DNA of 49,370 nucleotides from Minisyncoccota bacterium (GTDB taxonomy: Bacteria > Patescibacteriota > Minisyncoccia > UBA6257 > JAAZHW01). Positions within the stretch are counted from its first letter, which is position 1, and every line of letters starts with the position of its first letter. The stretch spans positions 1-49,370 of the forward strand of contig DAONDV010000002.1 of the NCBI GenBank assembly GCA_035402745.1. Reading direction: 5' to 3'. Positions 1-49,370 of the stretch are shown one piece after another. Both the position numbers and the translations under genes were made by a program. A model generated the notes under the pieces. The model was given only the letters and a program-made list of their open reading frames with translations, was not told where the DNA came from and did no database searches.

Positions 1-1256
1 GACGCTTTAATAAAAACGCTGGGCCCTTAGAAGGAATGAAAGTAACTGAAGCTCGCGCCAAAGCCGTGGAAATTTTAAATCATAATGGCGCGCTAGAAAA
101 AGTAGAAGACTACAAACACCAAGTAGCGGTTTGCTACAAATGCCGCAACATCATTGAACCAATGTTATTGGATCAGTGGTTTGTAAAGATGACTGAACCG
201 TCAAAATCCAAGAAAAAATCTTTACGTGATTTGGCCGTAGAGGCAGTAAAATCCGGAGAAGTAAAATTTATTACCAAAAAATTTGAAAAGATATTTTATC
301 ACTGGATGAAAAATATCAAAGACTGGAATATTTCTAGACAAATTGTTTGGGGCATTTCCATTCCTATTTGGTATTGCGAAGAATGTCACAAACCAATTAT
401 TCATATAAAAGAAGGGCAACCGGAAAAATGTCCTGAATGTGGAAGCGCAAAACTACACAAAGAAACTGATGTTTTTGATACATGGTTTTCTTCCGGACAA
501 TGGCCATTTGCCACACTTGAATATCCAAAATCAGATGATTTCAAAAATTTCTACCCTACGGACGTAATGGAAACTGGATGGGATATTCTCTTTTTCTGGG
601 TAGCCAGAATGATTATTTTTGGAAAATATATCACAGGAGAAACTCCATTTAAATATGTTTACCTACATGGCTTAATTCGCGACAAAGATCGCCAAAAAAT
701 GTCCAAATCTAAAGGCAATGTAATTGATCCTTTGGGTGTCATCGACGAATACGGCTCAGATGCTTTGAGAATGTCATTAATTGTCGGCAATGCTCCTGGT
801 AATGATCCGATTATTTCCGAAGAAAAAATTAGGGGCTACAGAAATTTTGCCAATAAAATTTGGAATGCCAGCAGATTTGTTTTGATGAACCTCCAAGATT
901 TTGACCCCGAAACAAAAATAAAATTATCCGCCAAAGACAAAACCAATTTAAAATCATTGGATAAACTTGTATCCGACGTCACAAAAGATATTGAAGGTTT
1001 CAAATTATATTATGCCGCAGAAAAATTATATCATTACTTTTGGCATAATTTTGCAGACAAAATTATTGAAGAATCAAAAGCTAATTTACAAAATGATAAA
1101 GAACGCGCCTCAACTCAATATGTTTTATTTAAAATTCTAGAAACCAACTTGAAACTACTCCACCCCTTCATGCCCTTTATCACGGAAGAAATTTATCAAA
1201 AATTACCCGGTGAAAAAAAGAATTTATTAATAATCGAGGAATGGCCTAAAGCATAG
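1..1256 (+). CDS. valS: Valyl-tRNA synthetase, 3' part (gene runs off the 5' window edge)
   Basis: The frame of ORF 36..1256 stays open back to nt 3. KMSKSKGN (KMSKS loop), DVFDTWFSSGQWPF and HPFMPFITEE blocks are typical of class Ia ValRS. TAG stop at 1254-1256. Confidence 0.9.
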   Translation, partial: RFNKNAGPLEGMKVTEARAKAVEILNHNGALEKVEDYKHQVAVCYKCRNIIEPMLLDQWFVKMTEPSKSKKKSLRDLAVEAVKSGEVKFITKKFEKIFYHWMKNIKDWNISRQIVWGISIPIWYCEECHKPIIHIKEGQPEKCPECGSAKLHKETDVFDTWFSSGQWPFATLEYPKSDDFKNFYPTDVMETGWDILFFWVARMIIFGKYITGETPFKYVYLHGLIRDKDRQKMSKSKGNVIDPLGVIDEYGSDALRMSLIVGNAPGNDPIISEEKIRGYRNFANKIWNASRFVLMNLQDFDPETKIKLSAKDKTNLKSLDKLVSDVTKDIEGFKLYYAAEKLYHYFWHNFADKIIEESKANLQNDKERASTQYVLFKILETNLKLLHPFMPFITEEIYQKLPGEKKNLLIIEEWPKA

Positions 1257-1276
1257 GAATCCTCTAAATTTAAAAT

Positions 1277-2062
1277 ATGGAATGGGATAGTTTTTTAAAA
1301 CTACTTTTCGTTTTCTTATTAGCTTTTGTGCCGAGCTTAATTTGGCTTTCTTTTTATTTAAAAAAAGATGCTCGACCGGAGCCGAAAAGATTTTTACTTT
1401 TTGTATTCTTTCTAGGGGGACTTAGCACACTCCTAGGAGCACAAGCGGAGAATGTTTGGTTCAAGCCATGGGTGCAAGACAATCCCAATCGTCAAGTTGC
1501 TGGATTATTATTTTTATTCCTCTATCCCCTCATTGAAGAAATCTGCAAGTTTTTGGGCGCGCGCTTGGGCACGATAAAAAACAAATATTTTATGGACGAG
1601 GCTACCGATCCCATGGTTTATTTAATCGTTTCGGCGCTGGGATTCGCAGCGGTAGAAAATTTGCGTATCTACTTCACCACTATTTTCGGACAAATGCAAA
1701 ATCTTTCTTGGAGCGGACTTATGGAAATAGATTTTTCTCAGGCTATTTTAATGAATTTAGCTCTTACCGGACTTGTTCGCTTTGCGGGCACCGTTTTCCT
1801 TCATTCCCTCTCTTCCGCCTCTCTCGGATATTTCTGGGGCTTATCCAGACTATCCAATAATAGAATAAAAACTTTCTTTTTCTGTCTTCCGGCGGGATTA
1901 ATCATGGCAACGGTTCTTCATTCTTTCTATAATTATTTTGTTTTAAACGCTCAATCGGGAATTTTTTATCCAATGGCTCTGATTGTATTTTTATTCGTAG
2001 GCGCTATTGTGATTTCTCGCGGATTTAAACAATTACAAAGTTATCAACAATTGAAAAAATAG
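1277..2062 (+). CDS. PrsW-like intramembrane protease (multi-pass membrane protein)
   Basis: About 7 hydrophobic helices. The EEICKF (E-E-x-x-K) and HSFYNY (H-x-x-x-N) motifs are arranged as in PrsW/CPBP-type membrane proteases. Confidence 0.55.
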   Translation: MEWDSFLKLLFVFLLAFVPSLIWLSFYLKKDARPEPKRFLLFVFFLGGLSTLLGAQAENVWFKPWVQDNPNRQVAGLLFLFLYPLIEEICKFLGARLGTIKNKYFMDEATDPMVYLIVSALGFAAVENLRIYFTTIFGQMQNLSWSGLMEIDFSQAILMNLALTGLVRFAGTVFLHSLSSASLGYFWGLSRLSNNRIKTFFFCLPAGLIMATVLHSFYNYFVLNAQSGIFYPMALIVFLFVGAIVISRGFKQLQSYQQLKK

Positions 2063-2114
2063 CAATAAAGAAATATAATTAGTATACGATTAATTTTTTA
2101 TTTCTTAATAAAAC

Positions 2115-2576
2115 ATGGCTAATTCAAAATTTAAATCATTTTTAAGAGCTGGTGGCTCAGATACAGAAATTTCTAAACCAGTTGACTTGGAAATTGGAAA
2201 TTCCGAATTATTAAAGGAGAAAGGAGAAGATTGGATGGAATCAGAAGGTCAACTTACAATAGATGTCTATCAAACAGCGCAAGATATCATCATTAAATCT
2301 GCCGTAGCCGGAGTAAAACCGGAAGATATTGATATTTCCATTACCAACGATATGGTAACCATCAAAGGCAAACGTGATATAGAAGACACTATCAAATCCG
2401 AAGATTACTTTTATCAAGAATGCTATTGGGGAAGATTTAGTCGTTCCGTCATCTTGCCAGTTGATGTAGACAGCGATCGCGTGTCTGCTTCTTTAAAAAA
2501 TGGCATCTTAACCGTTAAACTACCAAAAATTGATAAAGCTAAAGTCAAAAAAATTAAAATAAAAAGCGACAATTAA
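2115..2576 (+). CDS. Hsp20/alpha-crystallin family small heat-shock protein
   Basis: Alpha-crystallin domain signature: TIDVYQT..IIIKSAVAGVKPEDIDISI..VTIKGKR...GRFSRSVILP..V....ASLKNGILTVKLPK. Confidence 0.85.
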   Translation: MANSKFKSFLRAGGSDTEISKPVDLEIGNSELLKEKGEDWMESEGQLTIDVYQTAQDIIIKSAVAGVKPEDIDISITNDMVTIKGKRDIEDTIKSEDYFYQECYWGRFSRSVILPVDVDSDRVSASLKNGILTVKLPKIDKAKVKKIKIKSDN

Positions 2577-2595
2577 AATCAACTTCGAATTAAAT

Positions 2596-2628
2596 AAAAC
2601 CGTCCATGCAAAGTCGCAGGACGGTTTT
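2596..2628 (+). terminator. Intrinsic terminator after the hsp20 gene
   Basis: AAAACCGTCC / GGACGGTTTT stem followed by a T-run. Confidence 0.7.
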
Positions 2629-2651
2629 ATGATTAAACGAGTAAATAAGAA

Positions 2652-3020
2652 ATGGAAAAAGGGAAACATTTACTTTATGAAGCTAAAGTTAAAAATCCAG
2701 AAATATTAAAAAATAAAGATGCGACCATTGAAATGTTCAATCGCATTATTGAATCACTTCAAATGAAAGCCGTCTCGGAAGTAGAAGTTTATCAATTTCC
2801 GGGTGGTGGCGGACTTACCGCTTTTTGCGTTATTTCAGAATCTCACCTATCCATTCACACTTGGCCCGAAAATAATTATATGGCTTTTGATATTTTTTCC
2901 TGTCGTAACTTTGACGAAAATGTCGCCCTAGAGATCCTCAAAGAATATATTCAACCAGAAAAAGAATTAATAGATGTAATGGTCAGAGGCACAGATAGAT
3001 TTGCTGAAATTATCAATTAA
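2652..3020 (+). CDS. speD: S-adenosylmethionine decarboxylase proenzyme (small pyruvoyl type)
   Basis: SESHLSIHTWPE self-cleavage motif and about 120 aa length are typical of SpeD/SpeH class 1 AdoMetDC. Confidence 0.85.
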   Translation: MEKGKHLLYEAKVKNPEILKNKDATIEMFNRIIESLQMKAVSEVEVYQFPGGGGLTAFCVISESHLSIHTWPENNYMAFDIFSCRNFDENVALEILKEYIQPEKELIDVMVRGTDRFAEIIN

Positions 3021-3024
3021 TAAC

Positions 3025-3057
3025 AAAAAACCGACTCTATATAAGAGTCGGTTTTTT
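3025..3057. terminator. Bidirectional hairpin terminator between convergent speD and PAP2 genes
   Basis: A6-CCGACTC-loop-GAGTCGG-T6. Confidence 0.7.
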
Positions 3058-3064
3058 AATTTAA

Positions 3065-3640
3065 TTACTTTACTAATTTATTTATCAATTTATTAACCAA
3101 CCACGCAGAAACAATACCAATGATTGCTCCGCCAACTATATCTAAAGGATAATGTACACCGCAAAACACTCTAGCCACTCCCATTATTGCGCTACCGATA
3201 AAAAACAACCAACCCAATTTACGATTGTAACAATAAACCACCATAGATAAAGCGAAAAACAAAGTCATGTGTCCGGAAGGAAAAGAGCCACTATCGGAAT
3301 GATTAATTAAAGCAACAATATCATGGCTCATAAACGGCCTTGAACGATGATAAAAATGCCTAATTGTTTCCGTGACCACTAAACGACTTAATACCAAAGA
3401 AGAAAACAAGAAAATAAAAATCTTTTTCGCTCCATGCCAAAAATTAGCCAATGTTTCAGTGACTTTTTTGATATGCCATAATTCCCACAACAACCAAATA
3501 GCTGCCATAAAAACTAGAATATACCCCAATGTATCAGCCAAGAAAAATCCAAGCTTATCCAAAAACTCGCTTTTTCCTGCCCAATCATTAATACTTTTGA
3601 AAACTGTATAATCAATATTTGATAACATATTCAATATCAT
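3065..3640 (-). CDS. PAP2 family phosphatase (undecaprenyl-diphosphatase-like)
   Basis: Acid phosphatase motifs: RSRPF, PSGH, and SR-like ARVFCGVHYPLD. Several TM helices. Confidence 0.8.
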   Translation of the reverse strand: MILNMLSNIDYTVFKSINDWAGKSEFLDKLGFFLADTLGYILVFMAAIWLLWELWHIKKVTETLANFWHGAKKIFIFLFSSLVLSRLVVTETIRHFYHRSRPFMSHDIVALINHSDSGSFPSGHMTLFFALSMVVYCYNRKLGWLFFIGSAIMGVARVFCGVHYPLDIVGGAIIGIVSAWLVNKLINKLVK

Positions 3641-3727
3641 ATCAAAAAATATTCCCGTTGAAAAGACCGAGAATTAAAGCCAACATAAAAATCGATAACA
3701 AACTTTAAAAACGCACTCAAACAATCA

Positions 3728-3765
3728 CCCTACGGATAACTTACTATCGTAAGTTATCCGTAGGG
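3728..3765. repeat. Hairpin palindrome copy 1 (CCCTACGGATAACTTAC-TATC-GTAAGTTATCCGTAGGG)
   Basis: Perfect 17-bp arms, 4-nt loop. Same core as the copies at 4377 and 8267, in inverted orientation (loop TATC is the complement of GATA). Confidence 0.95.
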
Positions 3766-3774
3766 AATAAAAAA

Positions 3775-4365
3775 CTACAACAAATCAAAATGCTTCTTTA
3801 ATATCAAATCATGATAATCCCCTAGCGTTAATGAGTATAATAAAATTACAAATTTTTTCACATCAAAAAATTCTCTAATAAAATCAATTTCATTTTCGCA
3901 TTCATACGGAAAAACAAAAACACTTTTTTGCAAACTATAAAACCCTAATTCCTTTAACTTTCGAGACAAAGCAATACGACCATTTCTGAATCTTTCCGGA
4001 ATATCAAAAATCACTATTCTCCATTTACCATCCCACAACTTTGATTTTCTGATTTGCAGCTCATCAATGTCATATCTCAATAATTCTTTTCTTCCTAAAT
4101 CGGTAATTTCCAAAAAATCATTCCCGTTTTTAGTAACAACTCTTATCAATCTTTTCTCTTTGGCTTGTTTTAAAAAATATCTAAATTTTTCATGTTTTTT
4201 ATTTATATTCTGATTTTTTAAAAAATCTTTAATAATCAATGCTGATCCTGGCAACAAAAAAATCATTGGCATCACTACCCCACCGCATAATAACTTTAAA
4301 ACATCTTTCATTGTGGAAGACATTCTAATATTCTTTTTTATTTGTGTTTTTTCCATAATGACCAA
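3775..4365 (-). CDS. PaaX-like / Cas2-fold C-terminal domain protein with winged-helix region and N-terminal hydrophobic segment
   Basis: WDGKWRIVIFDIPERFRNGRIALSRKLKELGFYSLQKSVFVFP matches the PaaX_C / Cas2-like beta-alpha-beta pattern. It is preceded by a wHTH-like KRLIRVV..FLEITDLGRKEL segment. The N-terminal LLCGGVVMPMIFLLPGSALII segment is hydrophobic. Confidence 0.5.
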   Translation of the reverse strand: MVIMEKTQIKKNIRMSSTMKDVLKLLCGGVVMPMIFLLPGSALIIKDFLKNQNINKKHEKFRYFLKQAKEKRLIRVVTKNGNDFLEITDLGRKELLRYDIDELQIRKSKLWDGKWRIVIFDIPERFRNGRIALSRKLKELGFYSLQKSVFVFPYECENEIDFIREFFDVKKFVILLYSLTLGDYHDLILKKHFDLL

Positions 4366-4376
4366 TTTTCAGACTC

Positions 4377-4408
4377 TACGGATAACTTACAATAGTAAGT
4401 TATCCGTA
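4377..4408. repeat. Hairpin palindrome copy 2 (TACGGATAACTTAC-AATA-GTAAGTTATCCGTA)
   Basis: Perfect 14-bp arms. Lies between the stop of the 1039-aa gene (4443) and the start of the PaaX-like gene (4365). Confidence 0.95.
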
Positions 4409-4442
4409 TGATCCTTATAATTGATATCTATTTTTGTTATTT

Positions 4443-7400
4443 CTAAATCACTGGAGAAAATTGAAAATTATCGAAGTAATATTTACTATCTCGAGAGACT
4501 CCGCCACAAGCCGTGATACTGATTTTACCAAGGCCACCAGTAAATTCTCCCCAATTACCACCCCTTTGCCATTCCGTCCATTCATTATCATTAATCTTAA
4601 CCCTCACCCCATTTACCTGACTAAACTCAATTTGAAAATTATACCAACTATCAATCCAAACTCCGGGCACACAAATATACCCACCATATGAATTAACAAA
4701 AGCAGCTTGTTGATAACAATAATTACTTGGATCAGAACCAAAATCGTTTGGTACCATTCCAAATCGCCAGTTATTAATTTCTGGACTATCTTTACTAAAG
4801 AATTTTAAACTAGCCCTGTTTGACCATGATCCTTGAGGCCCCTGAGTACTAGAAGCTTGTAATTTGAAAGAAAAAATCCCATTTCCAGTTAAATCAACCT
4901 GTTTGTTATAAGTGGAACAGCCCGAGGGCGGATATAAAAATTCAAAAAATAAAGATTGATTCCCCTCATAAACAACACCACCGCCGACGCTAAACCTATA
5001 TCCGATAGATTCTTCATTAGCCCAACCATTCTGGCCGTCTAAATTACCATGAGAATAATCTTCAAATCCCTCAAAGAAAATTGCAGCGGCTGGAGATGGT
5101 TCAATAATAATTGGCAATGGAAATTGATAAATATTTGAAATCACTGATCGATATCCATCTCGATCTTGCGCGCAAACAACAAAATAATCCGTACTAGAAG
5201 AAACATCGAGCAGATTCAATTCATATCTATTATTTACACTGTCAAAAATAACTTCAGTTGTACTAGCTATCAACAAATTATTCCAATTAGATTCAATGAT
5301 ATCTGTTGTAGTAGCCGAATATCTGACAACAAAAGATATTTCACTGGTTGTTGCGCTTTCTAAATTAAACAATAAAATTTTATTCGTATCATTTCTAATC
5401 TCCCCTGATAAATTAATAATCTTGGGCGGTTGTTGTCGAGGCTCCGGCAAATCTTCAAAATTTTGTGGCTGCGGATTATTTCTGATAATAAAATTTAATA
5501 AACCATCGGAATCATCAAAACTATTACCGGCATATTGATCTATACCGCTAATCATGGAATCAATAGTGGAATTTAAATTGGCCTTTCTTTCCAAACTTTC
5601 TCCCTCTCCAACAGAGTTAGACACATACGCGATAGAATCGATCAAGCTATTTTCGCCATCCAATAATTGAATTTGATAATTTGTTTCCAATTGCTGCCCT
5701 AATGAAGCAGAACGGGCCACATCCGCAACTTTATTATTATAATTCACAGCATCATAGTTATTTAACCCTACTAATAAGAAACTTTTTGCCATTATTACGG
5801 TTTTATCTTGTTCATTTCTGCCAAAAATAACCAACGATTCCGTAGAAGTAGCTTCATTAATTTTCAAACGCAAAGACCAATTATTTAAATTAACATCATT
5901 ATCCCCGGCATTGTATAACTCTATAAACTCTTTTCCTTCATCAGACCCAACAGCATCATAAACAAATTCTGAAATTAAAATTTGAGGTGTTGGAGTGACG
6001 GTTGGCGTTGGTTCGACGGTAGGGTCTGGAGTAATAGTTGGAGTTGGCTCAGCGCTTGATTCTGGAGTGGGCGTCGGGGTTATTGTAGGCGTTGAAGTAG
6101 AGATTGGCGTCGGAGTCGGAGTAATCGTATTCGTTCCAGCCACTACCCCAGCATAATAACCACCGCCATAACTAATAGGCGTGGGACTCGGCGTTGGAGT
6201 TGGGGTTAAAATTGGAGATGGAATTACGGTGGGAGTTGGAGTCGGAGTTATTATTGGGATCAAGGTCGGACTCAATGTTGCAGATATTTTAGGTGTTACA
6301 GCCGGAGTAAAAGATCCCAACACGCCATGGTCAACCTCTAAAAACACCCCATTTACTTGAGGACTTGGCGTAGAAATTATTATGGGACTAGGCATTAATG
6401 TTACGCTGGGCGAAGCAGAAATTATTGGAATATTTTGATTGTTACTATTAAATAAAATATCTCCAACATTATTTATAAAATTACCGACCGCACCAACAAC
6501 CTTTCCTAAAAAAGTTGTTTTTTGATTACTCAAAAAAGATTGATCATTTTTTAATCTATCAATTTCCTTAAAAAATAAATCAACTAATCCTGCTCCATAA
6601 GAGATTGCTTGTTTAGAAAGATGGGACCAATAGCTATCACGGATTAAAGATGCGTCTAAATTAATATTTGCATTGGAAGAAATTATAACGCTGTTAGATA
6701 ATTTTCTTCTGACCAAAAAATATTCCCCAAGAGCATCACTATTCTTCGCATATATAAAATCTCCAATTTTTTCCGTATTAAGATAATTCCATTCTGGTAG
6801 CTTGTAGTCATTTTGCATTCCAATACTATCAGTACTATAAAAATTATTATTGGAATAAGCTGCCAAACTATCAAAATAATCATCTAAATTAGACAAAATA
6901 AAAGGCGGCTTTAAACCGCTTAGATCAATACTACTCCCAATATTTTTAGCAACATACCCTTCATAAGGATCGCCGGAAATGTGAGGATCATTTCTTGTAT
7001 GAGCCGGTACTGCCATATCTTCCAATAAGTGCAGAACATGACCCAAGCTTTCAAATGCCGCTCGTTTGTCACCAATAATATATTTATAAACCGCTTTATT
7101 CCAAGTATATGTAGTTTGGATATCAATTACATTCTTAGCTAATTTCGCATAAGGATTCAAAGCAGAATTAGCATAAAATTCCCCCAAAAAATTAGCTTGC
7201 GCAAAAGAATTATTAGCCCACTCTTTGGCTGACTTAGAAAATGGAAGCAAAAACCCATAAACTGGGCTAATTATTCCTGTATGAGAAGAATTCAATCCAC
7301 TATTATTCACTGGATCATAAAAATGATTAAGAGTCCTGACTGCCGGCTCATCCTCTCCAATACTACCACCCACAATCGCCTCCATATCATTAACACTAAT

Positions 7401-7562
7401 ATTTTTATTAAAATAATTATTATAATATTTGATTATTTCCCTCGTTAGAGCCGGATGAGTAACTGAATTATCATAAGCTAGAACATTTCGATTGCCACAA
7501 AATAAACCGACAAAAATAATACACATTAATATTATCGGTTTATTTATATTTATTTCAGGCAT
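4443..7562 (-). CDS. Large secreted multidomain protein: zinc phospholipase-C-like domain, Pro/Thr linker, lamin-tail domain, Ig/Fn3-like region, LamG/jelly-roll-like C-terminus
   Basis: N-terminal signal/anchor (IILMCIIFVGLFCG). HFYDP and GHVLHLLEDMAVPAHTRND match His/Asp zinc-ligand spacing of zinc-dependent PLC. PT repeats span aa 383-527. ILISEFVYDAVGSDEGKEFIELYNAG is an LTD signature. The C-terminal 215 aa has GW..G.QSL...DNF features of concanavalin-like lectin folds. Confidence 0.7.
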   Translation of the reverse strand: MPEININKPIILMCIIFVGLFCGNRNVLAYDNSVTHPALTREIIKYYNNYFNKNISVNDMEAIVGGSIGEDEPAVRTLNHFYDPVNNSGLNSSHTGIISPVYGFLLPFSKSAKEWANNSFAQANFLGEFYANSALNPYAKLAKNVIDIQTTYTWNKAVYKYIIGDKRAAFESLGHVLHLLEDMAVPAHTRNDPHISGDPYEGYVAKNIGSSIDLSGLKPPFILSNLDDYFDSLAAYSNNNFYSTDSIGMQNDYKLPEWNYLNTEKIGDFIYAKNSDALGEYFLVRRKLSNSVIISSNANINLDASLIRDSYWSHLSKQAISYGAGLVDLFFKEIDRLKNDQSFLSNQKTTFLGKVVGAVGNFINNVGDILFNSNNQNIPIISASPSVTLMPSPIIISTPSPQVNGVFLEVDHGVLGSFTPAVTPKISATLSPTLIPIITPTPTPTVIPSPILTPTPTPSPTPISYGGGYYAGVVAGTNTITPTPTPISTSTPTITPTPTPESSAEPTPTITPDPTVEPTPTVTPTPQILISEFVYDAVGSDEGKEFIELYNAGDNDVNLNNWSLRLKINEATSTESLVIFGRNEQDKTVIMAKSFLLVGLNNYDAVNYNNKVADVARSASLGQQLETNYQIQLLDGENSLIDSIAYVSNSVGEGESLERKANLNSTIDSMISGIDQYAGNSFDDSDGLLNFIIRNNPQPQNFEDLPEPRQQPPKIINLSGEIRNDTNKILLFNLESATTSEISFVVRYSATTTDIIESNWNNLLIASTTEVIFDSVNNRYELNLLDVSSSTDYFVVCAQDRDGYRSVISNIYQFPLPIIIEPSPAAAIFFEGFEDYSHGNLDGQNGWANEESIGYRFSVGGGVVYEGNQSLFFEFLYPPSGCSTYNKQVDLTGNGIFSFKLQASSTQGPQGSWSNRASLKFFSKDSPEINNWRFGMVPNDFGSDPSNYCYQQAAFVNSYGGYICVPGVWIDSWYNFQIEFSQVNGVRVKINDNEWTEWQRGGNWGEFTGGLGKISITACGGVSRDSKYYFDNFQFSPVI
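5982..6416 (-). repeat. Low-complexity Pro/Thr/Ser linker-coding region inside the 1039-aa gene
   Basis: Encodes TPTPTP / PSPTP / EPTPT runs. Locally GC-richer (GGTGT/GGAGT periodicity on the + strand). Confidence 0.9.
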
Positions 7563-7603
7563 ATTTTAAAATTAATGTTCTTATTAAAAAGGCCTTTTAT
7601 TTT

Positions 7604-8173
7604 TTACATTGATACTATTTTCCAAACTTTAGAATATTCATTCAATCTCATATGCACTATATAGTCAGCCAGACCATTTTCTCCTAAAACAATAAATTCA
7701 TATTCTGTTTCCAAGATAGATTGTTCCGAAGATGCTTCTAGTCTTTTTAATAAACCAATGATTTTAGGAACCTCTCCCTTCATATATGAATCTTTTAAAG
7801 CATCTTCCCATTTTTGCCGGCTTAAATTGTCATCTAAAGCAAAATACTTTCCCGCCAATTCTATATCACCCTTTTCCAAAGCATTAATAAACATATCTAA
7901 AGTCTCCTGCGGCGTTTTTCCTCCATACGTATCCTCTGTTAGGGTTTTGGATATTTTATCCATCATTTCATTGTATCCCTTAATCATTAGAGCGGCATTT
8001 TTTCGATCTTGCCAATTATTATAAACTCCTTTTATTCCATCATATCCGCCAAACAACAAAAAAAGAGCCACTAAAATAATTATTGAAGCAATAATTATCC
8101 AAGCAACTCTACGTTTTTTAGGCTGATTATTTAAATTTCCCGACGAATTATTAAAATTGGCTTGATTTTCCAT
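7604..8173 (-). CDS. Membrane-anchored hypothetical protein (first gene of the surface-protein operon)
   Basis: Single N-terminal TM (AWIIIASIIILVALFLLFGG) after a KKRR stretch, then a globular domain of about 130 aa. 41-nt gap to the 1039-aa gene on the same strand. Confidence 0.6.
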   Translation of the reverse strand: MENQANFNNSSGNLNNQPKKRRVAWIIIASIIILVALFLLFGGYDGIKGVYNNWQDRKNAALMIKGYNEMMDKISKTLTEDTYGGKTPQETLDMFINALEKGDIELAGKYFALDDNLSRQKWEDALKDSYMKGEVPKIIGLLKRLEASSEQSILETEYEFIVLGENGLADYIVHMRLNEYSKVWKIVSM

Positions 8174-8219
8174 TATTATGAAACCTTTTTAAAAAATAAT
8201 TCTGACAATATCTTTTTTA

Positions 8220-8247
8220 ATTATAATTCTTCAGTGAGACCCGTCAA
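8220..8247 (-). promoter_or_regulatory. Sigma70-like promoter for the 7604..8173 / 4443..7562 operon
   Basis: Minus strand TTGACG-16 nt-TATAAT. Located 19 nt downstream of palindrome copy 3. Confidence 0.45.
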
Positions 8248-8266
8248 GTATCACTAGTCACATTTT

Positions 8267-8302
8267 CATACGGATAACTTACGATAGTAAGTTATCCGTA
8301 TG
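8267..8302. repeat. Hairpin palindrome copy 3 (CATACGGATAACTTAC-GATA-GTAAGTTATCCGTATG)
   Basis: Perfect 16-bp arms, 4-nt loop. Confidence 0.95.
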
Positions 8303-8340
8303 ATTTCCGTTTTATATCAATATAGTAAAAAAATAAAAAA

Positions 8341-8590
8341 GCGGAGGGTGAAACCCGCCTACGCACGAAACTTCTGCCTTTGCTAAAGCTTCGGCAGACA
8401 AGTCGGCGGGCAGGAATTCTCAATCACGATAAGGCGGTGGGTATAGGACTTGAACCTATACGCCCCTTTTACGGGGCTCTGCTTTTCGAGAGCAGCGCCT
8501 TACCATTCGGCACAACCCACCATTTTTGACCCCTAACGCCACTTCCGCCCAAGGCGGATCAGTCCTTTGACTGACTGGCAACCCTCCGTT
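8341..8590 (-). ncRNA. GC-rich structured leader and trailer enclosing tRNA-Ser(CGA) (putative single primary transcript)
   Basis: The 5' CGGAGGGU (8588-8581) is the exact complement of the 3' ACCCUCCG (8349-8342). Internal hairpins at 8559-8574, 8545-8557 and nested 8354-8410. Flanked by a promoter and a U-tract. Confidence 0.4.
8435..8521 (-). tRNA. tRNA-Ser (anticodon CGA), class II with long variable arm, no encoded CCA
   Basis: Manual cloverleaf: acceptor GGUGGGU/ACCCACC, anticodon stem CUGCU/AGCAG with loop CU-CGA-AA, variable arm CCCC-GUAAAA-GGGG, T arm AUAGG-UUCAAGU-CCUAU, discriminator G. Confidence 0.9.
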
Positions 8591-8596
8591 TATACT

Positions 8597-8625
8597 ATAT
8601 TACATTTCGAAAAGAATTTTGGCAA
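8597..8625 (-). promoter_or_regulatory. Sigma70-like promoter of the tRNA-Ser(CGA) unit
   Basis: Minus strand TTGCCA-17 nt-TAATAT. The predicted start at about 8590 coincides with the first base of the closing helix. Confidence 0.5.
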
Positions 8626-8661
8626 ACAAAAAATCGCTTCGACGATTTCGTCGAAGCGATT
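8625..8661 (-). terminator. Intrinsic terminator after the beta-CASP gene
   Basis: AATCGCTTCGACGA / TCGTCGAAGCGATT perfect palindrome followed by U6 on the minus strand. Confidence 0.7.
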
Positions 8662-8672
8662 AAAATCATTTC

Positions 8673-10061
8673 TTAATTAGAATCGTCTAATTCAATAATA
8701 GAATCATGATCCGGACTTTCGGTCAATAAACCGAATAAATCACGTATCTTGCTAGATAAGACCTCCCGCGCTTCTGGATCGCCATGAACCACAAAAACCT
8801 TTTTCAAAGTAAAACGCATAGGCTTAATCCACCCCAAAAGCATAGATTGATCGGCATGCGCTGAATAAGCTGATATTTCCTTCACTTTAGCATTTACCGA
8901 AACTTTCTCTCCATAAATATTAACAACCTTTTCTCCATCTACAAGCTTGCGACCCAATGTTCCTGCCATTTGATAACCCACTATTAATAGTATGTTATTG
9001 GGATCGGGTAAATAATTTTTTTCATGATGCAAGATTCTCCCTCCCTGCGAAGAACCAGAACCGGCCATAACTAATTTCGGCGGTAATACCGTAGCAATGG
9101 CTTTGGATTCCTCCGAAGACATAGTAAATTTTAACCCAGGAAAATCAAAGAAATTATCGGAAGCATTACTTACAGACTTAAACGCATCCAAACGGAAATA
9201 AGTAAGATATTTTTGATAAACCTCCGTAAGCTTAATAGCCAAAGGACTATCTATAAAAATAGGAATTTGTTGAATTCGTTTATTCTCCACTAGCTCATTC
9301 AATTCAAATAACAACTCCTGCGTTCTTTCCATAGCAAAAGTCGGAATCATCAAAACTCCCTTATTCATAACCGCCTCTTCTATAGTATCCTCCAAAAGAT
9401 TTTTTCTTTGGTCTAAATTTTCATGCAAACGATTTCCATAAGTTGATTCCACAAAACAATAATCTCCCTCAGAAAGTTCTTCCATCTCCGGTAATAATTG
9501 ATTTTGCGGATTACCCAAATCTCCGGAGAAAATAACTCTGATTTCTTTTTTGGGCGATGTTTTTATTTTTAAAAGAATAATACAAGAACCCAGTACGTGC
9601 CCGGCATTATAAAAAGCAAAGGAAAATTTTGGAGAGATTTCAACTTCTTTATGATATTCAACGGTTTCCCACAGACTCATAGATTTATCAATATCAGCCG
9701 CGGAGTAAAGTTCTTCCTCTCTATTTTTTTCAGCATCATCAGCCAAGAGGCCCTGTGTGTCTCTCAACATCAAATCGGCAAAATCTTTAGTAGGAGGAGT
9801 GGAATAAATTTTTTTAGAAAAACCTCTTTTAGCAAGAAGGGGCAAACGACCAGTATGGTCGATATGCGAATGAGTGATCAAAACAGCTTTTAAATCCGCA
9901 GGATCAAATCTAAATTTGTCATAATTTAATTTTTCGTATTCTTTTCCTTGATAAAGTCCGCAATCAATCAAAATCTGATCGCCCCCGCAATCAACAAGAT
10001 AGCTAGAAGCGCCTACGCCTTTACTTTCGCTCAAACAATATATTTTAGTTTTTGATGCCAT
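8673..10061 (-). CDS. MBL-fold metallo-hydrolase with beta-CASP / RNA-specificity domain (RNase J/CPSF-like nuclease)
   Basis: HSHIDHTGRLP (HxHxDH). Downstream D and H motifs (ESTYG.., AYSAHADQ) are typical of beta-CASP. Confidence 0.8.
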   Translation of the reverse strand: MASKTKIYCLSESKGVGASSYLVDCGGDQILIDCGLYQGKEYEKLNYDKFRFDPADLKAVLITHSHIDHTGRLPLLAKRGFSKKIYSTPPTKDFADLMLRDTQGLLADDAEKNREEELYSAADIDKSMSLWETVEYHKEVEISPKFSFAFYNAGHVLGSCIILLKIKTSPKKEIRVIFSGDLGNPQNQLLPEMEELSEGDYCFVESTYGNRLHENLDQRKNLLEDTIEEAVMNKGVLMIPTFAMERTQELLFELNELVENKRIQQIPIFIDSPLAIKLTEVYQKYLTYFRLDAFKSVSNASDNFFDFPGLKFTMSSEESKAIATVLPPKLVMAGSGSSQGGRILHHEKNYLPDPNNILLIVGYQMAGTLGRKLVDGEKVVNIYGEKVSVNAKVKEISAYSAHADQSMLLGWIKPMRFTLKKVFVVHGDPEAREVLSSKIRDLFGLLTESPDHDSIIELDDSN

Positions 10062-10101
10062 ATTATTATTTTAACAAAAAATTGCGATTAAAACAAAATT
10101 T

Positions 10102-11313
10102 TTATTTATTCTCAAAAATGGAAACCTTACCATATTCACCGTCATAACCAGGCTGAATGCTAATATTTCCATTACGCACCCTATCAATAGCATCGGCCAA
10201 CTCATTAAAACCATGGGATTTGATTTCTTCTATGGGCACATCTATTAAAATTGCCAATTCTGTGCCGAAAACATCAATTAAACGCTCATATTCAGCTTTC
10301 ACTTTTTTAGTAATGGAAGCAACGCCAAAAATTTCTTTAATAATTTCCGATAAAGGAACTATCTTTTTAAAAGGCACACGAGTTTTAGAAACAAAATTAT
10401 TAGGTCGATCCGCCAACTCATTGACTCTATACATAACCCCCACAGTCAAAGGCTTGCCGCATTGCGGACAAATTTTGTTTTTTTTCTTAGTTTCTTCCGG
10501 AGGCAATACTATCCCACACAAACGATGTCCGTCATAATGATATTTTCCTTCTTCAGGGAAAAATTCAATGGTATATAAAAACTTTTTTAAATCACGACTT
10601 TTAATCGCGTCAACAATACCGGCAAAAGAAAGTTCCGTATCAAAGACATTAGCCTCTCTGCCAATTTTTTCCGCGGAATGGGAATCAGAATTAGAAATTA
10701 AAGAAATATTATCCAATTTAGATAGACGCCAATTCATAGCCGGATCAGATGACAAACCGGTTTCAATGGCAAAAATTTTATCGGAATATTCTCCAAAGCA
10801 TTCTTCAATCGTATCAAAACCGGACATAGAACCAAAAACCGAAAACCATGGAGTCCAAGCATGCGCCGGAATAATTACCGCTTCTTCGGAAATGCCAAAA
10901 ACCAATTTTGCCAAATCCATAGAAGAAATTCCCAAAATCGGACGACCGTCTGATTTGATATTCCCCTGCCAACTCAATGCGATATTTATTTTTTCTGCCA
11001 CCTCCATACTAGGCGCTAAAATCAAATTATGAACACGTCGAGTTTTCCCACCTTGAGAATAGATACTGGAAATTTCTACGGACAATAAAAAACGAGTACC
11101 CGTTTCACTACCCTTTAATTTATATAATCCCGGTTCAGCTGCTTCTAATTTATTTTTAATTTCTTGAAACCAAGCCGGATGCGTAAAATCACCGGTAGCC
11201 ATTACTTTAATGCCCTTAATTTTCGCCCACTTATCCAAAGATTCCAAATTCATTTCTTTGGAAGTGGCGCGCGAATATTTAGAATGAATATGCAAATCGG
11301 CAACAAACTTCAT
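10102..11313 (-). CDS. PHP-domain endonuclease Q-like protein
   Basis: N-terminal ADLHIHSKYSRATS PHP metal site and a C-terminal CPQCGKPLTVGVMYRV zinc-finger block, as in the EndoQ/TIGR00375 family. Confidence 0.65.
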   Translation of the reverse strand: MKFVADLHIHSKYSRATSKEMNLESLDKWAKIKGIKVMATGDFTHPAWFQEIKNKLEAAEPGLYKLKGSETGTRFLLSVEISSIYSQGGKTRRVHNLILAPSMEVAEKINIALSWQGNIKSDGRPILGISSMDLAKLVFGISEEAVIIPAHAWTPWFSVFGSMSGFDTIEECFGEYSDKIFAIETGLSSDPAMNWRLSKLDNISLISNSDSHSAEKIGREANVFDTELSFAGIVDAIKSRDLKKFLYTIEFFPEEGKYHYDGHRLCGIVLPPEETKKKNKICPQCGKPLTVGVMYRVNELADRPNNFVSKTRVPFKKIVPLSEIIKEIFGVASITKKVKAEYERLIDVFGTELAILIDVPIEEIKSHGFNELADAIDRVRNGNISIQPGYDGEYGKVSIFENK

Positions 11314-11421
11314 TTTATAAAAAACTTTATCTTTGTATCATTATAACAAAATACAGGGACTTTATCCAAAAGTCCAAATAATTTTGACTAAAAGCCGCAA
11401 ATAAATTAATATATCCTTATT

Positions 11422-11511
11422 GGAGGCGTGCCTGAGTGGTTGAAAGGGCCAGTCTTGAAAACTGGTATATCAGAAATGGTATCAGAGGTTCGAATCCTCT
11501 CGCCTCCGCCA
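11422..11511 (+). tRNA. tRNA-Ser (anticodon TGA), long variable arm, CCA encoded
   Basis: Acceptor GGAGGCG/CGCCUCC, anticodon stem CCAGU/ACUGG with loop CU-UGA-AA, T arm AGAGG-UUCGAAU-CCUCU, G73-CCA. Confidence 0.9.
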
Positions 11512-11539
11512 AGACAATTTTTTAAAAACCATAAAAGAG

Positions 11540-12337
11540 ATGGAAAAAATAAAACAACCAAAAATCGGCTTAGCTCTAGGTAGCGGTGGTGCCCGAGGAT
11601 TAGCTCACATTGGTGTTATTAAAGTTTTAGAAGAGAATAACATACCGATTGATTTTATTGCCGGTTCTAGCATTGGCGCCATGATTGGCGGATTTTATGC
11701 AGCCGGAATAGATATCAATATTATTGAAAAGATAGCATTAAGCACTAATTGGCGCGAAATATTTTCTATGATCGATCCGCATTTGGGACAAGGATTAATA
11801 GGTGGGAGAAAAGTAAAAACATTTATTGAAGACTATATCGGAAAAAAAGAATTCAAAGATTGCAGAATCCCCTTTGTAGCTGTAGCGACGGATTTAAAAA
11901 CAGGAGAAATTATAACTTTGGACAAAAATGAAATGGCAATAGCTATCAGAGCCAGCATTTCTATTCCCCTGGTTTTCAAGCCAGTAGAAATAGAAAATAG
12001 GATGCTGGTCGACGGAGGAATATCAGCGCCCGTTCCGGTAGACATAGTTAGAAATATGGGAGCGGATATAGTCATTGCCGTCAATTTAGATAAGCACTAC
12101 TACAACGAAAAATTTAAAACTGGATGGTATGACACAGCTAACGACGCATTAAACATCTTGCGTCATCATTTGGCGCGTCTCAATACAATAAACGCGGACT
12201 TAGTCATCGATATGGATGTTAGCAAAAGTTATTGGTATGAATTTGTTGACGGTCAAGACAAAATTTCAATCGGAGAACGAACAATGAAAGAATTATTGCC
12301 GAAATTAAAAGAAATAATGCAACAAAAGACAAAATGA
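11540..12337 (+). CDS. Patatin-like phospholipase
   Basis: GSGGARG oxyanion motif, GSSIG nucleophile elbow, DGG catalytic Asp motif. Confidence 0.85.
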   Translation: MEKIKQPKIGLALGSGGARGLAHIGVIKVLEENNIPIDFIAGSSIGAMIGGFYAAGIDINIIEKIALSTNWREIFSMIDPHLGQGLIGGRKVKTFIEDYIGKKEFKDCRIPFVAVATDLKTGEIITLDKNEMAIAIRASISIPLVFKPVEIENRMLVDGGISAPVPVDIVRNMGADIVIAVNLDKHYYNEKFKTGWYDTANDALNILRHHLARLNTINADLVIDMDVSKSYWYEFVDGQDKISIGERTMKELLPKLKEIMQQKTK

Positions 12338-13023
12338 GTATTTTATTGTTAATCGCTTGGATTATTGGCGTTACCAGCTTCACCTTACTAGGTAGCTGGT
12401 ATGCCAGAAAATACAATCGTTCTGATTTGTTAATCGGACTTTATGTCACTTTTATATTGGTGGCGCAAATTTTAGCAACCAAAGTAGCCGAATTTAATTT
12501 GGGATTTAAAACTTTTACCGGACCGGCCGGAATCATCATTTTTTCCGTCACCTTTTTACTCACCGATATTGTTAATGAAAAATTCGGGAGAAAAGAAACC
12601 CATAAAATGATTGGCATCGCCTTCATTTCTCAAGTGGCTATGATTTTCTTTTTTTGGATTGGCACTAAATTACCGGCAGCCTCTTACTGGACACTACAAA
12701 AATCCTGGGAACAAATTTTTGGCTTAGTACCACGCATTACCTTGGCGAGTTGGATTGCTTTTCTTATTAGCGAAAATGCCGATGCTTATATATTTTCCTG
12801 GTTCAAAAAAATAACTAAAGGCAAACATTTATGGATGAGAAATATTTTCAGTACTATTCCTGCCCTCTTAATAGATTCACTAATTTTTATTCCTCTCGCC
12901 TTCTTGGGTGTAATGCCAATTCTACCACTAATTATCGGGCAAACCGCCGTGAAATGGCTGATTGGTATTATTAATATCCCATTTATGTATTTAAACAGAG
13001 CTATTTTAGAAAAAAATAAATAA
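12334..13023 (+). CDS. YhhQ/VUT family queuosine-precursor transporter-like membrane protein
   Basis: 6 TM helices. FLLTDIVNEKFGRKET block resembles the YhhQ family. ATGA overlap with the patatin gene. Confidence 0.6.
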   Translation: MSILLLIAWIIGVTSFTLLGSWYARKYNRSDLLIGLYVTFILVAQILATKVAEFNLGFKTFTGPAGIIIFSVTFLLTDIVNEKFGRKETHKMIGIAFISQVAMIFFFWIGTKLPAASYWTLQKSWEQIFGLVPRITLASWIAFLISENADAYIFSWFKKITKGKHLWMRNIFSTIPALLIDSLIFIPLAFLGVMPILPLIIGQTAVKWLIGIINIPFMYLNRAILEKNK

Positions 13024-13049
13024 AACGCCCCTTAAACTTACAAATATAT

Positions 13050-13082
13050 TCCCGACCAATCACAAAATAATCGGGATTTTTT
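13050..13082 (+). terminator. Possible intrinsic terminator
   Basis: TCCCGA...TCGGGA stem followed by T6. The loop is long. Confidence 0.4.
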
Positions 13083-13151
13083 ACAATTGCCTTTCAAATG
13101 CGTAAATGATAAGATATTAATACAATTGTCGCGATTATTATCAAATTAAAT

Positions 13152-13649
13152 ATGAACGAATTAAATAACAAAGAAATCTGCTGCCCAGAATTCCATCCGG
13201 AAAAATGGGAAGTAAAAACTCACCAATGGAATAACAAGCTATTTATCAAAGAAACGATGCCAACTTTTTTCCACATGCCCCTTCCATCCATAATAAATAA
13301 AAAAGTTACAAAAATGTGCCAAATGATGGAAGAAGCGAAAATGACGGAAAGCAACCCAGAAGATGTCTTATTACTATTCCGCGACCCTAGCGCCTTCAAG
13401 TCAGAAATATATTTATCCGTCGCCGGAGAAATACCAAAAGCAAATAACATCGGTGTTTCCGGATTGTTCTTCAGTAAAGTTTTTGCCGGACCATACAAAG
13501 ATGTTCCAAAATTTATAAAACAAATGGATGAACATCTTGCAAAAGAAAACAAAAAAGCCAAAGATTATTATATTCATTATGCCTATTGCCCCAAATGCGC
13601 TGAGAAGTACGGAAAAAATTATATGATAATTTTTGCACAAATAAGTTAA
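13152..13649 (+). CDS. Conserved-looking hypothetical protein with N- and C-terminal Cys pairs
   Basis: ORF only. CC at aa 10-11 and CPKC near the C-terminus. Directly precedes cysS (3-nt gap). Confidence 0.55.
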   Translation: MNELNNKEICCPEFHPEKWEVKTHQWNNKLFIKETMPTFFHMPLPSIINKKVTKMCQMMEEAKMTESNPEDVLLLFRDPSAFKSEIYLSVAGEIPKANNIGVSGLFFSKVFAGPYKDVPKFIKQMDEHLAKENKKAKDYYIHYAYCPKCAEKYGKNYMIIFAQIS

Positions 13650-13651
13650 TT

Positions 13652-15025
13652 ATGAATCAAAACAAAATCTTTTTTTATAACACTCTAGGAAGAAAACTGG
13701 AAGAATTCAAACCGATTAAACCCGGTGAAGTTTCAATTTATTCCTGCGGGCCCACTGTCTACTGGTATCAGCATATTGGAAATTTACGAAGCTATATTTT
13801 CGCCGATGTTTTAAAAAAGACTTTAATTTTCAATGACTACAAAGTAACTCATATCATCAATGTCACTGATGTTGGACACTTAACCAGCGATGCCGACGAA
13901 GGAGAAGATAAAATGGAAAAGGCCAGCGCTAAAGAAGGAAAAACAGCTAAAGAAATCGCCGAATATTACTTTCAAATTTTTAGAGACGACTTTAAAAAAT
14001 TAAATATTACCGAGCCCAATGTCTGGCCCAAAGCGTCCGAACATATTAAAGAACAAATGGCTTTAATTGAAACTTTGGAGCAGAAAGGATTTACTTACAA
14101 AACCGCCGATGGTATTTATTTTGACACCTCTAAATTCCCTCACTACGGAGAACTATCAGGACAAAATCTTAGCGATATAAAAGCCGGATCACGCGTGGAA
14201 TTACGCGATAAAAAAAATCCCACGGACTTCGCTTTGTGGAAATTTTCTGAAAACCCGGGCAAGCGTCAACAAGAATGGGAAAGCCCTTGGGGCGTCGGCT
14301 TCCCCGGATGGCATTTAGAATGTTCCGCTATGTCTATGAAATACCTAGGCGAAACTCTTGATATTCATACGGGAGGAGAAGATCACATTAATATTCATCA
14401 CACCAATGAAATAGCCCAATCAGAAGCAGCTACCGGAAAAACATTTGTTCATTATTGGCTACACGGCGCTTTTTTAACTTCCAGGGGGGAAAAAATATCC
14501 AAGTCTAAAGGCGGTCTTTATACCATTAGCGAATTAAAAAAACTTGGTTATGAACCAATGCATTTTCGTTATTTGGTTTTGGGAACACATTACCGCAAAC
14601 CATTAGATTTTTCTTTAGAAGCTTTGGATGGCGCTAAAAACGCTTATGAAAGAATGGCGAATATCACATCAGATATCAAAGACGACGAAAAAATTAATGA
14701 CAAATATTTAGCGGAATTTCAAGAAAAAATAAATAATGACTTAGATATGCCCGGAGCTTTGGCCGTATTATGGAATTTATTACGAGACGAAAAAGCCGAA
14801 GGAAAAAAACAAACTATCAATAAAATGGATGAGGTTCTTGGATTGAAATTAAATCAAAAAGAAAAAATGGAAATACCCGATCAGATAGAAATACTCATGA
14901 AAGAACGTGAGCAAGCCAGAAAAAACAAGGATTGGAAATTATCCGATGAATTACGCGATAAAATCAAAGAACAAGGATATATAGTAGAAGACAAACCGGA
15001 CGGACAAAAAATAAAAAAGGCATAA
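13652..15025 (+). CDS. cysS: Cysteinyl-tRNA synthetase
   Basis: CGPTVYWYQHIGNLR (HIGH region) and KISKSKG (KMSKS). Confidence 0.95.
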   Translation: MNQNKIFFYNTLGRKLEEFKPIKPGEVSIYSCGPTVYWYQHIGNLRSYIFADVLKKTLIFNDYKVTHIINVTDVGHLTSDADEGEDKMEKASAKEGKTAKEIAEYYFQIFRDDFKKLNITEPNVWPKASEHIKEQMALIETLEQKGFTYKTADGIYFDTSKFPHYGELSGQNLSDIKAGSRVELRDKKNPTDFALWKFSENPGKRQQEWESPWGVGFPGWHLECSAMSMKYLGETLDIHTGGEDHINIHHTNEIAQSEAATGKTFVHYWLHGAFLTSRGEKISKSKGGLYTISELKKLGYEPMHFRYLVLGTHYRKPLDFSLEALDGAKNAYERMANITSDIKDDEKINDKYLAEFQEKINNDLDMPGALAVLWNLLRDEKAEGKKQTINKMDEVLGLKLNQKEKMEIPDQIEILMKEREQARKNKDWKLSDELRDKIKEQGYIVEDKPDGQKIKKA

Positions 15026-15065
15026 AAAAATCGCTTCAATGCATTACCTGCATCGAAGCGATTTT
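15024..15065. terminator. Bidirectional hairpin terminator after cysS
   Basis: A-run, AATCGCTTCAATGCA / TGCATCGAAGCGATT stem, T-run. Confidence 0.65.
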
Positions 15066-15075
15066 AAATTAAATA

Positions 15076-15321
15076 TTACGTAATCGGTTTTTTAAAACAC
15101 ATAACCAACAAAACAAGAATAAATACGGAGCTAAGAAAAATTTCAAGAAACATTGCAAAGCCATTACCAATGCCAAAAAAACAAATAAAAAAAGCAGTTA
15201 TAATACAAACAAGAATATATAAACATACTAGATTAAACACTCCCCATTTCCACCCGCGTCTCCAAGCGACAATTATTAGAATAATCTTCACAATAAGAAA
15301 CAAAATTGAAAGAATGTTCAC
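15076..15321 (-). CDS. Small integral membrane protein (81 aa)
   Basis: ORF with 3 hydrophobic helices. No recognisable family. Confidence 0.45.
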   Translation of the reverse strand: MNILSILFLIVKIILIIVAWRRGWKWGVFNLVCLYILVCIITAFFICFFGIGNGFAMFLEIFLSSVFILVLLVMCFKKPIT

Positions 15322-15405
15322 TTTGGCCTCCTATTATTAATTTTTTAAAAAATATAAATACTAAAACTAGCTTAAACTGGTAAGTATAATTTGTCAAGTA
15401 ACAAA

Positions 15406-15439
15406 CAAAAAATCATCCGCTTAAAGCGGATGATTTTTT
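15406..15439 (-). terminator. Intrinsic terminator after 15450..15929
   Basis: AAAAAATCATCCGC-TTAAA-GCGGATGATTTTTT. Confidence 0.7.
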
Positions 15440-15449
15440 AATACACAAT

Positions 15450-15929
15450 TTATTGATTTTTAGTATAGGCAACGATAACAAAAGATTGTTCTGGCAATTC
15501 TTGAGAAATGCTTACATTTAAAGATGTGGAATCTTTCGTGGCGTAAATAAAATAGTTATTACTATTTTCTTGCTTATTAACAACCAACCAACCATTACTA
15601 ACAATATAAGAAGAATAATCGTTAAATATTTTTACTAATGACTCGCTGGAAGAATAAGAGACCGCCTGTACAATTCCACTGTCATACTTTGTCTCTTGTG
15701 ATTGTAAAATGGCTCCCGCTTCAATCGGTAAACCACTCGGGAATCCTTCTGGTAATTCCCCGCTTATAACAACTTCAGTATTACCACCGTCGCTAGTTAT
15801 ATCAGAACCGTTATCGGCTATTTTCCAAAAATAATAGAAAACGCCAACAGCAATGATTACTACAACGATCAACAATATCCAAAGCCATTTTTTTGATTTT
15901 TTTGGATTTTCAATAATAATTTCAGCCAT
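15450..15929 (-). CDS. Membrane-anchored hypothetical protein (159 aa)
   Basis: N-terminal TM (WLWILLIVVVIIAVGVFYYFW) followed by a globular domain. Confidence 0.55.
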   Translation of the reverse strand: MAEIIIENPKKSKKWLWILLIVVVIIAVGVFYYFWKIADNGSDITSDGGNTEVVISGELPEGFPSGLPIEAGAILQSQETKYDSGIVQAVSYSSSESLVKIFNDYSSYIVSNGWLVVNKQENSNNYFIYATKDSTSLNVSISQELPEQSFVIVAYTKNQ

Positions 15930-15950
15930 AACTAAATATATTTGTCAGTA

Positions 15951-16076
15951 CTATATAACTTTTAGTACAAACAATAAAACAACAACGACAACAACTACGA
16001 TAGCGGCAATGATCCAACCCATTTTGGACTTCTTTGGGGCCACCGGCATTTGTTGATTTGGAGTGAATTGATCCAT
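15951..16076 (-). CDS. Possible 41-aa single-TM peptide (below the ORF-track cutoff)
   Basis: Manual translation: MDQFTPNQQMPVAPKKSKMGWIIAAIVVVVVVVLLFVLKVI. Sits immediately upstream of 15450..15929 on the same strand. Confidence 0.3.
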   Translation of the reverse strand: MDQFTPNQQMPVAPKKSKMGWIIAAIVVVVVVVLLFVLKVI

Positions 16077-16234
16077 AGTTTTTTAAAAATTAATGCGACT
16101 TTATTTGTTATTTAAACGTACGAACTTCAAATAAGAAGCTCTACTCCCTTATTATACACCCGACAAATAAAGCAAACAATCCTTTGTGTGGATAAAGCCT
16201 TTTTTATTGAATAAAAATAAGTTAAAATATAGTC

Positions 16235-16777
16235 ATGAGGAAGAAAAAAAACTCCGGCTTTACAATTATTGAAATGCTAGTCACTATTGGTGTTTTGACG
16301 CTTTTAAGCGGAATTTTAATTACCTATTCAAAAAGCGGAGAAAATGCCTCTGTTTTACTCCGACAAGGAGCTAAAATAGTAACCGATGTTAATCGCGCTA
16401 AAAATCTAGCAGTGACCACCGCCACTTTTACCGATAGCGAAGGAAATATCATTCATCCTTGCGGTTACGGAGTTTATTTTGACGACGTCTCAGAACCGAA
16501 TCGCTATATTATTTACGCCGACTTGTCTGTTACAAATTGTAAAGCTTCCGAACATATAAGACCCACCGACGGTTCAGCTGATGTGGAAGTAATTGATTTT
16601 AGCACATCCATTTTTATTGATAAAAAAAATATTGAAAGCGTTTTCTATCTCCCCCCCGATCCGGTTATATACTTTACTCCCTCGGAAATAGATGAAGCTT
16701 CTATTACAATAAAAGCTATCAGTGGAGCAAAAATTGAAATTAAAATGAGCAAGGCCGGACAAGTTTCCACATTTTAA
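16235..16777 (+). CDS. Type IV pilin-like protein (prepilin N-terminal cleavage/methylation motif)
   Basis: KKNSG/FTIIEMLVTIGVL class III signal. Confidence 0.8.
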   Translation: MRKKKNSGFTIIEMLVTIGVLTLLSGILITYSKSGENASVLLRQGAKIVTDVNRAKNLAVTTATFTDSEGNIIHPCGYGVYFDDVSEPNRYIIYADLSVTNCKASEHIRPTDGSADVEVIDFSTSIFIDKKNIESVFYLPPDPVIYFTPSEIDEASITIKAISGAKIEIKMSKAGQVSTF

Positions 16778-16800
16778 TAAATATTTAAAATAAAGAAAGA

Positions 16801-17319
16801 ATGAACTACAAAGAAATAAAACAAAACTCTGGATTTACATTAATCGAATCAATGATTGCGATTGCTTTAATTGTTTCGGGAATTACAGGATTAATGGTTT
16901 TAGTTAATCGCAGCATGGGATTCTCCACTACGGCCTTTAATGAATTAGCTGCCGCCAATTTAGCACAAGAAGGAATTGAATTAGTAAGAAATATCAGAGA
17001 TAACAATTGGACGCAACAAAAAAATTGGCTTACCGGATTACAAGACGGGACATATCAAGTTGATTACCACGATAACGAACTAATTAAATACAGCGAAGAA
17101 GGACCGGAGCAACCATTACTTCTGGAACAACCATTACTTTTTGATGAAATAGAAGGCTACAACTACACCATCGGCGATCCAACTTTTTACTACAGAAAAA
17201 TAGAGTTGAAAGCGGTAAACAGCAACGAACTAATAGTGAAATCAATTATTACCTGGTCAGCCAAGGGCGGAAAGAATTTTGAGACAGTCGTAGAAGATCA
17301 TTTATTCAACTGGCTATGA
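16801..17319 (+). CDS. Type IV minor pilin-like protein
   Basis: KQNSG/FTLIESMIAIALIV class III signal. Confidence 0.8.
   Translation: MNYKEIKQNSGFTLIESMIAIALIVSGITGLMVLVNRSMGFSTTAFNELAAANLAQEGIELVRNIRDNNWTQQKNWLTGLQDGTYQVDYHDNELIKYSEEGPEQPLLLEQPLLFDEIEGYNYTIGDPTFYYRKIELKAVNSNELIVKSIITWSAKGGKNFETVVEDHLFNWL
17107..17142 (+). repeat. 18-bp tandem duplication inside the pilin-like gene (EQPLLL-EQPLLF)
   Basis: GAGCAACCATTACTTCTG / GAACAACCATTACTTTTT, 15 of 18 identical. Confidence 0.85.
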
Positions 17320-17852
17320 TAAGAAATAAAAAAAATAATTCTCAAGCCAATCTCAAAAAAATCGGAGGATTTACCATGCCGGAAGTTTTGATTTCCATTG
17401 GTCTTTTTACCACTATTATGGCCGCAACTTCAGCCGCTTTTTTAACGGGATTGAGAAGTCAACGTCAAACCATTGCCACTCTTAATGCTAACGACAATCT
17501 CGCATACGCTCTAGAAATGATGGCTAGAGATATCAGAATGGGCACTTCTTTCTTCGCTCCATTGGAAGATCAATTGAGTTTTTTAAGTTATCGCGACGAA
17601 GCGGTTGTTTACAGATTAAATAACGAAACATTAGAACGTTCAGTATCCGGAGGAGAATTTGAACCAATAACCGCACAAGGTGTCAGAGTAAAGAAATTAT
17701 CTTTTGATTTGGCCGGAGAAAAAAGATACGACAATCAACAAATCAAAATAACCATAAAGATGAAAATTTCCAGTAAATTTAGTAGTCAAGAAGTAATAAA
17801 TAATTTACAAACTACAATTAGTCCGAGAAATTTGGAAACCGGCACAATGTAA
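17316..17852 (+). CDS. Type IV minor pilin-like protein (PulJ/GspJ-like)
   Basis: KKIGG/FTMPEVLISIGLF signal. ATGA overlap with the upstream gene. Confidence 0.75.
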   Translation: MIRNKKNNSQANLKKIGGFTMPEVLISIGLFTTIMAATSAAFLTGLRSQRQTIATLNANDNLAYALEMMARDIRMGTSFFAPLEDQLSFLSYRDEAVVYRLNNETLERSVSGGEFEPITAQGVRVKKLSFDLAGEKRYDNQQIKITIKMKISSKFSSQEVINNLQTTISPRNLETGTM

Positions 17853-17857
17853 AAATC

Positions 17858-18187
17858 ATGAATACCAACCTCAAACATAAACAAAACGGGCAAGTATTAC
17901 TCATTACAGTCCTAATTATGATGAGTACTTTTACGTTGGCTATTGCCATCGGAGGAATGGTTCTTTATGAATTGCGCTCTATGGTAAATACCAATCAATC
18001 AACAAAAGCTATTTATGCCGCAGAGTCAGGGATAGAATGGAGACTTTTCACAACAAATAAAGGCAACGCTTTAACACCAGAAATGGGAAATGGCACCAGC
18101 TATGATTGTTCATCCGATTGCATTAATTGCATTCGCTGCACCGGTACAGCCGGAAGAGTTAATCGTGCCATGGAAGTAAGCTACTAA
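17858..18187 (+). CDS. PilX-like / pilin-associated small protein with Cys-rich C-terminus
   Basis: N-terminal hydrophobic helix NGQVLLITVLIMMSTFTLAIAIGG without Glu5. C-terminal CSSDCINCIRC. Confidence 0.5.
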   Translation: MNTNLKHKQNGQVLLITVLIMMSTFTLAIAIGGMVLYELRSMVNTNQSTKAIYAAESGIEWRLFTTNKGNALTPEMGNGTSYDCSSDCINCIRCTGTAGRVNRAMEVSY

Positions 18188-18208
18188 ATAAAACCGATTA
18201 TAAATCAT

Positions 18209-20308
18209 ATGGACAGAAAAGAAGCACAAGAAAGAATTGAAAAATTAAAAAAAGAAATTAATTATCATCGCTATCTTTATCATGTTTTAGACAAGCCGGA
18301 TCTTTCCGACGCTATTTTTGATTCTTTAAAAAATGAACTGGAAGAATTGGAATATAAATTTCCGGATTTAATCACGCCCGATTCCCCTACTCAACGCGTA
18401 GGTGGAGAACCACTCAAAGAATTCAAAAAAGTAAACCATCTGACTCCAATGGTTTCTTTCAACGATGCTTTTTCAGAACAGGAAATGCGCGAATGGGAAA
18501 AAAGATATTCCGACTTTTTAAATAATGAACTGGAAAAAACGGATTTTCAATATTACTGCGAATTAAAAATAGATGGTCTAGCCATTGAATTAGAATACGA
18601 AAACGGAGTATTCAAAACTGGATCAACACGTGGAGATGGAAAAATCGGAGAAGATGTGACGCAAAATCTCAAAACCATACAGGCCATACCCCTACGTTTA
18701 TTGGAAAAAGATCATATTATAAAAAATTTAAAAAATTCCGGATTAATGGCAATGGCTGAGAAATTAGAGAAAAACTTCCCCAAAACCATTATAGTCAGAG
18801 GAGAAGTTTTCTTAAACAAAAAAGATTTTGAAAGACTTAATCAAGAACAAGAAAAAACCGGAGGCAAAGCATATGCCAACCCAAGAAATGTAGCGGCCGG
18901 ATCAATCCGCCAATTAAACCCCAAAATTACTGCGGCTAGAAATCTAGACTTCTTTGCTTATTCTTTAATTACTGATTTTGGGCAAGTAGTTCATGAACAG
19001 GAACATATAATTTTAAAATCATTGGGATTTAGAATTAACCCTCACAACGAACCAGCGAAAGACATGGCTGGAATTTTTAATTTCCATCAAAAGACTCAAA
19101 AAATACGCGAAAAATTAGCCTATGAAATAGACGGAATTGTAGTTATCCTTAACTCCGAATCTGATTTCAAAAAAGCCGGTATAAGGGGCAAAGCTCCACG
19201 CGCCGCCATTGCTTACAAATTTTCCGCTCGTGAAGCCACTACCAAAATATTGGACATTCAAATACAAATCGGCAGAACCGGCGCTTTGACTCCGGTAGCT
19301 ATTATGGAACCCGTGGGTATTGGAGGCATTACCGTTTCCCGCGCCACTCTTCATAATTACGATGAAATTCAAAGGTTAGGTGTAAAAATCGGAGATACCG
19401 TTTCGGTAAGCAGAGCCGGGGATGTCATTCCTCAAGTAAATGAAGTTTTTAAAAATTTACGCACGGGAAAAGAAAAAGAGTTTAGAATGCCCAATCAATG
19501 CCCCATGTGCGATTCCCCTATCAAGAAAGATGAAGGTGGCGTTATTTATCGTTGTCTTAATAAAAACTGCTTTGCTCGTTCCAAAGAGAATCTTTATCAT
19601 TTCGTTTCCAAACCAGCTTTTGATATTAAAGGAGTGGGACCAAAAATAATTGACCGCCTATTAGAAGAAAACTTAATACACGATGCTTCTGATTTATTTA
19701 TTTTGAAAGAAGGAGACCTATCGGTCTTGGAAAGATTTGGGGAGAAATCAGCCACCAACATCATTAAGTCCATTAATAATAAAAAATCCATTGAATTACA
19801 CCGCTTTATTTACTCTTTAGGAATAATTCACGTAGGAGAAGAAACTGCAATTGCTCTGGAAAAATTTATTTCTTTTAAAAAAATAATAAATAAACCAACG
19901 GAACTTTTATCAATTATGGAGAAAATTTCCATTGAAGAGCTGCAAGAGATTCCTGATATTGGACCGAAAGTGGCAGAAAGTATTTATCATTGGTTCCAAG
20001 GAGAAAAAAACAAAAAATTCATCAATGAATTAGAGGATAATGGAGTTCTCTTCAAAGTCGTAGAAAAAGGTTCCAACAATAAAAAACTAGCCAATCTAAC
20101 CTTCGTTTTGACCGGTAGTTTAGAAACAATGTCTAGAGATGAAGCGAAAGAAAAAATTCGCGACTTAGGCGGGAAAATATCTTCAGATGTTTCCAAAGAA
20201 ACTGATTATGTCATTGCCGGATCCGAACCAGGATCCAAATATGACAAAGCTCAAGGATTGAAGATAAAAATAATAAATGAAGAGGAATTTATAAAAATGA
20301 TAAAATAA
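18209..20308 (+). CDS. ligA: NAD-dependent DNA ligase
   Basis: Adenylation motif ELKIDGLA, Cys4 zinc finger CPMC..C..C, HhH region, C-terminal BRCT (FVLTGSL...AGSEPGSK). Confidence 0.95.
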   Translation: MDRKEAQERIEKLKKEINYHRYLYHVLDKPDLSDAIFDSLKNELEELEYKFPDLITPDSPTQRVGGEPLKEFKKVNHLTPMVSFNDAFSEQEMREWEKRYSDFLNNELEKTDFQYYCELKIDGLAIELEYENGVFKTGSTRGDGKIGEDVTQNLKTIQAIPLRLLEKDHIIKNLKNSGLMAMAEKLEKNFPKTIIVRGEVFLNKKDFERLNQEQEKTGGKAYANPRNVAAGSIRQLNPKITAARNLDFFAYSLITDFGQVVHEQEHIILKSLGFRINPHNEPAKDMAGIFNFHQKTQKIREKLAYEIDGIVVILNSESDFKKAGIRGKAPRAAIAYKFSAREATTKILDIQIQIGRTGALTPVAIMEPVGIGGITVSRATLHNYDEIQRLGVKIGDTVSVSRAGDVIPQVNEVFKNLRTGKEKEFRMPNQCPMCDSPIKKDEGGVIYRCLNKNCFARSKENLYHFVSKPAFDIKGVGPKIIDRLLEENLIHDASDLFILKEGDLSVLERFGEKSATNIIKSINNKKSIELHRFIYSLGIIHVGEETAIALEKFISFKKIINKPTELLSIMEKISIEELQEIPDIGPKVAESIYHWFQGEKNKKFINELEDNGVLFKVVEKGSNNKKLANLTFVLTGSLETMSRDEAKEKIRDLGGKISSDVSKETDYVIAGSEPGSKYDKAQGLKIKIINEEEFIKMIK

Positions 20309-20341
20309 AAAAATCGGCCACCATAAGTGACCGATTTTTTA
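20307..20341. terminator. Bidirectional terminator between convergent ligA and the acidic-protein gene
   Basis: A-run, ATCGGCCAC / GTGACCGAT stem (one mismatch), T6. Confidence 0.6.
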
Positions 20342-20345
20342 TCTA

Positions 20346-20645
20346 TTATTCTAAATCATCATCATTTTTATCATCATCATCTTCATTCTCATATTCATCT
20401 TTCATAAACTCTTCATCCGCTTCATTAATTTCTTTGTCCGCCTCAGCCAAAACGCCTTCCAATTCTTTATCTATTTCTTCAGATTCCTTTTCTACTTCAT
20501 TCAGATCATTTTTTATTTCATTAACTAAAATTCCTGATTTTTTTTCAAAATCATCATTAGTCTTTTTAATCTTAGCCAATAAATCTTCGGCTTCTTTTGC
20601 CAAATCATCCTCTTGATTAATTTTTTGATTATTATCTTGATCCAT
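20346..20645 (-). CDS. Highly acidic coiled-coil hypothetical protein (99 aa)
   Basis: D/E/K-rich heptad-like sequence with an NEDDDDKNDDDLE tail. 3-nt gap to the upstream gene. Confidence 0.5.
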   Translation of the reverse strand: MDQDNNQKINQEDDLAKEAEDLLAKIKKTNDDFEKKSGILVNEIKNDLNEVEKESEEIDKELEGVLAEADKEINEADEEFMKDEYENEDDDDKNDDDLE

Positions 20646-20648
20646 ATC

Positions 20649-22028
20649 TTATTTTTTTAATAAAAGCCTCAAACCCTTTAAACTCTTTTCCAAATCTCTC
20701 TTGGAAAAAGAACTGGAAATGTTTTTATTCTTCTTCATAATCATATATTGCATCCTTATCTGTTCTTCTAAGGCGGAGATATTTGATTCCTTTTTCAAGA
20801 AGTCTGCAGTAAAGGCTTTTGATTCTATTTTCAAATGACTACCATAGCGCTTATTCCAATGATTAATATAATCGGCAAAGGACATTGTAAATCCCTTTTC
20901 ATCTTTTTCCACCCGAAGTTTCAACTTAGCGATTAGATCTTCAGGACTACTTGAATTTATCTCTTCTTCATTAAAACCATAAGCATCCAATACTACTCTT
21001 AATCTATTGGTAATCATCATAGGAATCCCGCCCTTATCTACGCTTTCAATAAAAACACGAGCCTCTTCTGATATGCTTTCTCTTGAGTTTCTTGCGCCCC
21101 CTTCCTTTCCATCCGGAGACTTATCACCCTTAATTCTCTCATCCCCTAAATCAGGATTTTCAATATTTTTTTCTATATTTTTATGTTCTATTCCCCTATT
21201 GGTAAAACGACTAAATTCATTGCGGATGTCTCTCCATTTATCCGCTTTTTTATTTACTTTAGCGAATGCATTTTCTAATTTAGATTTTTCATTTAAACGT
21301 TCCTGTTTAAGTTTCTCAGTTCTTCTAATTTCTACTTCTATTTTAGATATCGTTTCTTTGATGCCCCTCTTTTCTTCTTTAAAAATAGCGCCCTCTAGTT
21401 TACCCTTTAAACCATCGACGTATTTTGTGAGCTTTATTTTATCAGATTCAAAAACTCCAACTTCTTCATTTAATACGTCAATTTTACTCCCAATATTCGC
21501 TAACTTTATTTCATGAGGCTTCAATTTTTTATCAACTTTCTCCGTGACTCTACCAACAGTATTTTTTACTTTATTTTCATAAACAGTTTTCTTATTCTCA
21601 TAATATCTGACACGAGTTTCAGCTTTGTCTTTCTTATTCTTTGCGCTCTCAATTTTTTTTATATTTTTCTGCCTTGATTTTAAAAGTTCTGCTTCAACCT
21701 TAGACAAAAGCACATCTTGAGTGCCAAAAGATTTTTCCCCAAGCTCCCTAAAACGCTTCTCTTTCGCTTCATTTTGTTCCGTTAAAATTTTAATCTTCTC
21801 ATCGGCCGCTTCCCTTTTAGTCATTGCTTTGGCAGACTTGCCATCATAATGATTTAATCTATCGCCATTCCACACGGCCTTTATTTTATCAATAGTTTTT
21901 ATCTTTAATTTTGAATGATCAAAGGATTCGCTGACTTTTCCAGCGACTTTTTCCATGCTTTCAGTTGCTTTCTTCAAAATATTTTTATCTTCTTCTGGTT
22001 CTAAATTAATATTATTTATTTTCTCCAT
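20649..22028 (-). CDS. Lys/Glu-rich coiled-coil hypothetical protein with C-terminal globular region (459 aa)
   Basis: Long KE-rich helical region (aa 70-300). The last 130 aa are non-repetitive. Confidence 0.55.
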   Translation of the reverse strand: MEKINNINLEPEEDKNILKKATESMEKVAGKVSESFDHSKLKIKTIDKIKAVWNGDRLNHYDGKSAKAMTKREAADEKIKILTEQNEAKEKRFRELGEKSFGTQDVLLSKVEAELLKSRQKNIKKIESAKNKKDKAETRVRYYENKKTVYENKVKNTVGRVTEKVDKKLKPHEIKLANIGSKIDVLNEEVGVFESDKIKLTKYVDGLKGKLEGAIFKEEKRGIKETISKIEVEIRRTEKLKQERLNEKSKLENAFAKVNKKADKWRDIRNEFSRFTNRGIEHKNIEKNIENPDLGDERIKGDKSPDGKEGGARNSRESISEEARVFIESVDKGGIPMMITNRLRVVLDAYGFNEEEINSSSPEDLIAKLKLRVEKDEKGFTMSFADYINHWNKRYGSHLKIESKAFTADFLKKESNISALEEQIRMQYMIMKKNKNISSSFSKRDLEKSLKGLRLLLKK

Positions 22029-22092
22029 AAATTTATCGCATAAAACAACAATATTATCTTAAACTCTTATTTTTACTGCGTCAATATAATAT

Positions 22093-23169
22093 TTAAAACA
22101 ATCTAATAACGTCTTTAACTGCTATATAAACGGATAAAACAATAAGCAAAGCAAAGCCGGCAGTATGAACTATATTTTCAGTTTTTGCTTTAACTGGCTT
22201 ACCTTTTATTTTTTCCAATAACACGAATAAAATTCTTCCACCATCTAAAGCCGGGAGAGGAATAGCATTAACTGCCGCCAAATTAATAGAAATACCAGCT
22301 AAAAATTGCAACAAATAACCGAGACCCAATTTTACAGATTGACTACCCAAAGCGGTGATACCAATAGGACCAACTAATTCTCCAATAGAAGGACCAATAC
22401 CCAACAAACCTTTGATTAGATAATAAACAGTAACAAAAGTATTAATAAAAGCATGAAAACCATTTTTAATACCTAGCCACATACTTTTGAAAAATCCATA
22501 TTGCACAAATCCCACTTGCCCAATAGACACGCCCAAAGCCCCCTGCCCTTCTGGAGGATTTTCACGCGCTACGGCAACTTTTTCCATTACCCCATCTGTA
22601 GTTTTAACAGTTAAATTAATTTCTTTTCCCAAATGACTTTTAATGAACTCGGAAAAAATTGTCGGGGTTAAAGTTGTTATATCTTCCTCTCCAACCTTAG
22701 CTGATAAAATAATATCTCCAGCCTTTAAGCCGGATGACTCTGCTGGAGAATCCCCGGAAACACTTAAAATGGATAAACCGGGATTTTCCACTTGTTCCAT
22801 TTCATTCTCATTAATTAAAACCGGCAAACCAACGGTATACCCAACACCCAACAACAACATTCCACAAACCAAATTAACGATAATTCCACCGGACAAGACT
22901 GCAAATCTTTTCCAAGGCTTTTGATTCGCAAAACTATTTATATCACCTTTATTATCCCCATCTTCTCCGAGAATTTTCACAAAAGCTCCAAAAGGAAGCC
23001 AATTAATGGAATAAATAGTATTTTTAATTTTCTTGCCCCAAATACGCGGAGGATAACCAATGCCGAACTCGTCTACTCGCACACCAAAAATTTTGGCTAA
23101 AATGAAATGGCCCAACTCATGGATAGACAAAACTAGGATTAAAACGATAATAAAAATTATTAAAGACAT
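22093..23169 (-). CDS. rseP: RIP site-2 metalloprotease RseP
   Basis: HELGHF zinc motif in TM1, PDZ-like middle (GLKAGDIILS), C-terminal NAIPLPALDGG motif. Confidence 0.9.
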   Translation of the reverse strand: MSLIIFIIVLILVLSIHELGHFILAKIFGVRVDEFGIGYPPRIWGKKIKNTIYSINWLPFGAFVKILGEDGDNKGDINSFANQKPWKRFAVLSGGIIVNLVCGMLLLGVGYTVGLPVLINENEMEQVENPGLSILSVSGDSPAESSGLKAGDIILSAKVGEEDITTLTPTIFSEFIKSHLGKEINLTVKTTDGVMEKVAVARENPPEGQGALGVSIGQVGFVQYGFFKSMWLGIKNGFHAFINTFVTVYYLIKGLLGIGPSIGELVGPIGITALGSQSVKLGLGYLLQFLAGISINLAAVNAIPLPALDGGRILFVLLEKIKGKPVKAKTENIVHTAGFALLIVLSVYIAVKDVIRLF

Positions 23170-23179
23170 TTGTTTAAAA

Positions 23180-23731
23180 TTATTGATTTAACTCTTCTTC
23201 CTTTTTCTTAACTTGCTCGTCGATCTGTTTGCTAAAATCTTCAATCAACTTCTGAATTTCTTCTTTTCTTCGAAATTTATCATCTTCACCAATCTTCTTA
23301 TCGTCAAACATCTTTTGAATTTCTTTTATTACATCGTCACGTAAATGTCTGAGGTTAATGCGTGATTCTTCGGCTTTTCTTTTAACCAACGCGGAAATTT
23401 CTTCCCTGCGTTCTTTTGATAAAGAAGGCAAAACAACTCTGATGTGAGATCCTTCGTTAGAAGTAGAAACCCCTAAATTAGCAGCTTGAATAGCCTTTTC
23501 CAAAGCCGGTAAAGCAGCTTTATCCCAAGCTTGAACAATCAAACAATTAGGCGGACTCACCTGCACATTAGCCATTTGTTTTAAAGGCATATTAGAGCCA
23601 TAATATTCCACCTTTACACTCTCTAACAATCCTGGATGAGGACGATTAGAACGAATTCCGGCCAACTCGTTTTTAAAAAACTCCAATGCCTTACCAACTT
23701 CATCTTTAAATTTTTGTATTATTTGTTCCAT
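23180..23731 (-). CDS. frr: Ribosome recycling factor
   Basis: Typical RRF length and blocks (LAGIRSNRPHPGLLESVKVEYYG, LPSLSKERREE). Confidence 0.95.
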   Translation of the reverse strand: MEQIIQKFKDEVGKALEFFKNELAGIRSNRPHPGLLESVKVEYYGSNMPLKQMANVQVSPPNCLIVQAWDKAALPALEKAIQAANLGVSTSNEGSHIRVVLPSLSKERREEISALVKRKAEESRINLRHLRDDVIKEIQKMFDDKKIGEDDKFRRKEEIQKLIEDFSKQIDEQVKKKEEELNQ

Positions 23732-23746
23732 ATTTTTTTAATAACG

Positions 23747-24760
23747 TTATTTTTTCATTCCCACCAATACCTCATTGGCATTGAAAGGATTGATTTTAAT
23801 CATATTAATAGAATTAACTCCGACTGTTTTTATTGCCCAACTTACTCCATCTTCGGAAATATACAATTTCCCATTAAATCCCGCTAAAACGCATTTCTTT
23901 TCATTATTATATGCGACTGCTCCGGATGACAAATTTTTTGGTAACAACGAATCCATAATCACCCAACTCCATCCGCCATCAAAAGATCGATAAACACCTT
24001 TGTCCGTAGCCGAATAAATCACTCCATTATTAGCCACAAAAAAATCATTAATACCAGAAAACGGAACACTCAAATTAGAAAAATTATTTCCGCCATCCAC
24101 ACTCTTATAGACCAACTGAGCTCCCCAAAGATAAACAACATTATTATCATTGGAGCTCATAACGATTCTTTCAAAAATACTATCTAGATGAGTCATTAAA
24201 CGGAATGTCTTGCCATTATTATCGGAATAGCCAAAAATCTTTTCAGAAGAAAGGAAATATATTCTTCCCGATTCATCAATCTGTAAATCTTTTATTTCCG
24301 AATCGGCTTGGCTAGTTACATAAACTTCATTCAAAGTTTTAAGGCCATCGGAAGAATAATAAATCTTGCCCTGACCGTTTTTATTAATAGCTAAAAAGGC
24401 ATCGCCAGCTTTACTCCAGACCATAGAACGAACCACTAAAGGATAATCCATAATACCAGTATCATCTTTTAATCTTTTCCACTTTTGCCCCTGACTATTA
24501 AATTCAAAAACTCCTTGATTAGTAATTAAATATCTTGATTGGTCGGGAGCAAAAACAACATCAATAGCCTCACTCGTCATTAATCCGTCATCCTGTGAAG
24601 AAAAACTAAGTCCAGCATCATTAGAAAAATAGAAGACCGAAGCATTGGGACCAAAATTAGCTAAGCTACCACTAGTAAAAAATCCAGAAAGCCATGGGGC
24701 AAGATAAACAACTACACCAACCACAATTATTAAAATTATGCCAGGAAATATCTTATTCAT
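23747..24760 (-). CDS. Membrane-anchored BNR/Ycf48-like beta-propeller protein
   Basis: N-terminal TM. Repeated S-x-D-x-G-x-T/S-W/F motifs (SDNNGKTF, SVDGGNNF, SFDGGWSW, SEDGVSW). Confidence 0.65.
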   Translation of the reverse strand: MNKIFPGIILIIVVGVVVYLAPWLSGFFTSGSLANFGPNASVFYFSNDAGLSFSSQDDGLMTSEAIDVVFAPDQSRYLITNQGVFEFNSQGQKWKRLKDDTGIMDYPLVVRSMVWSKAGDAFLAINKNGQGKIYYSSDGLKTLNEVYVTSQADSEIKDLQIDESGRIYFLSSEKIFGYSDNNGKTFRLMTHLDSIFERIVMSSNDNNVVYLWGAQLVYKSVDGGNNFSNLSVPFSGINDFFVANNGVIYSATDKGVYRSFDGGWSWVIMDSLLPKNLSSGAVAYNNEKKCVLAGFNGKLYISEDGVSWAIKTVGVNSINMIKINPFNANEVLVGMKK

Positions 24761-24763
24761 GGA

Positions 24764-25525
24764 TTATCTAGAAATTTTAAAGACCAAATTTTCCAACTGC
24801 AAACGAAAATTAACATTATAATCTTCCAAGCGAGAGAAAATCTTTAAAGATTCTCCAACTTCATTGCCATTGCCGACACTTTTCAAATCAGATATTTTCA
24901 AATTGGAAAGACCGACGGAATCCAGCATTCTATCACGTAATAAAACCATAATATTTTCTATAAAAAGCATTTTACCACCATCATCCAATGCTAAAACTTT
25001 TTTAAAACACGTTGAAGAATTTTTAGAACCAGAAAGATATTCCTCCGCCTCTTTCGTCAATCTTTTTTGAAAATATTTTTTTCTATCAAAAACGGGTAAA
25101 TTAACAGACTTCATTCTGGAACACAAAGTAGGCAAAATACGGCTCTCATTCTTAGCAATAAAGAAAATAACCGAATTATTATTGGGTTCTTCTACTGTCT
25201 TGAGCAAAGCGTTCTGCGCAGCATTTTCCAAATCCTCGGCTGCGTTAACAATAAAAACTTTTTTACTAGTAGTAGTTAACGACAAAAAATGAATAGCTTG
25301 TCGCGCGCTTTCAATAGACGGTTCCCAAACTTGAAAGCGCAAAGGAATATCTTCGCTAACTTTATTTAACGAAGATATTATAAAAATATTACTAATATCA
25401 GAAATTTTTTCCGCTAAATCCAAAACAAATTTAAATTTTGCATCTTCATCTATTCCCAAAAAAAGCCAACTTCCATCAATTAAATTTTTATCAATAATTT
25501 TTTTAAAATAATCTTCCGTTTTCAT
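24764..25525 (-). CDS. holB: DNA polymerase III delta-prime-like clamp-loader subunit
   Basis: LLKTVEEPNNNSVIFFIA and the SR-containing TLCSRM block. The Walker A site is degenerate. Confidence 0.6.
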   Translation of the reverse strand: MKTEDYFKKIIDKNLIDGSWLFLGIDEDAKFKFVLDLAEKISDISNIFIISSLNKVSEDIPLRFQVWEPSIESARQAIHFLSLTTTSKKVFIVNAAEDLENAAQNALLKTVEEPNNNSVIFFIAKNESRILPTLCSRMKSVNLPVFDRKKYFQKRLTKEAEEYLSGSKNSSTCFKKVLALDDGGKMLFIENIMVLLRDRMLDSVGLSNLKISDLKSVGNGNEVGESLKIFSRLEDYNVNFRLQLENLVFKISR

Positions 25526-25550
25526 ATTTATCTTCCCTCCAAAGGAAGCT

Positions 25551-26558
25551 TTATTTTTTGCTCATCATAGCGCGTTTATACATATCTACGTGCTCTAAAA
25601 TAATTCCGGTGCCTTTAGCCACGCAATAAAGAGGATCTTCAGCCACATAAGCATTGACGCCAGTTACTTTGCTGATATATTCATCAATATTTTTTAATAA
25701 CCCTCCTCCTCCGGAGATAACAATACCTTTTTCAATAATATCAGCGGCCAATTCCGGCGGAGTATTCAAAAAGACGGTGCGAATTGTTTCACTAATCTCT
25801 TCCAAATGTCCGGAGATCGCCTCGGCGATCTCATTAGAATTCATAACAATTGATTTCGGCAATCCAGAATCCAAATCTCTACCGCGAACCTCAGCTTCCA
25901 TTTTATTTTTTTGCTGAATAGCTGAACCAATTTCTATTTTTATTTTTTCCGCAGTTTGTTCTCCAATCGCTAAATTATATTTCTTTTTGACATACTCAAT
26001 AATAGCTTCATCAAATTTATTGCCAGCCACTCTTAAAGATGCCCAGGAAACAATACCACCCAAAGAAATAACCGCCACTTCACTCGTGCCACCACCAATA
26101 TTAACAATTAAATGTCCGGAAGCGGAATTAATAGGAATACCGGCTCCCAAAGCAGCCAAAATTGGCTCGCGCACCAAATAAACTTCTCTAGACCCAGCAT
26201 CCATAGCTGCATTAATTACGGCGCGACGTTCAGTAGAAGTAATGCCAGCTGGTCCAGAAATAATTACAACCGGCTTTAAAATATTAAAACTGCCCAATAC
26301 TTTGGCAATAAAATATTTCAACATAGCTCTAGTAGTCTTATAATCGGCAATCACACCATCCTTTAATGGACGATAAGCTCCAATATCATTAGGAGTTCTA
26401 CCAAGCATTTCTTTCGCTTCCCTACCCACAGCCAAAACTTTATTATCATTTAAATCATAAGCCACAATAGTAGGTTCAAAAACCACCACCCCTTTATTGG
26501 GAATAAAAACCAAAGTATTAGTTGTACCTAAATCAATTCCTATTTTTTTTATAAACAT
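25551..26558 (-). CDS. mreB: Rod shape-determining actin homologue MreB
   Basis: IGIDLGTTNT phosphate-1 and VNIGGGTSEVAV phosphate-2 motifs. Confidence 0.95.
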   Translation of the reverse strand: MFIKKIGIDLGTTNTLVFIPNKGVVVFEPTIVAYDLNDNKVLAVGREAKEMLGRTPNDIGAYRPLKDGVIADYKTTRAMLKYFIAKVLGSFNILKPVVIISGPAGITSTERRAVINAAMDAGSREVYLVREPILAALGAGIPINSASGHLIVNIGGGTSEVAVISLGGIVSWASLRVAGNKFDEAIIEYVKKKYNLAIGEQTAEKIKIEIGSAIQQKNKMEAEVRGRDLDSGLPKSIVMNSNEIAEAISGHLEEISETIRTVFLNTPPELAADIIEKGIVISGGGGLLKNIDEYISKVTGVNAYVAEDPLYCVAKGTGIILEHVDMYKRAMMSKK

Positions 26559-26561
26559 ATG

Positions 26562-27836
26562 CTAATTTTCAATTTGAACTCTTTTTATTTCTGCTCCGAT
26601 TTTCTGCAACCTCTCTTCTATTTTTTCATAACCTCGATCAATTTCATTTGCTCCAACCAATTGACTTTTACCCTCGGCAACCAAGGCAGCAATGATCATT
26701 GTCGCTCCAGCGCGTAAATCACACGTTTTAATCTTCGCACCATAAAGCGGAGTAGGACCGGCTATTAAAACACGATGCGGATCACAAATAGTAATCTTCG
26801 CGCCCATTTGATTCAGCTCATCAACATATTTGAATCTCCCTTCAAAAAGAGTGTCAAAAACCAAAGTATTACCCTGCGCTTGTGTGCCAATCACAGCAAA
26901 AGGAGATTGCAAATCAGTCGGAAAACCAGGATAAGGCATGGTTTGAATTTTTGTTCCTATCAAATGAGAAATACTCCCCTCAATTAAGACAGACTCTTTA
27001 TCCATCTTATATGAAATTCCGAATTCTTTCAACTTACGAAAAATCATCTCCATATATTCTACTGGAGTATTTTTAATCGTCAAGTCGCTTCTAGTAGAAG
27101 CAGCCAAAGCCATAAAAGTTCCGGCTTCAATATAATCAGGCCAAATAAAATGTTCTACACCTCTTAAATTTTTACCACCTTTAATTCTAATGGAATGAGT
27201 GCCCAAACCATCAATTTCTACACCCATTTTTTTCAAAAATTCTCCCAATTCAACAATATGAGGCTCAGTAGCGCTCAAATGAATTTCATTAATTCCTTCT
27301 TGACCAGCAAAAAGCATCATTAAATTTTCCGTAGCAGTCACACTGAACTCTTTTAAAATAACAACACTATTACTTATATTTTCCGGGGATTTTAAATAGT
27401 ATTTCTCTTTTTCTTCTTGTTCCGATATCACTCCAACATCGCCGAATCCTTCCAAATGCGCATCTAATCCCCTAACGCCAATGCGACATCCGCCCGGCTT
27501 AGCGATTTTTATTTCTTTCATACGCGCTAACATCGGACCAGCAATCAACACGGATGCTCTAATCTTTTTTGCTAAAAGACTTTCCGGCTCCAACTTCAAA
27601 TCTTTGGCCTGAATTTTAATAGTCTTCTCTTCCAGCCATTCCACTTCTGCACCCAAACTCTTTATGATTTCTATCATAGTCAACACATCAGTCACTAAAG
27701 GAATGTTTTTGATGACGCAAGGTTCTTTAGTTAACAAGCAGGCAGACAAAATTGCCAGGGCGCCATTTTTAGTGCCCATTACCGAAATTTCTCCGCTGAT
27801 TTTTTTACCACCTTCAATCTCAAAAATCTCATTCAT
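26562..27836 (-). CDS. murA: UDP-N-acetylglucosamine 1-carboxyvinyltransferase
   Basis: KPGGCRIGVRGLD active-site Cys loop. Full-length EPSP-fold repeats. Confidence 0.95.
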   Translation of the reverse strand: MNEIFEIEGGKKISGEISVMGTKNGALAILSACLLTKEPCVIKNIPLVTDVLTMIEIIKSLGAEVEWLEEKTIKIQAKDLKLEPESLLAKKIRASVLIAGPMLARMKEIKIAKPGGCRIGVRGLDAHLEGFGDVGVISEQEEKEKYYLKSPENISNSVVILKEFSVTATENLMMLFAGQEGINEIHLSATEPHIVELGEFLKKMGVEIDGLGTHSIRIKGGKNLRGVEHFIWPDYIEAGTFMALAASTRSDLTIKNTPVEYMEMIFRKLKEFGISYKMDKESVLIEGSISHLIGTKIQTMPYPGFPTDLQSPFAVIGTQAQGNTLVFDTLFEGRFKYVDELNQMGAKITICDPHRVLIAGPTPLYGAKIKTCDLRAGATMIIAALVAEGKSQLVGANEIDRGYEKIEERLQKIGAEIKRVQIEN

Positions 27837-27873
27837 AATTATATTTAACCTGATAATAATCTAAAAATCAATG

Positions 27874-27909
27874 AAAAAAGGGTTCTGAAAAATACATCAG
27901 AACCCTTTG
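27874..27909 (-). terminator. Intrinsic terminator after the small Cys-rich ORF
   Basis: Minus strand AAGGGTTCTGA-loop-TCAGAACCCTT followed by U6. Confidence 0.65.
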
Positions 27910-27913
27910 TTAT

Positions 27914-28081
27914 TTAAGCTGTGGGTGGATAATCCCGATAGCCGCAACAATGACATTCGCGCCAATATCCACGGCTAGAGGAATCGGAAACAACAGGTGA
28001 AATAAAATGCTTCAATACTTTCTGCAAAAAACTTTTTTCAAATGAAACGCTTTTATATCTCCACTTTCTTTTGCCACACAT
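27914..28081 (-). CDS. Possible small Cys-rich (zinc-ribbon-like) protein, start uncertain
   Basis: Manual translation from the first ATG: MCGKRKWRYKSVSFEKSFLQKVLKHFISPVVSDSSSRGYWRECHCCGYRDYPPTA. The frame is open 27 codons further upstream and there encodes KCP before the Met. Strong SD at 28106-28114. Terminator follows directly. Confidence 0.3.
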   Translation of the reverse strand: MCGKRKWRYKSVSFEKSFLQKVLKHFISPVVSDSSSRGYWRECHCCGYRDYPPTA

Positions 28082-28118
28082 GGGACATTTCTGTTTTTTC
28101 GTGTTTCCTCCTTCAATT

Positions 28119-28325
28119 TTAAAATTGATAAATAAACAAATCCGAAAGATCGGGAAAAATTATCAAAAAATATAACATAGCGGAAGAAAAAACAGAAAAA
28201 ATTTTAAACCCAAACAATAAATCAGAATATTTTTTATTGAAAACAACAGCAAACATACGAATGATGGTACAGAAAGAAAATATCCAAGCGACGAATGGGA
28301 TCAACCAAAGAAAAAACAGGCACAT
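28119..28325 (-). CDS. Small two-TM membrane protein (68 aa)
   Basis: AAGGAG SD 6 nt upstream of the ATG. Hydrophobic helices. Confidence 0.45.
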   Translation of the reverse strand: MCLFFLWLIPFVAWIFSFCTIIRMFAVVFNKKYSDLLFGFKIFSVFSSAMLYFLIIFPDLSDLFIYQF

Positions 28326-28413
28326 ATCCAGCTCCTTATTGATGTATTTAAATAGCTAAATCTTATATTAATCATTTCAAATATAAAGTAAAGTATGTTA
28401 AAATATTGATGTT

Positions 28414-28857
28414 ATGATTACTAATTCTCCGAAACAAACACAAAAAATCGCCGAATTACTCGTAAAAACCATCACTAAAAATTCCCATGACAACCCTAAT
28501 ATTTTTGCCCTACAAGGAGATTTGGGAGCCGGCAAAACCACATTTATTCAAGGGGTTGCCAAAGCCCTAAAAATAAAGGAAAAAATTCTAAGCCCCACCT
28601 TTGTATTAATGAAAAAATTTCCTCTGGATAAAAAATTACCGTTTTCTGAACTATATCATTTTGATTGTTATCGTTTCGATCAACCGCAAGAAGTATTGGT
28701 TTTGGGATTTAAAGAAATAATCAAAAATCCTAAGAATATTATTTTTATTGAATGGCCGGAAAAAATCAAAAAACTTATTCCTAAAAATGCGATTTGGATT
28801 AATTTTAAAGTGGTCGGTAAAAATAAAAGAAGTATTGTCATCGACGACCAATATTAA
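28414..28857 (+). CDS. tsaE: tRNA t6A37 biosynthesis ATPase TsaE
   Basis: GDLGAGKTTFIQG Walker A, SPTF, and YHFDCYR blocks. Confidence 0.9.
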   Translation: MITNSPKQTQKIAELLVKTITKNSHDNPNIFALQGDLGAGKTTFIQGVAKALKIKEKILSPTFVLMKKFPLDKKLPFSELYHFDCYRFDQPQEVLVLGFKEIIKNPKNIIFIEWPEKIKKLIPKNAIWINFKVVGKNKRSIVIDDQY

Positions 28858-28884
28858 TCATACAAATATTGGTATCACACTTTT

Positions 28885-31491
28885 ATGAAAACTCTGGTTA
28901 TTATAGATGCAAATGCCCTCATTCACCGATGCTTCCATGCCCTACCCCCATTAACTACGCCCAAAGGAGAACCCATTGGCGCTGTTTATGGCACCACTAA
29001 TATTATTTTAAAAATGATACGCGAATTGAATCCCACTCATATAGCGGCTTGTTTTGACTTGGGAGAACCGACTTTTAGACACCAAGAGTTTAAAGAATAC
29101 AAAGGAAAAAGAGAGAAAACTCCGGAAGATCTGGGGCCGCAATTCGCTGCCACAAAAAAACTTTTTGATGCTTTAGGAATAAAACATTTTGAAAAATCGG
29201 GATTTGAGGCGGATGATCTCATTGGAGCTTTAACGGAGAAATTCAAAAACGAAGCGGACAAAGTCCTTATCGTAACCGGCGACTTAGACACTCTGCAATT
29301 AGTAGAAGATAAAAAAGTCATGGTTTACACCATGAAAAAAAGCTGGCAAGAAACCACTATATATGATGAAGAGGCTGTAAAAGCCAGATTTGAATTATTG
29401 CCCAATCAAATGACCGACTTCAAAGGAATCAAAGGCGACCCCTCTGACAATATACCTGGAGTTCTAGGCATCGGCGAAAAAGGAGCCATTACTATTTTAA
29501 AAGCATATGGTTCTTTGGAAAATCTTTATAAGGCAATGGAAGATCCGCTTTTTGAACCACCCAAAGAAATAAAATCCGGGACAATCAAAAAATTACGAGA
29601 ACAAAAAGAACAAGCTTTCTTCAGTAAATATCTAGCCACCATTAGAAAAGACATAACACTAGGCACGTCTCTTATAGATTTAAAATTCAACGATTTTGAC
29701 CCCAATAAGATTGTTCCTCTTTTTAAAGAATGGCGTTTTGATAGTTTAATTCCCAGATTAAAAATGGCCTCCATAAACAAAACAGAAGATGAGAAAATAG
29801 AACAGCCAAACCCGGAACAATCAAATGCGCCGAAAGAAGCTATTAATCCAGAAGGAGATTTAACATCTTTAAACACCGTAAAAAGCGGCGATGAAATAAC
29901 CCTCTATAATGAAGGCGAGGTATTGGAAATCATTTGGGATTATAAAATCTCTTTAATCCCTTTGAATAGCAATGAACTGCAATTAATCAAACCCATGCTA
30001 GAATCGCCAGAAATTTTAAAGACTGGCTGGCAATTAAAAGAACTTTATAAAAAACTAAAAAATTTAAATATTGAATTGGCGGGCTTTCATCACGATATAA
30101 AAATCGCCAGCTGGCTTTTAAATTCCGAGGTTAAAGATTATTCTATAGAAAAAATATACCAGCGTAGTTTTAAAATTGACTTCCCTATCAACGAAAAGAA
30201 AGTGGCCACTATCAAAAAAATTAAGGAGCTGCAAAGAAAAAAGATAAAAGAACTAGAATTAGAAAATGTTTTTTACAATATTGAAATGCCTTTAATTCCC
30301 ATTTTAGGACAAATGGAAACAGATGGCATTGAATTAAACATTCCGCATTTTCAAAAACTTTCCAAAGAAATCACAAAAGAGATAAAAGAACTGGAAGAAC
30401 AAATTCATAAACTAGCCGAATCCGATTTCAATATCAGCTCACCCAAACAACTTTCGGAAATTTTATTCCAAAAATTAAATATCTCCACCAAAGGACTAAA
30501 AAAGACTCCGGGTGGAGTAATTTCCACGCAAGAAACCGAATTAAACAAGATAGCCGATAAACATGCTATTATCCCGCTGATTTTGAAGCATCGCGAATTG
30601 ATGAAATTAAAAAATACTTATATTGACCCCCTACCAGAACTAGCGGATGAAAAAAAACATATTCATACCAATTATAATCAAGCTGGTACGACCACTGGGC
30701 GCCTATCTTCCGATAATCCTAATTTACAAAATATTCCAGCTCAAGGACAATGGGCTCAAAAGATTAGAGAAGGATTTGTTTGCGATCCGGAAAAAGTTTT
30801 AATCAGCTTAGACTATTCTCAAATAGAATTACGTATTGCCGCAGCGCTTTCCCAAGACAAAAAAATGACCCAAGCATTTAAAGAAGGAAAAGACATTCAC
30901 TCTTTAACCGCTTCAGAAATAAACAACACCACCATAGACAAAATTACTCCGGAAATGAGAAGACAAGCCAAAGTTTTAAATTTTGGGGTCTTGTACGGCA
31001 TGGGCAGTCGCGCATTCGCTCAAGAGGCGGGATTACCCAAAGAAAAAGCGGCTAATTTCATTGAAGAGTATTATCATGATTTTAGCGGCATCAAGGAATG
31101 GCAAGAAAAAATTATTGAGCAAGGAAAAACAATCGGCTATATCACTACTTTGACTGGCAGGAAAAGATGGGTATTAGATTTAGCTTCACAAAATCAAAAA
31201 TATCGCGCCATGGCCGAACGCGCCGCTATCAACTTCCCCATTCAAGGCTTGGCAGCGGATATTATTAAAATAGCCATGATTGAAATTGATAAAAATTTAA
31301 AAGAAAAAAAATTAACCGATAAAATAAAAATGCTTTTACAAATCCATGATGAATTGATTTTTGAAGTTTACAAAAATTATTCCGAAAAAGCCAAAGAATT
31401 GATAGATAAAATAATGGAAAATACTTTTAAATTAGACTCTGTAGAAATTAAAGCTGATTCTAAAGTAGGAAAAAACTTAGCAGAATTATAA
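28885..31491 (+). CDS. polA: DNA polymerase I (5'-3' exonuclease + vestigial 3'-5' exo region + polymerase)
   Basis: FEN domain (GFEADDLIG, GDLDTLQL), motif A DYSQIELRI, motif B RRQAKVLNFGVLYG, motif C QIHDELIFE. The region where ExoI DxE is expected reads ITLYNEGEV, so proofreading carboxylates appear absent. Confidence 0.95.
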   Translation: MKTLVIIDANALIHRCFHALPPLTTPKGEPIGAVYGTTNIILKMIRELNPTHIAACFDLGEPTFRHQEFKEYKGKREKTPEDLGPQFAATKKLFDALGIKHFEKSGFEADDLIGALTEKFKNEADKVLIVTGDLDTLQLVEDKKVMVYTMKKSWQETTIYDEEAVKARFELLPNQMTDFKGIKGDPSDNIPGVLGIGEKGAITILKAYGSLENLYKAMEDPLFEPPKEIKSGTIKKLREQKEQAFFSKYLATIRKDITLGTSLIDLKFNDFDPNKIVPLFKEWRFDSLIPRLKMASINKTEDEKIEQPNPEQSNAPKEAINPEGDLTSLNTVKSGDEITLYNEGEVLEIIWDYKISLIPLNSNELQLIKPMLESPEILKTGWQLKELYKKLKNLNIELAGFHHDIKIASWLLNSEVKDYSIEKIYQRSFKIDFPINEKKVATIKKIKELQRKKIKELELENVFYNIEMPLIPILGQMETDGIELNIPHFQKLSKEITKEIKELEEQIHKLAESDFNISSPKQLSEILFQKLNISTKGLKKTPGGVISTQETELNKIADKHAIIPLILKHRELMKLKNTYIDPLPELADEKKHIHTNYNQAGTTTGRLSSDNPNLQNIPAQGQWAQKIREGFVCDPEKVLISLDYSQIELRIAAALSQDKKMTQAFKEGKDIHSLTASEINNTTIDKITPEMRRQAKVLNFGVLYGMGSRAFAQEAGLPKEKAANFIEEYYHDFSGIKEWQEKIIEQGKTIGYITTLTGRKRWVLDLASQNQKYRAMAERAAINFPIQGLAADIIKIAMIEIDKNLKEKKLTDKIKMLLQIHDELIFEVYKNYSEKAKELIDKIMENTFKLDSVEIKADSKVGKNLAEL

Positions 31492-31494
31492 ATA

Positions 31495-31533
31495 AAAAAT
31501 CAAAGAGCGGACACTTCGTGTCCGCTCTTTTTT
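31495..31533. terminator. Bidirectional terminator between polA and 31539..32270
   Basis: GAGCGGACAC-TTC-GTGTCCGCTC with flanking A and T runs. Confidence 0.7.
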
Positions 31534-31538
31534 AAAAT

Positions 31539-32270
31539 TTAAATTATTACTCTACGAGCTCCCAGAGCTCTGTTAGAACGATTGCAACTCTGCCAATTAA
31601 TATGAATTCCGCCACCATTATCATCTTGACGCCAACTCACACTAGGCACGAGGCCATTCCATCGAGAATCGCCACAAAGAGTGGAGCCAATCACATCCAA
31701 ATGCTTGCCTGTCTTGTTATAAAATTTGAATTCTTGAAGCAATCTTTCCGCCAAAGTTTCAGTAATTATATTATTGGATTCAACAAAATTGGCTGATAAA
31801 TTTTTGAGATCGTCATCCGATTCTTGATTATCGCTGACCCAAACAGCATAAGATCCAGTCTCACTATTGCGCACAGAAACGACAATCTGATCCAAATTTT
31901 CATCCGTCCACTTCCATCCCCATCCATAAATAGCTCGATATTTCTGAAAAAGCATCTCCAAGGTTACACCCTTAGCAACAATAAGCAGATTCCATCCTCT
32001 ACCAGGATATTTAGGAATATAAACCTCGGAAAAATCCAAATGGAGATTAAAAAACTTTTGATAAAAAAGACGCCAATTATAAACATTATTAATAATAAAT
32101 TCCTCAGTAGAAACCAAAGGCTTTGCTACATCCGAATCAGTTGGCTTTGTTTTTTTTAAAAATTCCGCCAATTGTTCGGGAGTAATAACCCCGTGTTGAA
32201 GCTTGTGGCCCAAATCCGTCAACATGCCAAGCACTTTACCCGGCACGTCACCGACCATCACTTTTTTCAT
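31539..32270 (-). CDS. Hypothetical protein (243 aa), compositionally atypical
   Basis: AAGGAG SD 6 nt upstream. Own consensus promoter and terminator. No motif I recognise. Confidence 0.6.
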   Translation of the reverse strand: MKKVMVGDVPGKVLGMLTDLGHKLQHGVITPEQLAEFLKKTKPTDSDVAKPLVSTEEFIINNVYNWRLFYQKFFNLHLDFSEVYIPKYPGRGWNLLIVAKGVTLEMLFQKYRAIYGWGWKWTDENLDQIVVSVRNSETGSYAVWVSDNQESDDDLKNLSANFVESNNIITETLAERLLQEFKFYNKTGKHLDVIGSTLCGDSRWNGLVPSVSWRQDDNGGGIHINWQSCNRSNRALGARRVII

Positions 32271-32339
32271 GGTCAGCTCCTTTTTCTCTGCCTACCCCTC
32301 TCAGGGTTAAGTCTTTATGAGTTTTTAAAGAACAAAAAT

Positions 32340-32367
32340 ATTATAGAACTTTAAAAAAATATGTCAA
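32340..32367 (-). promoter_or_regulatory. Near-consensus sigma70 promoter for 31539..32270
   Basis: Minus strand TTGACA-16 nt-TATAAT. Confidence 0.55.
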
Positions 32368-32390
32368 ATAATTTATATCCTTTAAAAACC

Positions 32391-32418
32391 TTGCCCAAAG
32401 CTTATTTTCGCGTATAAT
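32391..32418 (+). promoter_or_regulatory. leuS promoter (very short leader)
   Basis: TTGCCC-16 nt-TATAAT. The -10 ends 12 nt before the leuS ATG. No SD is visible. Confidence 0.45.
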
Positions 32419-32430
32419 TAAAATACGCGT

Positions 32431-34881
32431 ATGAAATACAATCATCTTAAAATCGAGCCTAAATGGCAAAAAGTTTGGGCAAAAAACAAATACAAAAACT
32501 GGCAAAGCCAGGATTTTTCCAAAAAACCCAAAAAATACGTTTTGGATATGTTCCCCTATCCGTCAGGAGACGGATTGCATGTAGGACACTTGGAGGGCTA
32601 TGTGGCTACCGATATCTATTCCCGCTATCTAAGAATGACCAATCATAACGTAGTCCACCCTATGGGTTGGGATGCTTTTGGCTTACCGGCTGAAAACTAT
32701 GCCATTAAAACAAATACTCATCCGGAACAAGTTGTAGAAAAAAATGTAAAAAATTTTAAACGCCAAATTCAAAGCTTTGGTCTTTCTTATGATTGGAGCA
32801 AAGAAATAAACACCACCGATCCGGAATATTATAAATGGACTCAATGGATATTTTTACAACTCTTTAAAGCGGGTCTTGCTTATGAAGACTACAAGCCTAT
32901 TAACTTTTGCCCCTCCTGTAAAACTGGATTAGCCAATGAAGAAGTAATTGATAATAAATGCGCGAGATGCAATTCTGTTGTAGAAAAGAAAAAACTTAGA
33001 CAATGGATGCTTAAAATTACCGACTACGCCGATAAATTACTTGAAGGATTAGACAAATTAGATTGGCCACAAAGTGTTAAGGATTTGCAAAGAAATTGGA
33101 TTGGAAGATCAGAAGGAGCGCATATTAAATTTAAAGTTCAATCCGATGTGGGCAGAATCGGAGAAATAGAAGTCTTTACCACTCGACCAGACACTTTATT
33201 CGGGGCTACTTATTTAGTACTATCCCCGGAACATCCATTAATTTCACAATGGAAAGTTCACGTAACCAACCATTCCGAAGTAGAAAGATACGCCGATGCT
33301 GCTTTTCAAAAAACAGAAGAAGAGCGCACCGATCCGCAAAAATCAAAAACCGGCGTAGAATTACACGGCATTGAAGCCATTAACCCCGCCAATAATCGCC
33401 CTATTCCCATTTGGATTTCCGACTATGTTTTGATGGGCTATGGAACAGGAGCTATTATGGCTGTTCCTGCTCACGATACTCGCGATTTTGAATTTGCCAA
33501 AAAATTCAATTTAGAGATTATTCAAGTAATCAAACCAGAAAAAGAAATTGTGGGTATGGATGAAATTTACACTGGTAACGGAACTTTAATTAATTCCGGT
33601 AATTTTAGCGGATTAAATAATGAAATCGCCAAAGAAAAAATCTGTCTTTACACCTCCAGCAAAAAAACTGTCGCCTATCATTTACGCGACTGGGTTTTTT
33701 CCAGACAAAGATATTGGGGAGAACCAATTCCTATAATCAAATGCGAAAAATGCGGTAACGTTCCCTTGAAAGAAAAAGATTTGCCACTCAAATTACCAAA
33801 AGTAAAATCATACCAACCATCCGGCACAGGAGAATCTCCCTTGGCTAGTATTGAAAAATGGGTTAATACAAAATGCCCTAAATGCGGTGGCCCAGCCAAA
33901 CGCGAAACCAACACCATGCCACAATGGGCTGGTTCTTGCTGGTATTACTTAAGATACATTGATCCGAAAAATAAAAAAGCTTTTATTGACGCAAAAAAAG
34001 AAAAATACTGGATGCCGGTAGATTTATATGTAGGCGGAGCCGAACACGCTGTTTTGCATTTGCTCTACGCTAGATTTTGGCACAAATTCTTATACGACCA
34101 AAAATTACTCACCTCTAATGAACCATTCAAAAAATTAATCAATCAAGGAATTATTCTTGGCGATAACCGCGAAAAAATGTCCAAGTCCAAGGGTAATGTG
34201 GTCAATCCTGATGAAATTATTAAAGAATACGGCGCCGACACTCTAAGAATGTATGAAATGTTTATGGGTCCATTGGAAACTATGAAACCGTGGGACGCAG
34301 CCGGAATCAGCGGAGTAAATAGATTTTTAAATCGTATTTGGAATTTAATTTCAGAACAAATCAAAGCAACCAATTGGAAAAAAATAAAAGACAATGCCAA
34401 ACAAAGAAAAGCCTTGCACCAAGCCATTAAGCGCGCCACTAAAGACATAGAAAATCTTTCCTTTAACACCGCTATTAGTGGAATGATGGAATGCTTGAAC
34501 GTTTTTACCGAGAAAGAAGAATCAGATTCTTTGGCGATGCCACAAGTTAAAAAAGAATATTTAGAAGACTTTTTGAAAATCCTCGCTCCCTTTGCTCCAC
34601 ACATTACCGAAGAATTATGGCAAATGCTAGGACACAAAAAATCCATCCATTTGGAAAAATGGCCAAAATATAATGAAAAATTCTTAATAGAAAAAGATTT
34701 CGAATTAATTGTGCAAATCAATGGAAAGGTGCGAGATAGAATCAAATCCCCGATTGATATCTCGCAAGACAATGCAGAAAAACTAGTTATGAAACAAGAG
34801 AAAATAAAGCAATTTCTAAACGGACAAACCCCCAAAAAGATAATCTTCATAAAAAATAGACTGATTAATATAGTGATTTAA
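32431..34881 (+). CDS. leuS: Leucyl-tRNA synthetase
   Basis: PYPSGDGLHVGH (HIGH), KMSKSKGN, CP1 editing domain, zinc-binding Cys pairs. Confidence 0.95.
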   Translation: MKYNHLKIEPKWQKVWAKNKYKNWQSQDFSKKPKKYVLDMFPYPSGDGLHVGHLEGYVATDIYSRYLRMTNHNVVHPMGWDAFGLPAENYAIKTNTHPEQVVEKNVKNFKRQIQSFGLSYDWSKEINTTDPEYYKWTQWIFLQLFKAGLAYEDYKPINFCPSCKTGLANEEVIDNKCARCNSVVEKKKLRQWMLKITDYADKLLEGLDKLDWPQSVKDLQRNWIGRSEGAHIKFKVQSDVGRIGEIEVFTTRPDTLFGATYLVLSPEHPLISQWKVHVTNHSEVERYADAAFQKTEEERTDPQKSKTGVELHGIEAINPANNRPIPIWISDYVLMGYGTGAIMAVPAHDTRDFEFAKKFNLEIIQVIKPEKEIVGMDEIYTGNGTLINSGNFSGLNNEIAKEKICLYTSSKKTVAYHLRDWVFSRQRYWGEPIPIIKCEKCGNVPLKEKDLPLKLPKVKSYQPSGTGESPLASIEKWVNTKCPKCGGPAKRETNTMPQWAGSCWYYLRYIDPKNKKAFIDAKKEKYWMPVDLYVGGAEHAVLHLLYARFWHKFLYDQKLLTSNEPFKKLINQGIILGDNREKMSKSKGNVVNPDEIIKEYGADTLRMYEMFMGPLETMKPWDAAGISGVNRFLNRIWNLISEQIKATNWKKIKDNAKQRKALHQAIKRATKDIENLSFNTAISGMMECLNVFTEKEESDSLAMPQVKKEYLEDFLKILAPFAPHITEELWQMLGHKKSIHLEKWPKYNEKFLIEKDFELIVQINGKVRDRIKSPIDISQDNAEKLVMKQEKIKQFLNGQTPKKIIFIKNRLINIVI

Positions 34882-34912
34882 AAAAACAGCTCCGCCATGG
34901 CGGAGCTGTTTT
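34882..34912. terminator. Bidirectional terminator after leuS
   Basis: AAAACAGCTCCGCC / GGCGGAGCTGTTTT. Confidence 0.7.
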
Positions 34913-34937
34913 AAATTATCTTTTTTAATACTAAATA

Positions 34938-35150
34938 TTACTTTCTGGTCTTTATTTCCTTAATACGTTTTCTATCAGCTTTGATACTTTCAACAAGTTG
35001 TTTCATGGTTTCTATTTGGTCCTCAGCCGCATCTACAATATCCAAGTATGCTTTTCTCGTATTCTCTGTTACCAATGGCTTCAGCTGTTTTTCCAATATT
35101 CTTAATCCTCTTTCTAAATTATCGATTGTCCTCTTTTTTTCAATTACCAT
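34938..35150 (-). CDS. Small helical hypothetical protein (70 aa)
   Basis: AAAGGAGGA SD at correct spacing. Charged coiled-coil-like sequence. Confidence 0.5.
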   Translation of the reverse strand: MVIEKKRTIDNLERGLRILEKQLKPLVTENTRKAYLDIVDAAEDQIETMKQLVESIKADRKRIKEIKTRK

Positions 35151-35198
35151 TATTCCTCCTTTTTTGATTTATCAAGAACTAAGAATAGCCTATCATTA

Positions 35199-37163
35199 TC
35201 AAGAACTCAAATCAATCCCCTCAATATCGGGACAGTCAGGATCAACAAAGCCGATTAAATCCTCATCGGTTTCAATAATTTGAAAGAGATGTTGCGGAAT
35301 TTCACTTAAAAATCTTGATGGCGGATTCACTGTTGAACTTCCAAATAATCTACGCTTGAAAGCTAAAACCAAATATACTTCTTGTTTGGCGCGAGTCATT
35401 CCCACATAAGTTAATCTTCTTTCTTCTTCCAATTCTTCGGGAGAAAACTGCGATTGCGAATGAGGCAAAATCCCCTCTTCACAACCCACTATAAAAACAA
35501 TTTTGAACTCCAAACCCTTGGCGCTATGTAACGTCATCAACTGAACAACATTTTTGTCGCGTTTACGACTATCACCACCCTGAAAAAGCGCTACTTGTTC
35601 CAAAAACTTTTCCAAACCCCGATCTTTCATCTCATCAAAATCTTCAGCCAAACGTAAAAACTCTAGAACATTCTGCCAACGCTCCTTACCCTGCTTGCCA
35701 GTAGATTCCAGGTATTCTTTGTATTTTATTTTTTCCGCTATAGTGCGCAAAATCACAGAAACAGTTTGCACTCCAATCAATCCCTTTAATTCTTCCATAA
35801 TCCCAACGAAACCATTTGCTTCTGGCAAATTTTTCAAATTAGCCCAAACCGTTTTGGCATCATTGGAGTTGAAAACCCTTTCCATTTTTTTCTCGCCAAT
35901 ACCTCTAGCCGGAACATTTAAAATTCTTTCCAATCCAACCAAATCATCGGGATTAGCTAATATTCTCAAATAAGCAAGAAGATCTTTAACTTCCTTGCGT
36001 TCATAAAATTTAGTACCTCCAAAAATATCATAAGCAATGCCGCTCTTCAAAAAAGATTCTTCCAAAACTCGAGATTGAGCGTTGATGCGATATAATACGG
36101 CAAAATCCCTCAACTCATAACGCCTAGTACTCATCATCTTACTTATCATCCCAACAACGAAATCAGCCTCTGCCATTTCATCCCTAGTCTGTACCAAAAA
36201 GATAGGAGAACCCTCGGAATTATTAGTAATCAATACTTTTTCCTTACGCCATTTATTATTTTTAATAATTTCCTGCGCAGCGTTCAAAATACTCTTAGTC
36301 AAACGATAACTTTCTTTTAAAACAATAATTTTGGTATCCGGCCAATCCTTATCAAAATTTAAAAAATTTCTAAAATCTGCCTGACGCCAAGAGTAGATAG
36401 ATTGATCATCGTCTCCCACCACACATAAATTACGATATTTGCTCGCTAACATTTTAATCAAAGAATATTGACTAGTATTAGTATCCTGGTATTCATCAAC
36501 CATAATATAGCGCCAAAGATCCTGATATTTTTCTAAAACATCGGGATTATCTCTAAAAATTTCTACTGGCATTTTAATCAAATCGTCGAAATCGAAAGCA
36601 TTGCTTTTAATTAATTTTTCTTCATATAGCTTATAAACCTTAGCCACATTCTCCTGAAAAAAGTTCATTGCCTGTTTTTCATAAACTATACTATCAATTA
36701 ATTCACTTTTGGCGCGAGAAATTTCTTCACGCACCGCCCCGTAATTAAACTGCTCTTTAGGCAAACTCAACTCTTCTAAACATTTTTTAATCAAACTGCG
36801 AGAATCGTCTTCGTCAAAGATAGTGAAACTTCTGCTTCTTTTTGTCCTTTCCCAAAGATCGCGTAAGATCCTCACGCCCAAACGATGAAAAGTGCCAACA
36901 AAGGGCTTGTCGTATTCCAAGGTCTTCTTGCCTAAAATTTTAGCCACCCTCTCCTTCATTTCCTCTGCCGCTTTATTAGTGAAAGTGACAGCAATAATAT
37001 TATCGGCAGAAACACCCGTAGCTATCAAATAGGCCAGACGATGAGTAATGGTATTTGTTTTACCAGAACCGGCGCCGGCAATAATCAAAACCGGCCCCTC
37101 GGTCTGAATCGCGGCTTGCCTTTGATATTCATTAAGCTCATTTAAAATAGAATCTTTATCCAT
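35199..37163 (-). CDS. pcrA: ATP-dependent DNA helicase PcrA/UvrD (SF1)
   Basis: AGAGSGKT Walker A, DEYQDTN motif II, VGDDDQSIY, TLHSAKGLEF, YVGMTRA. Confidence 0.95.
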   Translation of the reverse strand: MDKDSILNELNEYQRQAAIQTEGPVLIIAGAGSGKTNTITHRLAYLIATGVSADNIIAVTFTNKAAEEMKERVAKILGKKTLEYDKPFVGTFHRLGVRILRDLWERTKRSRSFTIFDEDDSRSLIKKCLEELSLPKEQFNYGAVREEISRAKSELIDSIVYEKQAMNFFQENVAKVYKLYEEKLIKSNAFDFDDLIKMPVEIFRDNPDVLEKYQDLWRYIMVDEYQDTNTSQYSLIKMLASKYRNLCVVGDDDQSIYSWRQADFRNFLNFDKDWPDTKIIVLKESYRLTKSILNAAQEIIKNNKWRKEKVLITNNSEGSPIFLVQTRDEMAEADFVVGMISKMMSTRRYELRDFAVLYRINAQSRVLEESFLKSGIAYDIFGGTKFYERKEVKDLLAYLRILANPDDLVGLERILNVPARGIGEKKMERVFNSNDAKTVWANLKNLPEANGFVGIMEELKGLIGVQTVSVILRTIAEKIKYKEYLESTGKQGKERWQNVLEFLRLAEDFDEMKDRGLEKFLEQVALFQGGDSRKRDKNVVQLMTLHSAKGLEFKIVFIVGCEEGILPHSQSQFSPEELEEERRLTYVGMTRAKQEVYLVLAFKRRLFGSSTVNPPSRFLSEIPQHLFQIIETDEDLIGFVDPDCPDIEGIDLSS

Positions 37164-37330
37164 AGTTTACCTATTTTATCATATTTATTCGAGAAAGAAC
37201 AAAAAAAGAATAAAAAAACGCCATTAAGGCTTCGAGATTATCCCAAAACAAACCTAGAATCACTTATTCAAGGAGATTATGGGCAGATTTTTAAGACTTG
37301 ACACCTATGCCTTAATATGTCCACGAGATG

Positions 37331-37358
37331 TTGACACCAGGTTCCCATAGGGTAAAAT
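37331..37358 (+). promoter_or_regulatory. Sigma70-like promoter upstream of the LysM/M23 gene
   Basis: TTGACA-16 nt-TAAAAT. About 195 nt upstream of the GTG at 37560. Confidence 0.45.
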
Positions 37359-37515
37359 ATATATAATCTTTATTTTTATCGTTTTTCCAACGAAAATCGT
37401 GAGAAATTGAGAGAAAAATTAAAATTTTAACCTATTAGTACTCTTTTCGGACATTATTATTGGCTGGCTAAACACGGCCTCGAACGGTTAAGACAAAAAA
37501 ACCCATATTTTAAGC

Positions 37516-37547
37516 GGCTCTTCAACGGAGAGCCTCTTTGTGTTTTT
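37516..37547 (+). promoter_or_regulatory. Terminator-like hairpin in the leader (or N-terminal coding extension) of the M23 gene
   Basis: GGCTCT-TCAACGG-AGAGCC followed by TCTTTGTGTTTTT. Confidence 0.35.
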
Positions 37548-37559
37548 AGAGACCAAAGA

Positions 37560-38612
37560 GTGTTTTTTACTGCTATTTTTACCCTTTCTTTAACTATCGG
37601 CTTTATTCTATTGAATTTTACTTTAGAAAAGCCCTTAGCCAGTTTAGCCAACTACGATAGCGGAGTAATCGGTGGATTAGAAACAAAAAACGAAGGAATA
37701 GAATTTACCTCAGGAGAGTCAATTATCCCCCCTCAAACCCAAAATGACACTCAAAATTTAAAATCCGACGCCCCTCAAGAAAATACTATTGCAACCACCA
37801 AAAGCGATACTTCAGGTCAACCCGAAGACTTGTTGGGATTTTATATTTCCAGCCAAGACTCCCTCAATAATCAAAATTCCCCTCTTACCAGCATTCGCCA
37901 AGAAAGAAGCGGGGTTTTAATTTATACCGTGCAAAAAGGAGACACCCTTTCTACCGTTGCTGCCGATTTTGGAATAAACCGCAACTCCATCACTTGGGCC
38001 AATAATTTAAAAAGTAACTATTTAAAACCCGGGCAAGAAATTGTTATTTTACCGATTTCCGGAGTTAAGCATGAAATAAAAGTTGGCGACACTTTAGAAG
38101 CCATTGCCACATATTATTCCGCAGATCCACAAAAAATTACCGAGTTCAACAATCTAAAAAACAATACTCTTAAACCGGGTGAAACTTTAATTATTCCCGA
38201 TGGTAAAATACCACAACAAACTCCGCGCGCGTCATCCCAAACAAAAACAGCTACTCTCCCCTCATATCCGAATTATTATTCTATCCCCACGACTGGAATT
38301 AATTGGGGCATTTTGCATGGCAACAATGCCGTTGATATAGCTAATCGTTGCGGCACTACCATATCAGCCTCCGCTGAAGGCTTAGTAACAGACGTAAGCT
38401 TGGGTTGGGATTCTGGTTTCGGCAATAACATTAAAATTCAACATCCTAATGGTACCGAAACTTTATACGCGCACTTAAGTCAAATCGACGTGAAAGAAGG
38501 AGAATATGTTTCCAGTGGAGATGAAATCGGTCTAATGGGAGATACTGGATATTCCACTGGCTGCCACTTACACTTTGAAGTGCACGATGCTAGAAATCCT
38601 TTCGCTAAATAA
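37560..38612 (+). CDS. LysM-domain M23 family metallopeptidase (cell-wall hydrolase). GTG start is uncertain.
   Basis: TM helix, two LysM repeats (YTVQKGDTLSTVAADFGI.., HEIKVGDTLEAIATYY..), M23 motifs (HPNGTETLYAHLS, GYSTGCHLHFEV). Confidence 0.85.
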   Translation: MFFTAIFTLSLTIGFILLNFTLEKPLASLANYDSGVIGGLETKNEGIEFTSGESIIPPQTQNDTQNLKSDAPQENTIATTKSDTSGQPEDLLGFYISSQDSLNNQNSPLTSIRQERSGVLIYTVQKGDTLSTVAADFGINRNSITWANNLKSNYLKPGQEIVILPISGVKHEIKVGDTLEAIATYYSADPQKITEFNNLKNNTLKPGETLIIPDGKIPQQTPRASSQTKTATLPSYPNYYSIPTTGINWGILHGNNAVDIANRCGTTISASAEGLVTDVSLGWDSGFGNNIKIQHPNGTETLYAHLSQIDVKEGEYVSSGDEIGLMGDTGYSTGCHLHFEVHDARNPFAK

Positions 38613-38619
38613 TACCTAA

Positions 38620-38650
38620 AAAAACAGCCGCTTTAAGCGGCTGTTTTTCT
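38620..38650. terminator. Bidirectional terminator
   Basis: AAAAACAGCCGC-TTTAA-GCGGCTGTTTTT. Confidence 0.7.
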
Positions 38651-38673
38651 TTCCATAAAAAAGGAGTAAGAAA

Positions 38674-39498
38674 TTATTGCATCAAACTATCGGGATAAAC
38701 TTCAATTTTATTGAGATTAGATTGCTGTAAATTCGGGAAATAAGCCATCCAAGTATATTCAAACTGTTGAGTCGTATTGCCGGATAAATTATTTATCCCT
38801 GTTTTTACGGCATTTAACAACTCGCCAGTCTTAGAATAAACCAAAATTACCACATCCACTAAAGGAAAACTGTTTGTCATTTTATTATTAATTTTACCGG
38901 TTACCTTCAAATACCCGGGATTTTTTGCATCTTCCAAAAATTGCGCCTGCACATCATAAATGCTAAACAAATCCTTAGAGGTCTTCTCGGAAGCAAACCA
39001 TTCAAAACTATTTTGATCAAAAACTATTTCCATTCTAGAAAAATCTGTTTTTTTCATTTCAACTTTGGGAATAACTAAAAACTTGGCGCTAGAAGGATAA
39101 ATATAAGAATTATCACTGATAGTATTTTTAATCTGACCAAAAGAATCCAAAAAATTAATTTGGTAAGTAAATTTTACCCCATAACCGACATTGGAATTTC
39201 TAATTTTAGCCGAAATGGCAATAAAATCACTACCGACATCCAATGCCACGGGCTGGCTGACGATCTCCAAGCTTTTAGCATTCTTGATGGCGCAAGTCAC
39301 ACAGGAACCACCACAATCAACACCAGTTTCATTTCCATTTTGCTTCCCATCAAAACAAGTTGCATTAGGAAGATTAATAATAAAAACAAGCGCGATGATT
39401 AAGATCAGGCCAAAGATAGGAACAGTGGCAATAATTATTTTTTTTCTGCTTCTTTGTCCCTCTCTGAGAATATTATTTTGCTCTAAATTATTATCCAT
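38674..39498 (-). CDS. Membrane-anchored hypothetical protein with a four-Cys module after the TM
   Basis: TM (IIIATVPIFGLILIIALVFII) followed by CFDGKQNGNETGVDCGGSCVTC. Confidence 0.6.
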   Translation of the reverse strand: MDNNLEQNNILREGQRSRKKIIIATVPIFGLILIIALVFIINLPNATCFDGKQNGNETGVDCGGSCVTCAIKNAKSLEIVSQPVALDVGSDFIAISAKIRNSNVGYGVKFTYQINFLDSFGQIKNTISDNSYIYPSSAKFLVIPKVEMKKTDFSRMEIVFDQNSFEWFASEKTSKDLFSIYDVQAQFLEDAKNPGYLKVTGKINNKMTNSFPLVDVVILVYSKTGELLNAVKTGINNLSGNTTQQFEYTWMAYFPNLQQSNLNKIEVYPDSLMQ

Positions 39499-39578
39499 AA
39501 GTTTATTATATCACATTGTCACATCCTCACTCAACAATCAATAACCTATCCGCCGCATCTCATACAATCTTATTCTTC

Positions 39579-39607
39579 TTGACAGAATGGTCAATTTATT
39601 ATATATT
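39579..39607 (+). promoter_or_regulatory. Sigma70-like promoter for 39639..40139
   Basis: TTGACA-17 nt-TATATT. AGGAGG SD at 39628-39633. Confidence 0.5.
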
Positions 39608-39638
39608 AATAATAGTTCCAAAAATCTAGGAGGTTTTT

Positions 39639-40139
39639 ATGGAAAATATTGGGATCATCGCCTTTTCGTTCGGGTTAACCGAGGAGGAAGAGTACGGAAT
39701 CTATCCAAACAAATGCAACGAGATCATAGGAAAAATCGCTCGGAAGATCTATAGAAGAATCCAAAGAGCGGACAACATTCCGGTACTCATCCTGCAATGG
39801 GAAATCGCGTTGGATTATACTTTTCAAGAAGTAAAAATTCGACCCGACCTCATCATCAACAGAACGCAACCAAACGAACGGCACCTGAGCAGCGAGGAAA
39901 TAATCGCCCAAGCCATTCCTATTTTCAAAGAATTAGGAGTAACAAAGGTCATTTCCATCGCCCAATATCTGCAAAACTTCAAATGCAAAAAACTCCTCAA
40001 AAAGGCGGGGTTTGAAATTTTGCCGGTAAAAATCGAAAAGATTGGATTCTGCAAAGAATCACTGCAACGGTGGACACGCGGTCCTATTCGACTCGCATTG
40101 TACACCATCCAACAACTCATCTCTAGTCACTCCAACTGA
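39639..40139 (+). CDS. Hypothetical protein (166 aa), compositionally atypical. Weak YdcF/DUF218-like resemblance.
   Basis: Strong SD, own promoter and terminator. Three further long ORFs in other frames over the same span indicate stop-poor (GC-richer) sequence. Confidence 0.55.
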   Translation: MENIGIIAFSFGLTEEEEYGIYPNKCNEIIGKIARKIYRRIQRADNIPVLILQWEIALDYTFQEVKIRPDLIINRTQPNERHLSSEEIIAQAIPIFKELGVTKVISIAQYLQNFKCKKLLKKAGFEILPVKIEKIGFCKESLQRWTRGPIRLALYTIQQLISSHSN

Positions 40140-40147
40140 AGATGAGC

Positions 40148-40182
40148 ATGGCTCCGACATAATGTCGGAGCCATTTTATTTT
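40148..40182. terminator. Hairpin terminator after 39639..40139
   Basis: GGCTCCGAC-ATAAT-GTCGGAGCC followed by ATTTTATTTT. Confidence 0.65.
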
Positions 40183-40203
40183 ACTCAATAAACTTGAATA
40201 CAA

Positions 40204-41130
40204 TTAAATACTTAAAATTATTTTTTCAAAAGCCGTAATATAATCCATTTTTCCAGTCTTCACGCCCAAATCAATCTCAGCCAAATCATCGAACAATTCC
40301 ATTAATTGATCTTTTTTGAAGTTTCTCAATTTTGATTTTATTTTCTGAATTTTATAAGGATGACAGTCCAATTCTTTTTCTCTGCCCAAAACCAAATAAA
40401 CAGCCGTGCGGATTTGATCTATAAAAACATTAAAAAGCATCCCCTCGTCTATCCCCGAATTAATGGCTTCTTCAAAATTATAGAGGGCTTTCTTTTTATC
40501 TTGTGCGAAAAAGCTATCAAAAATTTGAAAAATATTAGGATGCGCTTCTAATACGGACATTTCCAAAACATCAGCCTTGGTAATTTTTTCATCCTGTTTA
40601 TAAGCTTCTATTTTTTTTAATTCATTGGCCAAACGCCACGTATCAGAACCGAAAGACTCAAAAAGTAAAGACAAAGCAGAATCTTCAATATTAAAATCTT
40701 TAAACTCTTTTTTAAGCCAAATTTTGGCTTCGGAAAAATTCTTGAATGTTTTATATTCCTGTTTTTGTTCCGCCTTCTTAATTACCCAATCCAACAACTT
40801 CTTTCCCTTTTCTTTAAGCTCATTCACATGCGCTTCGGAGATAAGAAGAAAGCTCTCTTGTGACTTTGTAATATCTGACTTTTTCAAAAACTCTTCCAAT
40901 TTTTCTACATTAGAACCGCTAAAAAAATTATCTACTACCGCCAACTTCTTAGAAGCAAACATGGAAGAAATTTCAAAAAACTTCTTTAACTCCTCAAATC
41001 CATCTTTATCTTTCAAATCAAACTTCCTAAGACCCAAAAAACCACCATGTTTCTTTTGAAAAACATCGATGTATTCTTTTGTTTTTTGACTAATACGATA
41101 ACCGTCGTTTCCGTAAATTAAAATTATCAT
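40204..41130 (-). CDS. holA: DNA polymerase III delta subunit-like protein
   Basis: N-terminal IILIYGNDGYRI is typical of HolA. Start moved to the ATG at 41130, which forms an ATGA overlap with the mutM stop. The track ORF extends 8 codons further. Confidence 0.6.
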   Translation of the reverse strand: MIILIYGNDGYRISQKTKEYIDVFQKKHGGFLGLRKFDLKDKDGFEELKKFFEISSMFASKKLAVVDNFFSGSNVEKLEEFLKKSDITKSQESFLLISEAHVNELKEKGKKLLDWVIKKAEQKQEYKTFKNFSEAKIWLKKEFKDFNIEDSALSLLFESFGSDTWRLANELKKIEAYKQDEKITKADVLEMSVLEAHPNIFQIFDSFFAQDKKKALYNFEEAINSGIDEGMLFNVFIDQIRTAVYLVLGREKELDCHPYKIQKIKSKLRNFKKDQLMELFDDLAEIDLGVKTGKMDYITAFEKIILSI

Positions 41131-42041
41131 GATAATTTCTGACACTTCGGGCAAAAGTGAGCCGATCTTCCTCCCATTTTAACTCTTTTTATTTCACTTT
41201 TACAACGAAAACATTTTTCTCCTTCCCTTCGATAAACCCTGCGTTTCTCGACATAATAACCTTTCTTTCCTTCCACATCGCGATAATCGCTAATAGAGGT
41301 GCCGCGCAACTTCACCGCCTGAGTTAATATCTTTTTAATCGCCAAAAATATCTTTTTTAACTCCTTTTTATCCAATGACTTAGCCGAACGAAATGGATGA
41401 ATCTGAGCTTCCCACAAAATATCGTCAGAATAAATATTACCAATACCGGCTATCACATAAGGATCCATTAAAATTTGTTTTATTTTCCCCGCTTTATTAC
41501 CAATAATTTTTTCAAATTTTTTAAAATCAAAATTTTTTTCTAATGGCTCCGGACCCAATTCTTTAATTTCTTTTAAATTTTCAATACTCTCTTTACTGGC
41601 AAAGATTACTTTGGCAAATTTTCTCATATCGGATAAAGCCAATTGCCAACCATTTTCAAAATATAAAATAAAATGAATAAAATCATTAACCCTATCTTGC
41701 ATCGCTCCACTCAATGAAGACTTCAACTTTCCATCCATCATACTCCACTTTCCATATAACAAATGCCCTGTCATTTTCTGATGAATTAATAACATCTTAT
41801 CGGCGCTAAAATAAATAAGAATATTTTTGGCTCGACGCTGAACATCAATAATTTTTAATCCCTTTATTTGTTTTGAAAATTCGCTCAACTTAGGCGCCTT
41901 AACAAATCTAGACTTGCCCTCCCAAATTTCTTCACAAGAAACTTGGAAGGGTGAATCAAACCAAGCCGATTCTATTTTTCGGCCAATAATTTTCTTTCTC
42001 AAATCCCTAACAATAGTCTCTACTTCTGGTAATTCTGGCAT
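41127..42041 (-). CDS. mutM: Formamidopyrimidine-DNA glycosylase
   Basis: MPELPEVE N-terminus (catalytic Pro2/Glu3), H2TH GIGNIY, C-terminal CFRC...CPKC zinc finger. Confidence 0.9.
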   Translation of the reverse strand: MPELPEVETIVRDLRKKIIGRKIESAWFDSPFQVSCEEIWEGKSRFVKAPKLSEFSKQIKGLKIIDVQRRAKNILIYFSADKMLLIHQKMTGHLLYGKWSMMDGKLKSSLSGAMQDRVNDFIHFILYFENGWQLALSDMRKFAKVIFASKESIENLKEIKELGPEPLEKNFDFKKFEKIIGNKAGKIKQILMDPYVIAGIGNIYSDDILWEAQIHPFRSAKSLDKKELKKIFLAIKKILTQAVKLRGTSISDYRDVEGKKGYYVEKRRVYRREGEKCFRCKSEIKRVKMGGRSAHFCPKCQKLS

Positions 42042-42116
42042 AAAATAAATTTAAAATAAAAAACACAAAACAGATAATAAAAATCTTGCTTTGTGCTTTT
42101 TATGTAATGACGTTAA

Positions 42117-42638
42117 CTATTCTCTGCAACAATCAAGAATTTTATTAACGATTTTTCCCAATTTATCAAAGATTGACGATTTTCCAGATTCATCAAATTT
42201 TATCTCTTCCTCTTCTTCACTGCTTTTTTTAACATCTTCCACGTCCAATAAGTTTAAATTCAAGCCCCAAAACATATTCCACAAATCAAAAGCATTATCA
42301 AACAATTCTTTGGCCTTTTCTTTGTCACCCTCTCCTAATTTCTTAGTGCCCACTTCCATAAAACGCATAGAGGCCGCCATAAGATGCTTAGAAGTGCACC
42401 AAATCTCACCTTCCGGCTGCTTCACTATTTCTGCTAAATATTTTTTTCTCATTTGCCTTGCCTCATTCAATAGATCCAAATAATGTTGCTTTTTGGTTTT
42501 TTCATAAGTATAGAACAAATGCTCTTCAATGGCGATTAAATTCATAACCGCTATACCCAAATCTTCCTTGGAAGAAAGATCAACTTTATCCGCTTCGGAA
42601 AAATTTTTTACTTTTTTTAATAATTCTTTAGAATCCAT
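42117..42638 (-). CDS. Hypothetical helical protein (173 aa) with acidic tail and C-terminal CC
   Basis: ORF only. No motif recognised. Confidence 0.5.
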   Translation of the reverse strand: MDSKELLKKVKNFSEADKVDLSSKEDLGIAVMNLIAIEEHLFYTYEKTKKQHYLDLLNEARQMRKKYLAEIVKQPEGEIWCTSKHLMAASMRFMEVGTKKLGEGDKEKAKELFDNAFDLWNMFWGLNLNLLDVEDVKKSSEEEEEIKFDESGKSSIFDKLGKIVNKILDCCRE

Positions 42639-42674
42639 ACTAATTTAATATTTTAATCTTGAGAAACCCCAAAA

Positions 42675-43130
42675 TTAACATAAACCGACTTGTAAAATAA
42701 AACTAGCAATTAATAAAAGCACTATAGGAATAATAACCTTTTGAAAAGGGAAAAGTCTTTTCTTCTCTGCTCCCCTACGAACAAGCCTTTCCAACCACAA
42801 AGCTATAGCTGCCACTATAATACCCAATCCGGCTCCAAAAACCAAACGATTTAATCCCAAAACTTTCTGGCATTCTGCATCTAATAGTCCTGCATAATGC
42901 ATGGGCACAAAGGTTAATAAATACCACAAAACAATAGAAACCAACAAAACCCAGAAGGGTTTTTTCTCTTTTTTTCTTAAAATCCAATTAAAAGTCCAAA
43001 TGGACAAAGCCAAAATCAAAGCTCCGATCCAAAGACCGGAAATAACATCATCAACTTTAAGCCAACGGGATAAACCCACGCCAGCAGCTAAACCGACTGT
43101 ACAAATAGGACACATAAAATTAATTTCCAA
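42675..43130 (-). CDS. Integral membrane protein with N-terminal CPIC motif (151 aa)
   Basis: 4 TM helices. MCPICTVGLAAGVG at the N-terminus. Confidence 0.5.
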   Translation of the reverse strand: MEINFMCPICTVGLAAGVGLSRWLKVDDVISGLWIGALILALSIWTFNWILRKKEKKPFWVLLVSIVLWYLLTFVPMHYAGLLDAECQKVLGLNRLVFGAGLGIIVAAIALWLERLVRRGAEKKRLFPFQKVIIPIVLLLIASFILQVGLC

Positions 43131-43215
43131 CGATAAAACTAAAAATACGACAACTCATCTTATACATTTTAAACAAAAAGCCATAAATAAGCAAACCGAA
43201 GAAAACACATCTCAT

Positions 43216-43244
43216 TTGACAAGAATATCTGAGCACTATATGAT
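43216..43244 (+). promoter_or_regulatory. Sigma70-like promoter for 43276..43473
   Basis: TTGACA-17 nt-TATGAT. Confidence 0.45.
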
Positions 43245-43275
43245 AAAAACAGCAAATAAATAAAGGGAGGGTGTT

Positions 43276-43473
43276 ATGAAATATCAAAACATTATAAAAC
43301 ATCTAACCATCATATTTGCCGTTATCTCCTTTTGGGTATCAATAGCATTCTTTTTTTCTAATGAATACTCAATTGTAATCATTTTCTTCATTTTTTTTAT
43401 CGTCCTTCGCATAGAATACGGAAAAATAAGAAAGAGTGAGGAACAAGAACAATCAGAGAATGAACACGAGTAA
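43276..43473 (+). CDS. Small two-TM membrane protein with acidic tail (65 aa)
   Basis: GGGAGGGTG SD, promoter upstream, terminator at 43480-43514. Confidence 0.5.
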   Translation: MKYQNIIKHLTIIFAVISFWVSIAFFFSNEYSIVIIFFIFFIVLRIEYGKIRKSEEQEQSENEHE

Positions 43474-43479
43474 AAACTA

Positions 43480-43514
43480 AGCGCCTAGGATCAAATCCTA
43501 GGCGCTATTTATTT
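43480..43514 (+). terminator. Intrinsic terminator
   Basis: AGCGCCTAGGA-TCAAA-TCCTAGGCGCT followed by ATTTATTT. Confidence 0.65.
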
Positions 43515-43570
43515 AAATAAAATCTGCCAAAAACCCACAAAAAGACGCATAAATACTGATATAAATATAC

Positions 43571-43600
43571 TTGACTTTGTATGTTAAAATATGGTATAAT
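43571..43600 (+). promoter_or_regulatory. Extended -10 sigma70 promoter for 43665..44012
   Basis: TTGACT-18 nt-TATAAT, with TGG immediately upstream of the -10. Confidence 0.5.
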
Positions 43601-43664
43601 AGTATTAAGTTGAAAACAGATGTCCGCTCTTTAACAATAAATAATCCAAAAAACAGGAGGAACG

Positions 43665-44012
43665 ATGAAAAAGAAGAAAGACGCGATGAAGGGCAGTGAT
43701 TCCTTTTTGGGAATCACTTCGGTTAACATGAAGGAGACTCCTATCGGCCTGGAAATTGTAGCGGAGTTCCGCTACAAGTGCGAAGATGACGACGTAGTAA
43801 CGTTCGTCATCGAGCTACCCAACCGAACGAAGATGGGCTACACTCACGTAGACTCCACTGACGGGAAGATTGCGGCGACCACGAGTAAAGCCGTGATTCT
43901 CCCCAAAGGAGAGACGAGAGAAGGAGGGAGATTCACCCTAAAGGCGCAATTGAGAGAAGATAAGGCGATAATCGCCTTTTCAATCCTCAACAACGAGATC
44001 GTCCACAGTTAA
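43665..44012 (+). CDS. Hypothetical protein (115 aa), compositionally atypical
   Basis: AGGAGG SD 4 nt from the ATG. G/C-ending codons (GAG, AAG, CTC, ATC, ACG) are much more frequent than in neighbouring genes. Confidence 0.55.
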   Translation: MKKKKDAMKGSDSFLGITSVNMKETPIGLEIVAEFRYKCEDDDVVTFVIELPNRTKMGYTHVDSTDGKIAATTSKAVILPKGETREGGRFTLKAQLREDKAIIAFSILNNEIVHS

Positions 44013-44017
44013 CAAAA

Positions 44018-44047
44018 ATAAAGGAGCCGCAAAGCGGCTCCTTTTTC
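44018..44047. terminator. Bidirectional terminator
   Basis: AAAGGAGCCGC-AAA-GCGGCTCCTTTTT. Confidence 0.7.
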
Positions 44048-44057
44048 ATTTACATTT

Positions 44058-44789
44058 TTACCTTAAAGTCCAACCACCATCAACCACAATAATTTGTCCA
44101 GTAATATAATCAGCTTTCTCTGAGGCTAAAAAGACTACTGCATTAGCAATATCTTCCGGCTCCCCCATTCTTGCCAAAGGAATTGCGGCAATGGTTTGTT
44201 TTTTTGTTTCTTCGGGAGCAGCTGCGCCCGGAGTATTAATGGCGCCGGGAGCTACTGCATTCACGTTAATTTTCTTAGATGCTAATTCTAAAGCCATGGC
44301 TCTTACCATGCCATTCACTCCACCTTTAGAAGCGCAATAATGAACTAAACCTTCAAAACCAACCATCGAGGCAATAGAAGATGTGTCTACAATTTTTGAA
44401 CCTTCTTTCATTACCTTAGCAGCAGCCTGCGAACATAAAAACATACTCTTTAAATTAACATTCATCACTTTATCCCAATCTGCCTCCTGCATCTCCATAA
44501 AAGGTTTAAATGGAAAAATGCCGGCGTTATTGACTAAAATATCTAGTCTACCAAAGCTTTCTATAGTTTTAGCAATTAAATTATCAACTTCCACTTTATT
44601 AGAAACATCACACTTGATAGCTAAACTTTTTACTCCTAGTTTGACTATTTCTTGAGCTGCTTGCTCACTAGTGGCCTGATTAATATCACTAATCACGACA
44701 TTGCATCCTTCTTTAGCCAAAGCCGTAGCAATACCGAGGCCAATACCCTGACCAGAGCCCGTAACAATAGCTACTTTATCTTTAAACAT
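44058..44789 (-). CDS. SDR family oxidoreductase (FabG-like 3-oxoacyl reductase)
   Basis: TGSGQGIG cofactor motif, NNAG, catalytic YCASKGG. Confidence 0.85.
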   Translation of the reverse strand: MFKDKVAIVTGSGQGIGLGIATALAKEGCNVVISDINQATSEQAAQEIVKLGVKSLAIKCDVSNKVEVDNLIAKTIESFGRLDILVNNAGIFPFKPFMEMQEADWDKVMNVNLKSMFLCSQAAAKVMKEGSKIVDTSSIASMVGFEGLVHYCASKGGVNGMVRAMALELASKKINVNAVAPGAINTPGAAAPEETKKQTIAAIPLARMGEPEDIANAVVFLASEKADYITGQIIVVDGGWTLR

Positions 44790-44829
44790 ATTTTTTAAAA
44801 AATTACTCGACTATTATTTTAATACAAAA

Positions 44830-45156
44830 CTAAACGTTTTCTTTCTTTTTGAATCCTTCGATCAAGAATAATATACCGACTATCAAAGGAATGCCGCCAA
44901 TAATGAAAAGCCACCACTGCAAACCAGAGGCTGACAATAAATATCTAAGACCAAAAACAATAAAAATCCAACCGCCAATTTTCGGCCATTTCCAAGATGC
45001 CAGAGTTATTATCAAAACCGCCAAAGCCAGAAGTCCATGCATTAAAGAATCTCGCCAAGTGAATTCCGGACCAAAACCTTCTAAAATAAAAATGGCAAAA
45101 AAACCGACAACTAAAATCGAAAGCGCTCGAGGAAGATAATAAATGATTTTTTTCAT
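44830..45156 (-). CDS. Integral membrane protein (108 aa from the ATG at 45156)
   Basis: Starts MKKIIYYLPRAL. The track ORF extends to a TTG at 45270, but a terminator (45215-45245) lies inside that extension. Confidence 0.5.
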   Translation of the reverse strand: MKKIIYYLPRALSILVVGFFAIFILEGFGPEFTWRDSLMHGLLALAVLIITLASWKWPKIGGWIFIVFGLRYLLSASGLQWWLFIIGGIPLIVGILFLIEGFKKKENV

Positions 45157-45214
45157 AGTTTTATAAAATGCTAATTCTACATATCTATTATAACAGAAAA
45201 TAAATGATGCGCCA

Positions 45215-45245
45215 CAAACAAAAAACCCGCTAATAAGCAGGTTTT
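45215..45245 (-). terminator. Intrinsic terminator after 45272..45583
   Basis: Minus strand AACCUGC-UUAUUA-GCGGGUU (one G-U pair) followed by U5. Confidence 0.5.
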
Positions 45246-45271
45246 TAATACCCTTAATAATTATGATCAAA

Positions 45272-45583
45272 TTAAAACAGCAACACCCCAGTTATAATCA
45301 CAATAATAAAAATAATCAGCCAGGCTAAAGTGATAAAAAGCAAAATAAAAGCTTCTTTTTTAAGTCCACTTAAATAAAGATGAATTGGCTTGCCCATGAC
45401 TAACAAACCCGTTACCGAAGCCGAAATAATAAACAAAAGCAACATAAAAAGCGGTATCAAAAAACTAGGTTTATTATCAAAGATATGTTCCCCGTTAAAA
45501 ATCAACCACGCTACAATAGATACATATGCAAAAACACCTAAGGCATTTATTAAACTCTTTAAAATATATTCTGATTTTTTCAT
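45272..45583 (-). CDS. Integral membrane protein (103 aa)
   Basis: 3 TM helices. No family recognised. Confidence 0.5.
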   Translation of the reverse strand: MKKSEYILKSLINALGVFAYVSIVAWLIFNGEHIFDNKPSFLIPLFMLLLFIISASVTGLLVMGKPIHLYLSGLKKEAFILLFITLAWLIIFIIVIITGVLLF

Positions 45584-45621
45584 AAATTAAATTGTGGTCT
45601 TAGAATTATATTAATTAATTT

Positions 45622-47196
45622 CTAAATAACCGAGTAATTATCTTTAAGCCATTGCAATAAGACATCGGAATCATTTTTTCTATTTTCAGATCCTAGAACA
45701 ATAATTGCTACCGGCACATCTCCTTGGCTAGTATGAATATTCCATACGGACGCTAGTGTTTGTTTTGCCGCACTCGTTTCCCCATTTTTAACTCCGATTA
45801 AATCTGGATTCCCAATATATTCATTAACATTTTGGAGATTAGGAATATCTATGGTCTCCCCGATTTTTATTAGTCCCACATTATCAAATGCTATGCCCTT
45901 ACCAATATCAAAAAGAAAGGGACGTTTATAATAAATATATTGAAGTAGTTTTGAAATATCATAAGCCGTGGAGACATTCTGAGCACTCACACCGGAAGCG
46001 TCGGAAAATTGAGTATCCGTCATTTGGAGTGAAATTGCCTTAGCATTCATATTTTTTACAAAAACATCATCGCCTAAAAATCCGGAGAGTATTTGCGCAG
46101 ATTCATTAGAAGACTGCATAAGAAGAGGATAAAGTAAATCAAGGCCAATATAACGTTCTCCTACGAGAGGTTGAAACGTCTGGGAAACGCTTGCCAACAT
46201 TGATGAGGTAACCTTTATGGAACGACCGAGATAAATTATTTCATGCGCTACAACCCCAGTCATAAGTTTAGTCAATGAAGCAATGGGTAGTTTTTCCTCT
46301 GCTTTTTTCTCTAAAAGAATTTCACCAGAAGAAAGATCGGTAATCAAAAAAGCTTTTGCATTAATACTGGGAAAAACAGCATTAGTGGCCTTAAAGTTAA
46401 GTATACCAAAATTATTATTTTTATTATTTTCTAATACTAAAATGGGTGTCCCTGTTTTAACGAAATTAAACACCACTTTTGCGTCTTCGGTAGCTAAACG
46501 TATGCAACCACCGGAGTAGCTTTGCGCAACGGGTGTCCCGTCATCATAATAGGGCCAACCATGAATAAAATAATTACCATAAAACTGAATACTATATGGC
46601 ATCCATACATTTCCTATTGATGAAAAAGCATTTACCGATTTCCCCAAAACCTTATAATCGCCCGTGGGTGTTTCCCACCAACTTTTTTCCTTACCTTTTG
46701 TCAAAATTTTCACCACCTTATCAGCTACCCCATTTTTGTATAATGTAAGCTCCATGGTACGGAGGTTTGCTTCAATAAAATTTTCCTTATTTTGAAGATA
46801 TTCTATTTTTTGAGTAATAAATTTTTGTTCGTCCGGAAATACCATTTCTCCGGTATCAGCAAAAGATATTTGAGACTGAGCCAATCGAGTATAAAATTCC
46901 CTAACTTTCTGTGTGTTAATATTTGAAAGATCAAGACGATCATGCCATAAATAAAAAATCACGCCACTAAGCAAAATAATGACGCAAACAAAAATAGAAT
47001 AAATAAATAAACGTTTCGACTTTGTTTTATTTAAAGTCTGAGCTTGATAATCTTTTATAATTCCCAGATCTTGAAAAGATTTACGTATATCAATTTCTTG
47101 CCAACCAACATCAAGAAGAGCTTTATATATATCTTCAGTAGTTTTACCAGCTGCAAAAGAATCTTGAATATATTTTTTAAGCTCTTCGGTTATCAT
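45622..47196 (-). CDS. Bifunctional-looking membrane-anchored L,D-transpeptidase (YkuD) / D-alanyl-D-alanine carboxypeptidase (S11) fusion
   Basis: TM at aa 63-84. YkuD motif HGWPYYDD...SYSGGCIRL (aa 212-234). S11 motifs SLTK (SxxK, aa 307), SSNES (SxN), KNGET (KTG-like). Confidence 0.75.
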   Translation of the reverse strand: MITEELKKYIQDSFAAGKTTEDIYKALLDVGWQEIDIRKSFQDLGIIKDYQAQTLNKTKSKRLFIYSIFVCVIILLSGVIFYLWHDRLDLSNINTQKVREFYTRLAQSQISFADTGEMVFPDEQKFITQKIEYLQNKENFIEANLRTMELTLYKNGVADKVVKILTKGKEKSWWETPTGDYKVLGKSVNAFSSIGNVWMPYSIQFYGNYFIHGWPYYDDGTPVAQSYSGGCIRLATEDAKVVFNFVKTGTPILVLENNKNNNFGILNFKATNAVFPSINAKAFLITDLSSGEILLEKKAEEKLPIASLTKLMTGVVAHEIIYLGRSIKVTSSMLASVSQTFQPLVGERYIGLDLLYPLLMQSSNESAQILSGFLGDDVFVKNMNAKAISLQMTDTQFSDASGVSAQNVSTAYDISKLLQYIYYKRPFLFDIGKGIAFDNVGLIKIGETIDIPNLQNVNEYIGNPDLIGVKNGETSAAKQTLASVWNIHTSQGDVPVAIIVLGSENRKNDSDVLLQWLKDNYSVI

Positions 47197-47248
47197 GCTA
47201 TTATTTAAAAATCTATTATTCCAATTTTATACTAAATATATTTTTGTG

Positions 47249-47303
47249 GCGCCGCACTTTTGTGCGGCATCCTACAAAAACATAGTCTCCGCCAATTGGC
47301 GGA
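47249..47303 (-). terminator. Two tandem hairpins downstream of tRNA-Ala
   Basis: CCGCCAATTGGCGG (47289-47303) and GCCGCACTTTTGTGCGGC (47249-47266), each followed by a U-rich run on the minus strand. Confidence 0.5.
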
Positions 47304-47315
47304 TCGTTGTTTTTG

Positions 47316-47386
47316 TGGACCTACGGGGAATCGAACCCCGCCCTCGCCCATGCCATGGGCGCGTAATACCGATTTACTATAGGCCC
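47316..47386 (-). tRNA. tRNA-Ala (anticodon GGC)
   Basis: Acceptor GGGCCUA/UAGGUCC with the G3-U70 Ala identity pair, anticodon stem CGCCC/GGGCG with loop AU-GGC-AU, T loop UUCGAUU, discriminator A, no CCA. Confidence 0.9.
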
Positions 47387-47463
47387 GGATATATTATCTA
47401 ATTTACCAAATAAATAAAGAAAATTCAATCCATTTGCACTAATTTATGCCAATGGATTCTTTG

Positions 47464-47535
47464 TGCCCTCGCCAGGAATCGAACCTGGATCGACGCGTTA
47501 GGAGTGCGCCGTTCTATCCATTGAACTACGAGGGC
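47464..47535 (-). tRNA. tRNA-Arg (anticodon CCT)
   Basis: Acceptor GCCCUCG/CGAGGGC, D arm GUUC-AAUGGAUA-GAAC, anticodon loop CU-CCU-AA (A31-C39 mismatch at the stem base), T arm CCAGG-UUCGAUU-CCUGG. Confidence 0.85.
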
Positions 47536-47574
47536 AATAACAACAATACCAAATAAAATTTGAGTACTTAAAGA

Positions 47575-48120
47575 TTATTTTTCTACTGCTCTAGCAAAAT
47601 AGAATAAGAGCTTAGAAAGATGATTAAGATACATTAGCACTTCTTTATTTATTTTTCCATAAGCAACCGCCTTTCTTTCGGCTCGCCTACAAACAGTTCT
47701 AACAATATCAATAATAGCGGATTTTTTATTTTTGCCGGGGATAATAAAACATTTCAATGTCCCAACTTTTTTCATATACACCCCAAGACTCTCATCTAAT
47801 TTATCAATATTATTTTTCAAAGATTGTTTGGGCGCGCAAGCAATTTGCCCGGAAATAATAAATATATCTTTCTGAATTTCTTCAATCAAAATTTTATCCT
47901 TATTTCCCAAATAATTTTTTGCCAATCCTAACCAACAATTCAATTCATCCAAATCCCCTAACAAATCAAAAATCAAAGAATTTTTAGAAATTCTCCCTCC
48001 TTTCATCAAAGCGCTTTTCCCATTATCACCAGGGAATGAAAACATCATAAAATCATTTAATCCCGCCTCCAACGGAATTAAAGTTTTGTTTCCGCTAAAA
48101 TTTTTGAATATCGCGGACAA
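47575..48120 (-). CDS. PduO-type ATP:cob(I)alamin adenosyltransferase-like protein
   Basis: GDNGKSAL..GGRISK, GDLDELNCWLG and CRRAERKAV blocks. The track start is a TTG, and an internal ATG at about 48048 is an alternative. Confidence 0.75.
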   Translation of the reverse strand: MSAIFKNFSGNKTLIPLEAGLNDFMMFSFPGDNGKSALMKGGRISKNSLIFDLLGDLDELNCWLGLAKNYLGNKDKILIEEIQKDIFIISGQIACAPKQSLKNNIDKLDESLGVYMKKVGTLKCFIIPGKNKKSAIIDIVRTVCRRAERKAVAYGKINKEVLMYLNHLSKLLFYFARAVEK

Positions 48121-48125
48121 AACCT

Positions 48126-49244
48126 TTAATAATTATATTCATCAATATACAAACCATTGGCGTCACGTAAAATTAGAATGTCGTCTTTAGACTTCATAAT
48201 ATTAGTGCCGCTATAAGTATACCACTCCTTGCCGAGGAAATCGGTATCATAACGATAACGATTAAAACATCCGGCATAATTCAATCTTGATGTGGCAAAA
48301 GTTCTACAGGCCGCATCATCGGTATATGCATTCAATTCATTAGCACTGGGTATGACGCAAGAGGATAAACTAATAAGATAATTCTGACAAGGAATGGAAA
48401 TTCCGAACATCTCCGTCTTTTCCGGCCTCGGACAAGAATTGGATAAAGTAGGATTAAATTTATAAGTGGAATTCAAATAACCAAAACATTTATTGATTTT
48501 AAAATTCATATCCATAGGACTACTCTCGCCAAAAACAAACAAATAATCCCCACTCTTCAAAACAATATTCCTTGCCTCTTCGGTACTAGCGGAGTTATAA
48601 ACTTCTTTGCCCTGCGGAACAGCGAATTTTCCGGATCCAGCCGTAAGAGTCCAACCGGTTACATTAGTTGCCAAACCGTCATTCCTTAAAGTAATTTTCA
48701 TAATCTGATTTGGATATTGACCGGGAGTAGCGGAAACAATTTTTACCTTACCTATATATTCAGAAACAACGGCTCTAAAACTCCTCACAGCCGGAGTTAA
48801 ATCAACAATACCATCTTTAGTTTTAGCGCGCACTTGAAAAGTGTAAGTTGCATCTCCAGCCGGAAGAATAATGGAGCGAGCATTTGTGGTGCTTACTTGC
48901 CAATCTTTATCTACTCCACTTAATTTCGTTTCAAATGTCATTCCGGTCATATCCCCACTCCAAATAGATATAAAATGAAACGCTATTACGGCGGAATCTT
49001 TAATAAATTCCCCTTCCTCAGGACCGGAAATAATATTCGTATCCGGTCTAGGACCGGCATAAGAAGTAGCTGACGGAGTCGGGGTATTGGTACTAATCCC
49101 GGGACTAGAAATTATTTCATTATTAGTAAAATTAAAATCGGGCAATTTAAAATATTTCCCTAAAGTGCCGGGGAAAGCTTGTCCCAAAACAAAAAGAACA
49201 ATTAATAAACTAATAATAAAAAATACAATTGGTACTTTATTCAT
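48126..49244 (-). CDS. Secreted/anchored protein with Ig-like (Y_Y_Y-type) region, possible lamin-tail domain and Cys-rich C-terminus
   Basis: N-terminal TM. FETKLSGVDKDWQV...ATYTFQVRAKTKDG resembles Y_Y_Y/Ig-like repeats. KIVSATPG...ITLRNDG..VTGWTL is LTD-like. 8 Cys in the last 120 aa. Confidence 0.55.
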   Translation of the reverse strand: MNKVPIVFFIISLLIVLFVLGQAFPGTLGKYFKLPDFNFTNNEIISSPGISTNTPTPSATSYAGPRPDTNIISGPEEGEFIKDSAVIAFHFISIWSGDMTGMTFETKLSGVDKDWQVSTTNARSIILPAGDATYTFQVRAKTKDGIVDLTPAVRSFRAVVSEYIGKVKIVSATPGQYPNQIMKITLRNDGLATNVTGWTLTAGSGKFAVPQGKEVYNSASTEEARNIVLKSGDYLFVFGESSPMDMNFKINKCFGYLNSTYKFNPTLSNSCPRPEKTEMFGISIPCQNYLISLSSCVIPSANELNAYTDDAACRTFATSRLNYAGCFNRYRYDTDFLGKEWYTYSGTNIMKSKDDILILRDANGLYIDEYNY

Positions 49245-49270
49245 ATAAAAACTATTTAAAAAGACTTTAG

Positions 49271-49341
49271 TCGGGCTGCCGGGAATCGAACCCGGTCTTT
49301 ACGCACCCGAAGCGCACGTACTACCGGTATACTACAGCCCG
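49271..49341 (-). tRNA. tRNA-Pro (anticodon CGG)
   Basis: Acceptor CGGGCUG/CAGCCCG, anticodon stem UGCGC/GCGUA with loop UU-CGG-GU (G37), T arm CCGGG-UUCGAUU-CCCGG, discriminator A. Confidence 0.9.
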
Positions 49342-49370
49342 TTAAACAAGATCACAACAACTAAGCCTTA

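Follow-up and report, generated by a model that had tools for sequence, protein, structure and literature searches.

The central domain of PaaX has been described as a dimerisation motif. In REP/RAYT systems, RAYT genes are flanked by REPs, and MatP/matS is another system with which architectural sites can be compared. The genomes of Patescibacteria (candidate phyla radiation, CPR) are tiny and contain few regulators that can be recognised, and to our knowledge almost no cis-elements have been experimentally defined in them. The operator of E. coli PaaX, TGATTC(N27)GAATCA, is 39 bp long, and PaaX represses its own promoter (PMC9493321).

The locus to be compared with these systems lies in a stretch of 49,370 nucleotides from a Minisyncoccota bacterium (GCA_035402745.1), which was analysed as a whole and is called the window below. 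It contains a gene for a PaaX-like protein that is bracketed by copies of a palindrome.

Palindromes and genes in the window

The palindrome TACGGATAACTTAC-N4-GTAAGTTATCCGTA occurs at only three sites in the 49 kb, with cores at 3731-3762, 4377-4408 and 8269-8300. Its 14-nt arm TACGGATAACTTAC gave six matches, all within the three palindromes, versus 0.18 expected from shuffles (0/100 shuffles reached six), and no further match was found in the 49 kb even when two mismatches were allowed. This confirmed the sequence-only reading, which had reported three copies and no other. Copy 1 (3728..3765) has 17-bp arms and the loop TATC, copy 2 (4377..4408) has 14-bp arms and the loop AATA, and copy 3 (8266..8303) has 17-bp arms and the loop GATA. 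All three loops are as previously described; copy 3 was likewise present, but had been assigned 16-bp arms at 8267-8302. The proposal that copy 1 is inverted relative to copies 2 and 3 proved not to be robust, as the palindrome is nearly perfect and TCA...TGA belongs to its dyad. L014, a relative with 88% identity, has the loop of the window at copy 3 but other loops at the orthologues of copies 1 and 2. The copies are spaced by 646 and 3892 nt, and single-strand folding of the three palindromes gave -13.6 to -18.9 kcal/mol with z-scores of -9.5 to -11.

The gene layout read from the sequence, with a 189-aa, a 1039-aa and a PaaX-like gene, was corroborated, and all three lie on the minus strand. 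The 189-aa gene (7604..8173, minus strand) is the first of the operon and encodes an N-terminal hydrophobic helix; the 1039-aa gene (4443..7562, minus strand) encodes a predicted secreted protein with a lamin-tail domain (LTD) at residues 523-647. A promoter scan placed the predicted sigma-70-type operon promoter at 8220..8247 on the minus strand (TTGACG-16-TATAAT, 11/12 matches), the best promoter in the region, and agreed with the earlier statement that its -35 lies 19 nt from copy 3. Copy 3 is upstream of this -35 and centred at about -71.5 from the predicted transcription start. Copy 2 is found between the 1039-aa and PaaX-like genes, 35 nt past the stop codon of the former and 11-20 nt ahead of the start codon of the latter, and copy 1 lies 3' of the PaaX-like gene, 10 nt from its stop codon, and about 90 nt 5' of a PAP2-family phosphatase gene (3065..3640, minus strand), a conserved neighbour downstream of this copy. 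At the other end follows tRNA-Ser(cga) (8433..8521, minus strand), a neighbour kept in L014 and in a second relative, L026.

The palindromes had been described as lacking T-tracts and as not being ordinary terminators. No T-tract follows copy 2, but a loose terminator scan flagged T-rich tails at copy 1 (minus strand) and copy 3 (plus strand). The second part of the description stands: these tails are unlike the real terminators of the genome, in which A- and T-tracts flank a GC-rich stem, and none of the palindromes shows the GC-rich stem directly followed by a U-tract that defines an intrinsic terminator. Canonical terminators of the genome adjoin the palindromes and differ from them in form. 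One at 8339..8360 (minus strand, GC-rich stem and T-tract) closes the tRNA-Ser unit ahead of copy 3, and a bidirectional one at 3025..3057 has the form that is ordinary in this genome, with A-tract, GC stem and T-tract.

The PaaX-like protein and its family

The PaaX-like gene (3775..4365, minus strand) was assigned by a PF20803 match, an AF2 model, Foldseek and a family alignment. The protein comprises 193 aa from the ATG at 4356, as in database gene calls, or 196 aa from the TTG at 4365, and consists of two domains, a winged helix at about residues 14-98 followed by a Cas2-like ferredoxin domain at about residues 107-189. Pfam PF20803 (PaaX_M, the central Cas2-like domain) was matched with 4.5e-19 and 68.8 bits versus a cut-off of 24, and also by 40/40 homologues. 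The AF2 model (pLDDT 89.6) shows a wHTH and a ferredoxin fold, with H-H-H-wing over residues 14-98. The best Foldseek match was E. coli PaaX 8a39 (E = 1.6e-5, 187 columns), and the next were Rv0674, MarR/PadR/RosR winged helices and Cas2.

The likeness to PaaX is partial. PF07848, the N-terminal domain of PaaX, gave no sequence match in the protein, and the winged helix was seen by structure. There was no match to the effector domain PF08223 (PaaX_C) in the protein, which stops at residue 193; its full-length score for TIGR02277 was 21.5 bits (cut-off 264.55), and hhalign against E. coli PaaX covered only residues 53-148 of 316. Genes of phenylacetate (paa) catabolism were found neither in the window nor in any homologous locus. 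The bracketed protein is a truncated, minimal PaaX, with winged helix and Cas2-like domain and without the C-terminal ligand domain.

Cas2 models remained below their cut-offs (PF09827 18.3 versus 23.8; TIGR01573 20.6 versus 24.5), and weak matches to such models were seen in 33/40 family members. In the family alignment, the Asp of an FDIP motif in the Cas2-like domain is invariant, whereas E. coli PaaX has Ser-Glu at this place. HUH/Y1 (Y1_Tnp) was not matched; PaaX_M and the winged helix were the only domains found. One homologue search returned 913 matches, and among the named ones the family appears to be confined to Patescibacteria.

Conservation and distribution of the element

The bracket layout is conserved throughout the family and co-varies with the protein. 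A related dyad element was present both upstream and downstream of all 14 PaaX_M genes examined (the window and 13 others, from 12 genomes). These dyads are 27-50 bp long, have a lineage-specific sequence and are located 7-110 nt upstream and -2 to +80 nt downstream; in L030 and L036, which have two PaaX_M paralogues each, every paralogue has its own element. Of 40 long palindromes in 170 kb, 14 fell within the 1.3% of sequence that adjoins family genes (binomial P = 5e-17), and the similarity of upstream and downstream flanks was above the 95th percentile of the controls (194 genes) in 11/13 family cases (Mann-Whitney P = 1.5e-7). Where copies differ from each other, a change in one arm is matched by one in the other arm; this was seen in L034, in L026 and, for the outer arms, in the species of the window, and site-specific symmetric arm extensions occur among copies. 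In lineages with imperfect dyads, symmetry is best kept in the outer 4-10 bp; in several, the middle of the element is not self-complementary and no continuous stem can form. Symmetric central tetranucleotides are TATA, GATC and GTAC.

Palindrome arms are under purifying selection. Between strains, the arms were 196/196 identical, whereas the flanking intergenic DNA was 78% identical, and a subset free of ascertainment bias was identical at 56/56. All sites were kept at orthologous positions in strains of 84-90% identity, without any presence/absence polymorphism among these strains. The PaaX-like gene is syntenic across relatives with 59-65% protein identity, and contigs that share one side of a palindrome remain collinear some way past it, with no rearrangement beginning at the palindrome.

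The surroundings are conserved as well. L026, whose PaaX-like protein is 59% identical, keeps the order beta-CASP, tRNA-Ser(cga), 189aa, LTD, PaaX, PAP2, AdoMetDC, HSP20, PrsW and ValRS, with an orthologous 189-aa gene at the matching position, so that the 3728-8302 block does not behave as a unit that is present or absent between relatives. LTD proteins linked to PaaX_M genes were also found in L023, L026 and L034, and in L034, as in the window, the elements enclose the LTD operon as well as PaaX. The centre of the element lies 37.5 nt upstream of the promoter -35 in the window and 36.5 nt upstream in L026, where the equivalent of copy 3 is centred at about -72.5, while sequences and lengths of the elements differ.

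Exact-match scans of metagenome contigs detected the motif at at least seven more intergenic loci of the same population, and at four loci in one fragmentary MAG. Convergent genes flank four of the seven dispersed sites, divergent genes none of them. Most are beside or between canonical terminators (one between two), every site adjoins at least one gene 3' end, and most are not followed by a strong sigma-70 consensus promoter. The genes beside the sites (queA, tRNA-Gln, a GIY-YIG gene, PAP2, the LTD operon) share no common theme. A scatter over hundreds of sites, which would have marked a generic repeat, was not seen, as about ten copies were found in the fragmentary data. The idea of a REP-like element with a flanked cognate gene is in line with the brackets and with the dispersal, but not with the low copy number in these data, the stability between strains and the lack of HUH/Y1; the locus resembles REP/RAYT units without belonging to them.

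Possible functions of the palindromes

With slightly better than even confidence, comparison of the sequences suggests that the palindromes are the cognate operators of a minimal PaaX-type dimer, with a geometry like that of the E. coli operator. The bracket layout recurs in 13/13 other family members with a different palindrome each time, and the palindromes are therefore most likely the protein's own putative binding sites. It had been proposed that the winged-helix protein acts through operator or RNA-hairpin sites. The operator version is the one best supported by comparison (brackets, fold, site length, promoter spacing in L026), and the RNA-hairpin version is weakened because several sites lie past terminators. 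We infer that the protein binds, dimerises and regulates, with either a positive or a negative sign.

In a dimer, the two winged helices would be separated by about three helical turns and would read the outer parts of the 32-38-bp dyad, in the mode of E. coli PaaX on TGATTC-N27-GAATCA; the outer symmetry of the imperfect dyads is the pattern expected for distal half-sites. Sites on both sides of its own gene, with copy 2 directly before the start codon, would allow autoregulation, and looping may allow cooperation between this bracketing pair. Copy 3 near -71.5 might couple the surface-protein (189aa-LTD) operon to the regulator, copy 1 might act ahead of the PAP2 gene, and the roughly seven further genomic sites might represent a small set of extra targets.

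Some observations have no obvious place in the operator model. Sites between convergent genes or by terminators offer a promoter operator no evident target, the scarcity of strong promoters after dispersed sites and the mixed functions of the neighbouring genes also speak against it, and a reader of distal half-sites leaves the perfect symmetry over 32-50 bp in several lineages unexplained, as well as the compensation of inter-copy differences in both arms. Nor does the model account clearly for a downstream copy in nearly every case. That the element is perfectly symmetric over its full length in this clade, with compensated differences, suggests that hairpin or cruciform formation also matters, which the operator model does not explain.

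An unlikely but substantial alternative is a REP/RAYT-like system, in which the elements act as ssDNA or RNA hairpins or cruciforms and the wHTH-Cas2-like protein is a structure-specific binding or cleaving factor. The protein would maintain the element or have spread it into gene-end spacers, the doubly flanked gene being the 'master' unit. Flanking of 14/14 family genes on both sides fits, as do at least seven other extragenic loci with a 3'-end bias (4 convergent, 0 divergent), the very stable hairpins formed by perfect palindromes with compensatory changes and symmetric arm extensions, the invariant Cas2-type FDIP Asp with weak Cas2-model matches in 33/40 members, lineage-specific elements as in REP/RAYT pairs, and a tandem diverged copy in L021. 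However, the protein lacks an HUH/Y1 domain, the fragmentary data yielded about ten copies and not tens to hundreds, sites are orthologous in strains of 84-90% identity without presence/absence polymorphism, and the gene is syntenic in relatives with 59-65% protein identity. The non-self-complementary middle in several lineages means that a hairpin is not a universal requirement, and the symmetric TATA, GATC and GTAC centres would be unnecessary for one. It is rather unlikely, though conceivable, that Patescibacterial wHTH-Cas2-like proteins and their lineage-specific perfect palindromes make up a repeat/protein system that has so far gone unrecognised and is analogous to REP/RAYT but built on a Cas2-fold protein, where the protein recognises the hairpin or cruciform, possibly nicks it via the conserved Asp, keeps the arms symmetric and seeds copies at gene ends, with transcriptional control being secondary.

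It is quite improbable that the protein has an architectural or roadblock role, organising the nucleoid or insulating about ten transcription-unit borders including those of its own gene, and blocking read-through or structuring the small chromosome without regulating particular promoters. Low copy number, the exclusively intergenic position at transcription-unit boundaries, often by terminators or between convergent genes, the bracketing of whole units (PaaX and LTD operon in L034 and the window) and strictly conserved arms would agree with such a role. Homology to known partition or architectural proteins was absent, though, and the best matches are transcription factors; the figure of about ten sites comes from fragmentary data, and the conserved phasing to the operon promoter looks regulatory.

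Highly improbable is a structure independent of the protein, i.e., transcript-end hairpins (terminators without T-tract, mRNA stabilisers or RNase III sites) that are abundant here by chance. Although the hairpins are stable, each site is by at least one gene 3' end and the loose scan flagged copies 1 and 3, canonical terminators stand beside most sites (one site lies between two), and copy 3 comes after a canonical terminator and before a promoter. The family-wide, co-varying association with PaaX_M (P = 5e-17) would be left unexplained, the 14-nt arms are fixed in sequence and not just in pairing, and the dyads of several lineages cannot form a continuous stem. Finally, next to no probability attaches to the earlier suggestion of a genomic island bounded by copies 1 and 3, since the block does adjoin tRNA-Ser(cga), but the whole gene order including this tRNA is conserved in L014 and in L026 with its 59% identical protein, there is no integrase among the window ORFs, no tRNA-derived direct repeat and no rearrangement starting at a palindrome.

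Comparison with known systems

A large uncharacterised family (913 matches in one search) can be paired with a putative cognate element in each genome by inspection, so that candidate pairs of protein and site are at hand for EMSA or DAP-seq, along with a route to the regulons of uncultured organisms. The locus also hints at control of a giant LTD surface-protein operon, whose product belongs to a class of proteins that may serve to attach these episymbionts to their hosts. A stripped-down PaaX of wHTH and Cas2-like core bears on the architecture of PaaX and its relation to the Cas2 fold. If the hairpin reading were true, the protein would be a new kind of repeat-associated protein.

ParB/parS and KorB/OB resemble the present system in having a dimeric HTH protein (here a predicted dimer) and about ten palindromic sites, some of them by its own gene, but the fold is unrelated, the sites here are much longer and there is no partner ATPase. 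With Cas2 and CRISPR the protein shares the ferredoxin-like Cas2 fold, the beta1 Asp and a QxSVF motif, and the partly palindromic repeats are of about 32-38 bp; it is, however, below the Cas2 gathering thresholds and the domain is fused to a winged helix, and neither cas1 or another cas gene nor a regular repeat array was found, with spacings of 646 and 3892 nt.

REP/RAYT (TnpA-REP) systems likewise have species-specific extragenic palindromes, two of which flank the gene of the cognate protein; the others are scattered, for the most part at the 3' ends of genes and between convergent genes. Here, in contrast, there is no HUH/Y1 transposase, about ten copies were found in fragmentary data, against tens to hundreds, the sites are stable between strains and, one tandem pair aside, clustered BIME-like arrays are missing.

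PaaX, the phenylacetyl-CoA-responsive repressor of E. coli and Pseudomonas (PDB 8a39, 3l09), has 316 aa versus 193 aa here, where the C-terminal effector domain and nearby paa genes are lacking, and the sites here are hairpin-capable perfect palindromes that stand on either side of the gene and also at scattered gene ends. It is nevertheless the best structural match, with an N-terminal winged helix followed by PF20803, and its operator, a dyad of about 39 bp with distal half-sites (PMC9493321), resembles the 27-50 bp dyads described here, in which the outer positions are the most symmetric.

Palindromes and gene order in the window

Scanning the window for the arm TACGGATAACTTAC returned six occurrences, which form three palindromes at 3731-3762, 4377-4408 and 8269-8300 (copies 1, 2 and 3). 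From shuffled sequences 0.18 arm matches were expected, and none of 100 shuffles gave six. With their symmetric extensions, copy 1 (3728-3765) and copy 3 (8266-8303) have 17-bp arms, and copy 2 (4377-4408) has 14-bp arms. A sequence-only reading had described the three palindromes and their neighbourhood correctly, small details aside, and its remark that the motif was not seen elsewhere in the 49 kb held even with two mismatches permitted, as no further arm matches were found in the window. Single-strand folding of the palindromes gave -13.6 to -18.9 kcal/mol (z-scores -9.5 to -11), and Rfam returned only a spurious sub-threshold miRNA match for them. Each is an almost perfect dyad with the asymmetry confined to two outer loop bases. 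The proposed inversion of copy 1 could not be upheld, as at two of three sites the window and L014, a relative with 88% identity, do not have the same bases there. A consistent copy orientation was also rejected in general: orthologous loops differ, and whether the upstream and downstream copies are direct or inverted depends on the lineage. The central TATAGT would be plausible as a -10 box in the clade of the window but is not a general feature, because the centres in L031, L033 and L034, from other lineages, are CG-rich or otherwise different.

Every gene of the block lies on the minus strand. In the order of transcription, tRNA-Ser(cga) (8521-8433) is followed by a canonical terminator with T-tract (8360-8339) lying 5' of copy 3, by copy 3 itself and by the promoter TTGACG-16-TATAAT (8247-8220), which has 11 of 12 matches and is the best of the region. 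The 189-aa gene and the gene for the 1039-aa lamin-tail domain (LTD) protein (4443-7562) lead to copy 2, the PaaX-like gene (3775-4365), copy 1 and a PAP2 gene, after which a canonical bidirectional terminator is found (3057-3025). Copy 2 lies immediately 5' of the start codon of the PaaX-like gene, and the centre of copy 3 is 37.5 nt upstream of the operon -35, at about -71.5. In L026, a relative with 59% protein identity, the equivalent element differs from copy 3 in sequence and length and lies 36.5 nt upstream of a TTGACA-18-TATAAT promoter. The positions of copies 2 and 3 support a regulatory role, which could be positive or negative in sign.

A structured, GC-rich stretch of about 95 nt (8340-8432, minus strand) separates the 3' end of tRNA-Ser(cga) from its terminator. 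It folds with -32.8 kcal/mol (z = -2.8), matches nothing in Rfam and may be transcribed together with the tRNA as a small RNA. Another family of repeated hairpins, terminator-type and distinct from the palindrome studied here, occurs at 8632-8661 and 15027-15065 of the window and at 81-110 of L014, with the common outer stem AATCGCTTCGA...TCGAAGCGATT. The N-terminal third of the 1039-aa protein, for which Pfam found the LTD domain only, contains the motif H...GHVLHLLEDMAVPAHTRND, which may resemble the motifs with which zinc phospholipase C and P1 nuclease bind metal.

Dispersed copies in the same organisms

Exact-pattern scans detected the motif in 14 DNA stretches among JGI metagenome contigs and in four contigs of one MAG (CAZRVJ01) among GTDB representative genomes. 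After merging of overlapping contigs, seven loci beyond the three of the window were left, a lower bound, as are all copy numbers from exact-match scans of fragmentary assemblies. All are intergenic; none is between divergent genes. Four sites lie between convergent genes, namely recG and recA (L005), comF and ftsQ (L011), a 287-aa secreted protein and HU (L013, L015-L017, L022), and topA and an 85-aa gene (L021). Three lie between co-directional genes: infB to queA (L006, L010, L018, L019), ftsX to tRNA-Gln (L007, L009), and a DJ-1-like gene to the next gene (L009, L012, L020). No PaaX homologue was found in any stretch holding these seven loci, and three of the roughly 10 known copies are located within 4.6 kb around the PaaX-like gene. 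A strong sigma-70 promoter follows just two sites, that of the operon and that behind the DJ-1-like gene (L009, L012).

An ordinary terminator with A-tract, GC-stem and T-tract adjoins nearly all dispersed sites, and the HU site sits between two, one on each side; the palindromes are thus not the terminators of this genome. Recombination junctions or cassette boundaries were rejected as well, since in the aligned contig pairs L007 vs L009 and L012 vs L009, the members of which have one side of a site in common, collinearity goes on for 60-140 nt beyond the palindrome and the breaks are therefore not at the element.

In L021, a canonical copy (4446-4469) is followed 45 nt on by a diverged second palindrome, CACACAGATAATTTACTATCGTAAGTTATCTG...CTGTGTG (about 4515-4560), the pair lying between topA and the convergent 85-aa gene; no other tandem arrangement was seen in this species. 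L020 (MAG contig CAZRVJ010000009.1, positions 1-46) starts 11 nt before a palindrome copy, which suggests that copies of this palindrome break short-read assemblies, and copy numbers in MAGs are therefore probably underestimates.

The PaaX-like protein

The 193-aa protein matched Pfam PaaX_M ('PaaX central Cas2-like domain') with 4.5e-19, whereas Cas2 models gave sub-threshold matches only and the score for the PaaX equivalog model was far under the cut-off. A PDB sequence search yielded only a weak Cas2 match (3exc, E = 0.08), and defence-system models likewise gave only weak Cas2 matches. An AlphaFold model built on 40 homologues (pLDDT 89.6) comprises a winged helix (residues 14-98) and a beta-alpha-beta-beta-alpha-beta ferredoxin domain (residues 112-189). 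An N-terminal hydrophobic stretch was rejected as a membrane anchor, as the model puts it in helices of the winged-helix domain. Foldseek against the PDB ranked E. coli PaaX first (8a39, E = 1.6e-5, 187 aligned columns), followed by Rv0674, then MarR/PadR/RosR winged helices and then Cas2. Judged from these domain and Foldseek matches, the predicted protein is a PaaX without the C-terminal effector domain. Where E. coli PaaX has WLLLLSEGLD, the family has an invariant WRxVIFDIPE with the Cas2-type Asp; a QKSVF motif is also kept.

The family is large, comprising 913 matches at E <= 1e-3, and those with a named organism belong to Patescibacteria (Paceibacteria, Minisyncoccales, Jorgensen-, Wildermuth-, Vogel-, Gottesman- and Staskawiczbacteria). 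These named homologues, together with the MAG in which the motif occurs, are the basis of the putative taxonomic placement of the window. A scan of IMG/VR for further family loci gave one truncated, uninformative homologue.

Dyad elements across the family

When the neighbourhoods of homologues with 38-98% identity were compared, a dyad-symmetric element was found on both sides of all 14 family genes (12 genomes), 7-110 nt upstream of the start and -2 to +80 nt downstream of the stop. Its sequence differs lineage by lineage: GTCCACATCCTCAACTATAGTTGAGGATGTGGAC in L023, AAAGTC..TTATATTTTACTATAGTAAAATATAA..GACTTT in L026, AATTATACGATTCAATACTATAGTATTAAATCGTATAATT in L027, TTATCACATGAGCGCGCGGTCGCGCGCTCATGTGATAA in L031 and TTAAGCTCTGTAAAATATTCACGATCGTGAATATTTTACAGAGCTTAA in L034. 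In L033 the two perfect palindromes, 48 and 40 bp long, are not the same but have a common centre, and L030, L036, L038 and L039 have imperfect dyads. In 170 kb covering these loci, 14 of 40 long palindromes fall in the 1.3% of sequence adjoining family genes (binomial P = 5e-17). When the two flanks of a gene were compared with each other, 11 of 13 family genes scored above the 95th percentile of 194 control genes for flank similarity (Mann-Whitney P = 1.5e-7). The gene order of L026 is that of the window, tRNA-Ser(cga) included, with elements at the same three positions. L034 has four copies, flanking the PaaX_M gene and the adjacent LTD-protein operon; an LTD operon with a dyad element at each end is present in the window, L026 and L034.

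Linkage of a giant LTD protein gene to the PaaX_M gene was seen in four lineages (window 4443-7562, L023 81-1823, L026 4887-7988, L034 11486-14746), three with the LTD gene upstream and one with it downstream. L030 (10001-10582 and 15334-15879) and L036 (10001-10552 and 15477-16022) each contain two PaaX_M paralogues not more than about 5 kb apart, and every paralogue is flanked by a different dyad element of its own. Long perfect palindromes that have unrelated arms but the same RC-N4-GY-type centre, a pattern which fits most element centres, also occur in L026 (4080-4121) and L031 (9112-9155, 17379-17428). No PaaX_M gene lies beside them in the stretches fetched, and they may be sites of other family paralogues elsewhere in those genomes.

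Between strains, all arm positions (28 per site) were identical at seven of seven orthologous site pairs (196/196), compared with 71% identity of loops and 78% of flanking intergenic DNA. Part of the arm identity is ascertainment bias, since exact matching was used to find the sites. Two checks lessen this concern: L014 would have been retrieved without two of the three window/L014 pairs, which are identical at 56/56 positions, and the six arm positions per site left free by the search pattern are all identical too. Where copies within one genome differ, a change in one arm is matched by a change in the other: the outer arms in the species of the window read CATAC..GTATG, CCTAC..GTAGG and CCCTC..GAGGG, the upstream and downstream copies of L034 differ by two compensated changes per arm, and L026 shows TG/CA vs AT/AT. 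Where a lineage has imperfect dyads, the outer 4-10 bp and often the centre retain the most symmetry, and the stretch between them has less.

Possible functions and comparison with known systems

The operator bound by E. coli PaaX, TGATTC-N27-GAATCA, is a 39-bp dyad whose half-sites are distal, and PaaX represses its own promoter (PMC9493321); its central domain has been called a dimerisation motif in this review. The elements described here match this operator in overall size and are most symmetric at their outer positions, and the PaaX-like protein shares the winged helix and central domain of PaaX. Because of these likenesses, the palindromes are best read as cognate operators of a minimal PaaX-type dimer, for which we infer both binding and dimerisation. 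The operator model leaves three things unexplained: why a copy lies downstream of the gene, why sites occur between convergent genes and next to terminators, and why several lineages keep perfect symmetry, with compensated differences, over the whole element.

Because these three features escape that model, a reading based on hairpins or cruciforms, either REP/RAYT-like or architectural, is kept as a less likely alternative, and the retained Cas2-type Asp adds some weight. Four observations speak against a mobile REP-like element: the known copies number only about 10, the sites do not vary from strain to strain in their presence, relatives keep the gene in synteny and an HUH domain is absent. 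The palindromes had also been proposed as boundaries of a tRNA-adjacent island, but a recent island is ruled out by the gene order conserved in relatives, including L026.

A full-text literature search found no paper linking PaaX-like or Cas2-like proteins of Patescibacteria to flanking palindromes. A PaaX-type regulator with its operator, the reading favoured here, is of a known kind; what is unusual, and apparently not described before, is that throughout the family the gene is bracketed by its own hairpin-capable, co-evolving dyads.

Follow-up and report, generated by a model that had tools for sequence, protein, structure and literature searches.

The tRNA-Ser(CGA) transcription unit of ∼255 nt on the minus strand of the 49,370-nt stretch of Patescibacteria DNA analyzed here (the window) is very probably the shell of an old tRNA-Ser(CGA) gene refilled with a foreign tRNA-Ser(CGA) and its GC-rich flanks. 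It appears to be mainly an evolutionary scar rather than a new functional RNA. The unit was compared with related Patescibacteria contigs and with the whole window, and it was the comparison with relatives that exposed it as the carcass of a previous tRNA gene.

Organization of the composite unit

A previous sequence-only reading had described a single transcription unit in which a tRNA-Ser(CGA) is accompanied by a promoter, by GC-rich structured flanks, and by a T-run. That description held, with the promoter conserved in relatives, and the promoter, terminal complement, hairpins, tRNA, trailer hairpin, and T-run were all recovered on the minus strand where they had been placed. The unit is preceded by a sigma-70-type promoter, TTGCCA-17-TAATAT (8597-8625; 9/12 matches in a promoter scan), that we regard as inherited from the old tRNA-Ser(CGA) gene. 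Promoter-like matches of such quality are common in the scan (7 found versus 4.2 expected); the present one is conserved in relatives. The promoter is followed by a 5' relic, GGAGGGTTGCCAG (8575-8587), corresponding to positions 1-13 of the displaced tRNA-Ser(CGA) and made up of the 5' strand of the acceptor stem, U8-G9, and the start of the D arm.

Two leader hairpins were identified from sequence and fold: hairpin 1, UCAGUC-AAAG-GACUGA (8559-8574), and hairpin 2, UCCGCC-UUG-GGCGGA (8544-8558; core 8557-8545). The proximal leader (8522-8543) consists of AGUGGCGUUAGGGG (8543-8530) and then UCAAAAAU, with the MFE structure predicting that AGUGGCGUUAGGGG pairs with the proximal trailer. The inner tRNA-Ser(CGA), detected by ARAGORN and by Rfam model RF00005, occupies 8435-8521. 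Behind it lie the proximal trailer CCUUAUCGUGAUU (8422-8434), which is the predicted partner of 8543-8530, and a trailer hairpin with the base stem CCCGCC/GGCGGG (8354-8410), recognized from sequence, fold, and the alignment of alleles. A 29-nt apical extension of this hairpin (8402-8374) is present only in the window and in the related contig L015.

The 3' relic, UUUCACCCUCCGC (8341-8353), corresponds to the 13 nt at the 3' end of the displaced tRNA-Ser(CGA) and comprises the end of the T stem, the 3' strand of the acceptor stem, the discriminator G, and an additional C. One relic thus lies on each side of the inner tRNA, at distances of 67 and 80 nt. The terminal complement is formed by CGGAGGGT (8588-8581) and ACCCTCCG (8349-8342), followed by the C at 8341 and by a T6-A-T7 run (8327-8340) that is likely to be a termination signal inherited from the old gene. 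The sequence AGGCGGG-TTTCACCC-TCCGCTT then TTTTATTTTT fits the intrinsic-terminator pattern in a scan that scores the pattern only, and a local terminator hairpin, AGGCGGG-UUUCACCC-UCCGCUU, may use the 3' relic as its descending arm. The GC content is 57% in the leader and 55% in the trailer compared with 35% in the window. Equally GC-rich segments of 70 nt occur elsewhere in the window, mostly in tRNA genes or coding DNA.

Remnants of a displaced tRNA-Ser(CGA) gene

Six related Patescibacteria contigs carry an intact 88-nt tRNA-Ser(CGA) gene, GGAGGGTTGCCAG...TTTCACCCTCCGC, directly 3' of the same beta-CASP/MBL gene as in the window. Window positions 8587-8575 and 8353-8341 are exactly the first and last 13 nt of this intact tRNA (contigs L004, L005, L034, L152, and L153). 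The gene order in L034, MBL - tRNA - 189-aa gene, is that of the window, and in the outgroups L006 and L008 a tRNA-Ser(CGA) gene is also found right behind the MBL gene. L034 was the one close relative recovered when a genome collection was scanned via the MBL protein; the other 79 loci were without synteny. The sequence of the 5' relic occurs once in the window. The promoter arrangement TTTGTTTGC(C/T)AAAAT...TAA(T/G)AT precedes every composite allele and likewise the intact tRNA genes of the relatives. In L153, CCCTCCGC-TTTTTTATTTATT follows the intact tRNA, just as the T-run follows the relic in the window.

The two segments therefore have the properties expected of relics, namely identity to the gene ends at a syntenic site, a common promoter and T-run context, and relaxed constraint. 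With respect to the last, the 3' relic is absent from L001 and L012, has an A.C mismatch to its partner strand in L015, and has an A-to-G change in L024. These alignments show, at the level of sequence, that the relics are homologous to the intact gene and that the intact state is ancestral at this locus.

Local alignment of the leader and trailer to the interior of the old tRNA was not significant relative to shuffled sequences, except for the L001 leader (p = 0.03, uncorrected), so that the term relic is confined to the terminal 13 + 13 nt. Conceivably the leader and trailer are what decay has left of that interior, with insertion of the new gene close to the anticodon loop as in contig L018 (below); the alignments were no better than those of shuffles, and this model was not adopted. 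On computational deletion of the inner tRNA, an outer tRNA was detectable in L018/L020 only and not in the window. Some resemblance is visible by eye between AGTGGT and the D loop, between TCAAAAAT and the anticodon loop, and between GAGAATCC/CGAAGTT and the variable and T arms.

The inner tRNA-Ser(CGA)

The inner gene encodes a class II tRNA with a cloverleaf, a long variable arm, and the anticodon CGA as judged by ARAGORN, and it scores 54.9 bits with Rfam model RF00005 against a gathering score of 29. It has the acceptor stem GGUGGGU/ACCCACC and the discriminator G73, and no CCA is encoded. The inner tRNA is 59% identical to the old tRNA, the acceptor stem of which is GGAGGGU/ACCCUCC, and 90% identical to a free-standing gene of the same tRNA type in L011, a groundwater contig with 52% GC. 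The architecture of its D arm differs from that of the tRNA-Ser(UGA) of the window. Among the composite alleles the T stem varies in a compensatory manner (UAUAGG/CCUAUA, UGCAGG/CCUGCA, and UGUAGG/CCUACA), and the changes in the variable arm are compensatory too. The identity values and substitution patterns show that the inner tRNA is a different gene from the old one and is under selection.

Closing helix and flanking structures

The sequence-only reading had proposed that the leader, the trailer, and the closing helix are functional RNA, either a processing platform of the RNase III type or a source of stable regulatory spacers, with the tRNA as scaffold. We now consider this decidedly improbable. 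The helix is 8 bp in length, and perfect complements of at least 8 nt between leader and trailer were present in 43 of the 71 tRNA loci compared, so the length of the helix is not significant in itself. The terminal complement is nevertheless real because its strands are exactly identical to both ends of the orthologous tRNA in the relatives, and its pairing is explained by descent from the acceptor stem of the displaced gene. Across the six distinct composite alleles over which covariation was compared, the closing helix shows zero compensatory changes, has the A.C mismatch in L015, and has lost its 3' strand in two alleles (L012 and L001). According to the scan and the alignment, the change in L015 that breaks the closing helix converts a G.U to a G-C pair in the local terminator hairpin.

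Hairpin 1 is present in the window, L015, L024, L003, and L012, with a C.A mismatch in the last two, but it is absent from L001 and shows no compensatory change. Hairpins 1 and 2 are degenerate in L012, where the trailer hairpin is missing, and in L001 the site of hairpin 2 is occupied by CCCGCC-AGU-GGGCGG. The six related contigs with the intact gene have no leader or trailer at all. A search of Rfam 15 for a leader or trailer family, at the gathering scores and at E values up to 10, returned only the tRNA, with all other matches at chance level below their gathering scores. The very stable fold of the whole unit (z = −5.3) would favor the functional proposal. This stability comes mostly from the tRNA; the leader alone has z = −1.5 and is no more stable than shuffles (17/200 fold as well), and the trailer alone has z = −2.35 (4/200).

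In favor of the functional proposal, compensatory changes were found in three of the local structures. The base of the trailer hairpin has three compensatory pairs, with CCCGCC/GGCGGG in the window and UCAGCC/GGCUGA and CUAGCC/GGC..UAG as further variants (pairing variants in the window, L024, and L001). The short helix flanking the tRNA, formed by 8543-8530 with the proximal trailer, has two pairs changed on both sides between clade A and L003/L012. Hairpin 2 has one compensatory pair, together with one broken pair in L012. These changes argue that the flanks are not pure junk, and some of the local structures look constrained in the alignment, although pairing within a palindrome could also be maintained by arm-to-arm correction at the DNA level without any function of the RNA. 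The leader hairpins are nearly identical between clades A and B (30/31 nt alike, counted from the alignment), which is above the nearby promoter spacer and could reflect function or recent exchange. Transcription of the tRNA-proximal part of the flanks is supported by low-depth metatranscriptome contigs (depth 2-5) of related variants from runs labelled RNA-Seq, in which the tRNA is co-transcribed with adjoining leader (8-16 nt) and trailer (25-40 nt) sequence. The unit serves as a warning for annotation: a stable, GC-rich transcript that encloses a tRNA and pairs end to end is not necessarily a new RNA.

Distribution of composite and intact alleles

The composite allele was found in independent assemblies (L001, L002/L003/L027, L012, L015, L024, and Logan contigs). 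The state of the allele is uncoupled from the MBL tree. The composite L002 and the intact L004 share 96% identity in MBL, and the composite L012 and the intact L005 share 85%. The promoter haplotype instead tracks the allele, such that L003 resembles L012 and L034 is the same as L005. Composite and intact alleles are thus patchily distributed among close relatives, each with its own promoter haplotype, which points to one origin followed by spread through homologous recombination. The alignments show that composite and intact alleles are polymorphic at this locus.

The DNA 3' of the tRNA is variable, with a block of small ORFs in L002, L004, L005, and L012 and a different gene in L001. The small-ORF block accompanies both intact and composite alleles. 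A 62-nt insert is present in the promoter of L004/L152. Both tRNA types were found in one metagenome (L002 and L004).

A second nested tRNA-Ser gene

In L018/L020, a whole tRNA-Ser(CGA) gene lies inside the anticodon loop of another, otherwise complete tRNA-Ser gene. The insert in L018 is single copy and is bounded by an 11-bp inverted repeat, CCCCGCACCAA/TTGGTGCGGGG. Orthologous sites in close relatives of L018 carry strongly divergent tRNA-Ser(CGA) genes, and the relatives reached via the neighboring protease gene have other, uninterrupted tRNA-Ser(CGA) genes. An empty-site allele was seen neither in other runs nor in these relatives. On sequence grounds L018 is a second, fresher nested case, and it shows that a tRNA-Ser gene can harbor a tRNA-Ser(CGA) gene in its interior. 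The literature searched yielded no report of such nesting of one tRNA gene within another.

Origin of the composite unit

We infer the route of replacement and the processing of the transcript as follows. The ancestor would have had an 88-nt tRNA-Ser(CGA) gene directly 3' of the beta-CASP/MBL gene, with its own promoter and T-run. In one lineage the interior of this gene, from position 14 to about position 75, would have been replaced by ∼220 nt of GC-rich DNA carrying a different, probably horizontally acquired tRNA-Ser(CGA), leaving 13 + 13 nt of the old gene. The ends of the present transcript would be complementary because the surviving segments once paired with each other as the old acceptor stem. 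Transcription would start from the old promoter at about 8590. RNase P would cut at 8521/8522, and an endonuclease such as RNase Z would cut behind the discriminator G at 8435, after which CCA would be added, since none is encoded in the inner gene. Termination would take place at the old T-run, aided by the trailer hairpin and/or by the local hairpin with the 3' relic, and the leader and trailer would be discarded. Composite and intact alleles would both persist, with exchange of the whole locus by homologous recombination. Our searches did not recover a donor locus in which these leader and trailer hairpins occur, so we infer only that the flanks are foreign, for which their GC content (55-57% in a genome of 35%) counts, as does the 52% GC of the L011 contig with its tRNA of the same type.

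The locus would then be a record from natural populations of an essential, single-copy tRNA gene that was swapped in place for a divergent isoacceptor, with reuse of the old promoter and terminator, and of both alleles circulating afterwards among close relatives by recombination. Together with L018, it raises the question of whether tRNA-Ser(CGA) in reduced genomes is a preferred target for nested replacement. It is possible, if unlikely, that Patescibacteria tRNA-Ser(CGA) genes have repeatedly been overwritten from inside by small, ORF-less, hairpin-bounded cassettes carrying a foreign tRNA-Ser(CGA), with L018 as a fresh insertion and the window as an old one in which only the halves of the acceptor stem are left. 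A self-propagating tRNA-replacement element of this kind, if it exists, would make its host dependent on the incoming copy.

That the insert in the window is itself such a mobile element, an ORF-less MITE-like or homing-type cassette that invaded, killed, and replaced the resident tRNA-Ser(CGA) with its own and has since decayed, is in our view quite unlikely. The identical junctions in three MBL clades where intact alleles are found too would fit this reading, as would the independent nested case in L018/L020 with its 11-bp inverted repeat and the strong divergence of tRNA-Ser(CGA) at orthologous sites in the close relatives of L018. However, neither leader nor trailer recurs in the window, in ∼150 other loci, or in viral contigs; the junctions of the window allele have neither terminal inverted repeats nor a target-site duplication; and the neighboring ORFs contain no transposase, integrase, recombinase, or endonuclease. 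In addition, the promoter haplotype of the composite alleles differs from that of intact alleles in the same clade, which fits a single origin with whole-locus exchange and not repeated insertion, and the empty site that would document insertion in L018 was not seen. Pfam and PHROGs searches of the ORFs that differ between alleles likewise revealed no associated recombinase or homing endonuclease. A phage origin was also rejected: blastn against phages gave no match, and neither the D arm nor hairpin 1 was found in scans of viral contigs. The 38 viral matches to the trailer motif are attributed to chance because none lies next to a tRNA 3' end.

The relics might alternatively be att-site scars of an integrase-driven genomic island that integrated at the tRNA-Ser(CGA) gene and supplied a new tRNA in its place. 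Relatives do differ in the DNA downstream of the tRNA, and element integration is known to have left tRNA fragments beside replacement tRNA genes, as in Caldiarchaeum (PMC3293823). We nevertheless hold this explanation to be very improbable. The new tRNA is flanked by a relic on each side at a distance of no more than 80 nt, the relics do not repeat the sequence of that tRNA, and CACCCTCCG occurs once per locus and hence does not form a direct repeat. The neighboring ORFs lack integrase or recombinase domains, and the small-ORF block goes with intact and composite alleles alike. The chance that the unit arose by chimeric assembly from two strains whose tRNA-Ser(CGA) genes differ is practically negligible. 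The co-occurrence of both tRNA types in the metagenome of L002 and L004 would permit such an artifact, but the same junctions are present in JGI, ENA, and Logan assemblies, in different samples, and in several diverged versions. Replacement of the interior of the old gene, with subsequent exchange of the whole locus, is the reading that we retain.

Comparison with known systems

At the Caldiarchaeum tRNA-Thr locus, tRNA fragments beside a functional tRNA gene were left by integration or replacement (Sugahara et al. 2012, PMC3293823). As in that locus and in the att-site duplications of islands that target tRNA genes, a fragment of the old tRNA adjoins a working isoacceptor in the present unit, the arrangement is polymorphic in natural populations, and the adjoining DNA is variable. 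In contrast to those systems, the old fragments lie on both sides here and enclose the new gene in one transcription unit, the insert is ∼220 nt with no recombinase, and the working tRNA is not duplicated in the fragments. Furthermore, Caldiarchaeum is an archaeon, whereas the present host is a bacterium (Patescibacteria) with no BHB introns.

The flanks of 16S and 23S rRNA form processing stems that are cut by RNase III. The present unit resembles these in that complementary 5' and 3' flanks of a stable RNA close the precursor, but its helix of 8 bp is not conserved, shows no covariation, is lost in two alleles, and descends from an acceptor stem. The 3'ETS-leuZ of E. coli is a regulatory RNA derived from a tRNA external spacer. 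The spacers considered here are likewise co-transcribed with a tRNA; unlike 3'ETS-leuZ, they are absent from six related contigs, and neither a stable fragment nor a target is in evidence.

Group I introns interrupt the anticodon loop of some bacterial tRNA genes, and the interruption in L018 is also located in the anticodon loop. In L018, however, the interrupting sequence is a complete tRNA gene, and no group I intron or other Rfam family was detected. In the window the body of the host tRNA is gone and could not be recovered by splicing. GC-rich palindromic mini-elements are known from AT-rich genomes, for instance the GC clusters of yeast mitochondria and the palindromic elements of Rickettsia. 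Unlike these, the hairpins described here do not belong to a repeated family in the window or in the loci compared. They are similar to them as GC-rich hairpin inserts in an AT-rich background, the presence of which varies between alleles, as seen for hairpin 1, the 29-nt extension of the trailer hairpin, and the 62-nt insert of L004/L152.

Organization of the tRNA-Ser(CGA) unit

The unit of about 255 nt (minus strand, 8325-8626) was confirmed with every coordinate and feature of the sequence-only reading, ARAGORN and Rfam agreeing on the tRNA. Upstream of it lies the gene for a beta-CASP/MBL RNA-metabolising hydrolase (MBL gene; 8673-10061, also minus strand). The promoter, TTGCCA-17-TAATAT (8625-8597), is followed by AAAC and by a 5' segment, GGAGGGTTGCCAG (8587-8575). 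Then come hairpin 1, UCAGUC-AAAG-GACUGA (8574-8559), hairpin 2, UCCGCC-UUG-GGCGGA (8558-8544), a 22-nt spacer, the tRNA-Ser(CGA) (8521-8435; here the inner tRNA), a 24-nt spacer, the long trailer hairpin, CCCGCC...GGCGGG (8410-8354), a 3' segment, UUUCACCCUCCGC (8353-8341), and T6-A-T7 (8340-8327). The GC content is 57% in the leader and 55% in the trailer, against 35% in the window, and no ORF of at least 50 aa overlaps the unit.

The statistics of the unit are less impressive than its first appearance. The folding z-score is -5.3 for the whole unit, -1.5 for the leader alone, and -2.35 for the trailer alone, and a perfect flank-to-flank complement of at least 8 nt surrounds the tRNA in 43 of the 71 tRNA loci compared. 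The leader and trailer, which had been put forward as a possible new small RNA, matched no RNA family; even at E values up to 10, tRNA was the sole Rfam family found in the unit.

The complementary ends match an older tRNA gene

Loci encoding close MBL-gene homologues were fetched for comparison. These homologues derive from Patescibacteria (CPR) metagenome bins with source names such as Minisyncoccia and Paceibacterota, and the region occurs in samples of activated sludge, wastewater, landfill, and groundwater. In six related contigs (among them L004, L005, L034, L152, and L153) an ordinary tRNA-Ser(CGA) of 88 nt, GGAGGGTTGCCAG-AGTGGTCGAATGGGCCGCACTCGAAATGCGGTGGGGGAG(T/C)AATCTCCTCGAAAGTTCGAATC-TTTCACCCTCCGC, comes after the MBL gene, and the more distant relatives L006 and L008 likewise have a tRNA-Ser(CGA) at that site. 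The gene order of the window (MBL gene, tRNA, 189-aa gene) recurs in L034, where the intact tRNA stands in place of the 255-nt unit. What follows the intact tRNA in L153 is CCCTCCGC-TTTTTTATTTATT, the context also found at window 8348-8327. The promoter is common to the window unit and the intact genes of the relatives.

Window 8587-8575 and 8353-8341 are identical to the first and the last 13 nt, respectively, of this old tRNA, and GGAGGGTTGCCAG has no further copy in the window. The exact match indicates that the complementary ends of the unit are the acceptor-stem strands of a gene without its interior. The headline feature, the closing helix between the two ends, is best described as an evolutionary scar.

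Two of the intact alleles (L004 2628-2705, L152 1557-1634) have a promoter split by an insert of ∼62 nt with the inverted repeat TCCTCCGAAGTTT...AAACGAAGGAGGA, which provides a new -35 box and has CCGAAGTTT in common with the trailer hairpin loop of the composite alleles described below. ARAGORN called the intact tRNAs at L004 2720-2807 and L153 2041-2128, but an Rfam scan of eight loci at the gathering threshold did not list them. The L005 gene, nearly identical to them, scores 54.7 bits in Rfam, and the missing calls probably reflect filter loss in the larger search.

The inner tRNA is a different gene

The inner tRNA shares 59% identity with the old tRNA, and its D arm, UGCC-GAAUGGUAA-GGCG, has an architecture unlike that of the old gene and of the tRNA-Ser(UGA) of the window. 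Its identity to a free-standing tRNA-Ser(CGA), with no surrounding shell, on the groundwater contig L011 (52% GC) is 90%. Hence the inner tRNA did not arise from the old one by mutation. A metagenome scan with the inner D arm yielded six distinct composite alleles, in which the inner tRNA takes the place of the old interior: those of the window, L015, L024, L002/L003/L027, L012, and L001. Their T stems read UAUAGG/CCUAUA, UGCAGG/CCUGCA, or UGUAGG/CCUACA, all of which pair, and the variable arm contains one compensatory pair. Such pairing-preserving changes indicate that the inner gene is under tRNA-type selection.

CCA is not encoded by the inner tRNA, nor by the old-type tRNA-Ser(CGA) of five closer relatives. 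The window tRNA-Ser(UGA) (11422-11511, plus strand) does encode it, so that two kinds of tRNA 3' end exist in this genome.

Conservation of the flanks

The sequence-only reading took the leader, trailer, and closing helix for a functional RNA and proposed covariation as a check. No covarying pair was found in the closing helix among the six composite alleles: CACCCCCCGC in L015 produces an A.C mismatch, an A-to-G change in L024 produces a U.G pair, and in L012 and L001 the 3' strand is gone entirely, the next 600 nt downstream containing no CCTCC. L001 has no hairpin 1, and a C.A mismatch interrupts it in L003 and L012. In L012 hairpin 2 is partly broken and the trailer hairpin is missing; the 29-nt apical extension of the trailer hairpin (8402-8374) occurs only in the window and L015. 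Changes on both sides were found at three pairs of the trailer base stem (CCCGCC/GGCGGG, UCAGCC/GGCUGA in L024, and CUAGCC/GGC(CU)UAG in L001) and at two pairs of the tRNA-adjacent helix (8543-8530 with 8434-8422). Coming from six sequences in about three lineages, these changes are only suggestive of constraint on the flanks, and DNA-level arm-to-arm correction is another way in which palindromes can be kept.

Directly before the U-run a pattern scan detected a terminator-like local hairpin, AGGCGGG-UUUCACCC-(U>C)CCGCUU. This hairpin is strengthened by the very L015 change that disrupts the closing helix, a hint that the 3' relic was retained for termination rather than for the closing helix. 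What stands of the functional reading is that local hairpins may matter, most plausibly in termination or 3'-end formation; its main helix looks like a scar, and the analogies to rRNA-type processing stems and spacer-derived small RNAs failed those tests that were run.

In the present-day unit, transcription would begin at the inherited promoter, and RNase P and a 3' endonuclease would excise the inner tRNA before CCA addition. Termination would occur at the inherited T-run, aided by the trailer hairpin or the local hairpin, leaving leader and trailer as by-products. All that metatranscriptome contigs of related variants (depth 2-5) reveal is co-transcription of the tRNA with 8-16 nt of the leader and 25-40 nt of the trailer.

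Distribution of composite and intact alleles

The window, L015, L001, and L024, all composite, fall together by MBL protein (95-100% identity), and L153 and the outgroups have the intact allele. The composite L002 and the intact L004, both from one metagenome, have 96% identical MBL proteins, with the intact L034 and L152 near both; the corresponding value for L012 (composite) and L005 (intact) is 85%. Because close MBL relatives differ in allele, allele state is discordant with the MBL tree. It is rather the 43-nt haplotype upstream of the tRNA that tracks the allele. One haplotype is common to L003 and L012, except for a single base shifted within an A/T run, and a second to L034 and L005 (43/43 identical); the MBL proteins within these pairs are only 74-76% identical. 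Insertion of a cassette into resident genes on several occasions would be expected to preserve the resident promoter haplotype and so fits less well. The data fit a composite allele that arose once and whose small locus was then exchanged as a whole, through homologous recombination, between co-occurring relatives.

Downstream of the tRNA the sequence varies: L002, L004, L005, and L012 have a small-ORF block there, and L001 has a different gene. A search of this DNA for recombinase or endonuclease domains found none. In some relatives, whichever allele they carry, the block (L002 3480-5386, L004 2810-4270, L005 4595-5295, L012 12170-12400; not in the window) comes immediately after the tRNA, preceded by a conserved hairpin, CAACGGCTCAG...CTGAGCCGTTG. 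Its ORFs (48-135 aa), some of which start MKK..KK..LY.WKC..CG and are zinc-ribbon-like in look, had no matches in Pfam or PHROG.

A nested tRNA gene in another lineage

A nested tRNA locus was found in another Patescibacteria lineage at L018 12550-12258 (minus strand) and, in identical form, in the independent assembly L020; it occurs also in mangrove and marsh runs. A complete tRNA-Ser(CGA) (12503-12416), bounded by the 11-bp inverted repeat CCCCGCACCAA / TTGGTGCGGGG, interrupts the anticodon loop of a class II tRNA-Ser, GGAGGGTTGGCAG...CCTGCACCCTCCG, that is complete in all other respects and has the acceptor GGAGGGU/ACCCUCC. ARAGORN detects this outer tRNA after removal of the insert, and no known intron family was found in the locus. 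A tRNA-Ser(UGA) lies 2 nt past it, and in a mangrove relative G18 of the outer D loop is replaced by A.

Contigs with a neighbouring protease 81-86% identical to that of L018 carry uninterrupted tRNA-Ser(CGA) genes very unlike its own (L154 2206-2291, L158 2198-2279, L163 1177-1263), the acceptors in this set being GGAGGAG, GGAGGGC, and GGCGGGG. Those of L154 and L158 occupy the same place in an Arg-Ala-Ser cluster as in L018; in L155, where the protease is identical, the Ser gene is absent from that position. This divergence points to rapid turnover of the isoacceptor gene. Together with the nesting in L018 it suggests that tRNA-Ser(CGA) replacement, sometimes nested, is recurrent in the phylum, and the window may represent a late stage of the process seen early in L018.

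Origin of the replacement and relation to known cases

tRNA gene disruption and replacement is an event type already known, of which the unit is a variant. The nearest parallels are the fragments of tRNA genes that integrating elements leave next to working ones, among them the case of the Caldiarchaeum tRNA-Thr locus with its population heterogeneity (PMC3293823). Fragments likewise accompany a working gene in the window; unlike in those cases, they flank it on both sides inside one transcription unit, the insert is small (∼220 nt), the unit has no recombinase, and the host is bacterial. No description of one tRNA gene lying inside another turned up in a full-text literature search, although this negative result carries little weight.

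A dedicated tRNA-replacement element has a low probability: neither leader nor trailer had a further copy in the window, in ∼150 loci, or in viral contigs, and the window junctions show neither terminal repeats nor target duplications. Derivation of the leader and trailer from the decayed body of the old tRNA gained no support from alignments, which were no better than shuffles.

A 38-nt perfect palindrome, C(A/C/T)TACGGATAACTTAC-GATA-GTAAGTTATCCGTA(T/G)G, occurs at three intergenic sites in the window (8266-8303, 4375-4410, and 3729-3764). Its word depth in metagenome contigs is ∼1400, compared with ∼29 in its flanks, a very high copy number; it is a dispersed repeat and looks like a bidirectional terminator.
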